Shown: in pieces, positions 1 to 64,000 of the stretch
Layout of the letters: each line of letters opens with the position of its first letter
How positions within the stretch are numbered: the stretch's first letter is position 1
Assembly: GCA_977030845.1 (NCBI GenBank)
Contig: OZ365113.1
Span: 12,772,001-12,836,000 of the forward strand
Source: Fimbriosthenelais zetlandica
Lineage: Eukaryota
Reading direction: 5' to 3'
DNA length: 64,000 nt
Notes under the pieces: model-generated
Told to the model about the DNA's origin: nothing
Database searches by the model: none
Seen by the model: the letters and a program-made list of their open reading frames with translations, nothing else
Program-made: the position numbers and the translations under genes

Positions 1-291
1 CGTGTTTTTAAGCGAAATCCAAGAAGACGCTGACGTCTCTAAAACTATAGATTTTGTGTAACGTACTCGATATTCATGGAAGTATAACCATTACACATAA
101 GTAAAGGATCCTGGGACTTTGGTTAACAGGTGAGAGAAGATTGGTGCAACTGATACTCAGACTGCCTTCTCCATTCTGCAACTCTAACTGAGAAAGTATT
201 GAAATATTAGAAACTTGTTTTTCTGGGAGTGGGAATTAAGAGAGAGTTGGAGAGAGTGGGTGGCACAGCAGCTGATGCATGCCACACTTAC

Positions 292-342
292 GTTTACAAA
301 ACATGTCCATAAAAGATAAATCTTTAGCATGTGTAACATGTC
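292..342 (-). other. Isolated exon-like segment (51 nt) of an unidentified minus-strand gene leaving the window
   Basis: Strong acceptor (tttatttttatttcag) and donor (gtaagt); two frames are open (HVTHAKDLSFMDMFCK or DMLHMLKIYLLWTCFVN); no homology recognised. Confidence 0.35.
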
Positions 343-469
343 CTGAAATAAAAATAAAGTAGAAGCTATATATTCGCGACAGATGTGAGCATGAGCTCAC
401 TGTTATCTTATTATCTTATTCATTTCTGGGTATTATTTTATTATCTGTGTTCATTTCTGGGTGTACTTT

Positions 470-499
470 GGGGGGGGGGGCGGGGGGGGGGGGGGGGGG
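470..499 (+). repeat. Poly-G tract (about 30 nt, one C interruption)
   Basis: Directly visible; preceded by an imperfect ~25 bp tandem duplication (ttattatct...ttcatttctgggt). Confidence 0.9.
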
Positions 500-3400
500 T
501 TTGTGGCAGAAACCTTAATTAAAATGATCTCTGATCATTGGGGACTTCCAATGTAGGCCTATAGTATACCTCAACAGTTTACTCTAAAGCTTTCCCTCCA
601 TAATATTGATGTATATTTGGTAATGGACAATTCAGAAATATGATGCCCAGATGCATCAAGACTTGGAGAAGAAGAAGATGGATGGGGCTTCCTTACATAG
701 CAAGAGTGAAATATGTTGTAATTGGCTGCAAAGAATACATTTTTCTACCCCACCGAAAGCTTATAATATTATCCTTTTAGCTGTCAAGACAAGGCACGGG
801 AAAGACCCTTTTCTACGTAAACATGATCCTGACTTTGGTCTTACCTCTGGTACTAAGCTGCTTCTGAGCTAATAAATATTAGAACCGTTTTTCAGCACAA
901 ATTTGAATTTTTATGAATACAGTAATATGGGATGCCTGAGAGCTCCATCCCTCAACTACAACACTCTGCACCTTATAATAGTTAAAACTGTAAGAGAAGA
1001 ATCATACATTGGGCACGAGTTTGATTTAAAAGTAAGTTTAATTATTCCTGTTGAAGTAATTGTTTGTGCACATGAGGGATTTTCAGCTTGGTGAAATGCA
1101 AAATCAACATTAAAAAAATTAATGAGTTGTTAATCTGCCAGAATATTGGTGGCGCAGGTCATGACAAAATACTGAATATTACCTTTTTCACTAGATGCAT
1201 TCAGACAAAATATTCAATTACAGAATTACATTCAAGCCCTTTTGAAATTCCCACAATAAAGTCCTGAAGTGCCCCCACTGAAATTGACTTGGTAAGAATG
1301 ACTCATTTCATTTATATAACAATGACCCTCTTTTGACACCTTTTGATCAAGGAACAAACGGAAGTATAGTCGGTATATTCACCTTGAAAGCTAATACATG
1401 TAATTGCCTTTACATTTATTTGATTTAAAGGTCCTATCAACATGAGGTATAGGTCCCTATTATAAAAAGAAAAGAAGCACATAAAGTGGCTAGTTTACAT
1501 GAGCAAAGCTTATCAAATTCATGCTCAAAGAGGTGAACTGGAAACTGAAAGGCTTGTCACTAAAGGTGATGACAACCGACCTGAGGCATAGATAAATGAC
1601 ATGGCTTCTGACTTCATTGATTCTACAGAAGCCTTGCAGCAACCAGGGCGTAGCTTCCCGGCCAGAGTCAGAGTGATTTAACATTTTGGCTTGTGGCTTC
1701 AGGGGCCTTATCCTATCCAGTGGCGCCCTAAAATGTCACGTCAACTGGTCCCCTAGCCCACCAAAATGCCACCACCAATGGCATGTACGTATGGCAACCA
1801 GACTCGGGCAAATACCGCTCACATCAAGTCTTCGGTTTTGACAAGTACTATTTTCAGAGAGCTTATCAATACCTTCGGAATTATTGATAGTCTGTGAACA
1901 TGACTGTCTTTTGATTGATGAGGATTTGGAAATCACAAAAACGGATTGATATGCAGGGGTATCTGGGTGACCTAGCCAAACTACCAACTTTAAAACTATC
2001 TAAATCACTATAAGGGACAACCGTTTATGGCCCTGAAAGCTCTTTCATTTCCTCTGTCTTGGGAAACAGGCCCCTATATATAGTGTCAAATCTCAGAAGG
2101 GTTTATCTGCGGCAACCAAGTCACAGTTGATGACCTTTACCAAGTTTTGACCTGTAGGAAGGCAGGGACCAGATGATGTCTTTCGGAATGAGAAGTGAAA
2201 TGTCACATCGTTATAGCTGGGCTGTGCACGTACAGGGAAATCTGCCTCTGTAGGAATCACAAATGCTGGGAGCTAATTCAAACATAACACATACACACCT
2301 TTAGGGATGCTCACCAGGGACATCACTATATATACTCCATAATGGAACATTGGCAAATGTACTGCACTGTTGTTATTGAACAACCGTTTGTGTTATTAAG
2401 TGTAGTCAACGATGCCCTCTTTGCTGTGTGAGATGAGAGGGTACAATTGATGACTTTGGCATCAAATTTCTCAACATTCACTGTTACTCAAAAGGTAACA
2501 GAGACAACACAGCCAACAGGGTAATGTAACACTAAGATGATGTCACTGAAGGATTTTCGTTCTATGAAATGGCAAAATGATCGTTGATATATTATATCAG
2601 AAAAGTTCAATATCAAAATGAGAGTCGTAAGTCTAAGCTTGGAAATTATAATTTTCCAGAAGAAAAAGACAGGAGCAATTGGAGAATCTTTACCTTCCTT
2701 GTTGATCATTGATTTGTTTCGGTCAATAGACTTGGATTCAATGACGTGATAAATCAATACTACATGCAGGAATTGAAGGTACTTCTTTCCTTTAAAATGT
2801 TCGACTCGGAAGTGGGAAGTTTTTCGACTTTGAACAGGAGACAATAATTTCCTTTCCCAATAATTACATGAATGGATACGTTGGACAAACAGACAGCTGG
2901 TAATTGATGGGAATAATCGAGTACCTGAGGGACTGCAGTAACCAGGGAACATTTTGGTGATCAGTCCCATCAATTAGACGAATTTGCACTTGTGTTACAG
3001 CTTTTAATCTTGCAGATTTTGTTGAAACGAGATGTTGTTGGGCCAGATGGGCCAAGTTTTTAATCACAAGGTAGGGCTAGGCCTACATCAAGGAAAGAAG
3101 GATTAGAACTAGTATATAGCCTTGAGCTAAACTCAAGGCTAAAGTCTGGTAAGGAAGGATTAATCTGTTTCAGGATCGCGTGAAAATGTGCCATCTATAT
3201 TATAAGTTTCAAGTATTTTCCTATCAGCATTTCTTACTATAGAAAGAATGTTAGAATAATATTTACGATGGGAAGGTAAAAAATGAAGTTTAACAATGAA
3301 AAATGTACTAGGCTACATGTATCCACTATATTTAAACCCAATCAATTACATAATAGAACTTGTCACCATCCACAATATTTGAATCGAACTTTATATATTA

Positions 3401-6240
3401 TATATATTTCATGTATATTACCATATTGAAAAAGGTTTGTACCAACGTCGCCTTATACTACGTAAACTGGTTTTTTTTTTATCCAGTTTTCTATAGGCTG
3501 CCCATCTGACTGCCTCTGAGCCACCCTTCTTGGCCTGCAAGTCGCTCGAGAGGCGAAAGAAAATTCGTGGCTTTGATCCTGGCCAAGGACTTTGGATTAC
3601 TGAGAAGGATAACACGATTCCAACCTTGACCATGATGTTGACTCTACTCATTGGCCTTTGATAAAAGCCACCCCTAATAGTTATGTCTGCATGCGAGGTC
3701 CCTAATTCATGGAAGTGACTCTCATATAAAAACTCGGTTGTCAGGAACACACGATCCTCAAGACAAAGGAGGGTTGGAAAAGATCAGTCTGACTTGCTGT
3801 TCTTTCCAGAAACAGGTGTTCAGTGAAAGTCAGTGAAAAGTAAAATTTCACTATTTAGACTTATGTATTTGGAACTACTGTATATAGCTCGAGGAGTTAT
3901 TTCCAGGAAGTACACAGATTTTGGCACAATTAATTGGGCTTTTTAAAGGGGCAAACGGATTAAACTCCATACCTTGACCATTGCAGAACCAATCACATTT
4001 AATTTGTTTTTCCTAAAACTGGTTTTTGAATTCCTTTTGCTTTTTTCTGTAATCAGGCAATTGGGTAAAAGAGCAAGTTACACCTTGAAAGTCGAGAATG
4101 GCTCCTCCGGCTACGAGTGACTCAAATTGAGAAGAAATTCATCGGGGAATTTCCTTGTTATTTCAATTACTTTTGAGATCAAGCCATTAGATACCATGGT
4201 GGTTTTTAATCCAGGAGCCTGTTTCATCATGAAAGTTAATTCAAAAGTCCATGTGTTACAGAAATGGTGTCCAGCTTTTCGGAACAAATCTATAATTCAT
4301 CGTGTTCCATAATACTATAGACCCGTCGCTTTAATTCTGAATGTAGTACCAAGCAACAGCTTTCGATGACCTTACATTCCTGATTTTACATTTCTGTTAC
4401 TAAACAGGCCAGAGTGTATACAGGTCAGATTCCAAGGATGCATTATCTCTCAGTACGTGTGTATTCCAGCAGTTCCAAACACATTACTGCCACAGAATTC
4501 GCCAGTGTTAGTGGATGAGAATGGTGTTCCGCGACATGCTAATGTCAAACTCAAGTGAATATAATCACTGTATAACATGATAGTGGAAGGCAGATTTGAC
4601 CTGCCATTACTGTCGGGGTAGCAAGCAGAATTATAACATGGCTTTCTCAAGGAGGTTTCAACACAGTGGATAGGGAGCTCCTTATGGGATTTCTTCATGT
4701 GAAATCTGTGGTAATGATATCAGGATTGATCTTCTTTGTGTTAGCCTTTCTCGGGAAGGCAAATATTGATTTATATATGTTCTTGGGGTATGTTTCCCAT
4801 GTGATATCAGGGATTTAATACTTTTGTACCTGTAGCCCAGACAACTTCCCTAACGTTTTGTTGGAAAAAGATGTATAAAATAGGTTTTGGGGGTTACTAT
4901 ATTATAAGGTATACATGAATGACTGCTGAATCTATGCATGGCCTGATGTAGTGCACAAAACATTACCACATACACTTACTATTGGCGAATGGCATTTTTG
5001 TTTATTAGTAATTTGACAGCTTAACCCACTGAGTGTTAATCAAGATCATGGAACAAGAGGTGACAATAGATGAACCTGATTTCAGACTTCATAAAATAAC
5101 GCTTCCATCGATTGAAATGAAGCCAATGAAGTCCTTTTTGAAGCTTGCCAACAACATGTTCATTATGGAGAAGTCATTAGAAGGCTTGGAGACATGAAAT
5201 GAACAGGCTCACACTTTCTTTAGCTAATCAACTTTGCCATTGGATGACTGAAAGATCAAATGAGAACAAACCTTAATTTGAGATAGCATAACAAGAAGCG
5301 CCACTTTGGGCTCTTTGAACTTAGAGGGTTGCAACACATGAATGGCTTGCTGCCTTTTTCTGAAAGGAATGGTTCCTTGAGCTCGGTGACTTGTTTCGTG
5401 AAAGGCTGGAGGTACGAAACCTTTGGGTTTCATTTCGATAGTCTGTTTCATAACAGAGATGCACTATATCAGCCAATGCCTACCCTCCGTTATTGACCTG
5501 AGACAATCTACTGCCCACTGGGCTTGCCAAAGGTTATTTGTTCATTCGGAAGGCTGATGAGACTTGGTTGTGGACAGGGCTTTGACCGGAGACCTTTACA
5601 GGGAAGACAGTGATAGATGATGGTATAAAATGGGAGGTAAAGTGTAATAAAAGTTATGAAGTTTTATCTGGCTACCAGGATCCAAACTAAAGGTATGTGG
5701 ACTGGTCCAACACTAGAAGCACTGCATTTGGGATTCCATAAAGCTAACTCTACCTACACTTAATCTGACTAAAGGTTTTTTGACCCTGTATACACCTCCC
5801 TTTTCATCCTCGTTCCACTCCTCGTAGGCCCCCTACTGTTTTTCTGATAAATGCGGAATTGCCCAAATGATAAGGACTGAGTCTGAGGAGATTTCTTATA
5901 TTGGGCCAATAAGGTCCACTTTTTGGTAAGTACCCCAGATAATCACTTGTAGGTTGACAAGGGCTGATGCCTGCAGCTGATATGGGCGAATCATGAGCTT
6001 GGTGGACTGGGCAATGTTAGACAAGCCATACTCCATGAAAATAGTGATGGATTCATATCAGATTCCCATGGAGGGTTTGAAGGAAGTCCCTAAAGACAAA
6101 GTTGGAATAGTATCATTCCCTGTAATAATATATTCATGAATAGTGGATCATCTATAGCAGTTATCCCGAATAAGCTTAATGAATTGCATTCGTAACACCC
6201 AGGAAGCGTCAGGCACTGCTGCTTGCATACAACGTACATG

Positions 6241-6402
6241 TAGCGTCAAATGGAAATACCTAGTACAAGTCACATTTTGGAACAAAGGTCAAGATTCTAC
6301 TTACTAGGGTCCACTACGAAGCCTTTTGGAGTTGAACATTTAAACCAGTTTTTTTTCAAAACTAGAAAAATGTGACATAATAGGTATTTCCATTGGATGC
6401 TA
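6241..6402. mobile_element. MITE-like element with ~38 bp imperfect terminal inverted repeats
   Basis: Left arm tagcgtcaaatggaaatacctagtacaagtcacatttt matches the reverse complement of the right arm (tagcatccaatggaaatacctattatgtcacatttt); no ORF. Confidence 0.7.
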
Positions 6403-9400
6403 GACATGCGATAGTTTTAAGCAAATATCTTTTGTTAGAATTTGCTGATGTCTAATGATTTCTATAGACTAAATGTGTGGCTAAATCTTTATTCTTCATT
6501 CATAAATTCTGGCTTTTGATCTATACCTTTTCAATGCCTTGGGCAGTGCCTGAGGCACGAAGACCAACAACGATGGGGAATTATTAAAGAATTAATTAAT
6601 CTCATTGAATGAAGTGACATGTATCTTTTTACAAAGAATATTTTTAACGCTGAAACGACATCTGTGATGAGTAGCTGGGAGGTTGTGGCCAATATTGGCA
6701 GTAGCTGTTATAACCTTGAGTATGTTGCTCTTGATCCTAATCATACTGGTATATTACCTGATAAATACCCTCACCATACAGACTTCTATAGATGGGGCGC
6801 GCCTCCAGCCGACACACCTATGATGATTTAGCACATTGGAGGTGGCAGAAGAATCATATTACAGTCACGTTACGTTATGGCACTATATATACGTGGTTGC
6901 GACCAATTCATTTCTTTCTACTCTCTTCTCCTTACTTGGTTGTCATTTGGCATCTGTAATCTTTATACCTCATTAATGAAATATTGAGCTCTATGCTACT
7001 TAGTTAAAGGGAGTCTCAGTCACAAAACATAGTTTGGCAGATGCGGGATTGTACTATAATGTTAGGGCTGTTAGGACACCTACCTTTCTACTAGCCCTTT
7101 ATCTCACTGCCAGAATGGGGAGAATTCTTAATATTATGATTATAATGGTGAAACGACAGTTAGTAAAACATACTGAATCGTATATGAAAGCTGATCTAAA
7201 TTTATCTTTGACTCTATCAGGGGCATGTTTCAAAGATAAGGACCATAATTGACAATGTTTGCGCTGATACGGGCCCCAGGTGAGAGTCATCTATTGTGAC
7301 GAAAAGGGATGTGAAATCTTCAGGCAGTAGAAATAGCTGTTGGTACAGGATTCTTTGTTTGAATTTCCGTGAACTAATAGTGTGATGAAACGTTAACATA
7401 AACATGGGCGCTGCTTTGGGAAAGTAATTTCTACCTGTAGAATCAAGTTACTTCTGTGTCTGGCCCAATATGTTTGAATTGTAGAAGGATTGATGGCAGT
7501 CTGTGTTAAAATTATTCATCGCATTGTGCATTAGACTCAATCGGTACTCACTGATGGCAAGTAGATATAACTTGCCAGCACCAGCATGTATAAGGGACAT
7601 TTTTACGCCGACTATTTTATACAACAATGGCATGATGCATTACTTTCCTAATCCTAATGATTCTTCTGAAACAAGCCGAGGGATCAGCAGTATATTCTCC
7701 CATGTGGATGCTAAAACGAACTTATGGGTTGCAAGGTTCTGTGCCTTTTTTGAATAATAAAGTTATGAGGGAGATATCGATAGCATGTAATCTGACTACT
7801 TGGAGAATTAATGGTATGCAATACAGTTTGCATTCATGAACAGCCATGCCAACCTCTGTGATGGGGCTATGTGTGGTTGATATTACCTGCCCTAATGTCA
7901 TAACAATACGCAGGTGTCACGGCCAGACATTAAATTATTCAACTCCTATACTATATGGAGCTGTAGCTAGAAGATTCAAATGATACATTAGAATCTGCTA
8001 CATTGCAATACAAGAGGATTTAATGTTCCCCAATAGTTATATCAGATATCTATTCAGTCTCAAATGACCTTTTATGTTTTTCTGAAACCAAAGTAGACTC
8101 AGACATTGTGTTTAACAATAAAAACAGGAGATACCCTATACTTCAGGTACTATATAGCCTGAGAGGTCCTACATTTGGAAATAATAAAGTTTTCCTAATG
8201 TTCCTTTTATCCTGTACTGATGGTACCAATGCATTAGATATCATGATCCTATTTCGTGATAGCACTCTCATCTCACAAGCGTATCTATAGTCTAATTCCC
8301 TTTAGGTTGGGTAAGGAGAACATAGACATACGTCATTCAGGACCATGGGACATTATCTCTCCTCCCATCAACCAAAGGCAAAATACGCCCTACCTCGACG
8401 TGCAAGAAACGTGTTCAGGACCGTATCATTGAGGTACAATTTTCACTAGGGTATGTTAGTCCATTATAAATCTTATAAGTTGCGCATCTCTGTGATGAAA
8501 AGACATCCCTGGTTCAAAACGTATCGTTCATGGACCCCCGTGCGTTGGATGGAACATTATTTGATGAATCAATCTAAACGCAATCTCATGAAGTTTGAGC
8601 ATTTATCCTATTCTAAGAAAGTCCCAATAAGAGATCGAACATGAATAAATTTGGTTGTACTTTTGTCAAATTATTCATGAATTCTGTAAACTTTGTTGGG
8701 AATAACTGCTTCCTCTTTTGCCTTATAAATATGCCCTTGAATGGTTCCTTTGGAACTTGTGAGATTTGGACAGGGACTTCTGGATGTGACCCTGGCCTCT
8801 TCCGGGCTTATCTGGAAATAAACAGGCCCTAACAGTAGCCAATAAATAATGGATTATCTGTCACGCGGAACCTAGGTGTTATTATTTGAGAATTTTACAT
8901 TGTACTATCTGGGGCGTATCATCATGAAAAGAGACTTTTTGAGGCAGTAAATCTTTTATATGCAAAATAAATGTTCGGAATCAACCATTGTCGGGCACTT
9001 TATGGCCCCGAAAATGACAAGCTCTATAATAATAAAAATGGATTTTAAAAAAGTGTTGGTTTTCACAAGGGATGAATTGGAAAATCTTCACACACTCGGC
9101 CGTGGTTCTGCTGGACATACATCATGAGCCCAATCAAAAAGAAATAATTTCATTGTATGGTAATTTTATAGTTGCTGCTGATAAGAGATAACAATATTCC
9201 CTGCATGCTTTTGCTATTTACCCACCACATGAACATTGTTCCGTACATTTAATATATGTAAAACATGTAAAATATTAGCAAAAATTCACGGGACGTATAT
9301 ATAGGGTCTAATATGTTATTTAAATGTATAGATTTAATGAGGTATCGGTTCTTATCCTATGCTAATCCACCATGCAGTTCAAGGAATGTTCAGCCACTTA

Positions 9401-12122
9401 CGTCCGCCTAAATATACCTACATATATACTAGACAATGAATTATATAGTCCGATTTTAAAAACAGGCGTATGAGAGGGGTGCAATGAACCAATTTGCTGA
9501 CAATGAACCATTAACAATAAAGACACCACAATCATTGAAGTTATTCATAAGCATATATGCCCATGGTATACAGCACTATGAACTACTGCCCGTTTAAAAA
9601 AAAACTAAATCTTTGTCTAATATGTATACATGCATGGGGCTATTTTAGAAGGTAAAATGACACAGTAACCATGCATAGATTTACCATAGATTTACCATTA
9701 GCTAATGTAGCGCATCTTTAATATGGACATGACCTGAAGGAAATAACTCCAATCCCCAAGATTGCATTACTTCCCGATTATAACCAAATACACCCACGCC
9801 CAAAGACTCCACCAAGCCAGGCCTCCAGGCCAATGGTGGATACTATAAACTTAAAAATGTTAATGATTATAATTATTGATTATACACAGGAACATAAACA
9901 GGAAGAAAAGGTTGGTTTCGTGCATGCATGATAATTCAGCCAATACCAGTAAAAGCAGGCCCCAGAAACTGTCTATTTAAGTACATTAATCATTTTAATA
10001 AAATATTATATACAGCAGCGGCCTAGCATTAGTCGATGGATATCCCATATTGAGCCCATTCTATCTTTCCCAATCATCCCCTACTTCAAATTTACTATGA
10101 CAGTGCACATTTTGATTCTTACATATAGCCAATAAATAGGAGAGATCTACTCACAAAACCACTTCGAAAATCGTTTTTGGAAAAAGAATCTTTTGACTAA
10201 AGATTTTGTAATAACACATTCCTCAGTGATCTCTACTGCGTCCTGTCCTGTTATTTATGCTTTTATGCAAATCTTTGCAAGCGAAGCATCAAGAATAGTC
10301 CACGTGACAGCAACAACTTTCAGAGCACTATATTCCAAGCTAAGCCGTGGAATATTTCAAACACACTATTCATGTTACAGTGAATACATTATTGCTCCTG
10401 AGGTCATAGAGTAGGATAAGACAATGTTATTCACGACCAACTTTCAAGCATAAAAGACATTTCTGTCACCATACATTCTCAGCTGGTTCACGAGACGGGC
10501 TTTTTAGAAACATCTCCCGGGGGAACCTAAAGATTTACTCTGGCCAATGAAACTAGTAATTGCATGAAGGTGATAGCCCTGCAGTAATATTCGCTTAAGG
10601 CCAATAACAAAAGGGCCCTCAACTAAAATGACCATAATTTTAGCACAAGAGGTACTAAGAGGTAAAGTTTCCTTTAATGCGTCTGACTTAAGAGAGGAAT
10701 AACATGAATAAATCCAGGTGTCTCGAAAATATCGATACCGATGTTATAACCGTGAATGTATGTATGTGAAAGAAGACCTCGATCCAGATTCTGGCCAGAG
10801 TTTCACGTCACTGTAACTGGAAACGTTAATTGCTATTTTCACGTTTCCTTGTGAAATTCACATGACTGTAGTGACGTGTGCAGGCCCTATTGTCTATAAT
10901 CTAGCACATCCTCGCTGCTGTGAAACAGATCCCTGGACTTGAAAAGGATTTAATCTCTCCATGAAGTGTTAAGAGATTATGAAAACTTTAGGAAAATCCT
11001 TTTCAAGTCTTTCTCGCTAAATCAAATTCACTTGTTCAGTCAAGTCCAAAATTGTTTAAGGGATAAAGCTTCTACTGCATTGCACTCTTTTGACACCCTA
11101 GGTGACAGATCCAATATGGTAACATCTTATGCCGTCAGTTGAACCTATTCTATATGAAATAGAGAATGAAGAGGTGGGAAAACGAACCGAGACGGAAAGG
11201 TGATAAAGATTCATTAGTGGAGAAAATGAGGATGGGTATATGGGGAGTACAAAGGGCCAGGAACCCCTTTCAAAAGAAATGTGTGGCATTGAACCTATTC
11301 TACTATATTATATTATGTAGAGAAATCATGGGGGAGCGAGAGAAAGAAAAGCAATGAAAGGCAATTCACCTACCATTGGAAAATTGGCCCCAATGGTATC
11401 ACATTGACCCTGTCCTTAATTACACCCAAAGGGTCCCATAGAAAAAAGTTGGATAGAAATGAAAAATTCAGCTGCTCAATTGGACTAAAATAAAAAGATT
11501 TTACTTCTTCCATTATCGAATGATGCAATTTAAGTTAAGATGGCTAAAATTCATGAATCAGCAAGTGCACCTTTTATGGACCGAGAACTTTAAACAGGAT
11601 CCGAGTTGCTGCAATATATCACGATTATAGTAAAGTGTTAACAAATAAGGTCATCCCATGTCGCATCTTCATGGACATTGTAAGAACATTAAATCCAGAG
11701 GTATGGACAGATAAAATCAATCATCCTCACCCATAATGATAATCTCTCCATCTGTCAATTGATGCTCTAGACAAGGTTCATTTAGGGCCATACTCCTTGT
11801 CATCAACAACTTGCATATATAATATAACAAATTGATGTAATATTTCTTCAGGATTTACTAGGTCCCATTTTGCTAGCCATCGATAACTATTTGGCTAATA
11901 TACTTCGAAGGGCAGATTAATCACAGCATAGACTGGAATTGGTCATGAGGCTTAAAGAGAGCACATATATATGGTATTTACTGGGGGCACTGTCTTGAGA
12001 GGGAATGTAACGCATTTTGGGGGTATTGAATACCAAGGTAGCATTGAGAACACATTGATAGAAATATTGACAGCCTATATATCCCTGCGGGAAGATATAG
12101 CGCATGAAAACACAGCGAGCGA

Positions 12123-12143
12123 TGACGTCACAGGATGACGTCA
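12123..12143. promoter_or_regulatory. Two tandem perfect CRE/ATF palindromes (TGACGTCA x2)
   Basis: TGACGTCA at 12123-12130 and 12136-12143; function unproven and possibly repeat-derived. Confidence 0.35.
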
Positions 12144-12601
12144 CAAGCGCTATAGCCACCAATTTGAACCCAAATTTATAAATACAATATATATCCTACC
12201 TATTTTAAATGTTCTTAAAACCATCATATATATTTGGTCATCAAAACAGTTAATGAAGTCGACAAAATTCTATCCTTCATATAAAGTTCTGAAAGATTTG
12301 AGAAAAGCTAGGGAACTATTTTTCATGGCGGCCCTAGCCAAATCACAACCTTGCAGGATCATAGGGCGACCGCATTGACTTAGTGTCCCGCTCACGCCCC
12401 GACGACAGACGAGTAAATGTGATTTTTTTAATTCATTTTAAGAGGTGAAACAAATACAAAATGAACCTCGGGCGTGGAGAGGCCTTGGTCATTTCCCTGG
12501 TGTAGGTGTATGACTGCGGGCTCTTGGGCATACACGGCCTACACAACTCGGCAAAATATCAGGCCTCTTCACGCCCTTGGAACCTTCATTATGCCCATAT
12601 A

Positions 12602-12812
12602 GGCCATGGTGCACTGCCCATATGAAGCCTAGTCCCAAATCCTTCCACAAAATAGTGCAATAAAGCCCCAATAATTTCTATAAAACTGCAGGAAAGTACG
12701 TGGAAAACTTTTTTTCTGATATTAAAGAGTATTTGCAACAATTTACAACTGGAATTTTTTAGTCCCCCGACGACGAAACGAACCTGAACGATATGGGCAG
12801 TGCACCATGGCC
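12602..12812. mobile_element. MITE with perfect 22 bp TIRs (GGCCATGGTGCACTGCCCATAT) and TA target-site duplication
   Basis: TIRs at 12602-12623 and 12791-12812; TA flanks at 12600-12601 and 12813-12814; non-coding interior. Confidence 0.85.
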
Positions 12813-15800
12813 TAATAGATATATTTCATGGACCAGCTGATGTAATGTATATTACATAATGAAAGCACTAATGAAATCCTCTTCATTCTTTTGTGAGTTA
12901 ATACTCTGTGTTGTTTAGTATCTTGAGGAGAGCCCTTATTATTTCTTGCGGGCACACACACAGTGGTGATATTGTTTGGTGATGAATCCAAGAGCCTGAC
13001 AACTAAGCCATGAGTAGCATGTAGGGCCACCATAGACAAGGCTGAGCTGCTGTCTTGCTGCTTGTCTCGCCAGAGTACATTAATAGCTTTCTACTCAGGA
13101 ATGCCACCGCCAGATACCAGTTAGAACTTACCAAGAGATATTCGTGCACTAAAATGTGCATGGTAATGTAAACCTGGGGTAGGTGGAATGTCTTATTAAT
13201 AATTCCGCTTGAAATCATGGGGCGAACAGGCACGAAAGATATATTGGAAACCAAACACATCATGCAGGAACAAATGCCTCGATGATGGATGTATTGAACA
13301 TAGAACTTCATCCTAGTTCAATGAACGGAAATGTCTTGGTGAGAGAGCTTATAGCAAGGTGATCAAGTGATATCTGATAGGATCTGCTCAGCTCATTGAC
13401 ACAATACTTTGAAGTTCATACATCGGGAGGGAACCAAAGTTCTAAAAGACTTATATTTAAGCTTCATCATGAGACAACGTCAGCTTGTGGATTCACATGA
13501 CTTTGTGTTGCCTTATATAAGAAGCGGCCCGGCTAGACAAAGGATCTACCACCTGATTCATTATTTTGAGCAGAAAAAAAACGTTTCTTGTCTCTCTACA
13601 TCTTCCTTTCTTGCATCTGATGATAATAACAATGTGCAAAGCATAAGACCAAGTTCGTCATCTCATACACTGAAAAGTCTGGTCCTTTAAAAGATGTCAG
13701 GGATGTTCAGCCTGGTGTCAAGTCGATTACTATCCTGTTAAATGTTTGTAAAATAAAAGCTAAAAGATTTTAAATCCAAAAGCAGACATTTGACATTCTA
13801 AGATATTGTTATAAGGAGTGCACTATAAAAGGCAAACGGTATAGGGAATTGTTGAGACGGGTGAAAGGGAGACCTGTGGGCTCAATCATGGGTGTAGTCT
13901 TTTCCTAGTGTTTGCCCTGAGGCATGTGTTTTCATCTGATATGCCTGAGGTCATATCAATTCCTTGCCAGGAGTTAGAGCTTGGTGTAGGGAGTGACATG
14001 TTTGGGCGTTTGTCCAGAGGAAAAACAGATTTGGTTTCATGTCTTGAAGCAATAATCTGAAGGCATGACGTCTCACAAACGTTTCCCACAAACGCTTCAT
14101 AGCGATTTGGCGCAGAGAGATTAGGATTTCCATGCATAATTATTTTTCTTAAATCTATACGCAATCTAGAATTAAGAAGTGAGCCCTTAAATAATTGCTG
14201 AAATTCACTTTATCCTTCCAAACCCATGCAGTGCTTTAATCGTTATGAGAGAGCGCTGATAACCACATCAGAGGCTGATGAAAAGAATTTGACAAAGCCT
14301 TGTCAGCAAAGGCGAATTTTTGCATTAACCGGATACAAAAGACATTCTATCCCTTCTCCAGAAAGCTTTTTACACTTAATTTAAAATTTGATCGATAGCA
14401 GCGCAAAAATGCTAGGACTTTTAGGTAGATCATTTCAGAATCGGAAATTGTTCTTGCTATCATATTCAAGAAGAAAGAGGATACGACACAAGATGGCGTT
14501 TGACCGATCATGTTGAAACTGAGGCCAGAAGAAGTGTTCAAGATTCCTTCTGTAAGACTAATCCAGGACCTAATTATCCACTAAATAAATCCACAAAATA
14601 CAATGTATGTACAAGCATCTTCTATTATCTCGTCAATTCAACTTGATTGAATACCTTATTCATGACTTGAAAGAAACTATAATCAGTTAGGTCGCCTTGA
14701 AGGCACTTCTAGAAGACGGTCAATGACTTCCATGATAAGAGATCCTGAAGAGATTCCCATAGACAGAATTATATATATGGATTTACATCCCGGTTAAAAC
14801 AATAATCCTAAATGAACCGGGAGGCAAATGCCTATAGATTTGCTCAAGAGCAAAAGAAACTGATGAAAGCTTCTGTGTATAGTCATCATTTAAACATTAA
14901 TCCACATTCTGAGAAGCTCTTTGTTACTTTGAGCGGCGAAATGAATATAGAAAAATGTATCATATACTAGTATACCGTGCTATAAGGTGGAGGAACAGAA
15001 AAATATCTCTCGATCGGTAACCGTGTTATAAGTGGAATGAAAAGCCAAGGCAGCAGAAGGAGGAGGGCTGAACAATGTCTCTCTGGCAAAGACCCAGCCT
15101 CCCACTTACCAGGCTACTTACAGAGACGGGCCTGAGCAATGAACCACTTATAGAAAACCCATCTGAGCAAACTAAGCTTTGTTTTCTCTGCTCCAATCTA
15201 ATATCTGTGTCTATCAGAGCAAAGACTTTGTCCAAGCTCGACTTCAACTTTAAACCCTGGAAGTAGTCTGCCCTTTGTTCTTAGCATGCGTAGCAAGTTG
15301 ACACTGCTTATGGAAAGATGTGCCGCACTCCAAATGGTATCATGGAGAGCACTGCAGTTTGCATGTACTGCTTAATCCATGTTTTCTTTATCAATAAAAA
15401 ATATTACATAATGACTTTAGTAAAAAGCATTACAAAGAATCATAGTTTTACATGCAGTTTTCCTGACAAGCTCAATGTAGAATACTGGTAGCTACAACTA
15501 AAATGAAGTACCAGCAGGATGCTTAGAAATATTTGAAGCTTGGAATTCTTTTAAAGAAATGCTCACATGCAAGTCCTTTCCACCCGGAACAAATTTGTCT
15601 TGAAATATGCCATTCAGTCAGGTTTAGGGATAAATATAACCCTTGATGAATGATTTCCTGTACCTTGATTTTTCTTCCGATGATTTACATGGCATGTCTG
15701 ACTGTTTTTGTTTCAGCGGGGAAATTATGGAATAAGTTCTTCGAGTGACTATTTTCGCGAGAGCCTTCAACCAAGGAGTTATGATGCATAAAACGTTTAT

Positions 15801-18800
15801 AAGCCGTTAAACGTATATTTTTTTTCAAATAACTCAACTCAGCGCCACTCTGTAATTGGGAATGTGTCAAGAGAAAGGAAAGAAAGAAATTAAATACTTT
15901 TGTTCTAAAGTGTTAACATTATGAATGTTTTAGTTGATTTTCACATTGATAAAATTCTACATCTTGGCTCTGAATATCTGTATAACACTTTTATCATTTT
16001 ATAATTTCGCCCTGTATCGAAGAATTGTTGGTCGACAATTTCCAATGCATAAACATTTAATCCATATAATTATTGGCATTGTATGGCTCAGCCAAAACCT
16101 CGTGCCCTACCACAAGAAATCTTATTATCTGGACGTTTTATTTCCTGGAATAAAGTAAAAGTTTTGACTGACCTACCTGAGGATGATGAGCTGCTCCGTG
16201 AACTAAAGATATCCTGAATGTGTCTTGGTGAGTTTTGGGGAGGGGGGGGGGGGAGTACCAGCACACGTTGACAACCTGGCGCCAGGTGAAGGTATGAAGC
16301 TAGTCTCCTCTTTTCTCTCCCTCTTCTCTATCCGCCTCTAGCCGCTGCAGGAGCTCAGGCAATATTGCTGGTTGGCATCACATGAGTTGCTCCTGCTACT
16401 CCCGACATCTGCGCTTGGAGGTGTCGAGCAGTTGGCCAACACGAGCATCTGCATTCTGACCCCATATGACAGATGGCCGTCAGTGGTCATACAATGTGGT
16501 CTCTACTGATTGCAACACAGCCAATTCTCCCTTTCAAGCAGTCATCATCAGCCATATTGAATCAACAGATTGCTCTACACGATTGGTTCTTGGTTTGATA
16601 CAACTATCGATGGACCTAATACAAAAGAGAATAATATTAATGCATTAGACATTTAACATCTTGATAATTTCTGTTTTAATTTGTAGACCTTAATTATTAC
16701 GGACAGCATAATTAAGAAAAACCAGTAAGCTTTTCCTAAAGCACTTTGTGTTGGAGGAAAAATGCCCAAGATAATTTAACCAATTTGCTAACCTCATGCC
16801 AGAGATGGTACCATCAAATGGCATGTCGTTTTTAACATGAGTAGAACATTAGTTCCTGAGTACATCCTCCAAAGATAACAGCTGGGTAGCCTGAAGATGT
16901 TGCAATGTCATAACCCACCATGAGATGTCCACGCCCCTGGCAATTGTCTTTCCATTTAGGCAGGCTGTACATGTTACTGTATCTCCGTTATATGCACCAG
17001 TTTCAAACCAGGTGGAAACTATATTCATTACCAGAACATGGTTCCTACAAAAGATCCTAAAGATCCTACTGAATTAATTAGAAGAGTACTGTATAATATA
17101 GTCCATCTTGTCTAATCTGCATCAACACAGAATGAAAAAGACAATCTGAATGTTTCGTATCTCACTTTCGGATCACATTAATTACGTTGGTTGAAAGCAA
17201 AGCTGATTTTTCTCATATTGTTTTTTTTAACATTATTATTTTTTTTTTTAAAGATTTTGGAGAAAATGTGTTTTGATAAGGATGTTGCCTTCCCTTTAGA
17301 TTCTCTGTGTGATCCCTCTGATTGTTGGAGGGCACCCATTTGTTCTGTAACTGTTGCATGTCTGTTCTGTATTAATCCTGATAGAAATACGAGACAGGTT
17401 TTCCCCAGGGGCAGACCCGTGTTTGTTGGACGAACAAAGGCATGATCTGACCGGCCTACAAGACCTTTAGTATAGAAGTTTGTGCACTCCAACAAACCCT
17501 TTATGTCGCTACTCATATATTGACTACTGTACCTCGTTAGGTAAACCCTAAATGTGTCATTCGTGCTCACCAATTCATGATAACCCAGGTATAAATTACT
17601 CCATGCCATGGGATGCCTGGCAGATATTCCATATGAGAACATAATTATAGGAATCATGGCCTCATAAAAATTGTTTCTAAACACATTCTTATATAAAAGA
17701 AATAAAGTGACTGACGTCTGAGGGTAAAGGTAAGACACGTTAAAACTGGTGGCTGTCAACACATGTGAAGCCTGTCATCTAGGAGAGAGAAAGGTCTTTC
17801 GGTTCTTGTGCGTTAATGTCAGCAGGTGATGGATTGTTCCACATGGAATTGTGAGTGATAAAGGCAATCACTGTGGTCATTACTATGGAAACATCGAATA
17901 CAAGCAGGGTCCTGACCAGAAGAGGATAGGTAATAATCAGCATAAAGCCAACTTACTGTCTACCACAGGATGGATGCTGAGCACTTCTTCAAGGATGCAA
18001 TTCTCTATGATTAGGAGTCTGGATTGACTGCAAGTTAGGAAGAGGACTTCTATGACTTGTTCATATAAAATGATGCACTACATTTGCTCATGGTAATCCT
18101 AGGGATTATAATTATGAGCAAAGAGTTAGGCTACTGGGGCGAGTGGTGTCGTAAAAAGCGGCCTAAAATTATATTACATATCATGAGGATGGCCATTATG
18201 TACATGCATGACACTGATCCGAACAGGAATGACACACATAGATTTCAGAAGTGCCCTCGTGAACCCCTCATAAGTTCCCTGTTAGAATTAGCTTAGGTTA
18301 AGCTGGAGGAATGCACCAAACCTTCTTCAAGACAATAATTATAATTCCATCAGACTCAGGAGTGCAGGATCTCAGCTCCGTTAAGTGCGTTTAGATCGCA
18401 TTGGATTTATGTCAAGTGCATTGAGATTTCGAGAAGCACATCTCTTCAGTTGGAAACTTGTTCTCAGCAGCTTGTTGTGAGAAGGCCAATACGTAATCTC
18501 CACCAAGCATGGAGCAAAGGCCTTTAAAAAGTCAAATTAAATCAAATATTTTGCCGTAGAAAAGCTGAACATTTTGCATTTCTATGATTATACGGGCCTA
18601 GTGACTTTATGCGACGTACTATGACAAATGTGACGTACTATCGTTATTCTAAACACCCATTGACTCGATTGAGCATTGCAGATTACAAAAAAAAATAATG
18701 CTGATCTATTGGAGCAGATGAATACGGTAAGCTAATTCCACGAGAAATGAGCATTCATGTCCTATCAAAAATCTCTGAAGCATTCATATGATATTGCATT

Positions 18801-21800
18801 TCCAGGTACAGTATCTAAAGGCGGGAGATCTTGGCGATCTATTACTATTAGAGAGGCACGTGCTCTATGGCCGTACCTTTGGATACTGGGGAGGACACGT
18901 TTCTGAAATGAATAGAGTCATGGGTGTATATGTGCTGAAGGTTGAAGACTCTTCTACTAGTTCTAGAAGGATTGATGCTGTAAGTCAGGGAGTCAGTATA
19001 ATTCATAGGTCCTCTCTTTCAAGATCAAAAGGGTAAAACCTAAATATATACTTGAAGGATGTATTAAGTGTCAAGTGTCATCCATAGTGTCAATTACATA
19101 GATGACGTGAACAGTGCTCAAAGCGCAACTTATAGCCTACTCTGGGATTTCGTGAAAATTCTATATTTAGATAGAATAAAGAGAGAACTTTTGCCCTGGT
19201 ATACCTCTCGCGGTATGTTTGGGACATTCTGTCTTTATATCAGTATGCCACTATCTTGTGCACAGCTCTAATGGCGTCATAACGTCGTCAACAAAAATGA
19301 CGTTAACAACGCTCTATAATGCTGGGTTACATCTTTACATCCCGCAAGATGTAGATTTGACATTTTTCCCCATGTAGGCTACATCCCCCATGTTCGGTTT
19401 AGGCCTATAGCCTACAAACCAACTAGGCCTATAGTCTCATGCAACACAGAATCGAAAAGCACATGATAATGTTATTGACAGTTGCATGATGAAAATTGAC
19501 TGGTCCATATTCATCATGGTATCTTCACATTCCAATTCACACGAGGCAAACCTGGGATCTGGGATTGAGGCAGGAAAACAGTGTGTTATGGGGAAAATTA
19601 ATGGGAGGACCAGGCCCTCGAGCCCATGGTACAGTGGCAGGTGATTTGTAACCACTTTTACTGCAATCTCTTTGTCACAACAGATTCAGGACTTCGGAGC
19701 TGATAGGTGAAAAACGTTGTCCTTTTCCCGAAAGGTCATTTCACCAACAGTAACAGATATATCAATATATTTCGTTTTTTTATCTTAAAGCCAGGAGTAC
19801 ACAACATATCAATTGCCTCTTGATTACAGAAAATCCTATAAGTTCCAGGCAGTAAATCTTTACCTAAGGGCGTGGCAATCAATGTAATGAATTGACAAGA
19901 ATTATATTCTATCGTTCTAGCCTTTAGGGTATATTGACGAATTCCTCCTTTGCCATTATATTGTTGGAGAATGCTTCACACTTCCATTAGTGGTAAAAGA
20001 AACAAAATTTATTAGAGTCGGCGATGGGTAGGCTACTAAGATATGTTTAAATGGTTCGTCCTTGGAACTTATCCGGAGATGGAAGGGGTAGTTACTGTTC
20101 TCCATTTGCCTAATAGCTTTATTAATCCGTTATATGTACATTTTATATGTATCCACAGCTTATATATGATGGTCGACGTCAGTCCAGGCAAAAAATAACA
20201 AATGAAATGTCCATCAATCAATGATGGTTGGGGTGGTGGTATAAGCAGGACCGAATCAGTAATCGTAAACTGATATTAGACATTACCTTAAATATATATG
20301 GTCGACACTGCTATTACCACCAGCTACAACAAAAATAGGGTATATGGCGAATCGGATAGAAGACACTCTGAAGGTCCTTATAAAGAATCATTATAGCTTC
20401 CGGGAAGCAGATGAGGAGCAAGAACAAGGTTATCAGGAGCCAGTCAGTTGAGGAGCAGAAACTAGCATGCAGCCCTGAGTAGGCCTATAGTTCAGTTCAA
20501 ATGCATGAGTATAACTCGATTCACCGATAAACTGTCCATGTACAACTCACATACATGTAATATATCAAATTGATGTCTACATTCCCAAACATTCCCTTTT
20601 TCTTTTTTCTATCTGCAGTTTTACTATAATGCCCTCAGTAGTTCGTAGTTATATATGGACCAAGCTGACCAATGAATATAAAAATTGATTAGCGATTACC
20701 TGTCTCTTTACTCATGTTGTCAATAAAAAGTGATTATGGCCTAAAAGCGTCCGCATTTACACTGCCAAAAGATAAATTGGCATCTGTGTGCACGGAAGGC
20801 AGGCACGCAATGCACTATGGATGTTCTTAAATATACAATGACAAGGCTGGGTCCCTTAATGATGAACCCAAATCATTCCCAACCAATTCACCATTCACAG
20901 GATACAACAAATGTTCTAATCAACCAAACCTAAATCGCTTTCATTCCTGCTCTGTGACAAGGTTTAGATCCTTTGTTTTCAAACAAGTTTCCTGCATGGG
21001 CTACAGAGGAACGAGAGCATTATATTATAAACATTTGTCGGGTATCTCGGACCACCAATATATATGTTTCTAACTAGCGACATCTCTATACCCTTCAACA
21101 CTGTTCCTTGCTTGCTTTCTACTTTCTTTGAAACAGGCTTCTTACAGGAGGTATCCCGACCTCCTCTTGCCCCGTCCTACACCATACCGGCTCCCTTCAC
21201 ATGTTGTCGAGCCCTCCAAGATAAAGCCCTTCGTATTCGGGCCCTTTAGGCAGTGATTCGATTGGGGCATCATGGAGGTGGTAGGAGGGTGATTACTTCA
21301 GTTACTTTGATGTGGATTTCTTCTGGGTGCCCCTGACAACATGGCCACTGTGAACCTACCCTAATACAAGATGAAGGAAAGGCCAAAGGAACAGAATTGC
21401 CTCTGGTTCATTTCAGGTTTCCTACAACTGGCCTCAATGAGGAAAAAGGCTTCTGAACCAATGCCAAGGAAACATATCACATATTCCTGCTTTCATTTTT
21501 GAAAATAGAATTGACCCCGAGGGGAATTTCCTTTCTATGATTGTGTCACATCTCTCCTTCTGTCTCCGGCACACTCGTCTTTCAGGATTTCTTGCAAGTA
21601 TTGTCATGTGCACCGATGTGAAAAACAAAGTGTGACATACAAGTTGATTGAAGGAGAGCAAGGGCCTATTCAGCAAGTTTCAGTTACGCTTATCGACGAT
21701 GCCTGATGCTTCAACAACCCTTTGTGCTGTATTTGATGTTAGATCATTGATTGAAATGGCTGGGATACTAAGCTACACTTCAAAATGTAATCAGAATCAT

Positions 21801-23001
21801 TAATCTCTCTCGTTCATGACCTGCAATGCAATTGGCTCCATATCACATTCATAGTTGCTTTTCTACATTCCAAAAGATTGTGCCTGTCATATATAGGTGC
21901 CCCATGGAGCCAATGAACAAGCTTTTCATCAATATTGTTCTTTCAGCAGTGCTTTGTCCCAATATTCGGAGAACTTATATACCATACAAAGTTAGAACTT
22001 CAATTTTCAAAACTCCAAGATCAAAATGTGTCCAAAAGCAATTGTTAAACTTCATGCAGAACAACAAAAATTGAACACAGTGTAAATATTTGCTGGTGGG
22101 GACACACAGACGGATTTCAATAAATTTGAAAAAATCTAAATTAGTTGCCTTTCCTTGATGAACGCATTGCCAGCCCTTTAAAACTTTAAAAATTGGCAAT
22201 GTCAGTCCGAAAACAAAAGGTGAAGTTTTTCATTGATTTTTATTCGCTTTAATGAAGACAACCATAAGTGTATTTGACAACTCGTTGAGAGTATTGGATA
22301 TCCAATCCATATGAGACGCTCTCAGAGTATTTTTTTCTTAAAATATTTGTTGTTTTTTTTACATTTCGATCCCACTGGTCACTTATGAATGCAATTGACA
22401 GCAATAGCTGTTATTATCATCGCTTAAATAATTGATTTTCTTCAGGACTACTCAGTTACCAATCGAAGTCTGAAGTTCCCGTCAATAGAGTTTATGAAAA
22501 CTCGACTGAAATGAAATATTAACTGTCAGATCATAGTGTTGAAAAGTGCCGAGTATGAAATCCCATATGAACTGCGGCTATAGTGTTCTGAATTGAAAAA
22601 AATGAATTCCTTTATCACCCATGAGAGAGACATGGTTCCCTAGCCTAAAAGGTTATTATCAGATTGATTCCCAACCAGGCGTGAGGCCACCTTTCTCCTC
22701 TTCTCCATTTGTATTAGGCGTCACTCAATGTTTTTGTGCACAGCTAGTATTTCATTTAAATGGAAACGCCCATCAACTTGATAATGGTTTCATTAAAAAG
22801 ACATCCCAGTGACCGAGGTCACCCACGGAAAACACAGCAGTCGTTTTATGTTCACACCAAATCAGGGATGTAAGGTGGGAAGAAAGTGGACATTTCTAAA
22901 TGCTGTATAAGTGGGGAAATTGGGAGATGGAAGTGAAAATACAGAAAAGGGCGGGGATTAGATGATGGGGAAACTCAGGATCACAGGACTGGTCAAGAGC
23001 A

Positions 23002-23274
23002 GAGCAATATGAAGCTGGGTACGGGTTCACGGTTCAATATTCAAAAATCCTGAAAACAAAAAACTAGCTCCCTATAATGCTGTGATGCCCCGGAGGACAT
23101 ACTAAATTAGAGGTTAAATGAGTCCTCCAGGGTGGATGGGTCCTCCAGGGTCGATTAGTAGTATTGACTATTTCCTCCTGGGAGTATGAAAGCATTAGGG
23201 AGCTAGATCTTTGTTTTCAGGAATTTGGATACTAAACCGTGTACCGTGAACCCGTACCCAACTTCATGTTGCTC
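23002..23274. mobile_element. Foldback/MITE element with ~95 bp imperfect inverted arms
   Basis: Arm gagcaatatgaagctgggtacgggttcacggt...cctgaaaacaaa...ctagctccc...ggagga is mirrored at about 23173-23274; the centre has a direct repeat gtcctccagggt x2. Confidence 0.85.
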
Positions 23275-26200
23275 AAGAAGCGTTCGTACTAGCTCTAATA
23301 GCTTCCGAGCAAATGTGAACAGACCACCTAATGTAACGCCTTTTCGTTTAGGAAGAATATATATATATAAGCCTATATATATGCGCTTTTGTTGTTCCAA
23401 AACATAGGGGAATGGGAAGGGGAAATCCCTTCAACAAGCAAAAAGAACTTAAAGGCCTTATTGGAGGAACTCACATATCAGACATCAGCCTGCTCATAGA
23501 CTTGGCCAAATAAGTACATCTTTATTATATAACGTTCCCGTCTTAAAAGACTGCTAAGCTCTGGCAAAAACTTCACAGATTTTTTTTTGAGGCACCCTTA
23601 AAAGTATAACGTCACTGTACTTGAATGGACGGCCAGACAAGAGAACGTTACAGACGACATCAGCTTTGTTAGGCCTACATGAAATTTCTTTCAGAGTCAG
23701 TACTCTCACCAGAGCTTCCTTAGATCACAATGGTGTTGAGCTGTATTTGCCTATTGATCCCATCAGTTTACTTGCAGCTATAGTTGACTGTTTAGGAAGT
23801 GATATTTGGCTGCACTAACTGTCTCTGAATTCGGAATCAAACCAACAACGAAAACTGAGGATGTATCTTCTTTCACACTGAAAGAGATTGTCCATCAGAA
23901 TCCATGTGGGACCCATTTGAGAAGGAAGCGATACCTTAAGTGGTACACTTACCATTAAATAGAGACTCTTAGGAAATAGACCCTGAAAATCTCTACAACA
24001 CCTCAATATCATTACATACATGTTGAGGCTCTGATGGATATAATATTATAGATCATTATGGCATTAGGAGAGTGAAGCTAAATTCATAGACAGAAAAACA
24101 TTCAGGCATACTCAGGTAACAAGCAGTTGAAAAACTAATGGAGCCAGAATCAGTTTGGGAATAGCTTTACATAAAATAAGTCATACTCTATAATGCTGAT
24201 GCTGAATGTATAGATATATATTATATTATATCTACAGAATAGATTCCCTCCTCAGCAACTTTATCATTCATTGACAACACATACTCAGAAATGTAGATTC
24301 TACATTTTGATATATCATCCCATGAATTTCTGCCATGGAGACAGCATCATGAAGGAAAAATGTGATTTGTTAGTTCAATGTGAACTGGCAGAACATTTAG
24401 CCAAGTTTTGGTCATGGCAATCGGGGGCCTTTTTCAAAATCGAGAAAGAAATTTGATACTCCCATAAAGGTATACTATTGGCCAATATATAGCACATCTT
24501 TGTTATGAATCAGACCCCAGGTATTTGCAAGGAGGCGAACCACCTCCTACGACAAGTGATTAAATGTATGTCTTTAGCTACTGGACCCCAGAGCCTTCCA
24601 GGCAGGTACATGTGCCATTCCATGAATTCCAAGTACTTCAAGTAAATTGAGAAAGGAGAAAATAAACAATCACACTCGGAAATGAGCTTCCTGTGGCCAT
24701 GCAAGATAGCCTTCAATAGCCTTCAATGTAATCCTGATCAATTATAGGCTACTTCTCTCATTCTTAAAGACAATTCTTATATTTCGCATTTTGTAATCTT
24801 CGTAATTTCTGCTCATGGTATCTGCATATGAAATTTCAGATTGCTGTAAAATGAGCCCAGATGACCAAATACGAATTACGTGAACTGCAATGGGAGACCT
24901 CAATGTGTATAATAGCACGATATCTGACCACAGGTGGTTTTAGGTTTATATTCTAAAACAATGAAATAACACTTTATCTGTCACTAATTCAATGAACATA
25001 TAGATCTAATATAACATCAATAGAAGAACAGTACTTAGCGGATAATATACCAACATATATATACATTTACATGTACAGTTTTATTTATACATGTATTTTC
25101 TTGGATAAATCCAGGCATCTTGACCACACCTCTGAGCAAAGAGAAAATGATGGTTTCACTATAATTGGATCCCATGCTCTAATGCGGATGAATGTTTTCA
25201 TCCTCAGTCTTTGGAGTTCTATGTTGAATCAAGGACAGTGATTAATTGTAGGAATCACACAGCTGTGGGTCCTTTTGTTGAATCTTTCTATTAAATAATA
25301 AAACATTGCGCAGAGTTATGATATGGCATTACCATACCTGAATTTTAAAATGGTCATGAATTCGCATATTTATTACACTGTGGAAAAGAGCTCATTCGAA
25401 ATACAATGCTTCGAATAATAATTAACGAAGGTCACTAAACCAATTCCCTTTTACACATCAAATTTTAACTAAATATCCCAATTGCCAGCTCTGAATAATT
25501 CATTGCCACCCTTCCCTGAACTCGCTCCCCAGCATTTTTCTTCCTTTTGCGAATATCAAGGTTTGCTGCCTGGTATTTCAGACTTTCCTTTGGTAACACT
25601 TGAGTAACACTCCCCAAAGAGGTTTATATGAAGAGAAATTGGTAAATGACCAAGGCTGGGTGTACCCAGTCAGTTATCATTGCCTAATGAGGCAGAATAT
25701 GCACTCAATTCCAAGTTAATTGCACATTGTAGAGCAGAATAATGTCTGGTGAACTGGAGGGGGGCACTTTCATAGTATCGTTGTCGTGGGTGTTCAAATT
25801 GGCCTTGAAGAGCCAAATGAATATTGATTACAAATGGGCATGAAAGCATAATCAAACTCATTCATATTCATTTTCTATTGTTGGTTTTTTGACAACGGAA
25901 TGTCACTGACTGAAAACAATTCACTAACATCATCTCTCCGGGAATATCAATTATTTCAACATTAATTACTCAGTAGGAGTATTTGGCATGACTACTCTCC
26001 ATACAAAATAAATTAATGATTATACTTTTTCTTCCCCAAATATTTTACTAATAGCAATCGCTCACTTTCGTTTGAGTATCCCTGGGTGACATGGAAAGAG
26101 AAATCTGTTGACATGTAACACCGGAGGCCCGTTTCAAAGGGAACGAAAGCAGTGCTAAGTCTACATGTATGGCTTATGAGTATTCGATTTGAAACAGGCT

Positions 26201-29200
26201 CAGGAGGCACTCATAATAATGTATATGGTATACCTTGAAATGGCATATATATTATATATATATATATATAATGTGTAGTTATTTGGAAAATAATATCTAC
26301 AAGTTTATATCTGCATTTACCATTATGCATTTTACCATTGAATGATAATTTGGTATCTCCTGGAGGCTAAATAATAATTCGGATCAAAATCAAATTTTAC
26401 ATCCTATTTCAACAATAATAGCTGCAGGGTCAGACATAATTAATGTGGAATAATTGAGTTGACCAACAATGGTATACGCCTAATTATACGACATAGTATA
26501 TATTCATCTGTTGCGGATCGACTGTAACTGTCATCACTAACAACCTCCCAATTGTCATGTATGCCTCCCATGTATTACATTAACCTGAGTAACGGCCCTA
26601 TCTCTTTTCTTCCCATGATATATCTTCCTCCTCACCAATGCCTTTGTCTTCACACTGGCCCTTCTACCATGCACTGTACCAGGATACAATACGGATGCTG
26701 GCTTTAAAATAGATTTGGTAAATTTAAATGTGGCATCCATCATCAATGTCCTGAGTATAATCTGGTCAGCCAATGAAGCATTTATAACTAAATGAAGTAT
26801 ATAACTGTGAAATATGAATTTGTATTGTGAGGTGGCGAAATACATTTGTATGTACCCTTTGTTATGGCCGCCATATGCTTGTCATTCGAAATGCATTCCG
26901 AACCATTCTTCTAAATGTTCGAAGTGTTCTTCTAAAGGGCCATTGCATTTGCAGGGAGGTAAAGCCGATTGAGGCCAGGAGCCCGTTTCATTCAGTTCCA
27001 TTCAAGGACCAGAATCTATAAAAGTCCAGCAGCAAATACGTCAGAAAGCCATGGCTGTTGCCTGCTTTTGAAAGGACAAAATGGGCTGGAATTGATAAAG
27101 CCATTATTCCATGTGAAATCTTTTGGAATTTGGTCCAATTGAACATTCCCTGAGTGGAAAAGAGGACGCTGTAGAGCCCACTACCAATATGTTGTGCACC
27201 ACATTTTCAAGGATATGTTAATGTCATCCTCCATCCAACATGATCCAATAGAATGAATTCTAAACTTGATATTTTTATACATTCGCAGAGCTAAGTGGAT
27301 AACTGGATAATAATGTTAACTGATCTGCAATTCAATATGTTATTAGGTATCAAGACTAATTAGTTCAAACAATAAAATCAGCAGAATATCATCCTATGTA
27401 TCACATTACATGTACATTTAAAAGCAGTGAAAGTAAATAGGAGTTTAAATATCTTGTAATTAGACGAATAAGACAAATGTCTTCAGCCATAAGGCAACGA
27501 GTGACACTAGTATTATGAACTTTAACTGTCGCTTACTTCCTTATTTCATTGAGGAGGAAATATGAACTCCATCGTTAGATATCTGTTACCATTCATAAAG
27601 TCATCCCAAGAAATATAGTCTGGTTAAATAGTATTATTAACCTTATCTGCTTTGTCCTCTTCATATTCGTGAAGTATGAAAGACTCAAGCAGACAAATAA
27701 ATTAATATGTAGTATCTTTCTCAGAATGGGAAGGGCCTGATAGTTCACCTGTGGATACAGGAAACTATATAACTGCTCTGAAAATGATCAAGATATTGTA
27801 TCTGATATTTAGCATAATAAGGCAAACAGATATATGTATACATCATGGAAACCATTCAGTCTTTTGCCGAGGATATATTTTGGACGACATTTATGAGAGA
27901 CCACCAATAGGGAAATTAAAGTTGAGCATCATATTAACCCCATTTCTCTTCTTCTGATTTAAATCAATCAACCCCACACTGTGCAGGTCGTAATGCCTTC
28001 TATTCCGTGTACATGAGATAGCATGGCCAATAATACAAAATGTTTCTGTCCCTCGGTGCCTTGGATTTAACTAACAAAGCCGTGCAGAAACAAGCATTGA
28101 AAGAACACAGGGACCAGTTTCACAACATAGGTGTGCTGCAGGTCAGTCGATGGTATAGGTGTCTAGGGTGATGGCTTAGTGGCTTGTTGTTCTGATACAT
28201 ACCCCCAGAACTGCACTGATTTCCCCTTCATGTCATGCGGCCCTGCACGGCAAAAGTCCATCTACAAATCGACTTTATATGGTGACGAGAGTAGCAGAAA
28301 TCCAGGTTTGTAAACAATTTCTAAAACATACTCTGACCACTTTGATTTGATTTGAAAGAAACGCACCCCCCTGCTACTCTAGTACAACTTGAAAGCCTTT
28401 CATAAGATTGTGATCAAGGTTGTTTGAAATATATTTCATTTCATGCCCCAGCACCAACACTAGCACCTGCCAAATGATGTTAATTCCCTTTCATTGTGTT
28501 CAGCCATAGGGCATATTATATGTTATAACTAAGAGACCCTACATTTGAACGCATACTGGACTAGTATTTATATAGTCTCCTATCAGTCCTCTTTCATGGA
28601 TTATTACTGACGTTTGGACAAAACTGCTAGCAACGAGCCAAAATAAAAATAAGTTATACTGGGATTTTCATCAAGAAATCCTTAATATGGAATGCAATAG
28701 GTCTGTGACAAGTATGTGTATATTTAGTACATGTATTTCACTTTACCGACATCATTTTGAAGTATTAGTCTGACTTTCACAAGAAGCAAACTGAAAATGC
28801 CAAAATGAGTTAAAACACAAATCAAAGTCTTTAAGGTAGTCCTGACCTTTTAAAAATCTTAATACGGAACTTTATCTTACCGTTTTTTCTATTATCTTTC
28901 TTTTAGTTTTTTCCCTGTGAGCAAAAATTTTCACTTTGACTAATGAATTGCACACTTGGTTTAAACCAGGCTGTAACTAATCTTTCGTTTGTGCAAATTC
29001 ATTTGGATCCAGAACCTCCTCTTGCACGTGATGGAGATCAAAATAAAACATTAAAGCATTAACACTACAAGCCAGTCTGAATGGCCCAAGGTGGCATCTT
29101 GCGGACTGACGACATAAAAAGTCACTGTTGACATTAAATACAAATCCGCAGAGCGATCAAAGCACATTTTAGGCAAAATTTGTTTCATTATTCCAAAAAA

Positions 29201-32200
29201 ATTACATGATTAGGAATGTTCACTATTTATCGTTCAATTAATTTGGTTTAGATTTATCATTATTTCAATTCTTTGCGAACCTCTCCTCAATTTTGTCTCT
29301 AATCTAATCACGTATGACAATGCCTTCAATTTATTAAAATATTCTTCAATTAATCAATGTGCATGTTTCCATTATATTGCAACTAACCACTCGGATAAAT
29401 GAGACTGACAACTGCTGGCAAGTTATACATGTCATTACAGCTATTGGAGAAATTCATTAATGCAATCCCCCATCCACGATAGGAAATTTAACGCGGAAGA
29501 AATCAGAAAAAACTTCTTCAATATTACCAGAACCCCTTAATACCTCCTTCAGCCTCCCTCTTTCCACCATTAAGGCCATTTCAGATTTCATTATTTACAG
29601 CATCCATTAGACACCCAGTGGATGCAGGCGAGATGAACAGTAGGCAGCCCGTGGTGGAAGAAGGTTAGAATTACCCAAATTGCTACAATCTGGGTCTAAA
29701 TTCCATCTGTAATCTCAGATAGAATGTCCTATCTTGGGTTAAGAGCCTAACCAGCTAACAGTTTCTTGGACAACATGCTGGTTATAGTGGCCTACACTTT
29801 TAACAAATAATTTTATATTATATATATTAAAATCCTAGTAGTATCTATACCTGGTTCCTACTTGATAGAATATATGTCTTTATTTCGTTTTATTTAGTAC
29901 TGGTTACCAGACCACCCTATATTCCAGCAGTGACAGTTTCAACAGTAAAATGAGCAAGTGTCATTTTTTTCCTGTACTGTTGGCCTCATATGGAGCCAGG
30001 TGTCCAGTCTGGTAATTGCAGTGCAGACGGATTGCATGTGTCATTTAACGGAAGAGGGCACATATTTTGGAAGATTGTTGTTGAGAACAAAACTTTCCCA
30101 TTAGCTAGTTCTCGCGGGGAAAGGTGCTCAAGATATTTTGTGCCCAAAAAGTCATTGGTGAAAGCTGCTATACTTGTATTTACTTACTTGCAGGTGTCCC
30201 ATGGGATTCGTGATGTATTTCTTAGATTCCATGAAATTGTCGAGGGTCCATATAAATTTGAGTTCTCGCAAAAAACTCTTCCATTCTTGGCTTTTTAGTT
30301 TTGTCAACTGGCCCGTTATATCCGAGGTTCCAAGGGTATTGAGTCAGATGTTACCTATATGAAAAATATATCTGATGTTATTTTGCATTGGTGTTACTAT
30401 ACCCTCCAAACCTTACATCGAGGCTAATCCTTGAGGCTAAATATAGTTATTATTAGACTACCCCATGATATTCTGAAAAGCAGAGGTCACGTTCACTTAC
30501 ACTTTACGTCTAGCCAATTAGGTTAGTTAGACTTGAGTGCTTTTGTCAATGATACAGTTCTAAATTATAAAAGGTCATATGCTTTAGAAACGATTGAGTC
30601 AAGTTCATGATTTCTGGACTGGCCGGGGTACTGTATGCGTCATTGGACCGTTAAGATCATGTCCATTCTCCGTCTCCTATGATAAATCAATAATTCCACT
30701 GTATGGACTTGCGAGGACTTTATCTACATAACTGAGACACATGATCATTTATTCAAGCAGCATGTCAATCATAATATTATTTATTTGGTGTAATTTTGTT
30801 GACATAATCATGCACTATCTTTACCATAGTGCCAAGGTAATGTCCATCTCGATGCTATCAGAGTGGAGCAATTCTCTTGTTGCTGAAAAGGGTGAATTTT
30901 TATCATGTTTTGCTCAGGACCCTTTCCTTTCATAAGATGGCCATAGTATCATAGTCGGCTTAATGGACTTAGATCTGAACTTTGGACTGTGGACGGCCTA
31001 AGACCGTTTTATCCGACAGGGAATCGTGTGCCATGGGTATGAGGGCATTGGTATGAGCCTTTGCTGCTCTGTCATGTTTGCATACCCTCGTGCAGAAGAG
31101 AGTCATGTCATTGACATGCCATCCTAAGATGTTTGTATGATTGTGTTTGCCTCTGTTGATGAGATTTCAGTACACAAGTATCTATGCTTCAGCATAGCTC
31201 CTACTTGCATAAGAAAGGAAAAACGAAGTTGAGGAAAAGCCATGTATTCCTCACGGTGTCATCAGTGTCAGTCTGGCATTCCCATATTCTAATCTACTGC
31301 CTTTATTGGGGAGACGGGACAACGTAGTGGAAAATAATGCAGAATCAGGTTAATGTAGGAAAATATAGAGACACTTTGTATAATACATTCTTGAAGTCCC
31401 CAACGCAGTATATAGATTTACAGTAGGTCAATGACAAATATGACTATGTTCATGGTGAATTGGTAGGTGTAGGTCGGAGATCATTTAATATTCAGTAACC
31501 ACTATGTCTGCAGTATCAAGACAACCGGAAATGCTCCACAAGGTTCCAACAGGAGACCGGAAATTATGATATGACGAGCCACATGATATGAGCTTAAATG
31601 TGAATCTTGTGCAGAATCATTCCAAAAAGAGTTAGAGATGAAAAATCTCCTGTTAGCTCACCCCGTGTTCACACAACGAGATTATTGCGTGAAATGGGCA
31701 AGTAAGCAAAGACCCGGAATCTTGATTGCCGCCTGCTGAATGCATGTTATTAACAAACCAGGCTGAGCAGCGATGTGGATTTATGAGACAGTGGCAATGT
31801 TGTAAAGTGTAACCTTTGGAAAAGCAACAAAAAACCCTACCCCAGTAAACATTAAAAAGACTAGTTTCCAGAGATATAGGGAGAGGCCCACCCACAGGCG
31901 ATTATATATAAAACATGACCACCTTCCAGACATGAAATCCTACTTAAATATTGGATGGGATAATAATATGTGGAATATATGGCATCTACATGACTAGGGG
32001 GCATGATATTAAATGGCATTGCTAATTAAAGCTTTAGTAGACTATAGAAGGGATGGGCGAAAACCGCACTGCTAGAGGAATACTGTATAGGCCTAGATGA
32101 TTGTGAAAGTTATGTCTGAAATAATTGCAATAAAATAGTAAGTAGACGGTATTCTTTTGACCTTCTCAGCAGGCATAAGTCTTTGTCACACAACACAGTA

Positions 32201-33176
32201 TTCATCATTCCTAGTTAGCGGAGGTTCTTGTAGAGACCTTATGTTGAAAGTGACGTTAAACCACATTAAATAAATAAATCTTGTCTTATAAATCTTGGTC
32301 CTTTCAGAGGAAGCTTTAGTTTATCCATGCATTCCCATATTATAGGTCTAGTGCACAGTTAGCGTCAACTATTAAATTCAAATCTGTTTGGTTTATTACT
32401 GAAAGCTAGCTAACAATACATTGTTGACAAATTCATCTGTTGGTTACAATTGATTTGTGCAGCAGGGCCTTAACAAATGCATTTCCTCCTGACATGACCC
32501 TGGCAGCAACCGATGGACCTTTTAACAAGCCTTTGAATTTCCAGAATCAAATACTCAATGCGATCAATTTAATGGCAGCTGTTAAATTGGCTGAAAACAT
32601 GGTCAATTTTGCCCGAAAAGAAAGTTAATTCCCGTTTGCTTGTGGAAACATCTCCTTTCCTGAAATCATTGCTGGTAAAATTTCCGGATTACAGAAGTTC
32701 GGTCGAGAATGGGTTAGGGATGATAATTCCTGAGAAGAATTCCTTGAAGTAAAGAAATTATATATCTGATCTTATGCTATGTTTAAATACCTTCTGCATT
32801 TCATGTTTACCTCCTGCCCATGGTTGTTCTGAAACAGGCCCCTGGCCCTACACACAATTTCACCAACAATTGAAACAGGCCTTGGGAGACCTTTAACTCA
32901 CCCACTTATCCCTCTCAGCAGTGCTGCTGCTGTAAGTGCTTGTCCCATTGAAAAGAAGTTGTAATTAACACCAGATTCAATCAAAGTAATGTCAGCTTTC
33001 CTAATCTTTTATATGCCTTGTAAATGGATACTCATTTGCAACAACATTTATTCTCAATATTTCTTCTTAATATAGGTCTCTCTTCTTAAGTAGGAAATGT
33101 CCTTCAACCAAATAATATTATTATTTAATCTGTGTTGAATTGATTTTGGATTATGTTTATCGCCAAATTTACTCAC

Positions 33177-33214
33177 ATGGATCTTGAGTGTTCTCTTGCA
33201 GACAGGGCAAAACC
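33177..33214 (-). other. Exon-like segment (38 nt), probably exon 2 of an unidentified minus-strand transcript
   Basis: Acceptor catttttattcaccatacag and donor gtgagt; one frame reads FCPVCKRTLKIH, but no upstream in-frame ATG was found. Confidence 0.4.
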
Positions 33215-34232
33215 CTGTATGGTGAATAAAAATGTATTATTGACTGTTATTGTGGAGTGCACTACGCCATGGCGTGTGTATGGAGGTCACAATATAAACG
33301 TTTAAACGTGAGATAAGTTTAGTTTTAAAAAGCGTAGTTTAGTTTGTGGACTACAGTATAGCTATAGAGCTCCAGTCGACTCCGCACAAGACGGCCTGCC
33401 TGTCTCACCAAAGTGTCCACATGCAAGGCATGACCTGAGAGCCTCCATCAAGTTATGAACTATCAATGAAGTAGATAGTAATTGCATTCAGGTTACTTTC
33501 ATAAGGAATCTCATTGAAATGTGGATTAAAACTCTTATTCTTTGCACTCTTATTCTCCTGACACATACAAACACTATAAGAACAGAAAAGAGCTCTGTGT
33601 TCGCGGACTATATAAGAACTGAAAAGCTGTGTTCACGGTTTCTGTCGATTACTATAGGGACATCTATTGGCTACAATGAAAATTAAACATTTATAACATG
33701 ATGGGCCAAGCATAAAGAGATAGAATGGATAGTTACACTTAAAGGGAAAATATGGTGAATTAACATGATTGGCAATCATAAAGTGATACTAGCACTTCCA
33801 GATAGCTTCATGAACAAATTCTGCACGGCATATAGACATAATTATTGTCTAAAGATCCTCAAACTAGCTATTGTTGCGATCACATGGCCTACTCATGCGG
33901 TAAAGAAGCGAAACTGGGAGAATTCCAAATATTTCCACATTTGGTTCCCATACAACCGCAGTTTGGTTGTTGGAATGAGTTATTTTCACACATCTGGACA
34001 CGAAGCAGATGTAGATTAGATCTGATTAGGCACTTCCGGGCTCTAGTTGGGCCCAGTGAGAATACACATTATAGTCAAAATGGCGTCCCCATTCTATAGG
34101 CAGTGGCTGAACCTTTAAACGGGTATGACTTGTATACAGAACATTATATATGTGACGTGTTTTCACTAGATGAGTCTAAAATCGCAAAAAAGGATTGGAC
34201 AGTGTAAGGTGCTGTAAAACAAAATTCGGTCG

Positions 34233-34558
34233 CTTCTGAAAAGAAATGACGGACCATCGCTCCTGAAACACACTATAAATCACATCGGAAAAGAAATGAG
34301 AAAGCGCCACCCTGAAAAGAAAGAATGGGCCATTGCTCCATAAAAGAAACAATCAGGCAGCCCCTGAAAAGATGAGAAGGTGACACCTAGAAAAAATTGG
34401 GCGTTGCTCCTAAAAAAAATAATAAAGTTCCTCCTAGAAATAAATGGGAAAACGGCTCATGTAAGGAAATGGGGCGTTGATTCTGAAAAGTAAAGATAAA
34501 ACATCTCCTGACAGGAAAATTTAAAGTGGCTCCTGCAAAGAAACAATTGGGCATCAAC
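34233..34558 (+). repeat. Degenerate minisatellite, ~24-27 bp unit (consensus approx. CTCCTGAAAAGAAATGGGCGTTG), about 12 copies
   Basis: Recurring ctcct(g/a)aaa..aaat..gg..tg units visible by eye. Confidence 0.7.
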
Positions 34559-34911
34559 GTGATTTGGGGCAGTGATTACCCTTTCCCCCTTATTTCGAAA
34601 TATTTGACTTTCAACAATAGCAGACATTTCCTGCAGAAACTGCTCTAAACATTGACTGTTTGCTAGTATGACAGGCCCTATCCACACTTCTGTCCGTACT
34701 CTCTATTAGTTACAATTAGTCCTCTCAGATGGCGCCACCGCAGAAATCTCTCACTTTGTAATGGTCATTTATATAGGCCCACGTTAATAAGTAAAGATAA
34801 AAATGTCTATGTTGTTTATTAAAATAGACTTATAATAAATATCTGCTCCATCAATATGAAGAGCAAATACCTGCATAAATTCAGCCCCTCCTCCCGCCAA
34901 AAAATACTCAC

Positions 34912-35059
34912 CTGGTAGGGAGGACCGAGTTTGTAGATTTTTATACAGGCCTGAGCATCATGTTATATTTGACCAGTTTTCTTTTGAAGCTTTTATCGCT
35001 GAAAATATTACTCGAATAGTCTCTATTCACTAGAGAGATAACAAACCCGACATATATAA
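34912..35059 (-). promoter_or_regulatory. Putative TATA-like promoter and non-coding first exon of an unidentified minus-strand gene
   Basis: TTATATA on the minus strand at 35053-35059; exon-like stretch about 35030 to 34912 ending in cag|gtgagt; contains only a short uORF (MMLRPV*). Confidence 0.4.
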
Positions 35060-36247
35060 CTGCTCCAAGGAGTAATAAAAAGAATTTTCATGAATGAGGG
35101 TTTTTTATTGATCAAATAGGAAAAAATATTTTTCTTTTATATCTACCAATAGTGCTCCTATAATTTTTTTCAATTGCACTTTTTCTTTGATTTTCTTTGA
35201 AAATCACAAGTGACCCATTTAAATGAGGACAGTATTTAAGTAAACCTTTCTTAACAATGATAAAGAAATCAATACAAATCTTACATGTGCTACATGCACT
35301 AAATATTGGTAAACACATTTGTATCAAATATAGTGTGTCGCAAAATAGACATCAATCGACTTACAAATCGTCGTTTAAGACATGCTCTCGAATCAGATTT
35401 CATTCGGTGGCGTATACTTTGGGATATACATTCCTGAAATACAATTATCGTTCAAAACGACAGAAACCTCAAATTTATGTTCTGCCTCCATTCCAGCCGT
35501 TTAGTCACACAGTGAAATGCGGCCACTTATCGACAAAGTAAGACTGGTTCAAAAATAACAGTACCAGTATCAGACCCTTTTAAGTCACACTTTCTTCTTA
35601 CGATCAACAAAAATAAAACTTAGTCTAGCATCAACTACAAAAATCTTCTCCTAAACGTCAACGGTGATGCTAAGATGAAGGTAAAAATCAATTTGTACAT
35701 TATATGAAAAAGCACTCTTTCCGAGATGCACAAATTCAATCGTTAATTTCTTATGCATTTGAAAGCTTAGATTTGACTAAAATCTTACTAATCTTCCTAC
35801 GAAAACCCCCAAAAAACTATATCAATGTTATTACATGTATAGACACAACCATTTGAATTACATTGGAAGGCAAGATGTTCAGGCAGCATCGAGGAGTAGA
35901 TTCACCGGCCAAAAACAAAACGTCCAAAAGCACTATTCGGAAGCCTTAATGGTCTCAGCATAAACATGTCCCACACATAAAAATCTGCTCAATAAAAATT
36001 ATCAAACTTTCTTTCAACGGTAAAGAATGTCTTTCAGTCCATCTTTGTCGACCAGATAAAAATTAAGGCATCTTTTAGACCAGACAAATTCAAATTTCTG
36101 GTTCTTCTACGACATAAATGTACATGTATGATTGTACATTGATTAGCATCGGGCCTGAGGTCTCAACTGGAAAGGCCAGTTCAAATTACAAAAATACTGA
36201 TTTGCACTGACAAGCTGGAGGGGGAATTACATCATCCATCTTGGCTT

Positions 36248-39200
36248 TTAATCGGGCATGTTCCTTTTGGACCCACACAACAGTCCCCTGAAACTGGCAA
36301 GAATTCCTGATTCCTCACGCTTGGGCATCCGGTTTTCAATGGGTTGCTGGCCCTTTCTCTTCCTTTTCTCAGCATTAAGGAGATCGACCATTTTTTGGTT
36401 TTCATACTTTACCGCTAACTTGTTTGGTGTCCATCCAGCAATAGTGACTTTCTTGAGGCTTGCGCCATCTTCCAAGAGGATCTCCGCAATGTGAATAAAG
36501 CCATACTGGATGGCCAGGTGAAGAGGTGTGAAACCTTTACTGTCCTGCGCATCGATTTCACTCCCTGAGGCTATCAACAACTTGACAGTCTCTATGTGGC
36601 CATTCTCAACTGCCAAATGCAGGCCTGTGATATCCCTCCTGTCGAGGTATTGGCGGGTAGCTTTGATATCAGCTCCCTTGTCAAGCACCATTTTGACACA
36701 GGTAGTATGACCATTGTGCGCTGCTATGTGCAGTGGTGTCATATTGGAATGTCCCCCAAGGCCTGCCCTAGCGTGTACGTCAGCTCCTGCCCGAAGAAGA
36801 GCAAGTAGGATGCTCTCATTTCCTCTCTCAGCTGCCCAATGTAGTGCAGTGTAGCCTCCTGTGGCTGTCCTGTTGACATCAGCTCCCAGAGCTATCAGCA
36901 TCTGAACAGACTCCACATGTTGGTTGGAAACAGCCTGATGTATGGGTGTAATGTTGGTGACATCACCCATCACCTTCCCAACATTGAGATCAGCACCAGC
37001 ATCGGAAAGAAGAGGTAGAATGTCTGTGTGGCCATTTTGTGCTGCTAGATGAATAGGGGCAACATCAGCATGGTCATGGAAGTTAGCTGTAAGATTTGGC
37101 ATAGCACCAGAGGCAAGAAGCTCTTTGACAAGGTCAATATTACCTTGTTGCGAAGCATAGTGAAGGGCAGCATACCCATTACTACTTTGGGCATTGACGT
37201 TAGCTCCAGCTTTAATCAAAGCAGAAGCCGTCTCTGAGTGATTGTTGAAGACTGCTTGATGTAATGCAGTGATTCCAATTCTATCCTTACTGACCTTCCC
37301 ACTGTCGAGATCAGCTTTGGAGTTGATCAATTCCTGTACCACTGCTGTATGACCATCTTGGCTAGCAAGATGTAAGGCAGTAACGCACATGTGCTTATCA
37401 AAGGCAGCTTGCTTGTTGATATCACATTTTGCATCAATTAACATGCGTGTTGTTTCAGCATCGCCCTTATCTGCCGCCCAGTGTAAAGCAGTGTATCCAT
37501 CTACTTCAAGTATGACAGTTTCTTCGAACACTGATGCATCTTCGTCCTCATCACTCCGTGCACCATATCCTTCATCATTACTGTGGGATTTAGGTACGTT
37601 CTGACTCTGAACTTTGCGCTCCTCAAAATCCTCTCCATATCCTTCATCCCCTTTGATCTTCTCAATTGGTTTCTTTTTAACCTGGAGGATTTTGGTTCTT
37701 TCAGCAGCATCAACATCACATCCAGCATCAATGAGAAAGTGTGCCACTTGATGATGGCCATGCCTTATGGCATAATGGAGAGGTGTCTGGTTACAGGCCT
37801 GCTTTGACGTTGCCCCAAGATTGATGTCACAGCCTGCTGCCACAAGTTTGAGGACCACATTCTGATGGCCATAGCGTACAGCATGATGAAGAGCAGAGAA
37901 GCCATCTTTGTCCTGGGTGTTTTTCTCACATTTTGCCTCTAACAGGATAGCAACTATTTCTTCCATACCTTTCCTAGCAGCTACATGAAGGGCTGTCACT
38001 CGGACTCTCTTGAAATGAATCCTGACTTCATTGACATCACACTTTGCATCCACCAGAGCTTGGATTATGTCTGGATTCTCATTCTCCGCTGCGATGTGGA
38101 CTGGGCGGGCTCCCTCACCTTTCCCATCATCACCCATGCACTCTACATCGGCTTTATGCTCGATGAGAATCTTGACAATATCTACATTATCTCCCTGGGA
38201 TGCCAGATGAAGAGGTGTAATGGATTTACTATTTTTAGCATTGACATCACTCCCACCTTCAATGAGAGCCTCCACCGTGCTGATGTCCCCACTCTCAACA
38301 GCATCGTGTAAAGGAGTGATGTCCGAAATCGCATGACTCAGGCGCAATGCTTTTACATCTGCAGAATTATTGATGAGGAGTTTGACCAGGTAGACATCGC
38401 CATTCTGACAGGCCATGTGTAGGGCTGAACTTCCGGTGTTGTGTTCTGGTGCAGGCCTCTTGTTGACGTCACATCCTGCAGCAATTAGCTTCTCAACCAC
38501 CACCCTATTCTTGCAGAGGACAGCTGTCATCAGAGGTGTCACGCCTTTGCCTGTTGACCTGTCTATGTCAGCTTTGGCCGCCAACAGAATGTCCACCACA
38601 TTCTCGTTAAGGGACGCAGCAGCAATGTGAAGAGCTGTCCTTTCCTTCTGCAAAGAAATATATGAAACCGCTGAGTTACCTACGAAGAACATGTTTCTGG
38701 TCACATTCAATCTTCGATATAATATAATCATCAGATTTTTGGCAAAAACATAATAGTGGTCTATAGATATTGATTAGGGCCACTTCTACTAGTCCTTTTC
38801 TTATTCAGGAAGCAAGCCACTGGCCATTGGGTACTCTGATCTATTATTTATATGTAACCTTTAACTACCATTCCACATCTACCACATACGAAGCTACTGA
38901 CAATAATATTGACTGATATTCATCGATTCATAACTAATCTTCAGTAACTGCACGTTGCCAAATCATTGTGTACAGAAGCCACGAGAGAAATCAAGGATGC
39001 TCTATACAAATGTGAAAGAAAAATTAATGAAAATAATTTGTCTCAGGTTTAAAATCAATTGAGCAGAGGCTATAGTTTACAATTTATAGTGTGTTTCAGG
39101 CATGAATGAAGGTGAAAGTATCAGTTGAAAACGTGTAGATGATTATAATTAATCTTGCAGATTGATGCCTCAGATTAAAATGTGAATTGAGAGACCATAA

Positions 39201-40008
39201 ACAGACATAGACATAAAAGGACGACCTATAGATGTTTTTACAGGTAGATCTATATATAGAGACCTTGGATTAGAATGAGGCAGACCACATTATAGTCATG
39301 GCAAGCAAAAGACGCTGCAAACTACCATGCAGGTGATGTGCTCTGCATCAAGTATGGCTTGGAAGGGTATCAGCACAATGAAAAATACTACTTTAGAAAA
39401 AGCTACTGTTGTAATTATGAATATACAGTTCGTCTTACCTGATCAGCTGCATTAACATCGATGCCTTGATCAAGGTAACGTTTCACCTCTTCTTCCTCTC
39501 CCTTCTCAACACTAGCAAACCAACGCTTCAATTCTTCGCTCAGTTCTACAGGTGGCGGCACTGCATCTGCAGCGAATACAGCCTCCACCTCTTCATCCCC
39601 ATCCATCTCCTCCACCCCCTCCTCCCCTCCTCCTCCTCCTCCTCCCTCCTCCCTGATTGCCATCTCCTGTTCCTCCACTTCTCCCTTCTGTGGCATCATT
39701 GATCTCCTGCCTCTATCTGCGAACATGGACAGTCTCTCTCCTTGGCCTGTCGTGGATCTTTTCGTTCGTTTCAGTTCAGCTTTCTCTGGACTGCTGTCCA
39801 CAGATGGCGTCATGTTTGAAGTGCCCCTCATCTTGGCCAGAAAACTAACCCCTCGTTTACTTTTAATGTTGGTAGTGCTCCCTGGGCTCCTCTCCTCCTC
39901 GGGAGAAATTCCGATGGGGGAGAGGAAACCAGTGCGAACATTGGCAGTACGAGTGGTTGGACCATCCTCGCCATCATGGGGGCCTGTATTCATAGCTTCT
40001 TCCATCAT
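36248..40008 (-). CDS. Large ankyrin-repeat protein (~990 aa, ~21 repeats) with a low-complexity acidic N-terminus
   Basis: Coding exons 40008-39439 (the exon starts at acceptor 40056; donor cag|gtaaga) and 38647-36248 (acceptor ttgcag|aag, 2400 nt including stop). The phase-0 join gives AADQ|KERTALHIAAA; repeated TPLH/TALH..A..G motifs. Confidence 0.93.
39611..39652 (-). repeat. (GGA)n-type microsatellite encoding poly-G/E in ankyrin exon
   Basis: cctcct repeats on the + strand encode EEGGGGGGGEEG. Confidence 0.8.
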
Positions 40009-43000
40009 CGCAGCTCGTCTTTCCGATGACCGGGAGGCCCTGGACCGGTATGGTTTCTGTAACAAAAGAAACAAATTGATTTTAAAGTCATATCATGAAT
40101 TTCGAAAATGTTATGAAAATGACTTTCGAGCAACTAAAATAATTAATTGTGGCCGAATTGTGACCAAAACAGGCTCCAGTTTGTCCTAATTACCGCATAT
40201 ACCGACAGGGTTCCTTTGATTCAAAGAATTAAAGTGATCATGACATTTTAAACATACTATGGACTTAGATTCTTTCCGAGTCGAGGTATAGTGGGGTCTG
40301 TAAAACTCTGTTTTGCAACTCTGAATAAAAGGAGCATGAAGGCAACGTGTGGAAAAAAGAATATCCATCCATACTTATCACTCACTCTCTCGAGATCTTT
40401 GCCTCATTGAAATCTTCGATCTAAGATTCAGAAAGCGTGATAAGCCTCACCTCTAAATTAAGTCGTTTCCAGACTAAAGCTATTTAGAGTTGCAAAAGCA
40501 CTCATAGGCACACATCGAACTACATCCCTATAGGATTGAATGCATTCAAAGTGTTTAGAACATGTTACTGTGAATTTTGATCATCAATGAATTTTGACAG
40601 TCATATAATATTATACATGTAATAGATTCTGGCCATCGTGCCTTGCTCGCGTCTCTTGATTGATATAAACCTGATATAATATGTAGTTTCTCCCATTTTC
40701 AATACTTCAAGTGTTAACATCCGATCTTTAATCATGTAGTCTAATCGTTAATTTGGATACTTCTATCATATTACATTATCAGTATTTACCCTCATTATCT
40801 CATTTTTTTGTAGCAACGCCAACGCTTAAGATCCAAACTGAGGATATCATTCAATATACTAGTTGTGAACCTAAATGTCGGTAAGACTTCAAACGTACCC
40901 TCGCCTCTACCCAGCAAACGGTTATCGGTGAAATTAGATGCAGAGAAAAATGTCAGGATGTTATTTGAATGTCGATTCTCGCCCATCCCTTCATATGATC
41001 TATTCTCATTAACGGTGAGTTGACCTATTATGCGGAAATGTGTAGCTTTTCCATCAGCTTTGCTAGTTCAGTAAGAGCGGACACAGAGGTGCAGCAACCT
41101 GGCTATCTCTCATCACTACATATTATTAGATGCGAGACACGGGAAAAGATTAACTCATTATTATGTGAGTTGGAAAAAAGTATTTTGTCTTATCTGCAAT
41201 CCTCCAATAGAGACACATTTGCATGTCCATATAATCAACATTTGGATTTAAATCATGAGAATGAATTACTGCCTTAGGATACCGTCCATAAGCTTATAAT
41301 TCCCGAATAGAGACAAAAAGGGATTATTTATGTTGGTTACATGACAGGTCCAAAAACGTTAGGCCTTTACTGGCTTGTTAAGCCCATTGCTTCGACAATG
41401 TATTAACATTGAAGCATATACAGGACTGTTATGCTGAACAATCAAATTTATCACCAAATATTCATAACTAAGGAGATCCCCTTTCAAGAGTTCATGTGAG
41501 AAGAGAGTTATCTATAACAGCAAAATCAAAAATGCCAATCAACATGAGAATTATCTGGAGACAAATCGAAGATCCTTTTGTTCTTCTGATAGACGCTGTC
41601 AAGAGGCTTTTTCCGAAATGTCTCACTCGTTAAAAAATCTTAGCCAAATGCCGTTAATGACTGTACAATCGAGGGGCAGGGAAAGGAAGGGCTAAATATA
41701 AAGTGAAACTTGAACTTGAGACATAAGAATCAATATTAAATGTCAGAAATCCAAATATAAACTTGGGACCTATTTCTAAATAATTGTAGTCATTTCAAAT
41801 ATTATACTTTTCAAAGAAACATTGCACTATATGGGGCCTACTAGCGTTGTACAAGATTTAAGCACATAACACGCTAACATCAATGTTAAATAGAACAGAA
41901 TCATTTCCGCTGCATTAGATATTCGATGGCAAAACTATATCCCAAATATAAATTATAATATAAAGTAGGAATAAAGGAATAACGAATTTAACATGGCCAA
42001 ATCATCCATTGAGATGGTAAAGGTCAAACCATTGATTGGTTCTTATTATTTTCATCAAATTAATTACTTTTTTCTTTGCTGTGTTTGTCATGTTTTGAGA
42101 GTGTAAAAACGATGGTACTCTATACAATGAAGGACACCGGCATTCAATGTTGGACAATTACTCCTCCAGGCATTTCCTTCCGTTTTCATGTACTACTGAC
42201 ATTCAGCAAGCTGCGCCTATAATTTCTTACAGCTACTCCCAGTTTATATGGAATTTCGGCTTTCATTTTAAAATTGATTCAACATCTTCAAGGATCTCAG
42301 TTTCTTAAATGTGTGCTCAGGAATTTAAAGCAGCTATAGAACATTCTGTCGAATTTCTCCTTCTATACAAAGTCACATGGAATGAAATGTGTAGTAGGTA
42401 GCCAGCTTAAAACTTTTATAAAGGTTCGAGTCTGTTAATTGCCATGATGAGGATTTTTATAAGGAATTAATGAATAAGAACTCGGGAAATCTTTTTGTGC
42501 CCAAGTCCAGAAAAATGAAATTAATGGTCCCTGTTGGAGAATCCATTAAATCAAAATTATGACGTGGATATCCAACATCTTATCAGTATGGTCAGACTTG
42601 CCAACATTGGATTTGATTTCTCACGGTATCAAATATGCAATTTCCAGTATCATGACTGATTCATGTGTGGAAAACGTGAAAGAATGGCTTAACTAAACGT
42701 TACCATTTCTTGAAAAGACAGTATTGTATAGACCTAAATGCTATCTCGACTAAGTGCAATTTTCTCCTGAGCAAATTGTTTCCTTTTGAAGTTATGTCTC
42801 GCCTTCTTCCCTGGGATAGTAATACAAACAGGAGGAAGTCTCACATCTCTCTTCTATGACACGTACAGGCTGCTTTGATCCTGGTGCAAATGACTGATGA
42901 ATTGTGTTAACATGCAACTTTCAGCAAAAATGCCAGCATTATTTTGTGACTACATTAACTCAAAATTCAGTGAGAGAGTACATGTATAGTCGTATAGGTC

Positions 43001-44152
43001 TTGCTTCCAATGGCACTCTAAAGGTTGCACATGAAGAAACCACAACATGGGTCACAATATACTGCAATTCAGGGTTCAGATTCATATGTACCAATGAGAC
43101 GTCCCTGCTAAATGAGGCACATCCCCGTTTCTGGGGTTGGCATGACCATTGTAAGTTCTAAATGTAAGCAATGAATGCAAGACCTTTGTCTGTAAAGTAT
43201 ATGTGCGCATCATCTGCAGTGTTTCTGCAGTTAGTGAGTAGCATAATATATTAACGTCCAATGACTGTTAAATTCAAGTTGAGGAAGAGAAGGGTCTCCT
43301 GTTTAATAAAATGGATTTTCCTCCGTCATAGATGGAATTGCAATATGTGATATGAAAAATATGTCATATGAAAATACACCGATCCAAGCAAGTATATGCT
43401 TATTAAATGTAAGTGTATATTGCATACTTGAGTATCAAGGCAAACAATGAATGACAAGAAGACACCTAGCAATCCATGCAAGAACTTGGTCTTACTTCTG
43501 TCTCAGATTACCTTGCATCAGTACTCCTAAAGTGCATTTTATGAGTTTAGATTATTTTCGTTCTCATCATGAAAATCATTGTAATGAAGGAGTCGGCAAA
43601 GGTATTTAATTCAAAACTTGACAATTTCAGACTTTAACTACACTACCAGGTCATTCGCCTACTTTGGATGTCATTGAAACTGATTTGAATGTCGTAGAGA
43701 TAATATGATCCTATAATGCTGGTTGGACTTAATTCTGGACATCATCCAGGGGACTGAAAATTCCGTTGGGCCCAACATTAACTTCCATATATGTATGTAA
43801 TGGAACACAAAAGTCGGCAGAGAAATCTTCAGTTACCGTGAGTTCATCTGAGCCAAGGAACTTTCTTTACCTGGAGATAACAGGCGTCAGAGCTGAGTTA
43901 ATTATGACGGAAATTCCATGAACCTGTCATCAGACATACACCTGCCCTTTTTCCTTCACTACAGAACGTGAGGATATTTCTTTTACTTGCGTAATTTTCC
44001 ACCAGCAGAACCTTACTCGGCCGATTGAACCAGAATAAAAAGGATCTTTTGTTACTGCAAGCTCACTTCTCTTATCTCATTAAAAATACATAATGAACGG
44101 CATGGCGAATGATGAAGAGATGTGAGCTGTGTTGGGTCCGAGTTGTACTTAC

Positions 44153-44602
44153 GGTCGGTTTGTGTGTTTTCCCGGTCAATGGAAGTCCCCCACAGTGGCT
44201 GCAAACCGAACTAGGGACGACCTTACAGGTGCCAATGGCTGTCAACCACAAATTTGTTGTCACAAAATATTCAAGTGTATAATCAGCATTGCAATAACAC
44301 GGAATCAGCGAAGTTTCCTGCATTTTGCCTGATGTGAAGAGTTAGCGCTCTTCAACGATCAGAGAGCGAGACGATCCGCCAGCTTGAAGCGCTCGCAGGA
44401 CTTGCTCGAGAAGAGCGACTCGCAGATAAAGACATTTAGAGTTTTTGCGGAGAGGTAGACAGAAAATCACCCCGAAAAAATGAAGGTTTGAGGTGAGTGA
44501 AGCCAACGGCAAAGGAACATAATTAGTGGCTCCTAGAGACGAGTTGTGGATTTGTGGCCAGGTAAAAAAGGACAACTCTTAATGTCACTCGTCACCGATT
44601 GG
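44153..44602 (-). promoter_or_regulatory. Probable promoter and first exon of the ankyrin gene
   Basis: CpG-richer island; CCAAT on the minus strand at 44598-44602; donor acc|gtaagt at 44152; the nearest strong downstream acceptor identified is 40056. Confidence 0.5.
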
Positions 44603-46486
44603 CAGGCTTGTAACTCGACAAGGCAGGATGACCGGGAAGCCGGGAATGCAGGCATGAGAAAAAACTAATGAAACATCATGGTAGTTAATCAACGAGGAAT
44701 TTAGGTTTGAGAGAAAGCTGTTGTGAAATATCAACCTTTAATTCAATTAGGGCCCGGGTATTATTAACATAATAATGGCGAGGCAATATTGCTTATGTGG
44801 AGACCACTTAAATGCCCATACATTGTATAGACACACCAAAAGGAGTAGGTGAGTAAAATGTTACTCTCTTCACAGACAATATTTAGGGGTTATGTACACA
44901 ATTTTTACCACATTGATGAATGCTATGCACCCCTTAATAACTTTTTACGCTCTGCAGTCCAGAGACACTCCGTTATTTCAAGGCGGACATCAGTTGTATT
45001 AGGGGGCCATTCCATTTATAATTTGCATAGACCTATACTGATACTAGGTAGTTGCCGGGAAACGTTTGAACTTTTAATAACGGGACAAAATAATAATTTG
45101 CATGACTCCAATGATACAAGATCGATACATTGCTGGAAAAAAACCTCGGGCCCTTTCTTTGTGTACGAAACATTATTAAGTGGAGCCCTATCGGTCTAAC
45201 CTTTAGGCAGATGTGGGCATTTTTCCTTTGAACTTGGTTTATGGTTTCTGAACGATTAAGGCTCTTCACCTTTGGGTGAACCTAATCCAATGTTTCCAGA
45301 CTGGCCCTCGGCCCTTGGTTCGACCTATTCCTGCATGTATGATCTGTTTCAATGACCCACCGATGAATATGTGTACAAAACATGAATATGCCAGCCATTG
45401 GCTGGATTTTGTTCTACATCCTCTTGTTGCATTTCCGATTAATAAGATATGTAAAATAACCATAAGATTATAGTAGGTCCGTAACGAATCCAAAGTATAT
45501 AATACATATATATTGTCAAAGCCTTTGAACAATCACCGAGTTGTGAAAGTCATTTTAACTGCCTCCCTCCTCCCTCCTCTCGTTGAATACACATGAACAT
45601 GAGCCAAAGCATAATTATGTACACGAGAAATTATTTTGGCACAGAAAGCTATTTAGATGGCCAGCTGAAAGTCGCCCGAAAACTTCAAACATCACTTGTG
45701 TGTGCTGGCTTTCACATAATATTGCCCTGTAGTATGGTGACACAAGAATAAAGAGTCTATGCGCAACATTGACTAATGAAAAGCCTATCTGATAATTAGG
45801 CTTTCTACTGAGATGGGAATGTATGGCCATTCGTCAAAGAAAACAGAGAAAAATTGCTAAAACTTATCTATAGCACCACACAGAACACACAAACTCTACG
45901 TGAGGTTCGACATAGTAATTCACTTTTAACATTTAGAACATTTCTCTTACCCAGTCCGACCCATAGTAGCTGCCCATAGAATCGTGATCTGAGTCGCTGT
46001 CGGTCATTTGTGCAATTCATTATGGCCCTCTGCAACAAAATGGTCTATTCGATCTGGGTCCGATCCAAATTGACCAAACTGATCAATCCAAGTCTTGCCC
46101 ATATGTAAGCACTCTTCCTTTTCTCCCTGCCATTGTGCTCTCCAAAAAGTGGTCCATAAAGGACATTCCTGAATGAGGACAAAGCCCCATTATACCTGTA
46201 GTAAGAAGGTAGCAGAGTAGATTAGGGAGAAGTTGACGGAGGACTTCAATGTGTGGCCGCCGCCGCCCGAGAGCTACACCCAACAATGGTCTGAGGAGGA
46301 GCAGGCGGTAAATTGCTCAGTGAGTACCTCACCTATGTGCTGTAAGATGTTAGTCGCTTAGGGTTCCATTGTGGAGTCTCTGTCTTTCTCTCATGCGCAG
46401 ACCACCGGTCATAACTCAAATGGATCCCAAAGCCAATCGAGAAACCTACCGACGGCTTTCCTAAAAACTATGAGTAATCTGGGAAC

Positions 46487-46955
46487 TTTGTGAAACAGAA
46501 TCGTCTCATTCAAGTCGTTTTTTCTTCACGTCCCTGACAGTTCCCTAGTGTGCGATAAGTTTCCATAGGATTTTCCTCTGGAAATCAGAGGTATGTGAGG
46601 AGGTATTCCACGAGCGACAGGATACTGGAGTTATAAAAATGGGAGACTTGGTCACCAATGTCTGTGATTTTTATGGAGAGGACTTGCCTGGAGAATTAGG
46701 ATTTCCTCCAGGGGGACAAGACATGCTTATCTCTGTCTCCCTCATTTCTGACGGATGATCCAGCAATGAATACCTTAAACCGCGGATGGCAATTAAACAC
46801 TAAACTGTGATGATGCTAATTACCAATGCCAAGCGTGCTGGCTGGGGATTCTTAGACAGACTGAGTGGGTGGCGTAGATCAGTTCCCATCTATTCTGCCA
46901 TTTCTGCACTTATTATCATCAAGTGTCATTTAAACCTACTGGGGTTCCCCTATAG
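46487..46955 (+). mobile_element. Possible highly decayed DIRS-type RT/RNase H remnant
   Basis: Stop-interrupted translation ...DG*SSNEYL...MLITNAKRAGWGFLDRLSGW resembles the DIRS RNase H pattern W..(~20 aa)..TDAS..GWG..G.W; weak. Confidence 0.25.
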
Positions 46956-49030
46956 TTAACTCCATTAAGGGGCACACAGATGGATCCCTCGCTTTTAAGA
47001 TCCCCCACCCCGCTAAAAAAAACTTTCTGGGTTCTCTTTGTTGTTGCAGGCGCTCACTTTTCCATATGGCCCGCCTTCGGTATGTATCAAGCAAAGACAA
47101 TTATGGCTATGGGTTGCTGACTCTTGACTTTTTCAGAACATTGTCTCGTCCTTAGCTATAGGACAAAGGATTCCAACACTGTCTAAATTAGGGATTGCAG
47201 ATTGATTTCTTTGAACATCATCAGCCTTTAAGACTGGTACAAGGGCCTGTTTCAGGGGAATGATGAACTAGATCAAATCACACTTATCATTAGTTATTCC
47301 CCACAAATTTCATGCCTCTCCAAAATAAGATAATTAATGAGCTATGGGGAGGTTCACCAGCTTGGTTTCATGAATCATTTTCTCAGAGAAGTATGATTTT
47401 CATTCAGATGCGGACCCTCCTTACATTGATTTCTCCAATAATGTTTTCTTGTGCGTGTCCTTTTGTTTCCCTTAATATTTATAAGTAAACCCTGGCCCTT
47501 CTAATTGGGCTGGTCTTATCCAATGCCGTAGGCGGTGACAAAATAAGATGCCAAACTGACTGGAATGACTAGAATCAATTATTTCCCGCCAATAATTACA
47601 TTCCAAGAGTAGGCCTGGAGGCTCTTAGGATATTTAGAGTAGCCTTATATAGCCTATAATATTATATGTCAACTGTATTAGTAGCTAGGCTATTATTAAC
47701 ATTTATCCTTGTTATTATTAGGCCTAGATATTCAGTCTCATGCCAGATGGAAATTTTCATCACCGAATGGAATGAGTTATCTCGTATTTCTTTGAAGTTT
47801 TCTAATTCGATTGAATAGTTTGTCCTTTTTTCCCGCCAACAGGAGAGAAGCCTAAAATAATGGCAGCATGGAAGGCACTCTCCATGTGAATTTGCTTCCT
47901 ATGGCATTGTTTAGGGCCATTTAAGATATTTATGCTATGAAATGTTCTATGAACAATTTCCCTACAATACTTTAGAAAATATGAACTACGATGAGTCTTG
48001 TGCATTTCAAATCATCTAGCAAGTATTCAGGAAATGGGATATTTCGAATCAGTTCCGGGATCGTGGCTCAATGAAGAGTCAGTGTCCGTCGGGCTAATCA
48101 GCTGATAAAGTGAGACATATAGATTATGTATGAAAGGTTTAAACACAAAATCTATGAGTATTATTTGATCCCGTCAATTATTATTCTAATCATCGACGTT
48201 ATCAGAGAAGTGACAACAAACACCTTGAAAGTGGAGCGCGTCAGATATTTAACATTGAAAATCTGTCAACAAGAACCAGCTATAATGTACTGCATTTACA
48301 TTGCATTTAGAGTGTATAGGTCTGCTAAAGAAGGGCAAAGTACAAATACTAGCTATCTTTTCCCTCCAAGTAGAGGTCAACCTCGCTTCTAAGAAAAGGA
48401 AGAATTATAAAAAATACAATGATACAATCCTAGAAATTTTTATGACATCATTTGCACATCAAAGCCTTCCCGAACCTCAAGAGTTATGCATGCAAATTTA
48501 TGCATGTGTACAACTGTCGGCCAGGTCTTTGCATCACATTGTACAGGAACAAATCCTTCATGCCTTTCAGGCAGTACATGATCACTCATGACACTCTCAT
48601 ATGTCAATCCCTCTCTGACAGCCTAACAAGGGATTCAACTTATAACTACCCAACATGCTATGTGATCATTCTACTGGCAAGGCAGATTTACTTATCACAA
48701 TGCCTACCCATGGCATCGTAAATATTACGTCCAACAAGATTCAAAGAGATCGAGAATTTCTCAAATTTTCCTCTAATCTCCACCACATTTTCTCCCTCCA
48801 TTAATCCGTGAGATAAGAATTCTACCTGTCGTTCACCTACCTCTGCCCACAGCTGCCACGCGCCTTTAGCCATTGTCAAAAGAAAACCACAATTCTGACA
48901 ACTCCAACTGCGCCCTAATGTAAAGTACTGACAATTGAAGGTGTCTTACCTTACAGCTTAATCCCCCCTGGCTGGAGGAAGCACCAGTTGAAGGGAGCGT
49001 GGAATCAAGCCGGTATGGTATATAAGCTTG

Positions 49031-52000
49031 CTACAGTGGAGCAGGCCTGGTGATATACTGGCCCCATTGACCAGGTCCTGTACATTACAAACCAAGCTAG
49101 GTCAATTGATATCTTATCTCCCTAACTCACCTGGCCCAGGTAAAATGAGACCAAGTGTTTGCTTACTCCGTTTCTCTATAATCCACAACTCTTTAATGTT
49201 TCCCTGCTTAAGATGCTGTATCATTTCAATTGCCGAGTTCTGACAATCTTTTAAAGCTGCAACAAGTAATTACATATACATGTATATGAAGAGATGTTAA
49301 TTTGATAATTTCCCTGCAAGGCAGAAATTCATTGACCTCAACAACAGTATGACCGTTTCAATCCTCAATCAGAAGTAATCTATTGTAAATCCTTCAAATT
49401 AAGAATGACTGGTTAGGAGAGTACATCCAAACAAGAGTAATTGCATTAATGCCAGATATCCATTATAAGCTGAGAACCAAAATATCTTTATAAAAAAATT
49501 CGCGATCTAATAAACATAATTATGAATTGTGATAATAACAACGAATATATATACATAGAGAGAGAGAATCATTCGTATTCCCATGCCATGAATTGAAGTA
49601 ATTCAGCTGTCCATATTTAATTCGACACTATGCGGAACTCTTCATGCAGCACGAATGACTAATAAAAAAATCTAACTATTAATCGTGGAGTAGAACGACC
49701 TTTTGCATGAATATCACTGCTTGGTCGGGCCTAGATTAACTCTGGGATCAATATAACCTTGATTAATTCCATGGCAATATCAAGACTTTAAGTGAATGCA
49801 TCCATATGCTTGATAAATGCTAAGCCAGGTGAACCCACTCAGATTTATTTACCTGTCTCAATATTTAACCAGTTAAGAAAAAATCATTTAATTTCTCCTG
49901 GGATATTTCTTGGTGTTGTACTCAATCTACTTTAAATCATGTCTCGGTGTCCTAAAATAAATTTTAACTGACTTGGTAGTGATATGTCATCAATACTCTA
50001 CAATTCAATATTAGATTGACGGTGGTCGAGGTGGGGGTAAAGTGCCTAAGGTTTGGGTATCAAAGAATAGGTTAATTAAAAGCGTCGATGTCAATAAAGA
50101 CGTTTGACCTGAGCCAAAGGGGGGGTGGTATTAATATTTAAGGTAGTGATTGATTTAATATAACATGTCGGGCCTAGTTTACTTTTTCGAAAGTCCAAAT
50201 TACAGAATGCAGAAAAAGAAGGAGCGTGTTGTGACTAGATGTGAGTGGCACGAGAAGGAGCTGGATGTGCCAGGAGCAGGAGAAATTTTTAAGGGTGGGT
50301 AGAGGGGCGGGGGGGGGGAGTACGAGAGTAGGAGCTGGACGGGACAGGAGTATAGTAGGGTGGAACTTGGATGTGACGGGAGTTTGAAGAGTATGCCTAG
50401 AATAGGCCTATGTGGCAGATGCAGGAGGAGGAGCAGTGTGTGACAGGAGCAGGGGTTTAATATAGGCCTACTAGAAGATGACAAAGTACAGTGGGGAATG
50501 CTAATTATAGTGGCCTGTGAAGAGCACCTTTTTTAACAGTGTTGGCCCTTGGCCGCCACCTCTCACACACTACTGACCCGATTTACCATCAATGCAGAGT
50601 AGGCCTAACTGTTTTATCATGTCTTGCATCTGTCATTCACAGGTAAAACGGAGAATTCATGGTCACCATGTTGATGATACAGAAAATAAATCAATCCGAA
50701 ATTAATATTTAAAAATAAGAAAAAAAGATGATGATGAATCGGGCAAGGACATGCATAATTCTCTCTCCTCTAATTAATGCATGTATAGAACTGACCTTAA
50801 CCATACAGACAAAAATGCTTGTATCATTGAACTAATAATCCAGGAAGCAAATACCAGTGGGTCTAGCCATTATACACATATACAGCCTAAAGGCTAGTTA
50901 TGACAACACGCAAGGCCCTAATCAATAGAAAGGGCTCAGTCCAACGAACAATATCAATATTATAATTTCTGGTACAAGAGAATTCTGAATCAATAATCAC
51001 ATATACATGAATTACATATTCACATTATTCGTGTAAGAGCCGTCACCATTGCCTGTATACATGCATAGACATGGAAACAATCCATGCAGCACAATAGGCC
51101 ATAAATTAATAAAGTGGCAATATAAAAGGTGTTTCTGGATTCTGCATTTCTTGCAATGGTATACTGTAGCATTGTTTTTACACTATATGCCTAGTCATAG
51201 TACACATGTATTTCAAAGACTTCGAGCCATTGAAGCAGATACATAAATTCAGATAGGGTCTATGTTCTTATTTCTAAATCTCTTAATTAGGTCTCAAAGA
51301 TGGGCTATACTCCGTCATAGACGTTTCTGCATGGTTCCCAAGGTCAGGACCTTCAATGTAGGCCCTAGAATCAATTTTTGGACCATTATTCAGGGCACAT
51401 GACGTGTTTGTAGAACCACTCACTTTCACCATACAGTTCCCTCCACAGGAACTTCATGGTGTAACTTTATCTATTGTATCATTAGCCTCGATATCATTAT
51501 GCACATGACCCAAGGCTGATGGGTTGTTAATGAGTTGTGACAACAGAACTAAAAATAAAGTTCTGTTATTCACAATATCCATGAATATCCAAGCGAATAT
51601 CGAGAGAAGCAAACAGAATCATGAACAAATTGTATAAGATAACCTAGGTGTCCAAATGAATTAAACACATTCATGGTTATACGCCTTAGAAGACAAATCC
51701 CTTGATAACAACATCAATCAACTTACCACGGTTCATCAAATGCAAACTCTTGATCAAAGTATTCCCTCCATCCCGCATGCCACATCTAATGTTATAGACC
51801 TGAATGTGCTACTGAACTCTGTTGGTAGACTATGTATTTGGACTACTATCATAACTCTTCGGCCACAAACACACCTGTTTCTTGTATGGTTTAGACCTAT
51901 ATAGGCAGTCACCTATTATATGGGGTGCAGGGAGTGGGCGCATAAACCGAAGGTGTAATGTTCAGGTAAACAATGTGGTAACTTGGGATTTCCTGAATCA

Positions 52001-52941
52001 GAAGGTACTGCCAAACAGTCAGAGATCCTGGCAGAAGATTAGCATTAGTTTTTATCTTTTAATAAACAGTTAGTCTCATTTTATCATACTGGATTGGCAG
52101 GCAGGTCGGTACTAGATAGTGGCAGAAAACCCACAGAAAAAATCTTAGCCATGTGATGCGATGGTGCCCCTAAAGTTAGTACAATGATTCCAGTCACGGA
52201 ACATAAACTAAATATAGATACTCTATATATGAAGCCCTATAATTTAACTCATTTTTATTCCATGTAAATCAGTATAGTATAGATACCTATGCATATAACA
52301 ATCATGAAAACCTTAGCTCCTACTATGAGGAAAATATAAACCAAAATGACCCATTTGTTTTGATTCCAATAGTCACACTTCAGTTCCAGCTAAATGTTTT
52401 TTTCACATAGGATTCTAATATGGGTCAGGCTGGGACACTTCAAGCTCACGGCTTTTAATAAAATATAAGACAGTACTGATGATTCCGCTCTATTTTTCAG
52501 GAAACACTTCAAACGAATTTTAAAACGAGCCCGGACAGTGCTCCACACTAGACGATGCATTAACAATTTCATCTTAAACCAATTAGAATTGTTAAAGTAA
52601 TCAATCATTTATCAAATCGATATATACATTCTGTATACCTAAAAGGGAATCATACATAGATTATCAGAAGGGGACTAGTTATGAACCGTCTCCACTTAAA
52701 ATTAAGAAAACTTTACAGGAAAGAAAGTTGGACTCACCCTTAAAATTCCCTCCAGTAAGTGCCTCCCACCTTTCCTTTTGAGGCGGAGGAAGGCCTTCCT
52801 TGTTGCGCTGAAGTCAGTGAAGAAACGTCTGTCGTCATGTAAATCTTCAGAATCTGAATCTGTGTCTGATTCTGATTCCTCTGACCCAGCTATCTCGTCT
52901 TCCGACTCACCTGAGTCATCCCCGGAAACCTTTTTGAACAT
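49031..52941 (-). CDS. Hypothetical small protein with an acidic Ser/Asp/Glu-rich N-terminus and basic core (~140-150 aa)
   Basis: Exons 52941-52738 (aaaacATG, donor gtgagt, phase 0), 51799-51727 (phase 0 to 1), 49256-49167 or 49256-49131 (phase 1 to 1, only one open frame) and a probable last exon 49077-49031. The phases chain correctly; the 3' end is uncertain. Confidence 0.5.
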
Positions 52942-54280
52942 GTTTTCCTGTTTTTCGCGCCGAGCTTCTTCACATTAGTTTGGAGTTTGTATACTCCACG
53001 CTCCACTGCACACACACCCCATATATACAGGTAGAGAAGTCGTCAGAGACTCGGTATTACCTGGCGCGTGAACCATATCATTACACATCACGGCCGTACA
53101 CGGCAAAGTCATTAATCATGCCAGGAGCTGGAGGTGAGAGCATACCTGTAGAAAGATCCTTACTTGATTAACTTGCTAAAGATTCATTACTCTGAAGCCA
53201 AGGTAAAACAACCTGCCACCAAGCACCCTGGGCACGGGTGGAACTTGGTTATTTGCTTTGGAAAGGTACATGAGTTTGGGTTACCTGAACATGCACAGCT
53301 CCTCTTTAAGTTGACCTCCTTAAAATGTGTACTCTGAATGTCACTGAAGCAGAACATTCTATAATAAGCATCACTGCTGAGACTGATTTCATATGTACAC
53401 ACTTCCAGTCAATCCAAGTTTTGTGAAAGAGTAACTAAAGCAACTCTCATATTTGAAGTATTCATGGTTGGACTTCTTTTGATAAGTTCACTTCTAAATT
53501 CCAGGGGTTAAACACTATGTGCCTATGTCCCGGTACGCTGAGAAAATCATTCTGGTACTTGCTCATTGCGTCTTAGTGCAGAGGACACACTTTGGCCTGG
53601 ACTGGAGTACTTAGCCTAAATACACTGACCGCTTAGAGGTATATGGGTATGGCTAGGAATAGTGACCACTACAGCTTATGCCATGGAGGTATACAATCAT
53701 ACGGACAGTGGTAATTAATTAACCCCATATCTCTATAGGAAACATACATTGTATTCTGTGGGATGATACGATATATCGATTGCATAAAGTGGATGCATGT
53801 ACTATATCCCTGCATGATTTGAATGCATAATACAGAGACGACTTTTGAATTGTAAAATCAATAATATTTAATTTTGCATAATGAACATACATGTACACTT
53901 TCAACAAGGACAGAATTATCATTAATCAATTAATGCCATTCCTTGACTGGCCCAAGATGAATAATCAGTAATACTAGTCCCATTCATAATGCGGTAAAAT
54001 GGCAGTGCATTTTGCTGCGTGGGAAATGTTATATGTGTATACATGTAATTATAATAATTATATTATATTGATGTCAATGAGCGATTATACAGACTTTTTA
54101 GTAACAGAAATAAGAAGGGCCAAGCTATTAATGCAAGGCAATCTTGTTTTCTGTCACGGGACAAAATCAAAAGAAAATGTCGCATGATTCAAGGCATGTA
54201 CTGTGCTCTTATATTACCTATATAAGTTAATCTGATGATTTATATATTTAATTATTTAAGCGTGCATAAGTTTCCTATGT

Positions 54281-57200
54281 TTAATGATCACAAAGTTGAG
54301 ACCGTTCTTCAAATTGTTTTTGTACAGCCTTTGACAGCGCATTCAAATAGCGATCCATGGTGACTTTTCGGCTCTGAAAAAAGCAATGGCTTAATTAAGT
54401 AAAAACAGTGAATTCTTTTCAAATGACATTTGTATAACAACGCTTTAGTCTATGGTTATACAAGGGCCAGATTATTTTTCATGAACAGCAATTAATTGGG
54501 GAGAAATCTAAGTTGCATTCAGATTGAATGATGGGATTTATATAATATGCCTTGACAGAGAAAATAATAATAATTGACTTGAAATTCAACAAATCTCACA
54601 TGTTGCCCTACCTGAATATAAAGAGCATGTGCGAGGAAGGGTATTTTCCTAAGTGTGCGACCGCTAAGACCTTGGCTGGCTCTGAAAACCAAAAACAGGA
54701 ATTATAAGAGGAAGGAGGTTGAGTTTACAGTAATTACCTTAATTAAATATTGATACTCTGGACAGTTTTCAACAGAAAACTAATACTAAATAAATTTTGG
54801 CGACAATAAGTTAATAACTAATAATTTTAATTATTAAATATCATCACATCCTACGGTACTTAGGATGTCATCACATCCTACGGTACTTAGGATGTGACTT
54901 AGAGTCAGGAATTGTATTTACTTACATGGCAATTTCTTTTACCCTAAGGCTCACTCGTGTTGCAGAAGACTCCATGAACTGAACTAACTCAAGAGTTTTG
55001 AATGCAAGTAATGATTCAGACGGAGCGATTATTCCACGCTGAAAATAATGAACACAGTTAAGAATCCAGCCATCTGGTGGTCAAACTTAAAAAATATACT
55101 CAATCAATAAACACTACATACTTGCATTGTTAATTTCATCCAAGTTAAACTTGGGGCCTTTGAGAACTTCACGCAACACAACTCATCATTCCCATCATGA
55201 AAGATTCTTAACTTGAAGAATATTGATTAATTTATACATTAATTAGCAAGACAAGACATACCTTCATGAGTTCACTCAAAGCGGAGAGGTATATTTTATA
55301 GATGGCTGCTGGAGTAGGCAGACCTATGAACTGTTTGATATCTGCTCGATCAACAAAAGCTAGATCTATAGCACCCGTGATGTTGGACGTCGTCAGTATG
55401 ATAACGTTAGGGCACCTGAAAATTAAACCAACCGTCAATAATGTAGAAATGTAAAAGTTTTTCCTCTTGTCAAATTGTTACTAAAGTGTGAATTCAATAT
55501 TATATTTACAAGTTATATTACAGAAAGTGACAAAATAACACATATCCTAACTCACTTAGAGATTTTGTCTATTTGAGTTAGGAGGGCATTGACAACCCGT
55601 ATAGCATCAGACGGTTCTGTCCCTGCCATGGCAGACTTCCTCGCTGCTGTTAAGCTCTCCACCTTCAGGGACAAACGAGAAACACAATTTAAAATTAAAT
55701 GAAAAAGAACAGTTGATTAAGAACATGTTATAAATCTTTGGAATAATACCAAATTAGCAAGAAATTCACTCACCTCATCTATTAGTACAAATATAAGCGA
55801 TTCTTGGTCATCAATCAAATCTTGGATTTTCTGGAACATCTTCTGGACAAGCTTTCCACTCTGAAAGGATTCTTCAATTGAGGCTCGACAATTTTGTTAC
55901 AGGGCAAAAAGTCATGTCTTAAGAAGACCAAAATATATTGTTACAAATTCTGTCAAATGTCATCACAATCCTTACCTCTGAGAACCATTTGGAGAAAAGA
56001 CTGTGGCTGTTGATTTCAATAAGTTGACCATAGCAATAACGCTCAGACATGATGATGGACAATTTTTGAGCCAAGGCTTTACAAAGAGAAGTCTTCCCAG
56101 TTCCTGGAGGTCCTGGAAGGTTAAAGAAAATTATACGGACCCGCATTCATTTCAAGAGGAAAAATCCTGAAGTAATTGATTTTTAGTAAAACTAAAGATT
56201 CTGACTAGACTTACCATGAAGAAGAATAACTCGATTCCAGGATATAACATTGCTGTCAACTCCTTCATCAGAGAATATCAAGGCGGTCTTGGCGTATTGT
56301 AAAAGCTGCAGTGTAATATTGAGAAAAAGGGTTCAGTTCGGCTAATCATACCAGCTGTGAGGAAAATTGCATTGTTTATTCCCTTTCCTTCACTGATGCA
56401 GTGAGGGACGCATTCTGTCAAATTGAGTCATTGATCTCTCATATTTAAAGCAGAGTTCAATTTTTTTCCATCTAATTTCTCGGTCTCAGCTTTGGGAATA
56501 TGGATTGGACCGGAGACGTGAAGGTGATGGTAAAGTGGAAATCACCTGAGTTTTTATGTTCTTTTCAAAGACCAAATTTTCCCAGAGACCATCAAAATCT
56601 CTAGCTGGTAGAAGCCAGTGGTTGGCTGCTGCTAGATCCTCCTCCTCCCCCTCCAACTCCTCAGCAGCAGGACCATCTTCTTGAAGATGGAAAATACAGA
56701 TTGAAATGTTGTGCTGGGACAAATCAATGCCCTAGAGAAAAGAAGATGAGAAAGAATTAATGAGTTACAATTATTAAAATGTAGGGGGCTAGAGCCGCAG
56801 TTTACGTACCGATATATATACTGTAGGCTTACAGAATCCTCAGAAGATGGTAGGCCACACATATGAATGTTTTTATTTTATTTTATGGAATAAACTAATA
56901 TAAAATTCCAGCTAGTATTTGTAAATTTATTAGGGTACGTATTAAATCTGTAAGGGTATATACCGGTATACCGTATCACTTAAAGACGGTAGGACATTAA
57001 TATGTTGTTTTTTTATGGAATAAACTATATATTATTTGTATATATTTATATCACTTGTTGCGTGTTTTAACGTATCTAATTAAGCCTAATTTAAGGTGTT
57101 ATTTTAATAAATATGTCTAAAACAACTCACCTGGTCGTCTAGACTGAGTAGGTCAGTGTCCCTCACAGCTACACTGACTACATTCTCAGTGAGGAATGGA

Positions 57201-57736
57201 TCTTGAAACTCGGTCAGTATTAAATCATCATAGAAAACATTGATGGATTCTAAGAGTTTCATCACGTGTTCTTTAACTAAACTTTTCTTCATGATACTGG
57301 AAAAAAGAATAGATTAATCTATATTGTAACATGAACATATTATAAAAGGCTTAGTTTTTTATAGCGTAGGCGTACCGTATGGATTTTTCCAAAAGAAAAG
57401 GGGGAAACCCTAAAAAGGTAGTTTTTTTGTTTTTTTAAAGTATTTAGGGGGGGGGGGGGCAGGCAGCCCCCCCCCCCCCCTCCCCTATATACCCGCCTGT
57501 ACAGCTACTATACTACAAGACTAAATTGTAATTTTTTAGATTAATATTATAATAGGTCTTGGTCTAGATCAATGAAGGAAATTTACTAACCTTAAAGGGA
57601 CCTGACAAACCTCTACATGTATAGTCTGAGGGCAGTGAGGTGAGGTGGATTCGGTATGATCCCCACCATTCTTGATACCATTACACGGATCCCCTGGCTC
57701 CGATAGAACTTCTTTTAATTCCGATAAGCACTCCAT
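54281..57736 (-). CDS. TRIP13: Pachytene checkpoint protein 2 homolog, AAA+ ATPase (TRIP13/PCH2)
   Basis: 11 coding exons, all GT-AG and in phase: 57736-57591, 57296-57131, 56731-56546, 56305-56215, 56112-55976, 55860-55774, 55662-55556, 55415-55262, 55038-54926, 54681-54612, 54373-54281. Motifs: ANHWLLPA, Walker [18 protein letters not shown], Walker [36 protein letters not shown]. Confidence 0.97.
54844..54897. repeat. Two tandem 27 bp hairpin units (tcacatccta-cggtact-taggatgt) in a TRIP13 intron
   Basis: Near-exact tandem duplication; each unit has an 8-10 bp stem and 7 nt loop. Confidence 0.85.
57447..57480. repeat. G13-caggcag-C14 inverted homopolymer in TRIP13 intron 1
   Basis: Directly visible; probably a remnant of a small non-autonomous DNA element. 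Confidence 0.75.
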
Positions 57737-57748
57737 TTATTATTCTTT

Positions 57749-58165
57749 CTGGAAATGTTAAAAATATTTCAAATGACCCTTCTGATAATAAAGAAAAGGC
57801 CAAGAGAAGTTACAATCTAGGTCCACAAGTTATGGCGTTTGTATTTGGCGGTACTTGTCTCGTCCACGACCTCAAGATCACGCGAGAGTTAGCTCAATAT
57901 GATGCCGTTCACAAAAGTCAAATCAGTCGCCATAAAAGTAACACTGCATAAAGTAGAAGACTTTTCATGTTTATATCACCTCCTCGACTACTCAAATGAG
58001 TTCATACTAGGTATGTGATTTTCTGGCGATCCTTTCAACTTTTCTGTGGAGGAAATGTTCATCCCGATGTCTCATGAACGGAGCATTGGTGGCTAACCAT
58101 TCTTTGTTGATGTCTGTCCACTGACAGGTCAACTGACAGCTGGTGCACGGAATCGCGGAGATATA
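57749..58165. promoter_or_regulatory. Compact bidirectional promoter region between TRIP13 and ACOT8
   Basis: Start codons at 57736 (-) and 58166 (+) are ~430 bp apart and divergent; an acceptor at 57749-57751 implies a TRIP13 5'UTR exon inside this interval. Confidence 0.65.
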
Positions 58166-59942
58166 ATGGATCAAAGACCGATTCCAGCCCCTCGAAGCTT
58201 AGCAGAAAGTTTCTTGCGATTAGAAAAGATAGACAGGGACCTATACAGGTGGTTTTTGATTTCCTAAACTTTTGTCATTCATCACTTTTGGGGATTTCTT
58301 TAGTTGTATCGTGGCCCTAGTCTAGGCGGCGGCCTAGTCGCTAGACCGTGGCACTGCCCTTATGAACTTGGCCTGGGCGGGGCTACACTGCAGCACAGGC
58401 CGAGCTGACTATCATCATTTATACTAATTCTAGAAGTACAAAACTATGGAAACCGGTGGGAGGACGTGGAGTGTTCGGTGGACAAGTTGTTGGACAAGCC
58501 CTAGTGGCTGCAGGTCATACGAAGCCAGATAATGTGGAAGTCCATAGTATACACTGTTACTTTATTAGAGCAGGTACGGTAGCGGGTAGATAAATATAAG
58601 CATCCCTTTACAACTTATAAAATTATAGGCCTCTTATTATTGTATTGATTTCCCCATTGGCTTATAATGCCTTATAATCTTACGATTTTAATTCAAATTA
58701 ATCAGGAAATCAATTTGATCTTTGGATATAGAAATTACCTATATAAGTATATTTTCAATTTCAGGTCAGGCCTCTAGCCCTATAATATACAATGTGGAGC
58801 GTCTTAGCAATGGAAAGAGTTTTTCTACTCGTTTAGTGAAGGCGGTTCAGAATGGGGAGGCAATACTAACCATGCAGGTATCCTACCACAGACATGAGGA
58901 GGCAGTCCTCACCTATCAGTCCACCATGCCCAGAGTGCCTTCTCCTGACGAATTGCTAAGTGTACCAGACATCTTAAAAGAAATGCTCACGTAATATTGT
59001 TTTACTGTTTCAGAATTCCATTTCTGTTCTGTTCCGTATAAATTATATGGAAGATATAGGCCTATGATTAAAATATTTTCATTCACAGGAGGTCCGACAT
59101 TTCCCCCAAAGCCAGGGAAAGAATCAATCTTCAGTTGGCTCAGGAAGTGCCTATAGAACTGCGACCAGTGGACCCGGGTATTCATTTCATGACCAGACCA
59201 AACCCGGATCACAAACTTCTCACATGGGTCCGAGCCAAGGGCGATATCGGTGTGTTTTTCGATATTCTAAGTATATCTGATTTAAAACCATTCTCAGTAT
59301 CATTATATATTTACTCAGAATATCCATAGGCTCACTCACAGATTTGGAAACGCAAGATTTGTTGAAAGTTAAAGTTGACTAACGATTTCTTCCTCTGTGG
59401 GACAAGGTGATGACGAGAATCTGCACCGATGTATAGCGGCCTATCTGTCTGATATGACCCTGTTACGGTCTATCCTCACTATAGACAGCAGGTTTAAAGT
59501 GACTATGATGGTATCACTGGATCATACCATCTGGTTCCACGCTCCATTCAGGGCGGACGAGTGGATGCTGTATGAATGTGTAGCTCAAAGGGCTGGTGAG
59601 TGGTCATCTATACCCCTGACAAACTATTCATTTATATTTCAGAAAAATTCTCCTTTTATTCCTGGTTAGAATGAAAGAATTAAATGAAAAAAAATTATAT
59701 CACAGGTGTTAACCTTGAAGTCAGAAGATTATAACGTTATATTTTTAATTTCTCCTAAACGTCTTAAATCACTATCGCTTTTGTAATTAATTATACTATA
59801 TTTCCCGCGCCCTGCTTCCCTTGCAGTTGGGAATCGTGGCTTGGCATTAGGTCGTTTGTGGAAACAGAATGGTACCCTCGCCATCTCCGTGGCCCAAGAA
59901 GGTTTAATAAGAGGGGAGATAGTGAATCAGAGCAAATTGTGA
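58166..59942 (+). CDS. ACOT8: Peroxisomal acyl-CoA thioesterase 8 (TesB family)
   Basis: Six in-phase exons: 58166-58248, 58434-58573, 58765-58990, 59089-59249, 59407-59595, 59827-59942. Motifs [44 protein letters not shown]; C-terminal PTS1 SKL. Confidence 0.96.
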
Positions 59943-59969
59943 CGAGCTGTTTAACTTTTACTCCTGTGT

Positions 59970-59975
59970 AATAAA
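59970..59975 (+). terminator. Probable polyadenylation signal of ACOT8
   Basis: AATAAA about 28 nt after the stop codon. Confidence 0.55.
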
Positions 59976-60502
59976 TAAATGTATTGAAGGTAAGTGTCAA
60001 AGATATATTCCTTATTTAATATGGCTTTTATTTAAATAAGCAAAAAGGTGGAGCAGACATGAATCTCAATATTAAACAAGGCGATAATCTCGATTAAATC
60101 CGTCAGATGTCGCATAATCAAGTTCCGAATTAATCTACTCTCCCAATAGACAGCTGCACAAGACAAATGTGGTTATATTAACAAAAATGACTGAATCTTG
60201 TACAAAGACAAAGACAAACAAAATATCAATAGGTTCAAGTGTTTTCATGAAATCAAGTGTGTACGCTCAGAGTCGCAGATATAAGCCACTCAAATGTCTT
60301 GCATTTACTTAAATATGCAATAAGGTGGAGTAGGCATGGACCTCAACTTATAATTAACTTATATTCAACAAGGTGCAGGTATGCTTTCACTTCTTGAATT
60401 ATAGTTAGGTGTATGATATGCATTCACTTGTTTCCCATGAAGCGTTAATCTAAAAAATCCCAAAGTGACAAGCAACATTCAATCGGCATATTAGTTACAG
60501 AA

Positions 60503-63500
60503 TTAACGAAAAGACGCTTTGAGGACACGATCGCCCAGGTTCATGGTACAGCGATAATTATCCCGGATATATCGCTCCTCGTCCTCGGTGGGAGACGCTG
60601 AACCTCCTTCCTTGGAATATTTTCTCAAATCACGGAACACCTCCATCTGAAAGACAGAGTAATAATACTAAATTGGTCCTGAATATATAACTGTCTAAAG
60701 GGAGGAAGAAATGGTTAAATAACGACATCTGAAAGTCTTTTTGTAAATACTTACCTGTTTATGCGATACTTTAATTGGGTTTCTCATCACAATCCACTGG
60801 ACAGACTCGTTGTAAGGCGCAACTGTGAGGGAGCCTGGGTATGTCCAGTACTCCATACTACGTGCTAGAAGGAAAAAATAGATCACTGTGAAAAGCAATC
60901 ATTTACCAGCTAGCTTTGTACTTATAATCACGAGTTGTTAACCGTCTTTATACACCACGGGTTATTTGAGAGACAAATTTATTTGATGAAATTTACAAGT
61001 CCGGTAACTCACCTGGTAGGATAGACCCAGGATCAAAGAAGTGATGGGGGACTTCACACGATGCTCCCTTGTAGCGGATAGAAGCAAATACATCAAGCAA
61101 ACCCTGGATACCTTGGTGTTTCTCATTAGACGACTGCAAGAGAAATATTCAAACATCAGTCACTGACATAGGCCTAGAGAGAGTAACTTCCCCCCACGCT
61201 CCTCACATGAATGGATGACAAGGAAAAAGAGAAAGTTTGAGACTCTACCTCCAGGAAGACTCCAATCACACAGAGGCCATTTTCATACTTTGCAGCCTCG
61301 TTGAAATTTTTGAAGAGATCCTTGTTCCAGTGGACTAGATGAAGCTGTAAAAGAACGTATCTGTTTATGGGAGGACCTTTTGAATATCCCATGAAGTTTT
61401 TTGACCACAAATTCAAGCTATTACATTTTTTATAATGTTTAGGTAAGGAACAATTACCTCAGCAGCATAGCCTGAGCCATTGATTGTGTGTTCAGATCCC
61501 TTGTGATCCTCTGTACCCCAATGGAAATGGAAATGATCGAGACAGAACCTTGTGTCCTCAAGAGGACCTCCATGTAGGTCTGATATGTGAACAAAATATG
61601 GAAGTACCTTAATGTGTCGTTAAGCATATTACAATTTACAAATTTATTTTATTTTCTATACAATATTACTGTGAAAATAAAGTGTTATCTCATAACGTAC
61701 CAGAACCTCTGCAATCCACAGTGATTTTAACTGTGGTACCTGTATTGATTAAAGACTTGGTATTCTCGGGGACGTAGTTCATCACCAGTGGCGCCCTCGC
61801 CAGGGTATCATCAAAAACAGCATCATCTGGGCAAATATCAATGGGCGACTGGAATTTACCCGAGTTCCCAGCTACAAGAAAATATTTCATTTGAGTGTCC
61901 TTTCCTTAAAACTTGCTGTAATTGATGACGAATTTTTTAAGTGCAGGCTACTTAATAATTCTAGCTCAAAGAATAGGGCATGAGATGCCTTATTCAGGTT
62001 TTCAACGGCTAAGTTGGTTTGAAATTGTATGGTAAGTCTTCGGTATTTACCCAATGGAGGCTTTGGCTTTTCATTTGGCTTCTCAGTCAGTAGTTGTGAT
62101 CTGTCACTTTCCTTCTCAGGCACGTCATCGAAGGTATAGATTATCTTGGGTGTTGGTTTCTTGGCCACATAATCGCCTTCGTCATCGTCTGTAGGCGTGA
62201 TGGGGGCAAGCTGGTAGGAGTTCTTTTCCAAGAGCAAATTATATATGATATAATCCACATATATAAGCCCTACCAATATTACTAAATGATACACTTATAT
62301 ACTGAAATATGTTCTATGTTCTTGACAAATTGTGTTTCAGTTACGTTAAAAATTGTTATATTCTATATTAATAATTTGTCTTCCAGCTTTATTATGATCT
62401 GTATATATTAATTTATCTGTAGCCCTCTGTAGCATACCTTGTGTTTAGAAGGGGTGAACATTTGCCTTTTGCTACCATTGTAGCGGTTGAAATAGAAGCC
62501 AAGTAGGAAGAAGATGATGGCGCAGGTAAAGACAACTATGATGATGGGTGCAGCTCCTATCGGCTCTGATTTAGTGGCAGCCTGTGATATATAAATGAGC
62601 ACATATTCTACCTGTCAGCAACAAGCCAAGGGTATACATACACCCCCGTCAATCAATTCTTACAGTAGTACGAATATACTGAAATTATGGCCTTGTGATT
62701 TAGTACAATGTCAAAGAATGTTATATATAACAATAGTGCCAATGTAATATGTTTGACCAATTCTGAAAACATATTTCCAAGGTAATACAGAAAATTTATC
62801 AATAATAGCTTTTATAATGTGTATCTTCAAGAATGATTAGAATATTCACAGCAATAATTATTATAGATGAGTATACAGGGAGAAAAGAAGTTAAAATCAT
62901 GATTTTCCTGTCTGTGACATCCATCGTTGAAAACATTTTGTTGACTAAAAAACATACAGACATAGATTATATGGCTGTGCTAGTCATGAATCCAAACATA
63001 TATTTAGATATTACTCTAGTTGTTTAGATAGAGAGTAAAACAACAACATAAAAATAGCAGATGGATCAATATGTTTGGATCAATATTCAAGTATGATTGC
63101 TGGGAATTTAATACGATGTCTCGTGTGTCTGGTCCATTAAGATGAGCAGTCATGGGAGAGGATTTCTTTCTTTTTAAAAACTGGGCTTGGCTTATTATGC
63201 TCAACATTAAGTAGGAACTTCCAATTCCTCAAAATAATGATACATATTAAATAGAGAAAAATATCTAAAACCTCAACAGATTGTTTGCTGACTTGATCCT
63301 GACCATCTGCAGTATGTTCTGGTATATCCTTGATATCACATGCCGAATCCTCTTTCAGTTCTTGACGATCACAGCGTGGATTGTTTAATGCCTCATCCCT
63401 CTCCGGGGGACTGAGATTTCCAGCTAATTCACCTTCAGAACCTTCTCCAAGGGCGCCATGGATCAACAACAAAAAGAGACAGGAGCTAAGAGCACCTAGC

Positions 63501-63577
63501 CTTAGACCAATCCATGCCCTGGTTCCCTTCTTTTTCCTCCTCTCTCGAACATGAGTCCATATATTGTTAATATTCAT
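60503..63577 (-). CDS. Alpha-carbonic anhydrase with N-terminal signal peptide, small ectodomain and transmembrane helix (~450 aa)
   Basis: Exons 63577-63293 (or 63272), 62581-62438 (TM), 62210 (or 62222)-62051, 61871-61701, 61579-61458, 61344-61249, 61133-61013, 60864-60755, 60646-60503; the phases chain. CA motifs QSPIDI, FHFHWG, GSEH, ELHLVHWN, GLCVIGVFL, YWTYPGSLT, DNYR. The six CA exons are high confidence; their linkage to the three upstream exons is less certain. Confidence 0.85.
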
Positions 63578-64000
63578 AGATGTGATTATAGACAACCAAC
63601 TATATAAGCCGGTATTATGCTTTCACAAGTGTCTTGCAGCTATAATATGATTCTGCCTTCCTATTCACTATATGTCAAATGACTCAGAGGCCTGGAGATG
63701 CTATGTAAGTTGGAAAGCTTTTGGAGCTGCATTCCTCTGCTGTTGCCATCGACAGCAATGTGCCTGTGGCCAGCAACCTTAAAAATCAGCACTCTGTGTT
63801 GGCTTGGTAACCAGACTGCGTGCTAGAAGACGAGGGGGACTGCTCACCTCTGACTATGTGTGAGGGTGGTGCACAGTGTAGGAAATAACCCCATGTATCA
63901 TGATTCACATTAATCATCTATACTGATCTGCTGGGATTTATTCTCATGCCTATATGAAATATATGTGGCTGTCCATGTATGGTTTAAACTCACTTTAATC

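What the first reader, a model, noticed from the sequence alone, without database searches (positions are those of the whole stretch)
36400..38647. Ankyrin array with a strict 33-37-37 residue super-repeat
Counting between TPLH-type anchors gives 33,37,37,33,37,37,33,37,[insert],37,37,33,37,37,33,37,37,33,33,cap. Canonical ankyrin repeats are 33 aa. Here two of every three carry exactly four extra residues in the beta-hairpin finger, the usual ligand-binding surface, giving a 107 aa period kept across ~6 units despite high sequence divergence. The whole array lies in one 2.4 kb exon. Inference: ancient triplet duplication, with selection to bind a periodic partner (a filament or repeat protein) or to hold an altered solenoid curvature.
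Basis: partly seen in the sequence, partly recalled or inferred. Interest (0 to 1): 0.7.

Follow-up and report, generated by a model that had tools for sequence, protein, structure and literature searches.

The report
Ankyrin array with three-repeat rhythm
This is an intact animal gene for a protein of about 989 residues made almost entirely of ankyrin repeats, in which every third inter-repeat loop is short and the other two are four residues longer; this rhythm is old and conserved in a small, unnamed gene family, and what the protein does is unknown.

Summary
On the minus strand, a 2.4 kb exon (38647-36248) encodes 20 ankyrin repeats. Their anchor-to-anchor spacings are exactly 33,37,37,33,37,37,33,37,[98],37,37,33,37,37,33,37,37,33,33. 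A 37-residue spacing makes up only 1-3% of spacings in about 260 other repeat-rich ankyrin proteins.

The pattern is a family trait:
- Orthologues at about 40% identity keep it.
- A paralogue elsewhere in this genome (contig C10) shows it about seven times in a row.
- Distant relatives in a nemertean and a flatworm contain runs of it.

The two long-loop classes have different conserved motifs. Same-phase repeats are more alike than out-of-phase ones in the C-terminal half and in the paralogue. AlphaFold2 models both proteins as single solenoids with two extended beta-hairpin fingers, then one short loop.

My best reading is an ancient duplication of a three-repeat unit, kept as a structural module in an uncharacterised scaffold protein. 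A conserved C-terminal basic/Cys motif (LLCG) may tether it to membranes; that step is inference.

Multi-repeat periodicity in ankyrin arrays is already described in general (PMC7314423). I therefore class this as a new variant of a known kind. The periodic-partner and curvature ideas remain untested. No earlier finding covers it on other DNA.

The parts
39439..40008 (-). Coding exon 1 (190 codons from the ATG at 40008): about 150 residues of disordered, acidic/Gly-rich N-terminus, then an N-cap ankyrin repeat (..LKRWFASVEKG..GIDVNAADQ). It ends at the donor CAG|gtaaga.
   Evidence: No Pfam family hits this exon. An equivalent exon, with an acidic tract followed by a ..AVWFAAV.. cap, lies upstream of the orthologue in locus L010.
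38648..39438 (-). Intron between the N-cap repeat and repeat 1 (gt at 39438-39437, acceptor ..tttctttgcag at 38648).
   Evidence: Sequence read. The orthologue in L001 has an acceptor at the same place, three residues before A-[LI]-H of repeat 1.
36248..38647 (-). Coding exon 2 (799 codons plus stop): 20 ankyrin repeats and the C-terminal tail, 2400 bases.
   Evidence: Pfam Ank, E = 5e-131, 18 stretches.
37706..38647 (-). N block, repeats 1-9. The eight loops between its repeats (after repeats 1-8) are 4,8,8,4,8,8,4,8 residues; the loop after repeat 9 is the acidic insert.
37499..37705 (-). 69-residue acidic loop after repeat 9, where the phase slips. Its end (..LEVD-G-Y-TALHW) looks like a short-loop junction.
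   Evidence: It is variable in length in orthologues (spacing 55 or 58 instead of 98). AlphaFold2 pLDDT is below 50 for model residues 329-373.
36536..37498 (-). C block, repeats 10-18: three gapless 107-residue units (long, long, short).
   Evidence: Repeat spacings (anchor-to-anchor) of repeats 10, 11, 12, 15, 17 and 19 are the same in all 12 family-A sequences, except for one 38 instead of 37 at repeat 11 and one 32 instead of 33 at repeat 19.
36344..36535 (-). Repeats 19 and 20 (33-residue repeat and degenerate C-cap), running into a basic KRKRK stretch.
36272..36292 (-). Conserved C-terminal motif F-R-G-L-L-C-G (family consensus [KR]-[LF]-R-x-L-[LM]-C-G) inside the disordered basic tail (36248-36343).
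   Evidence: The motif is present in the window protein and in all 12 fetched family-A sequences that reach the C-terminus (11 as L-L-C-G, one as L-M-C-G). Among the 507 fetched proteins, L-L-C-G in the last 15 residues occurs only in those 11. It is absent from family B.

Best explanation
This is a real, intact two-coding-exon gene for an all-ankyrin solenoid protein of about 989 residues. It has a disordered N-terminus, 21 repeats split by one acidic loop, and a basic tail with a conserved Cys motif. It belongs to a small, unnamed family seen so far in spiralian-type animals.

The array is built from an ancient three-repeat unit: one repeat followed by a canonical 4-residue loop (S), then two followed by 8-residue loops of two distinct kinds. 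The L1 loop reads x-A-x-F-[DE]-[DE]-x-x. The L2 loop reads [TG]-[KR]-x-[YFW]-x-[DE]-R-x.

Shown here: the unit was multiplied long ago, before the split of two paralogous genes, and loop lengths and loop motifs have been kept since. In the models each long loop is an extended two-stranded beta-hairpin finger. The finger edge of the solenoid therefore carries pairs of long fingers separated by a notch every third repeat, that is every 107 residues.

Inferred, not shown: the protein works as ankyrin-type solenoids do, holding extended segments of partner proteins in the groove formed by the inner helices and fingers. The long-finger pairs would shape that surface. The C-terminal polybasic stretch plus Cys would tether family-A members to a membrane by S-acylation.
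For: Gene and array:
- One open 2.4 kb exon, canonical splice sites, and 18 Pfam Ank stretches.
- The pattern is exact and rare elsewhere.

Family A:
- Orthologues P0001 and P0008 (40-43% identity) keep 33,37,37 at nearly every position.
- Twelve family-A C-halves (the window protein plus 11 fetched) keep repeats 10, 11, 12, 15, 17 and 19 at the same spacing, apart from two single one-residue differences. Long loops are never shorter than 37.
- The intron position is shared with P0001's locus.

Family B and distant relatives:
- The own-genome paralogue on G000:C10 (1052-residue open frame) shows six perfect 33,37,37 runs in a row, after one perfect run and one 33,34,37 variant upstream.
- Its orthologues P0002, P0013, P0285, P0286 and P0425 do likewise.
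- Lineus longissimus 'ankyrin-2-like' and a Macrostomum lignano hypothetical protein contain 33,37,37,33,37,37,33.

Unit structure:
- Phase-specific loop motifs were derived from 41 L1 and 34 L2 loops.
- Same-phase similarity holds within the C block, within the paralogue and across the two paralogues.

Models:
- AlphaFold2 mean pLDDT is 84.8 and 89.3. Hairpins are predicted in 7 to 8 of 11 long loops here and in essentially every long loop of the paralogue's regular S-L-L region. No strand of three or more residues lies in any short loop.
- The best structural match is the 24-repeat ankyrin-B solenoid, 4rlv, TM 0.58.

Tail motif.
Against: - There is no expression evidence. No sequencing run was listed, and the Logan contigs that carry relatives look genomic.
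- No partner, localisation or phenotype is known for any member, so the functional part rests on analogy with ankyrins (PMC4358367, abstract only).
- In the N block the repeat cores show no period-3 similarity (33.5 at offset 3 against about 45).
- Exact +4 is not universal. Loop 2 is short in P0001 and P0008. Some lineages add further residues to loops 13, 14, 16 and 18. P0006 has long loops of 36-40.
- Indels are rare in ankyrin repeats in general (9% of repeats; PMC7314423). Length retention alone is therefore weak evidence for specific selection.
- Whether neighbouring long fingers contact each other could not be checked, because the tools return no coordinates.
Confidence: 0.75

Rival explanations
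1. Passive relic. A three-repeat unit that happened to contain two +4 loops was duplicated. The lengths persist only because indels in ankyrin arrays are generally deleterious. The rhythm has no function of its own.
For: - Insertions occur in only 9% of natural ankyrin repeats and are mostly one residue long (PMC7314423).
- Other arrays carry length-alternating super-repeats simply through recent duplication. P0148 alternates 34/37 and P0268 alternates 32/37, with 80-88% identity between same-phase repeats.
- The N-block cores have lost all period-3 similarity.
Against: - The long loops have class-specific conserved residues shared by paralogues at about 30% identity.
- They are about as conserved as the helices (0.73 against 0.78).
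- They are modelled as ordered hairpins at pLDDT above 90.
- Lengths change upward in some lineages but never fall back to 33.
Confidence: 0.2
2. One reading: the 107-residue period is matched to a periodic ligand (a filament or another repeat protein), or exists to set a special superhelical curvature.
For: - The periodic pairs of long fingers lie on the usual binding edge.
- The period is kept in two paralogues and in distant relatives.
- The fit to ankyrin-B is only moderate (TM 0.58, rmsd 11 A).
Against: - No partner is known.
- The rhythm slips by one repeat at the acidic loop, which would break register with a strictly periodic ligand.
- A moderate TM between a long predicted solenoid and a crystal structure is usual, so it says little about curvature.
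Confidence: 0.12
3. It is just a divergent orthologue of a named all-ankyrin protein: canonical ankyrin, a PP6 regulatory subunit (ANKRD28/44/52), or NOMPC.
For: These are the best named sequence hits (25-30% identity) and the best structural hits.
Against: - There is no ZU5, UPA, death or channel domain.
- Scores drop sharply between family members and these proteins, from 769 to 525 bits.
- Their arrays have 33-36-residue spacings without the 33,37,37 rhythm.
- This genome has its own regular 33-residue arrays, for example on G000:C37.
Confidence: 0.03

Closest known systems
Membrane-binding domain of canonical ankyrins (ANK1/2/3; PDB 4rlv, 7tw3, 8cs9)
   Same: A long uninterrupted ankyrin solenoid of more than 20 repeats. 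It is the best structural match of the model (TM 0.50-0.58) and the best PDB sequence match. Ankyrins bind targets through their 24 repeats (PMC4358367, abstract), and ankyrin-G is membrane-anchored through a palmitoylated Cys (PMC4820748, abstract).
   Different: Ankyrins have 24 repeats of 33 residues plus ZU5-UPA-death domains. This protein has 21 repeats in a short-long-long rhythm, one acidic loop and no other domain. Its candidate acylation site is at the C-terminal tail, not inside a repeat. Identity is only about 25%.
PP6 regulatory ankyrin subunits ANKRD28/44/52
   Same: All-ankyrin proteins of about 1000 residues. They are the commonest named hits.
   Different: Identity is 25-29%. 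Spacings are mostly 33, with irregular 34-37. They have no period-3 rhythm and no LLCG tail.
Ankyrin arrays with higher-order periodicity (Galpern, Freiberger and Ferreiro 2020, PMC7314423)
   Same: That survey of about 258,000 ankyrin arrays (257,703) reports internal periods of 2, 3, 5, 6 and 7 repeats in pairwise repeat identity. It explains them by duplication of multi-repeat units.
   Different: That work scores sequence identity after removing insertions. Here the period is carried by loop length and loop motifs, persists at only about 40% identity between units, and is conserved across orthologues and paralogues.
Recent length-alternating arrays seen here (P0148: 34/37; P0268: 32/37)
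   Same: Super-repeats whose member repeats differ in length.
   Different: They have period 2, and same-phase repeats are 80-88% identical, so the duplications are young. Here same-phase units are about 40% identical.

Membership tests
Ankyrin repeat proteins (Pfam PF00023 / PF12796) | Tandem helix-loop-helix-hairpin repeats of about 33 residues that match the Ank profiles | tested here: met
   Ank E = 5e-131 with 18 stretches; Ank_2 E = 2e-128. The AlphaFold2 model shows paired helices throughout.
Canonical ankyrins (ANK1/2/3) | 24-repeat membrane-binding domain followed by ZU5-ZU5-UPA and death domains | tested here: not met
   Only Ank-clan families hit the 827-residue ORF, and none hits exon 1. 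The protein ends 30 residues after the last repeat.
PP6 regulatory ankyrin subunits (ANKRD28/44/52) | Orthology to ANKRD28/44/52: full-length similarity well above that to other ankyrin arrays | tested here: not met
   Identity is 25-29%, no better than to ankyrins, NOMPC or bacterial arrays. True family members score far higher (548-1298 bits against at most 472).
The unnamed short-long-long family (A: this gene; B: G000:C10 paralogue) | Runs of 33,37,37 spacings with an L1 loop x-A-x-F-[DE]-[DE]-x-x and an L2 loop [TG]-[KR]-x-[YFW]-x-[DE]-R-x | tested here: met
Subfamily A of that family | Acidic loop after repeat 9 and the C-terminal motif [KR]-[LF]-R-x-L-[LM]-C-G | tested here: met
SOCS-box ankyrin proteins (ASB) | C-terminal SOCS box of about 40 residues with a BC-box Leu four residues before the Cys | tested here: not met
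   There is no Pfam SOCS hit. By eye, the residue four before the Cys is Arg, and the motif lies 4-9 residues from the end.

The most novel reading that the evidence does not exclude
The short-long-long triplet is a distinct structural module of ankyrin solenoids. Two neighbouring extended hairpin fingers would be locked together by the conserved aromatic and acid/Arg residues, giving a binding edge with a 107-residue period (about 3 nm, estimated from my own knowledge of ankyrin solenoid geometry, not measured here). The module would have evolved to read a periodic partner, such as a cytoskeletal polymer or another repeat protein, in a spiralian-restricted family of membrane-tethered scaffolds.
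Probability: 0.12. Interest if true: 0.6.

Novelty: new variant of a known kind. Interest (0 to 1): 0.4.

Why it matters
Ankyrin arrays are a textbook case of a uniform 33-residue repeat and the template for designed binders (DARPins). This family keeps a fixed long-long-short finger pattern through deep divergence. It is a natural example of a higher-order ankyrin module defined by loop architecture rather than by recent duplication. That could inform how finger length is tolerated and how it can be used to sculpt the binding edge. It also flags an uncharacterised gene family with at least two paralogues, whose public members are labelled only 'ankyrin-2-like' or 'hypothetical'. The interest is moderate. 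The general principle of multi-repeat duplication units is known, and no function is attached yet.

Tried and rejected
- Expression: two run searches listed no run (one search got no answer). Write 'none was listed', not 'none exists'.
- Exhaustive representative search: the top 150 are dominated by giant ankyrin proteins through summed scores. It was useful only as a background set.
- ESM Atlas features, AlphaFold DB clusters, PDB by sequence and PDB by fold gave only generic ankyrin arrays, with no close relative.
- Cluster look-ups gave no names or accessions for the close relatives. Their organisms remain unknown.
- Logan contigs carrying relatives (L009, L011, L012) were checked as possible transcripts. 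They start at splice acceptors or run into unrelated sequence, so they look genomic and give no expression evidence.
- Literature: six searches found no description of a 33-37-37 ankyrin family.
- Curvature and finger-to-finger contacts could not be measured, because structure prediction returns no coordinates.
- A SOCS-box reading of the tail motif was rejected (see the membership test).
- The antisense ORF at 37985-38311 (+) was dismissed as the shadow of the coding strand.
- Complex prediction was not used, because there is no candidate partner.

Full report
OBSERVATION

The window is AT-rich animal DNA (36-41% G+C). It has a G+C bump at 36-40 kb. The only long ORF there is on the minus strand, 38731-36248, 827 codons. 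Pfam sees 18 ankyrin-repeat stretches (Ank E = 5e-131) and nothing outside the ankyrin clan.

I located TPLH-type anchors by regex and with an HMM built from the 20 ungapped repeat cores. Both give spacings of 33,37,37,33,37,37,33,37,98,37,37,33,37,37,33,37,37,33,33.

The 29-residue core of every repeat is gapless. All length variation sits in the loop between helix 2 and the next TPLH, which is 4 or 8 residues. One loop has 69 residues and is acidic.

CHANCE

- In 114 other repeat-rich ankyrin proteins, 53% of 2864 spacings are 33 and 3% are 37.
- In 148 giant ankyrin proteins from an exhaustive HMMER search, 1.2% of 5832 spacings are 37, and the string 33,37,37 occurs three times in total.
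- Given the composition, the lag-3 ordering of long and short loops has permutation p = 0.009 here and 0.0005 in the paralogue.

The pattern is not chance.

GENE MODEL

An upstream exon (ATG at 40008, donor CAG|gtaaga after 39439) adds 190 residues. These are an acidic/Gly-rich, disordered N-terminus and an N-cap repeat whose loop joins repeat 1 at a 33-residue spacing. An acceptor-like site just upstream of the ATG suggests a further 5' non-coding exon.

The protein is thus about 989 residues with 21 repeats, 20 of them in the 2.4 kb exon.

The rhythm is not one unbroken series. The N block reads S-L-L, S-L-L, S-L-[69-residue loop]. The C block reads L-L-S, L-L-S, L-L-S, then S and the cap. 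The end of the long loop (..LEVD-G-Y-T-A-L-H-W) looks like a short-loop junction, so the phase slips by one repeat there.

FAMILY A

- P0001 (metagenome contig, 40-43% identity) and P0008 keep 33,37,37 at nearly all aligned positions. The exceptions are loop 2, which is short in both, and a shorter acidic loop.
- P0001's locus has its big-exon acceptor at the same position as here.
- A second group (P0040, P0053, P0070, P0284, P0400-P0407) consists of C-halves only. In locus L010 the upstream exons with the N block and the acidic N-terminal exon are visible, so in that organism the array is split by introns.
- Across the 12 family-A C-halves (the window protein plus 11 fetched), repeats 10, 11, 12, 15, 17 and 19 keep the same spacing, apart from two single one-residue differences. 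Others gain residues in some lineages but never drop below 37 or 33.
- The window protein and all 12 fetched family-A sequences with a C-terminus end in [KR]-[LF]-R-x-L-[LM]-C-G plus a few basic residues. No other fetched protein does.

FAMILY B AND DISTANT RELATIVES

- This genome has a paralogue on contig C10 (42% identity to the C block). It is a 1052-residue open frame with the rhythm repeated about seven times. A control array on C37 is uniformly 33-34.
- P0002, P0013, P0285, P0286 and P0425 (43-62% identity to it) share the rhythm. P0006 keeps short-long-long but with long spacings of 36-40.
- A profile search added two named, uncharacterised proteins that contain 33,37,37,33,37,37,33: Lineus longissimus 'ankyrin-2-like' and a Macrostomum lignano hypothetical protein. 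They are nearer to family B, at 27-28% identity.
- Earlier notes on this genome point to a lophotrochozoan-type animal. I did not check this, but it is consistent with those two hits.

THE UNIT

- The three C-block units align without gaps at 38-41% amino-acid identity and 48% nucleotide identity.
- Same-phase cores score 64-66 (BLOSUM sum) against about 46 out of phase. In the paralogue the figures are 52-55 against 44-47.
- In the N block there is no such signal (33.5 against about 45).
- The two long-loop classes differ. L1 is x-A-x-F-[DE]-[DE]-x-x (41 loops). L2 is [TG]-[KR]-x-[YFW]-x-[DE]-R-x (34 loops). Both hold across both paralogues.
- Phase identity also holds weakly between paralogues (p = 0.015).
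- Long loops are about as conserved as the helices (0.73 against 0.78).

The triplet therefore predates the A/B split and has been maintained since.

STRUCTURE

AlphaFold2 gives confident single solenoids, with mean pLDDT 84.8 for exon 2 and 89.3 for the paralogue.

- Long loops are modelled as EEE--EEEE hairpins: 7 to 8 of 11 here, and essentially all in the paralogue's regular S-L-L region.
- Short loops carry no strand of three or more residues.
- The acidic loop and the tail are disordered.
- The best solved match is the 24-repeat ankyrin-B domain (4rlv, TM 0.58). AlphaFold DB clusters give only generic arrays at 29% identity or less.
- No coordinates are returned, so curvature and finger-finger contacts remain unmeasured.

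COMPARISON WITH WHAT IS KNOWN

Galpern et al. 2020 (PMC7314423) showed that ankyrin arrays often have internal periods of 2-7 repeats in pairwise identity. They also showed that insertions are rare (9% of repeats, mostly one residue). The principle of multi-repeat duplication units is therefore known.

I also met young examples with length alternation. P0148 alternates 34/37 and P0268 alternates 32/37, and their same-phase repeats are 80-88% identical.

What is particular here is an old, diverged triplet whose loop lengths and loop motifs, rather than overall identity, carry the period, conserved through orthologues and paralogues. Six literature searches found no description of it.

MECHANISM

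Shown: an ancient three-repeat unit, conserved long fingers, and a solenoid fold.

Inferred: a scaffold that holds extended partner segments along the groove and finger edge, as ankyrins do (PMC4358367, abstract). The paired long fingers would shape a surface with a notch every third repeat. Family-A members may be membrane-tethered through the polybasic/Cys tail, by analogy with Cys palmitoylation of ankyrin-G (PMC4820748, abstract).

No expression data, partner or phenotype is available.

VERDICT

The triplet-duplication reading is supported. The periodic-partner and curvature reading is open. I class this as a new variant of a known kind, of moderate interest.

Noticed in passing
G000:C10:8902937-8904538 (locus L003:40-3195, + strand): A paralogue of this gene in the same genome. 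It is a 1052-residue open frame without introns, with an even more regular 33,37,37 rhythm (about seven units), and it lacks the LLCG tail.
   Followed up: yes
L010:3950-10554 (JGI metagenome contig, 51% G+C): An orthologous gene in another organism, split by introns. It has an acidic N-terminal exon with the N-cap repeat, N-block pieces in different frames, and the C half as one exon. The 'short' proteins P0040, P0284 and P0400-P0407 are therefore last-exon calls, not truncated isoforms.
   Followed up: partly
Proteins P0148 (3157 aa) and P0268 (1278 aa): Other ankyrin arrays with length super-repeats of period 2 (34/37 and 32/37). Same-phase repeats are 80-88% identical, so these are young duplications of a two-repeat unit.
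   Followed up: partly
window 40050-40080, minus strand: An acceptor-like site (..tttgttacag|AAACC) about 50 bases upstream of the ATG suggests at least one further 5' non-coding exon. It was not located.
   Followed up: no
window 37985-38311, plus strand: A 108-codon ORF antisense to the ankyrin exon. It has no support and is most likely a shadow of the coding strand.
   Followed up: no
window 17178-17762, minus strand: The only other ORF above 170 codons in the window (194 codons, GTG start). It was not examined.
   Followed up: no

What the first reader, a model, noticed from the sequence alone, without database searches (positions are those of the whole stretch)
60503..63577. Receptor-like carbonic anhydrase with the catalytic domain predicted on the cytosolic side
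Seen: signal-peptide-like WIGLRLGALSSCLFLLLIHGALG|EG; an ~60 aa acidic ectodomain with a Cys pair; TM IIIVVFTCAIIFFLLGFYF followed by basic NRYNGSKR; an ~70 aa linker; then a C-terminal alpha-CA domain. The linker exon joins the first CA exon across a 179 nt phase-1 intron, leaving little room for a separate promoter or first exon. The domain lacks the Cys23/Cys203 disulfide pair of secreted CAs (APYNES instead of PPCxE). Established: CA9, CA12, CA14 and PTPRG/Z have extracellular CA domains N-terminal to the TM, and CA4 is GPI-anchored. Inference: an inverted, membrane-tethered cytosolic-type CA, either cleaved type I or two-pass. It could supply HCO3-/H+ at the inner face of transporters (calcification or acid-base metabolon) or couple an extracellular cue to pH.
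Basis: partly seen in the sequence, partly recalled or inferred. Interest (0 to 1): 0.82.

Follow-up and report, generated by a model that had tools for sequence, protein, structure and literature searches.

The report
Membrane receptor with carbonic anhydrase inside
The window holds an intact nine-exon gene for a single-pass membrane protein whose tail inside the cell is a carbonic anhydrase domain, the reverse of every described membrane carbonic anhydrase. It belongs to a family I could not find described, whose other members carry a TNF-receptor-type outer domain.

Summary
Nine minus-strand exons (63577-60503), all GT-AG, give a clean 450-aa ORF: signal-like N-terminus, 61-aa acidic ectodomain with a Cys pair, one TM, a 74-aa proline-rich charged linker, then an alpha-CA domain that lacks its first ~13 Pfam positions.

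The fusion is conserved, not a gene-model accident. The same exon order and the intron phases where determined (L002, L003) recur in genomic loci from other assemblies. L002 also shares the neighbouring acyl-CoA thioesterase gene. An 890-aa protein on a 2.8-kb intron-free JGI contig, probably a transcript, carries signal peptide, TNFR repeat, TM, linker and CA in one ORF. The CA domains form one clade (96/94) inside the cytosolic-type CAs.

Glycosylation-site-rich, cysteine-rich N-termini and basic residues after the TM put the CA domain in the cytosol.

The window copy keeps His94/96/119, Glu106, Glu117 and Thr199 but lacks the His64 proton shuttle. Its syntenic relative and four others have lost zinc ligands, so catalysis is plausible here but not what the family conserves.

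No paper or annotated protein with this architecture was found. No transcript data exist for this gene. The scan had not noted this architecture elsewhere in this genome.

The parts
63293..63577 (-). Exon 1: ATG, basic N-region, hydrophobic signal-like segment (aa 21-41, HGALG|EG), acidic ectodomain with Cys69 and Cys80 and one N-L-S sequon
   Evidence: An in-frame TAG lies 8 codons upstream of the ATG. No Pfam hit. L002 has an equivalent exon with signal peptide, acidic run and Cys loop.
62438..62581 (-). Exon 2: TM helix (aa 108-126) and basic juxtamembrane stretch ending in FTPSKHK; phase 0 at both ends
   Evidence: The motif T.G.IFF..GF.FNR is kept in at least 6 of 8 family members. pN 0.37 against pS 0.80 versus L002.
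62051..62210 (-). Exon 3: cytoplasmic linker, proline-rich and charged, with the motif KKPTPKIIYTFDDVP; ends in phase 1 at PPL-G|gtaa
   Evidence: L002 has KKPPTPEIIYTHHDEP and the same phase-1 end. pN 0.43 against pS 0.85.
61872..62050 (-). Intron 3 (179 nt, phase 1). It holds a second possible in-frame acceptor (exon would start at 61904) and an in-frame ATG at 61890.
   Evidence: This is the basis of the rival 'separate soluble CA' reading.
61701..61871 (-). Exon 4: start of the CA domain (GNSGKFQSPIDI...); Thr at the His64 proton-shuttle position
   Evidence: PF00194 profile positions 14-63, E 1.3e-6. phmmer found 47 relatives. Active-site table.
61458..61579 (-). Exon 5: HFHFHWG (His94, His96) and GSEH (Glu106)
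   Evidence: PF00194 E 2.6e-12.
61249..61344 (-). Exon 6: LHLVHW (His119, Val121); Glu117 is the last codon of exon 5. The intron position matches that recalled for vertebrate cytosolic CA genes.
   Evidence: PF00194 E 7.9e-7. The vertebrate intron position is from my own knowledge, not tested here.
61013..61133 (-). Exon 7: central CA segment
   Evidence: Homologous exons of 118-124 nt (121 nt in L002 and L003) occur in the other loci.
60755..60864 (-). Exon 8: YWTYPGSLTVAPYNES (Leu198, Thr199, Val200, Tyr203, Trp209)
   Evidence: PF00194 E 5.3e-12.
60503..60646 (-). Exon 9: C-terminal CA segment (DNYR..., ...KASFR) and TAA stop

Best explanation
One intact gene encodes a 450-aa single-pass (type I) membrane protein.

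Anatomy:
- A cleaved signal peptide, or an uncleaved first helix, leaves a short acidic, disulfide-looped stub outside the cell.
- The strongly conserved TM helix crosses the membrane once.
- A flexible cytoplasmic linker of about 70 residues tethers a cytosolic-type alpha-CA domain to the inner face of the membrane.
- The CA domain has lost the first ~20 residues of the canonical fold, because the upstream exons splice in just before the QSPIDI motif.

Family: the gene belongs to a family that began as a fusion of a TNFR-repeat ectodomain, a TM and a cytosolic CA. The branch holding the window gene and L002 has no TNFR repeat.

Chemistry: the window copy keeps all three zinc histidines, Glu106, Glu117 and Thr199. 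It probably binds zinc and interconverts CO2 and bicarbonate at the membrane. The rate is probably low, because His64, Asn62 and Thr200 are replaced.

Function: relatives repeatedly lose the zinc site while keeping the TM, the linker and the fold. The function shared by the family is therefore more likely binding or scaffolding by the CA fold than catalysis.

Shown here: the gene model, the conserved architecture, the clade, and the residue states. Inferred: topology, zinc binding, activity, and partners.
For: - Gene model: clean 9-exon ORF with GT-AG at all junctions.
- Conserved structure: the TM exon, then CA exons, lie in the same order in L002, L003, L016, L017 and L018. A linker exon between them was securely found in L002, L003, L004 and L006. 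Phases match where determined (L002, L003): the TM exon ends in phase 0 and the linker exon ends in phase 1 at PP[LI]G|gtaa.
- Synteny: L002 shares the convergent acyl-CoA thioesterase neighbour.
- Single ORF elsewhere: P0024 has one 2673-nt ORF on a 2812-nt JGI contig with no introns. It aligns with the window model from the TM to the C-terminus at 36% identity, E 2e-69. Pfam finds TNFR_c6 at 31.1 bits and Carb_anhydrase at 238 bits.
- Selection: non-synonymous change is well below saturated synonymous change in the TM, linker and CA exons.
- Phylogeny: the family is one clade (96/94), window and L002 are sisters (100/98), and both sit inside cytosolic-type CAs.
- Topology: 12-14 N-glycosylation sequons and 12-14 Cys lie before the TM in L003 and P0024, against 1-2 sequons after it. 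Three to four K/R lie in the 15 residues after every TM examined (window, L002, L003, P0024).
- Active site: residue table.
- Structure: the AF2 model of the P0024 tail shows a TM helix, a disordered linker (pLDDT below 50) and a CA fold (pLDDT about 97). Its best PDB matches are intracellular CAs, with CA V at target-normalised TM-score 0.94.
Against: - No RNA evidence exists for this gene in this species. The exon 1 donor is weak and the exon 4 acceptor is not the one used in L002 and L003.
- An in-frame ATG at 61890 could start a soluble 260-aa CA from an internal promoter.
- The syntenic relative L002 has H94R and H119Q. L003, L017, L019 and P0024 are also zinc-dead, and His64 is absent family-wide. 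Activity of the window copy is therefore uncertain.
- P0015, the sister CA, sits behind a signal peptide and a secreted-type globin. If that fusion is real, lack of the Cys23-Cys203 pair alone does not prove a cytosolic location.
- The spliced protein could not be given to the search, signal-peptide or folding tools, because it has no reference.
Confidence: 0.78

Rival explanations
1. Pseudoenzyme receptor tail. The gene and its topology are as in the main reading, but the CA domain of the window copy does not catalyse anything useful. It works only as a docking or sensing module, as CARP VIII does on the IP3 receptor. The intact His triad would then be a leftover, or would bind metal for structure.
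For: - Five of eight family members with readable motifs have lost zinc ligands. They include the syntenic sister L002 (H94R, H119Q), and they lie in both branches of the tree.
- His64, Asn62 and Gln92 are replaced family-wide, and Thr200 is replaced in all members but L018.
- The TM and linker stay conserved in the zinc-dead members.
Against: - The window copy keeps His94/96/119, Glu106, Glu117, Thr199, Val121, Val143, Leu198, Trp209, Asn244 and Arg246.
- L016 also keeps the triad with Thr199; L018 keeps the triad but has Val at 199. This is unlikely by chance at saturated divergence.
- From my own knowledge, CA III and CA V work without His64.
Confidence: 0.35
2. Two transcription units. Exons 1-3 would make a small membrane protein that ends by read-through of intron 3 (stop at 61887). 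A soluble CA of about 260 aa would start at the ATG at 61890 from a promoter inside or near intron 3.
For: - Intron 3 is open in the exon 3 frame as far as TGA 61887-61889. That stop overlaps an ATG in frame with exon 4.
- No transcript data exist for this species.
Against: - The open intron and the ATG are not conserved in L002 or L003.
- The linker exon ends in the same phase-1 donor in three loci, and that donor matches the phase of the CA exon.
- P0024 shows the fused mRNA exists in a relative.
- A soluble CA lacking the first 20 residues and starting MKYFLV has no counterpart among the canonical CAs retrieved.
Confidence: 0.08
3. CA domain outside the cell. The N-terminal hydrophobic stretch would not be a signal, and the TM would act as a type II signal anchor. 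The result would be an ordinary ecto-CA tethered by its N-terminus.
For: - The window's N-region is unusually long and basic for a signal peptide.
- P0015 suggests that a CA of this clade may travel the secretory route.
Against: - Basic residues follow the TM and acidic residues precede it in all four full-length models examined.
- Paralogues have disulfide-rich, heavily sequon-bearing TNFR ectodomains N-terminal to the same TM.
- The CA domain lacks the Cys23-Cys203 pair and has six unpaired-looking Cys.
Confidence: 0.04

Closest known systems
Membrane-associated alpha-CAs IX, XII and XIV (type I) and GPI-anchored CA IV
   Same: An alpha-CA fold attached to the plasma membrane, with a signal peptide and one TM. 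The language-model atlas places the P0024 tail nearest to CA14 and CA9 clusters.
   Different: In those enzymes the CA domain precedes the TM and faces outwards. It carries the Cys23-Cys203 disulfide and belongs to the extracellular CA clade. Here the CA domain follows the TM, lacks the disulfide, and branches within cytosolic CAs.
Cytosolic and mitochondrial alpha-CAs (CA II, III, VII, XIII, V)
   Same: - The CA domain is 44-47% identical to the closest cytosolic-type CAs retrieved, including CA7.
- They are the best structural matches.
- As I recall, the intron position after Glu117 matches vertebrate cytosolic CA genes.
- CA V also swaps the N-terminal segment for a targeting sequence.
- CA III and CA V also lack His64.
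   Different: Those are soluble proteins. None is known to be fused to a TM and an ectodomain. The window protein lacks the N-terminal aromatic cluster (Trp5, Tyr7, Trp16) altogether.
CA-related proteins (CARP VIII, X, XI) and the CA-like domains of RPTP gamma and zeta
   Same: A CA fold is used as a non-catalytic binding module after loss of zinc histidines. L002 carries the same pair of substitutions (H94R, H119Q) that I recall for CARP X. RPTP gamma and zeta show that a CA-like domain can be part of a receptor.
   Different: The window copy keeps all three histidines, so it is not a CARP by definition. The family does not group with the CARP X sequence in the tree. In RPTP gamma and zeta the CA-like domain is extracellular and the enzyme part (phosphatase) is inside. 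Here the arrangement is the reverse.
TNF receptor superfamily
   Same: Paralogues P0024, L003, L016, L017 and L018 have a signal peptide, TNFR_c6 repeats (rescanned at 31-51 bits against a cutoff of 29.4 in four; precomputed hit in L017), a stalk and one TM.
   Different: No death domain or TRAF-type tail; the tail is a CA domain. The window protein and L002 have no TNFR repeat, only a short acidic stub with one Cys pair.
CA II-anion exchanger 'transport metabolon' (a soluble CA recruited to the inner membrane face)
   Same: The proposed role is the same: a CA held at the cytoplasmic face of the membrane.
   Different: There the association is non-covalent and disputed. Here the tether is built into the polypeptide. 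No transporter partner is known, and none was tested.

Membership tests
Alpha-carbonic anhydrase (PF00194) | Significant match to the family profile | tested here: met
   Exons 4, 5, 6 and 8 each exceed the 27-bit cutoff (28.7-47.4 bits). P0024 scores 238 bits.
Alpha-carbonic anhydrase (PF00194) | Complete domain including the N-terminal W-x-Y ... GP..W segment | tested here: not met
   The match starts at profile position 14. No such segment is found in exons 1-3 or in the introns.
Catalytically competent alpha-CA | Zinc ligands His94, His96 and His119, plus Glu106, Glu117 and Thr199 | tested here: met
   All are present in the window protein by alignment to a 260-aa fish CA used for numbering.
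Catalytically competent alpha-CA | Proton shuttle His64 and the rim residues Asn62, Asn67, Gln92 and Thr200 | tested here: not met
   The window protein has Thr64, Thr62, Lys67, His92 and Val200. This suggests at best a slow enzyme.
Catalytically competent alpha-CA | Measured zinc content and CO2 hydration | not testable with these tools
   Needs recombinant protein.
Cytosolic-type CA clade | Branches with CA I/II/III/VII/XIII-like sequences and lacks the Cys23-Cys203 pair | tested here: met
   In the tree the family sits inside the cytosolic-type group, apart from CA4 and the CARP X-like sequence. Position 203 is Tyr.
Extracellular membrane CAs (IX, XII, XIV) | Domain order: signal peptide, CA domain, TM, short tail | tested here: not met
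   The order here is signal, stub, TM, linker, CA.
CA-related proteins (CARP) | Loss of at least one zinc histidine | tested here: not met
   The window copy keeps all three. The feature is met in L002, L003, L017, L019 and P0024.
TNF receptor superfamily | TNFR_c6 cysteine-rich repeat in the ectodomain | tested here: not met
   Window exon 1 and L002 exon 1 have no Pfam hit. Paralogues P0024, L003, L016 and L018 pass the cutoff on rescanning; L017 has a precomputed hit.
New TM-linker-CA family (defined here) | TM motif T.G.IFF..GF.FNR, then a basic stretch, then a linker exon ending in phase 1, then CA exons starting just before QSP, all on one strand | tested here: met
   Window TM reads TCAIIFFLLGFYFNR. 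The order is seen in seven further sources, and the phases were confirmed in L002 and L003.
New TM-linker-CA family (defined here) | The exons are joined in one mRNA in this species | not testable with these tools
   No transcript data could be reached. Exact-sequence look-ups of two window ORFs found nothing.

The most novel reading that the evidence does not exclude
This would be a receptor family with a new kind of output. An extracellular TNFR-type or acidic ectodomain would control, through a conserved TM helix, a carbonic anhydrase or CO2/bicarbonate-sensing pseudo-anhydrase on the cytoplasmic face. An outside cue would then be converted directly into local pH or bicarbonate chemistry, or internal CO2/bicarbonate would be reported to the membrane. 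The window gene would be the ligand-domain-free, catalytically live version.
Probability: 0.18. Interest if true: 0.85.

Novelty: new variant of a known kind. Interest (0 to 1): 0.66.

Why it matters
Every described membrane-bound animal alpha-CA faces outwards. CA action at the inner face has only been proposed through loose, disputed binding of soluble CA II to transporters. A polypeptide that hard-wires a cytosolic-type CA to the inner face gives a natural test case for whether membrane-proximal CA matters. In paralogues the same tail is joined to a TNF-receptor-type ligand domain.

The family also shows several independent live-to-dead transitions of the zinc site on an otherwise conserved scaffold. 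That makes it a compact system for studying how an enzyme becomes a pseudoenzyme.

If the host is an annelid, as other notes and the sister sequence suggest, the family may bear on CO2 handling in worms that depend heavily on CA.

Tried and rejected
1. The full spliced protein could not be searched, folded or run through a signal-peptide predictor, because it has no reference. I worked exon by exon and through relatives instead.

2. Aligning all exon fragments to P0024 (A1) misplaced the TM, linker, exon 7 and exon 9 pieces. I discarded it and used a two-row alignment (A3) for the last database search.

3. Three word-indexed searches of 5.8 billion proteins found no annotated full-length protein with TM before CA other than P0024. 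The long hits are tandem CA repeats. The index is word-limited, and eukaryotic annotations may split the gene, so absence is not proven.

4. I considered an 'ancestral exon relic' idea. GKDTQMKYFLVAG upstream of exon 4 resembles the canonical GPxTWxKxFPxAxG (E 0.005). I rejected it. FLVAG is what a polypyrimidine tract plus the acceptor translates to, P0010 has the same string, neutral sequence would not survive this divergence, and L002 and L003 show nothing similar.

5. The open frame through intron 3 and the ATG at 61890 are not conserved in L002 or L003. I treat them as chance but keep them as a rival reading.

6. The linker exons of L016, L017 and L018 could not be identified with confidence (scores 32-41).

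7. Exact look-ups of two window ORFs found nothing, Rfam found nothing on the window, and the GCA_022702875 accession appears in no paper. The species remains unidentified.

8. Six literature searches and four papers read gave no description of this architecture. The Riftia proteome paper (PMC6918071, supplement) mentions three possibly membrane-bound CAs without giving their architecture.

9. The metagenome scan added only two family loci, L004 and L006. The other hits analysed are ordinary CAs.
Full report
**Observation**

Reading the minus strand of 60000-64000 and joining nine exons gives a 1353-nt ORF of 450 aa. The exons are 63577-63293, 62581-62438, 62210-62051, 61871-61701, 61579-61458, 61344-61249, 61133-61013, 60864-60755 and 60646-60503. 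All borders are GT-AG.

The protein has these parts, in order:
- A basic N-region of 20 aa.
- A hydrophobic segment at aa 21-41, ending HGALG|EG.
- A 61-aa acidic stretch (16 D+E, 6 K+R) with Cys69 and Cys80.
- A strongly hydrophobic TM at aa 108-126, followed by NRYNGSKR.
- A 74-aa linker that is proline-rich and charged.
- An alpha-CA domain.

Pfam PF00194 matches exons 4, 5, 6 and 8 above its cutoff, and the match starts at profile position 14 of 254. The canonical W-x-Y...GP..W start is therefore missing. Only one CA gene lies in the window.

**Is the fusion real?**

A phmmer search with exon 4 against 1.84 billion representatives gave 47 hits. Most are single-exon ORFs from unannotated assemblies. 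About ten of them begin just before QSP, as the window's exon does, instead of at the canonical GP..W.

One hit, P0024, is an 890-aa protein from a JGI sample. It is encoded by a single ORF (91-2763) on a 2812-nt contig. Its parts are a signal peptide, a TNFR cysteine-rich repeat (31.1 bits against a cutoff of 29.4), a long glycosylation-site-rich stalk, a TM, a linker and a CA-like domain. It aligns with the window model from the TM to the C-terminus at 36% identity, E 2e-69. All genomic relatives have eight introns in this region, so an intron-free contig is best read as mRNA-derived.

Genomic loci fetched around other hits show the same exon order on one strand:
- L002: signal and acidic Cys-loop exon, TM exon, linker exon, six CA exons. 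I built a 528-aa model.
- L003: TNFR exon, TM, linker, CA. I built a 784-aa model.
- L016, L017 and L018: TNFR, TM, CA.
- L004 and L006 are partial: L004 holds the linker and the first CA exon, L006 the TM, the linker and part of the first CA exon.

Where I determined them (L002, L003), intron phases match the window. The TM exon ends in phase 0 after FTPS/YTPS plus basic residues. The linker exon ends in phase 1 at PP[LI]G|gtaa. CA exons 5, 6 and 8 are about 122 (119 in L016), 96 and 110 nt in all five full-length loci; exon 7 is 118-124 nt.

L002 also has an acyl-CoA thioesterase gene convergent downstream. So does the window at 58.4-59.7 kb. L002 is therefore the positional counterpart in another species.

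Against L002, synonymous sites are saturated (pS 0.73-0.85). Non-synonymous differences are 0.37 in the TM exon, 0.43 in the linker exon and 0.29 in the CA exons, against 0.60 in the ectodomain exon. Exons 2 and 3 are therefore constrained as coding sequence in the frames used.

The TM itself is unusually conserved. T.G.IFF..GF.FNR is kept in at least 6 of 8 members, which hints at a specific contact within the membrane.

**Place among CAs**

I built a maximum-likelihood tree of seven family CA domains with 20 other CAs.
- The family is one clade (96/94).
- Window and L002 are sisters (100/98; 59% identity).
- The TNFR-bearing members form the remainder.
- The whole family sits inside the cytosolic-type CAs, away from CA4 and a CARP X-like sequence.

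An AF2 model of the P0024 tail shows a TM helix, a disordered linker (pLDDT below 50), a short helix and a confident CA fold (pLDDT about 97). Its best PDB matches are intracellular enzymes: CA V at target-normalised TM-score 0.94-0.95, then CARP VIII, CA VII, XIII, III and II. From my own knowledge, CA V is a precedent for replacing the N-terminal segment of a cytosolic-type CA with a targeting sequence.

**Topology**

This part is inferred.
- In L003 and P0024 the region before the TM carries 12-14 N-x-S/T sequons and 12-14 cysteines, including a TNFR repeat. The region after the TM has 1-2 sequons.
- Every TM examined (window, L002, L003, P0024) is followed by 3-4 K/R within 15 residues and preceded by acidic or neutral residues.
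- The CA domain lacks the Cys23-Cys203 pair.

Whether the window's first hydrophobic segment is cleaved or stays as a helix, the C-terminal CA domain ends up in the cytoplasm.

**Active site**

- The window protein keeps His94, His96, His119, Glu106, Glu117, Val121, Val143, Leu198, Thr199, Trp209, Asn244 and Arg246.
- It has Thr62, Thr64, Lys67, His92 and Val200. The loss of His64 and the Gln92-to-His change are family-wide.
- L016 and L018 also keep the triad, although L018 has Val at position 199.
- L002 (H94R, H119Q), L003 (H94E, H96R, H119Q), L017 (H94D, H96R, H119Q), L019 (H94C, H96R, E106D, H119Q) and P0024 (H94I, H119Q) cannot bind zinc in the normal way.

Live and dead forms occur on both sides of the tree, so the zinc site was lost at least twice. 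The window copy is plausibly a slow enzyme. What the family conserves, however, is the tethered fold rather than catalysis.

**Rivals**

The two-gene reading rests on an in-frame ATG at 61890 and an intron 3 that stays open in the exon 3 frame. Neither feature is conserved in L002 or L003. A type II, CA-outside topology contradicts the charge distribution and the paralogues' ectodomains. I give these readings 0.08 and 0.04. The open question is enzyme versus pseudoenzyme for this particular copy.

**What is known**

Six full-text searches and four papers read gave no description of a TM-then-CA or TNFR-plus-CA protein. Three large protein searches returned no annotated protein with this order of parts other than P0024. 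These searches are word-limited, and annotated annelid genomes are few, so 'undescribed' is provisional.

Other agents' notes call this genome annelid-like; I did not test that. The sister CA, P0015, follows an annelid giant-haemoglobin-type globin on one transcript contig, which fits an annelid setting for the clade.

**Verdict**

This is a real, intact gene with a conserved and apparently undescribed architecture. It is tempered by the repeated zinc-site losses and by the lack of RNA and biochemical data.

Noticed in passing
L020:30-1265 (protein P0015; JGI sample 3300035602): One ORF joins a signal peptide and an annelid giant-haemoglobin-type extracellular globin (PDB hits 1yhu, 3wct and 1x9f, E 1e-28 to 1e-24) to a CA with a canonical active site. 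The CA begins exactly at the family's exon 4 boundary and is sister to the TM-CA family. It is either a real globin-CA fusion or a chimeric assembly.
   Followed up: partly
L002:9860-10060: A tandem duplication of about 109 nt copies the acceptor and the first nine codons of the first CA exon. The upstream copy runs into stop codons.
   Followed up: partly
window 61872-61905 (minus strand): The acceptor used by L002 and L003, directly before G-K/N-Y/H-QSP, is absent in the window (ctcgg instead of ag). Two upstream in-frame AGs could serve instead, giving exon starts at 61871 or 61904, a difference of 11 aa.
   Followed up: partly
window 58456-59669 (+ strand): Acyl-CoA thioesterase exons (PF13622, PF02551, PF20789) lie convergent with the CA gene. 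The same neighbour lies downstream of the CA gene in L002.
   Followed up: partly
window 36248-38731 (minus strand): An 827-aa uninterrupted ankyrin-repeat ORF, already noted by another reader (s1-231886). An exact-sequence look-up found no record of it.
   Followed up: no
TM exons: window 62438-62581; L002:6386-6541; L003:9450-9575; L006:621-764; L017:8278-8420: A juxtamembrane motif, [YF]TPS followed by basic residues, is kept about 10 residues after the TM in five of eight members. It could be a proline-directed phosphorylation or sorting signal.
   Followed up: no
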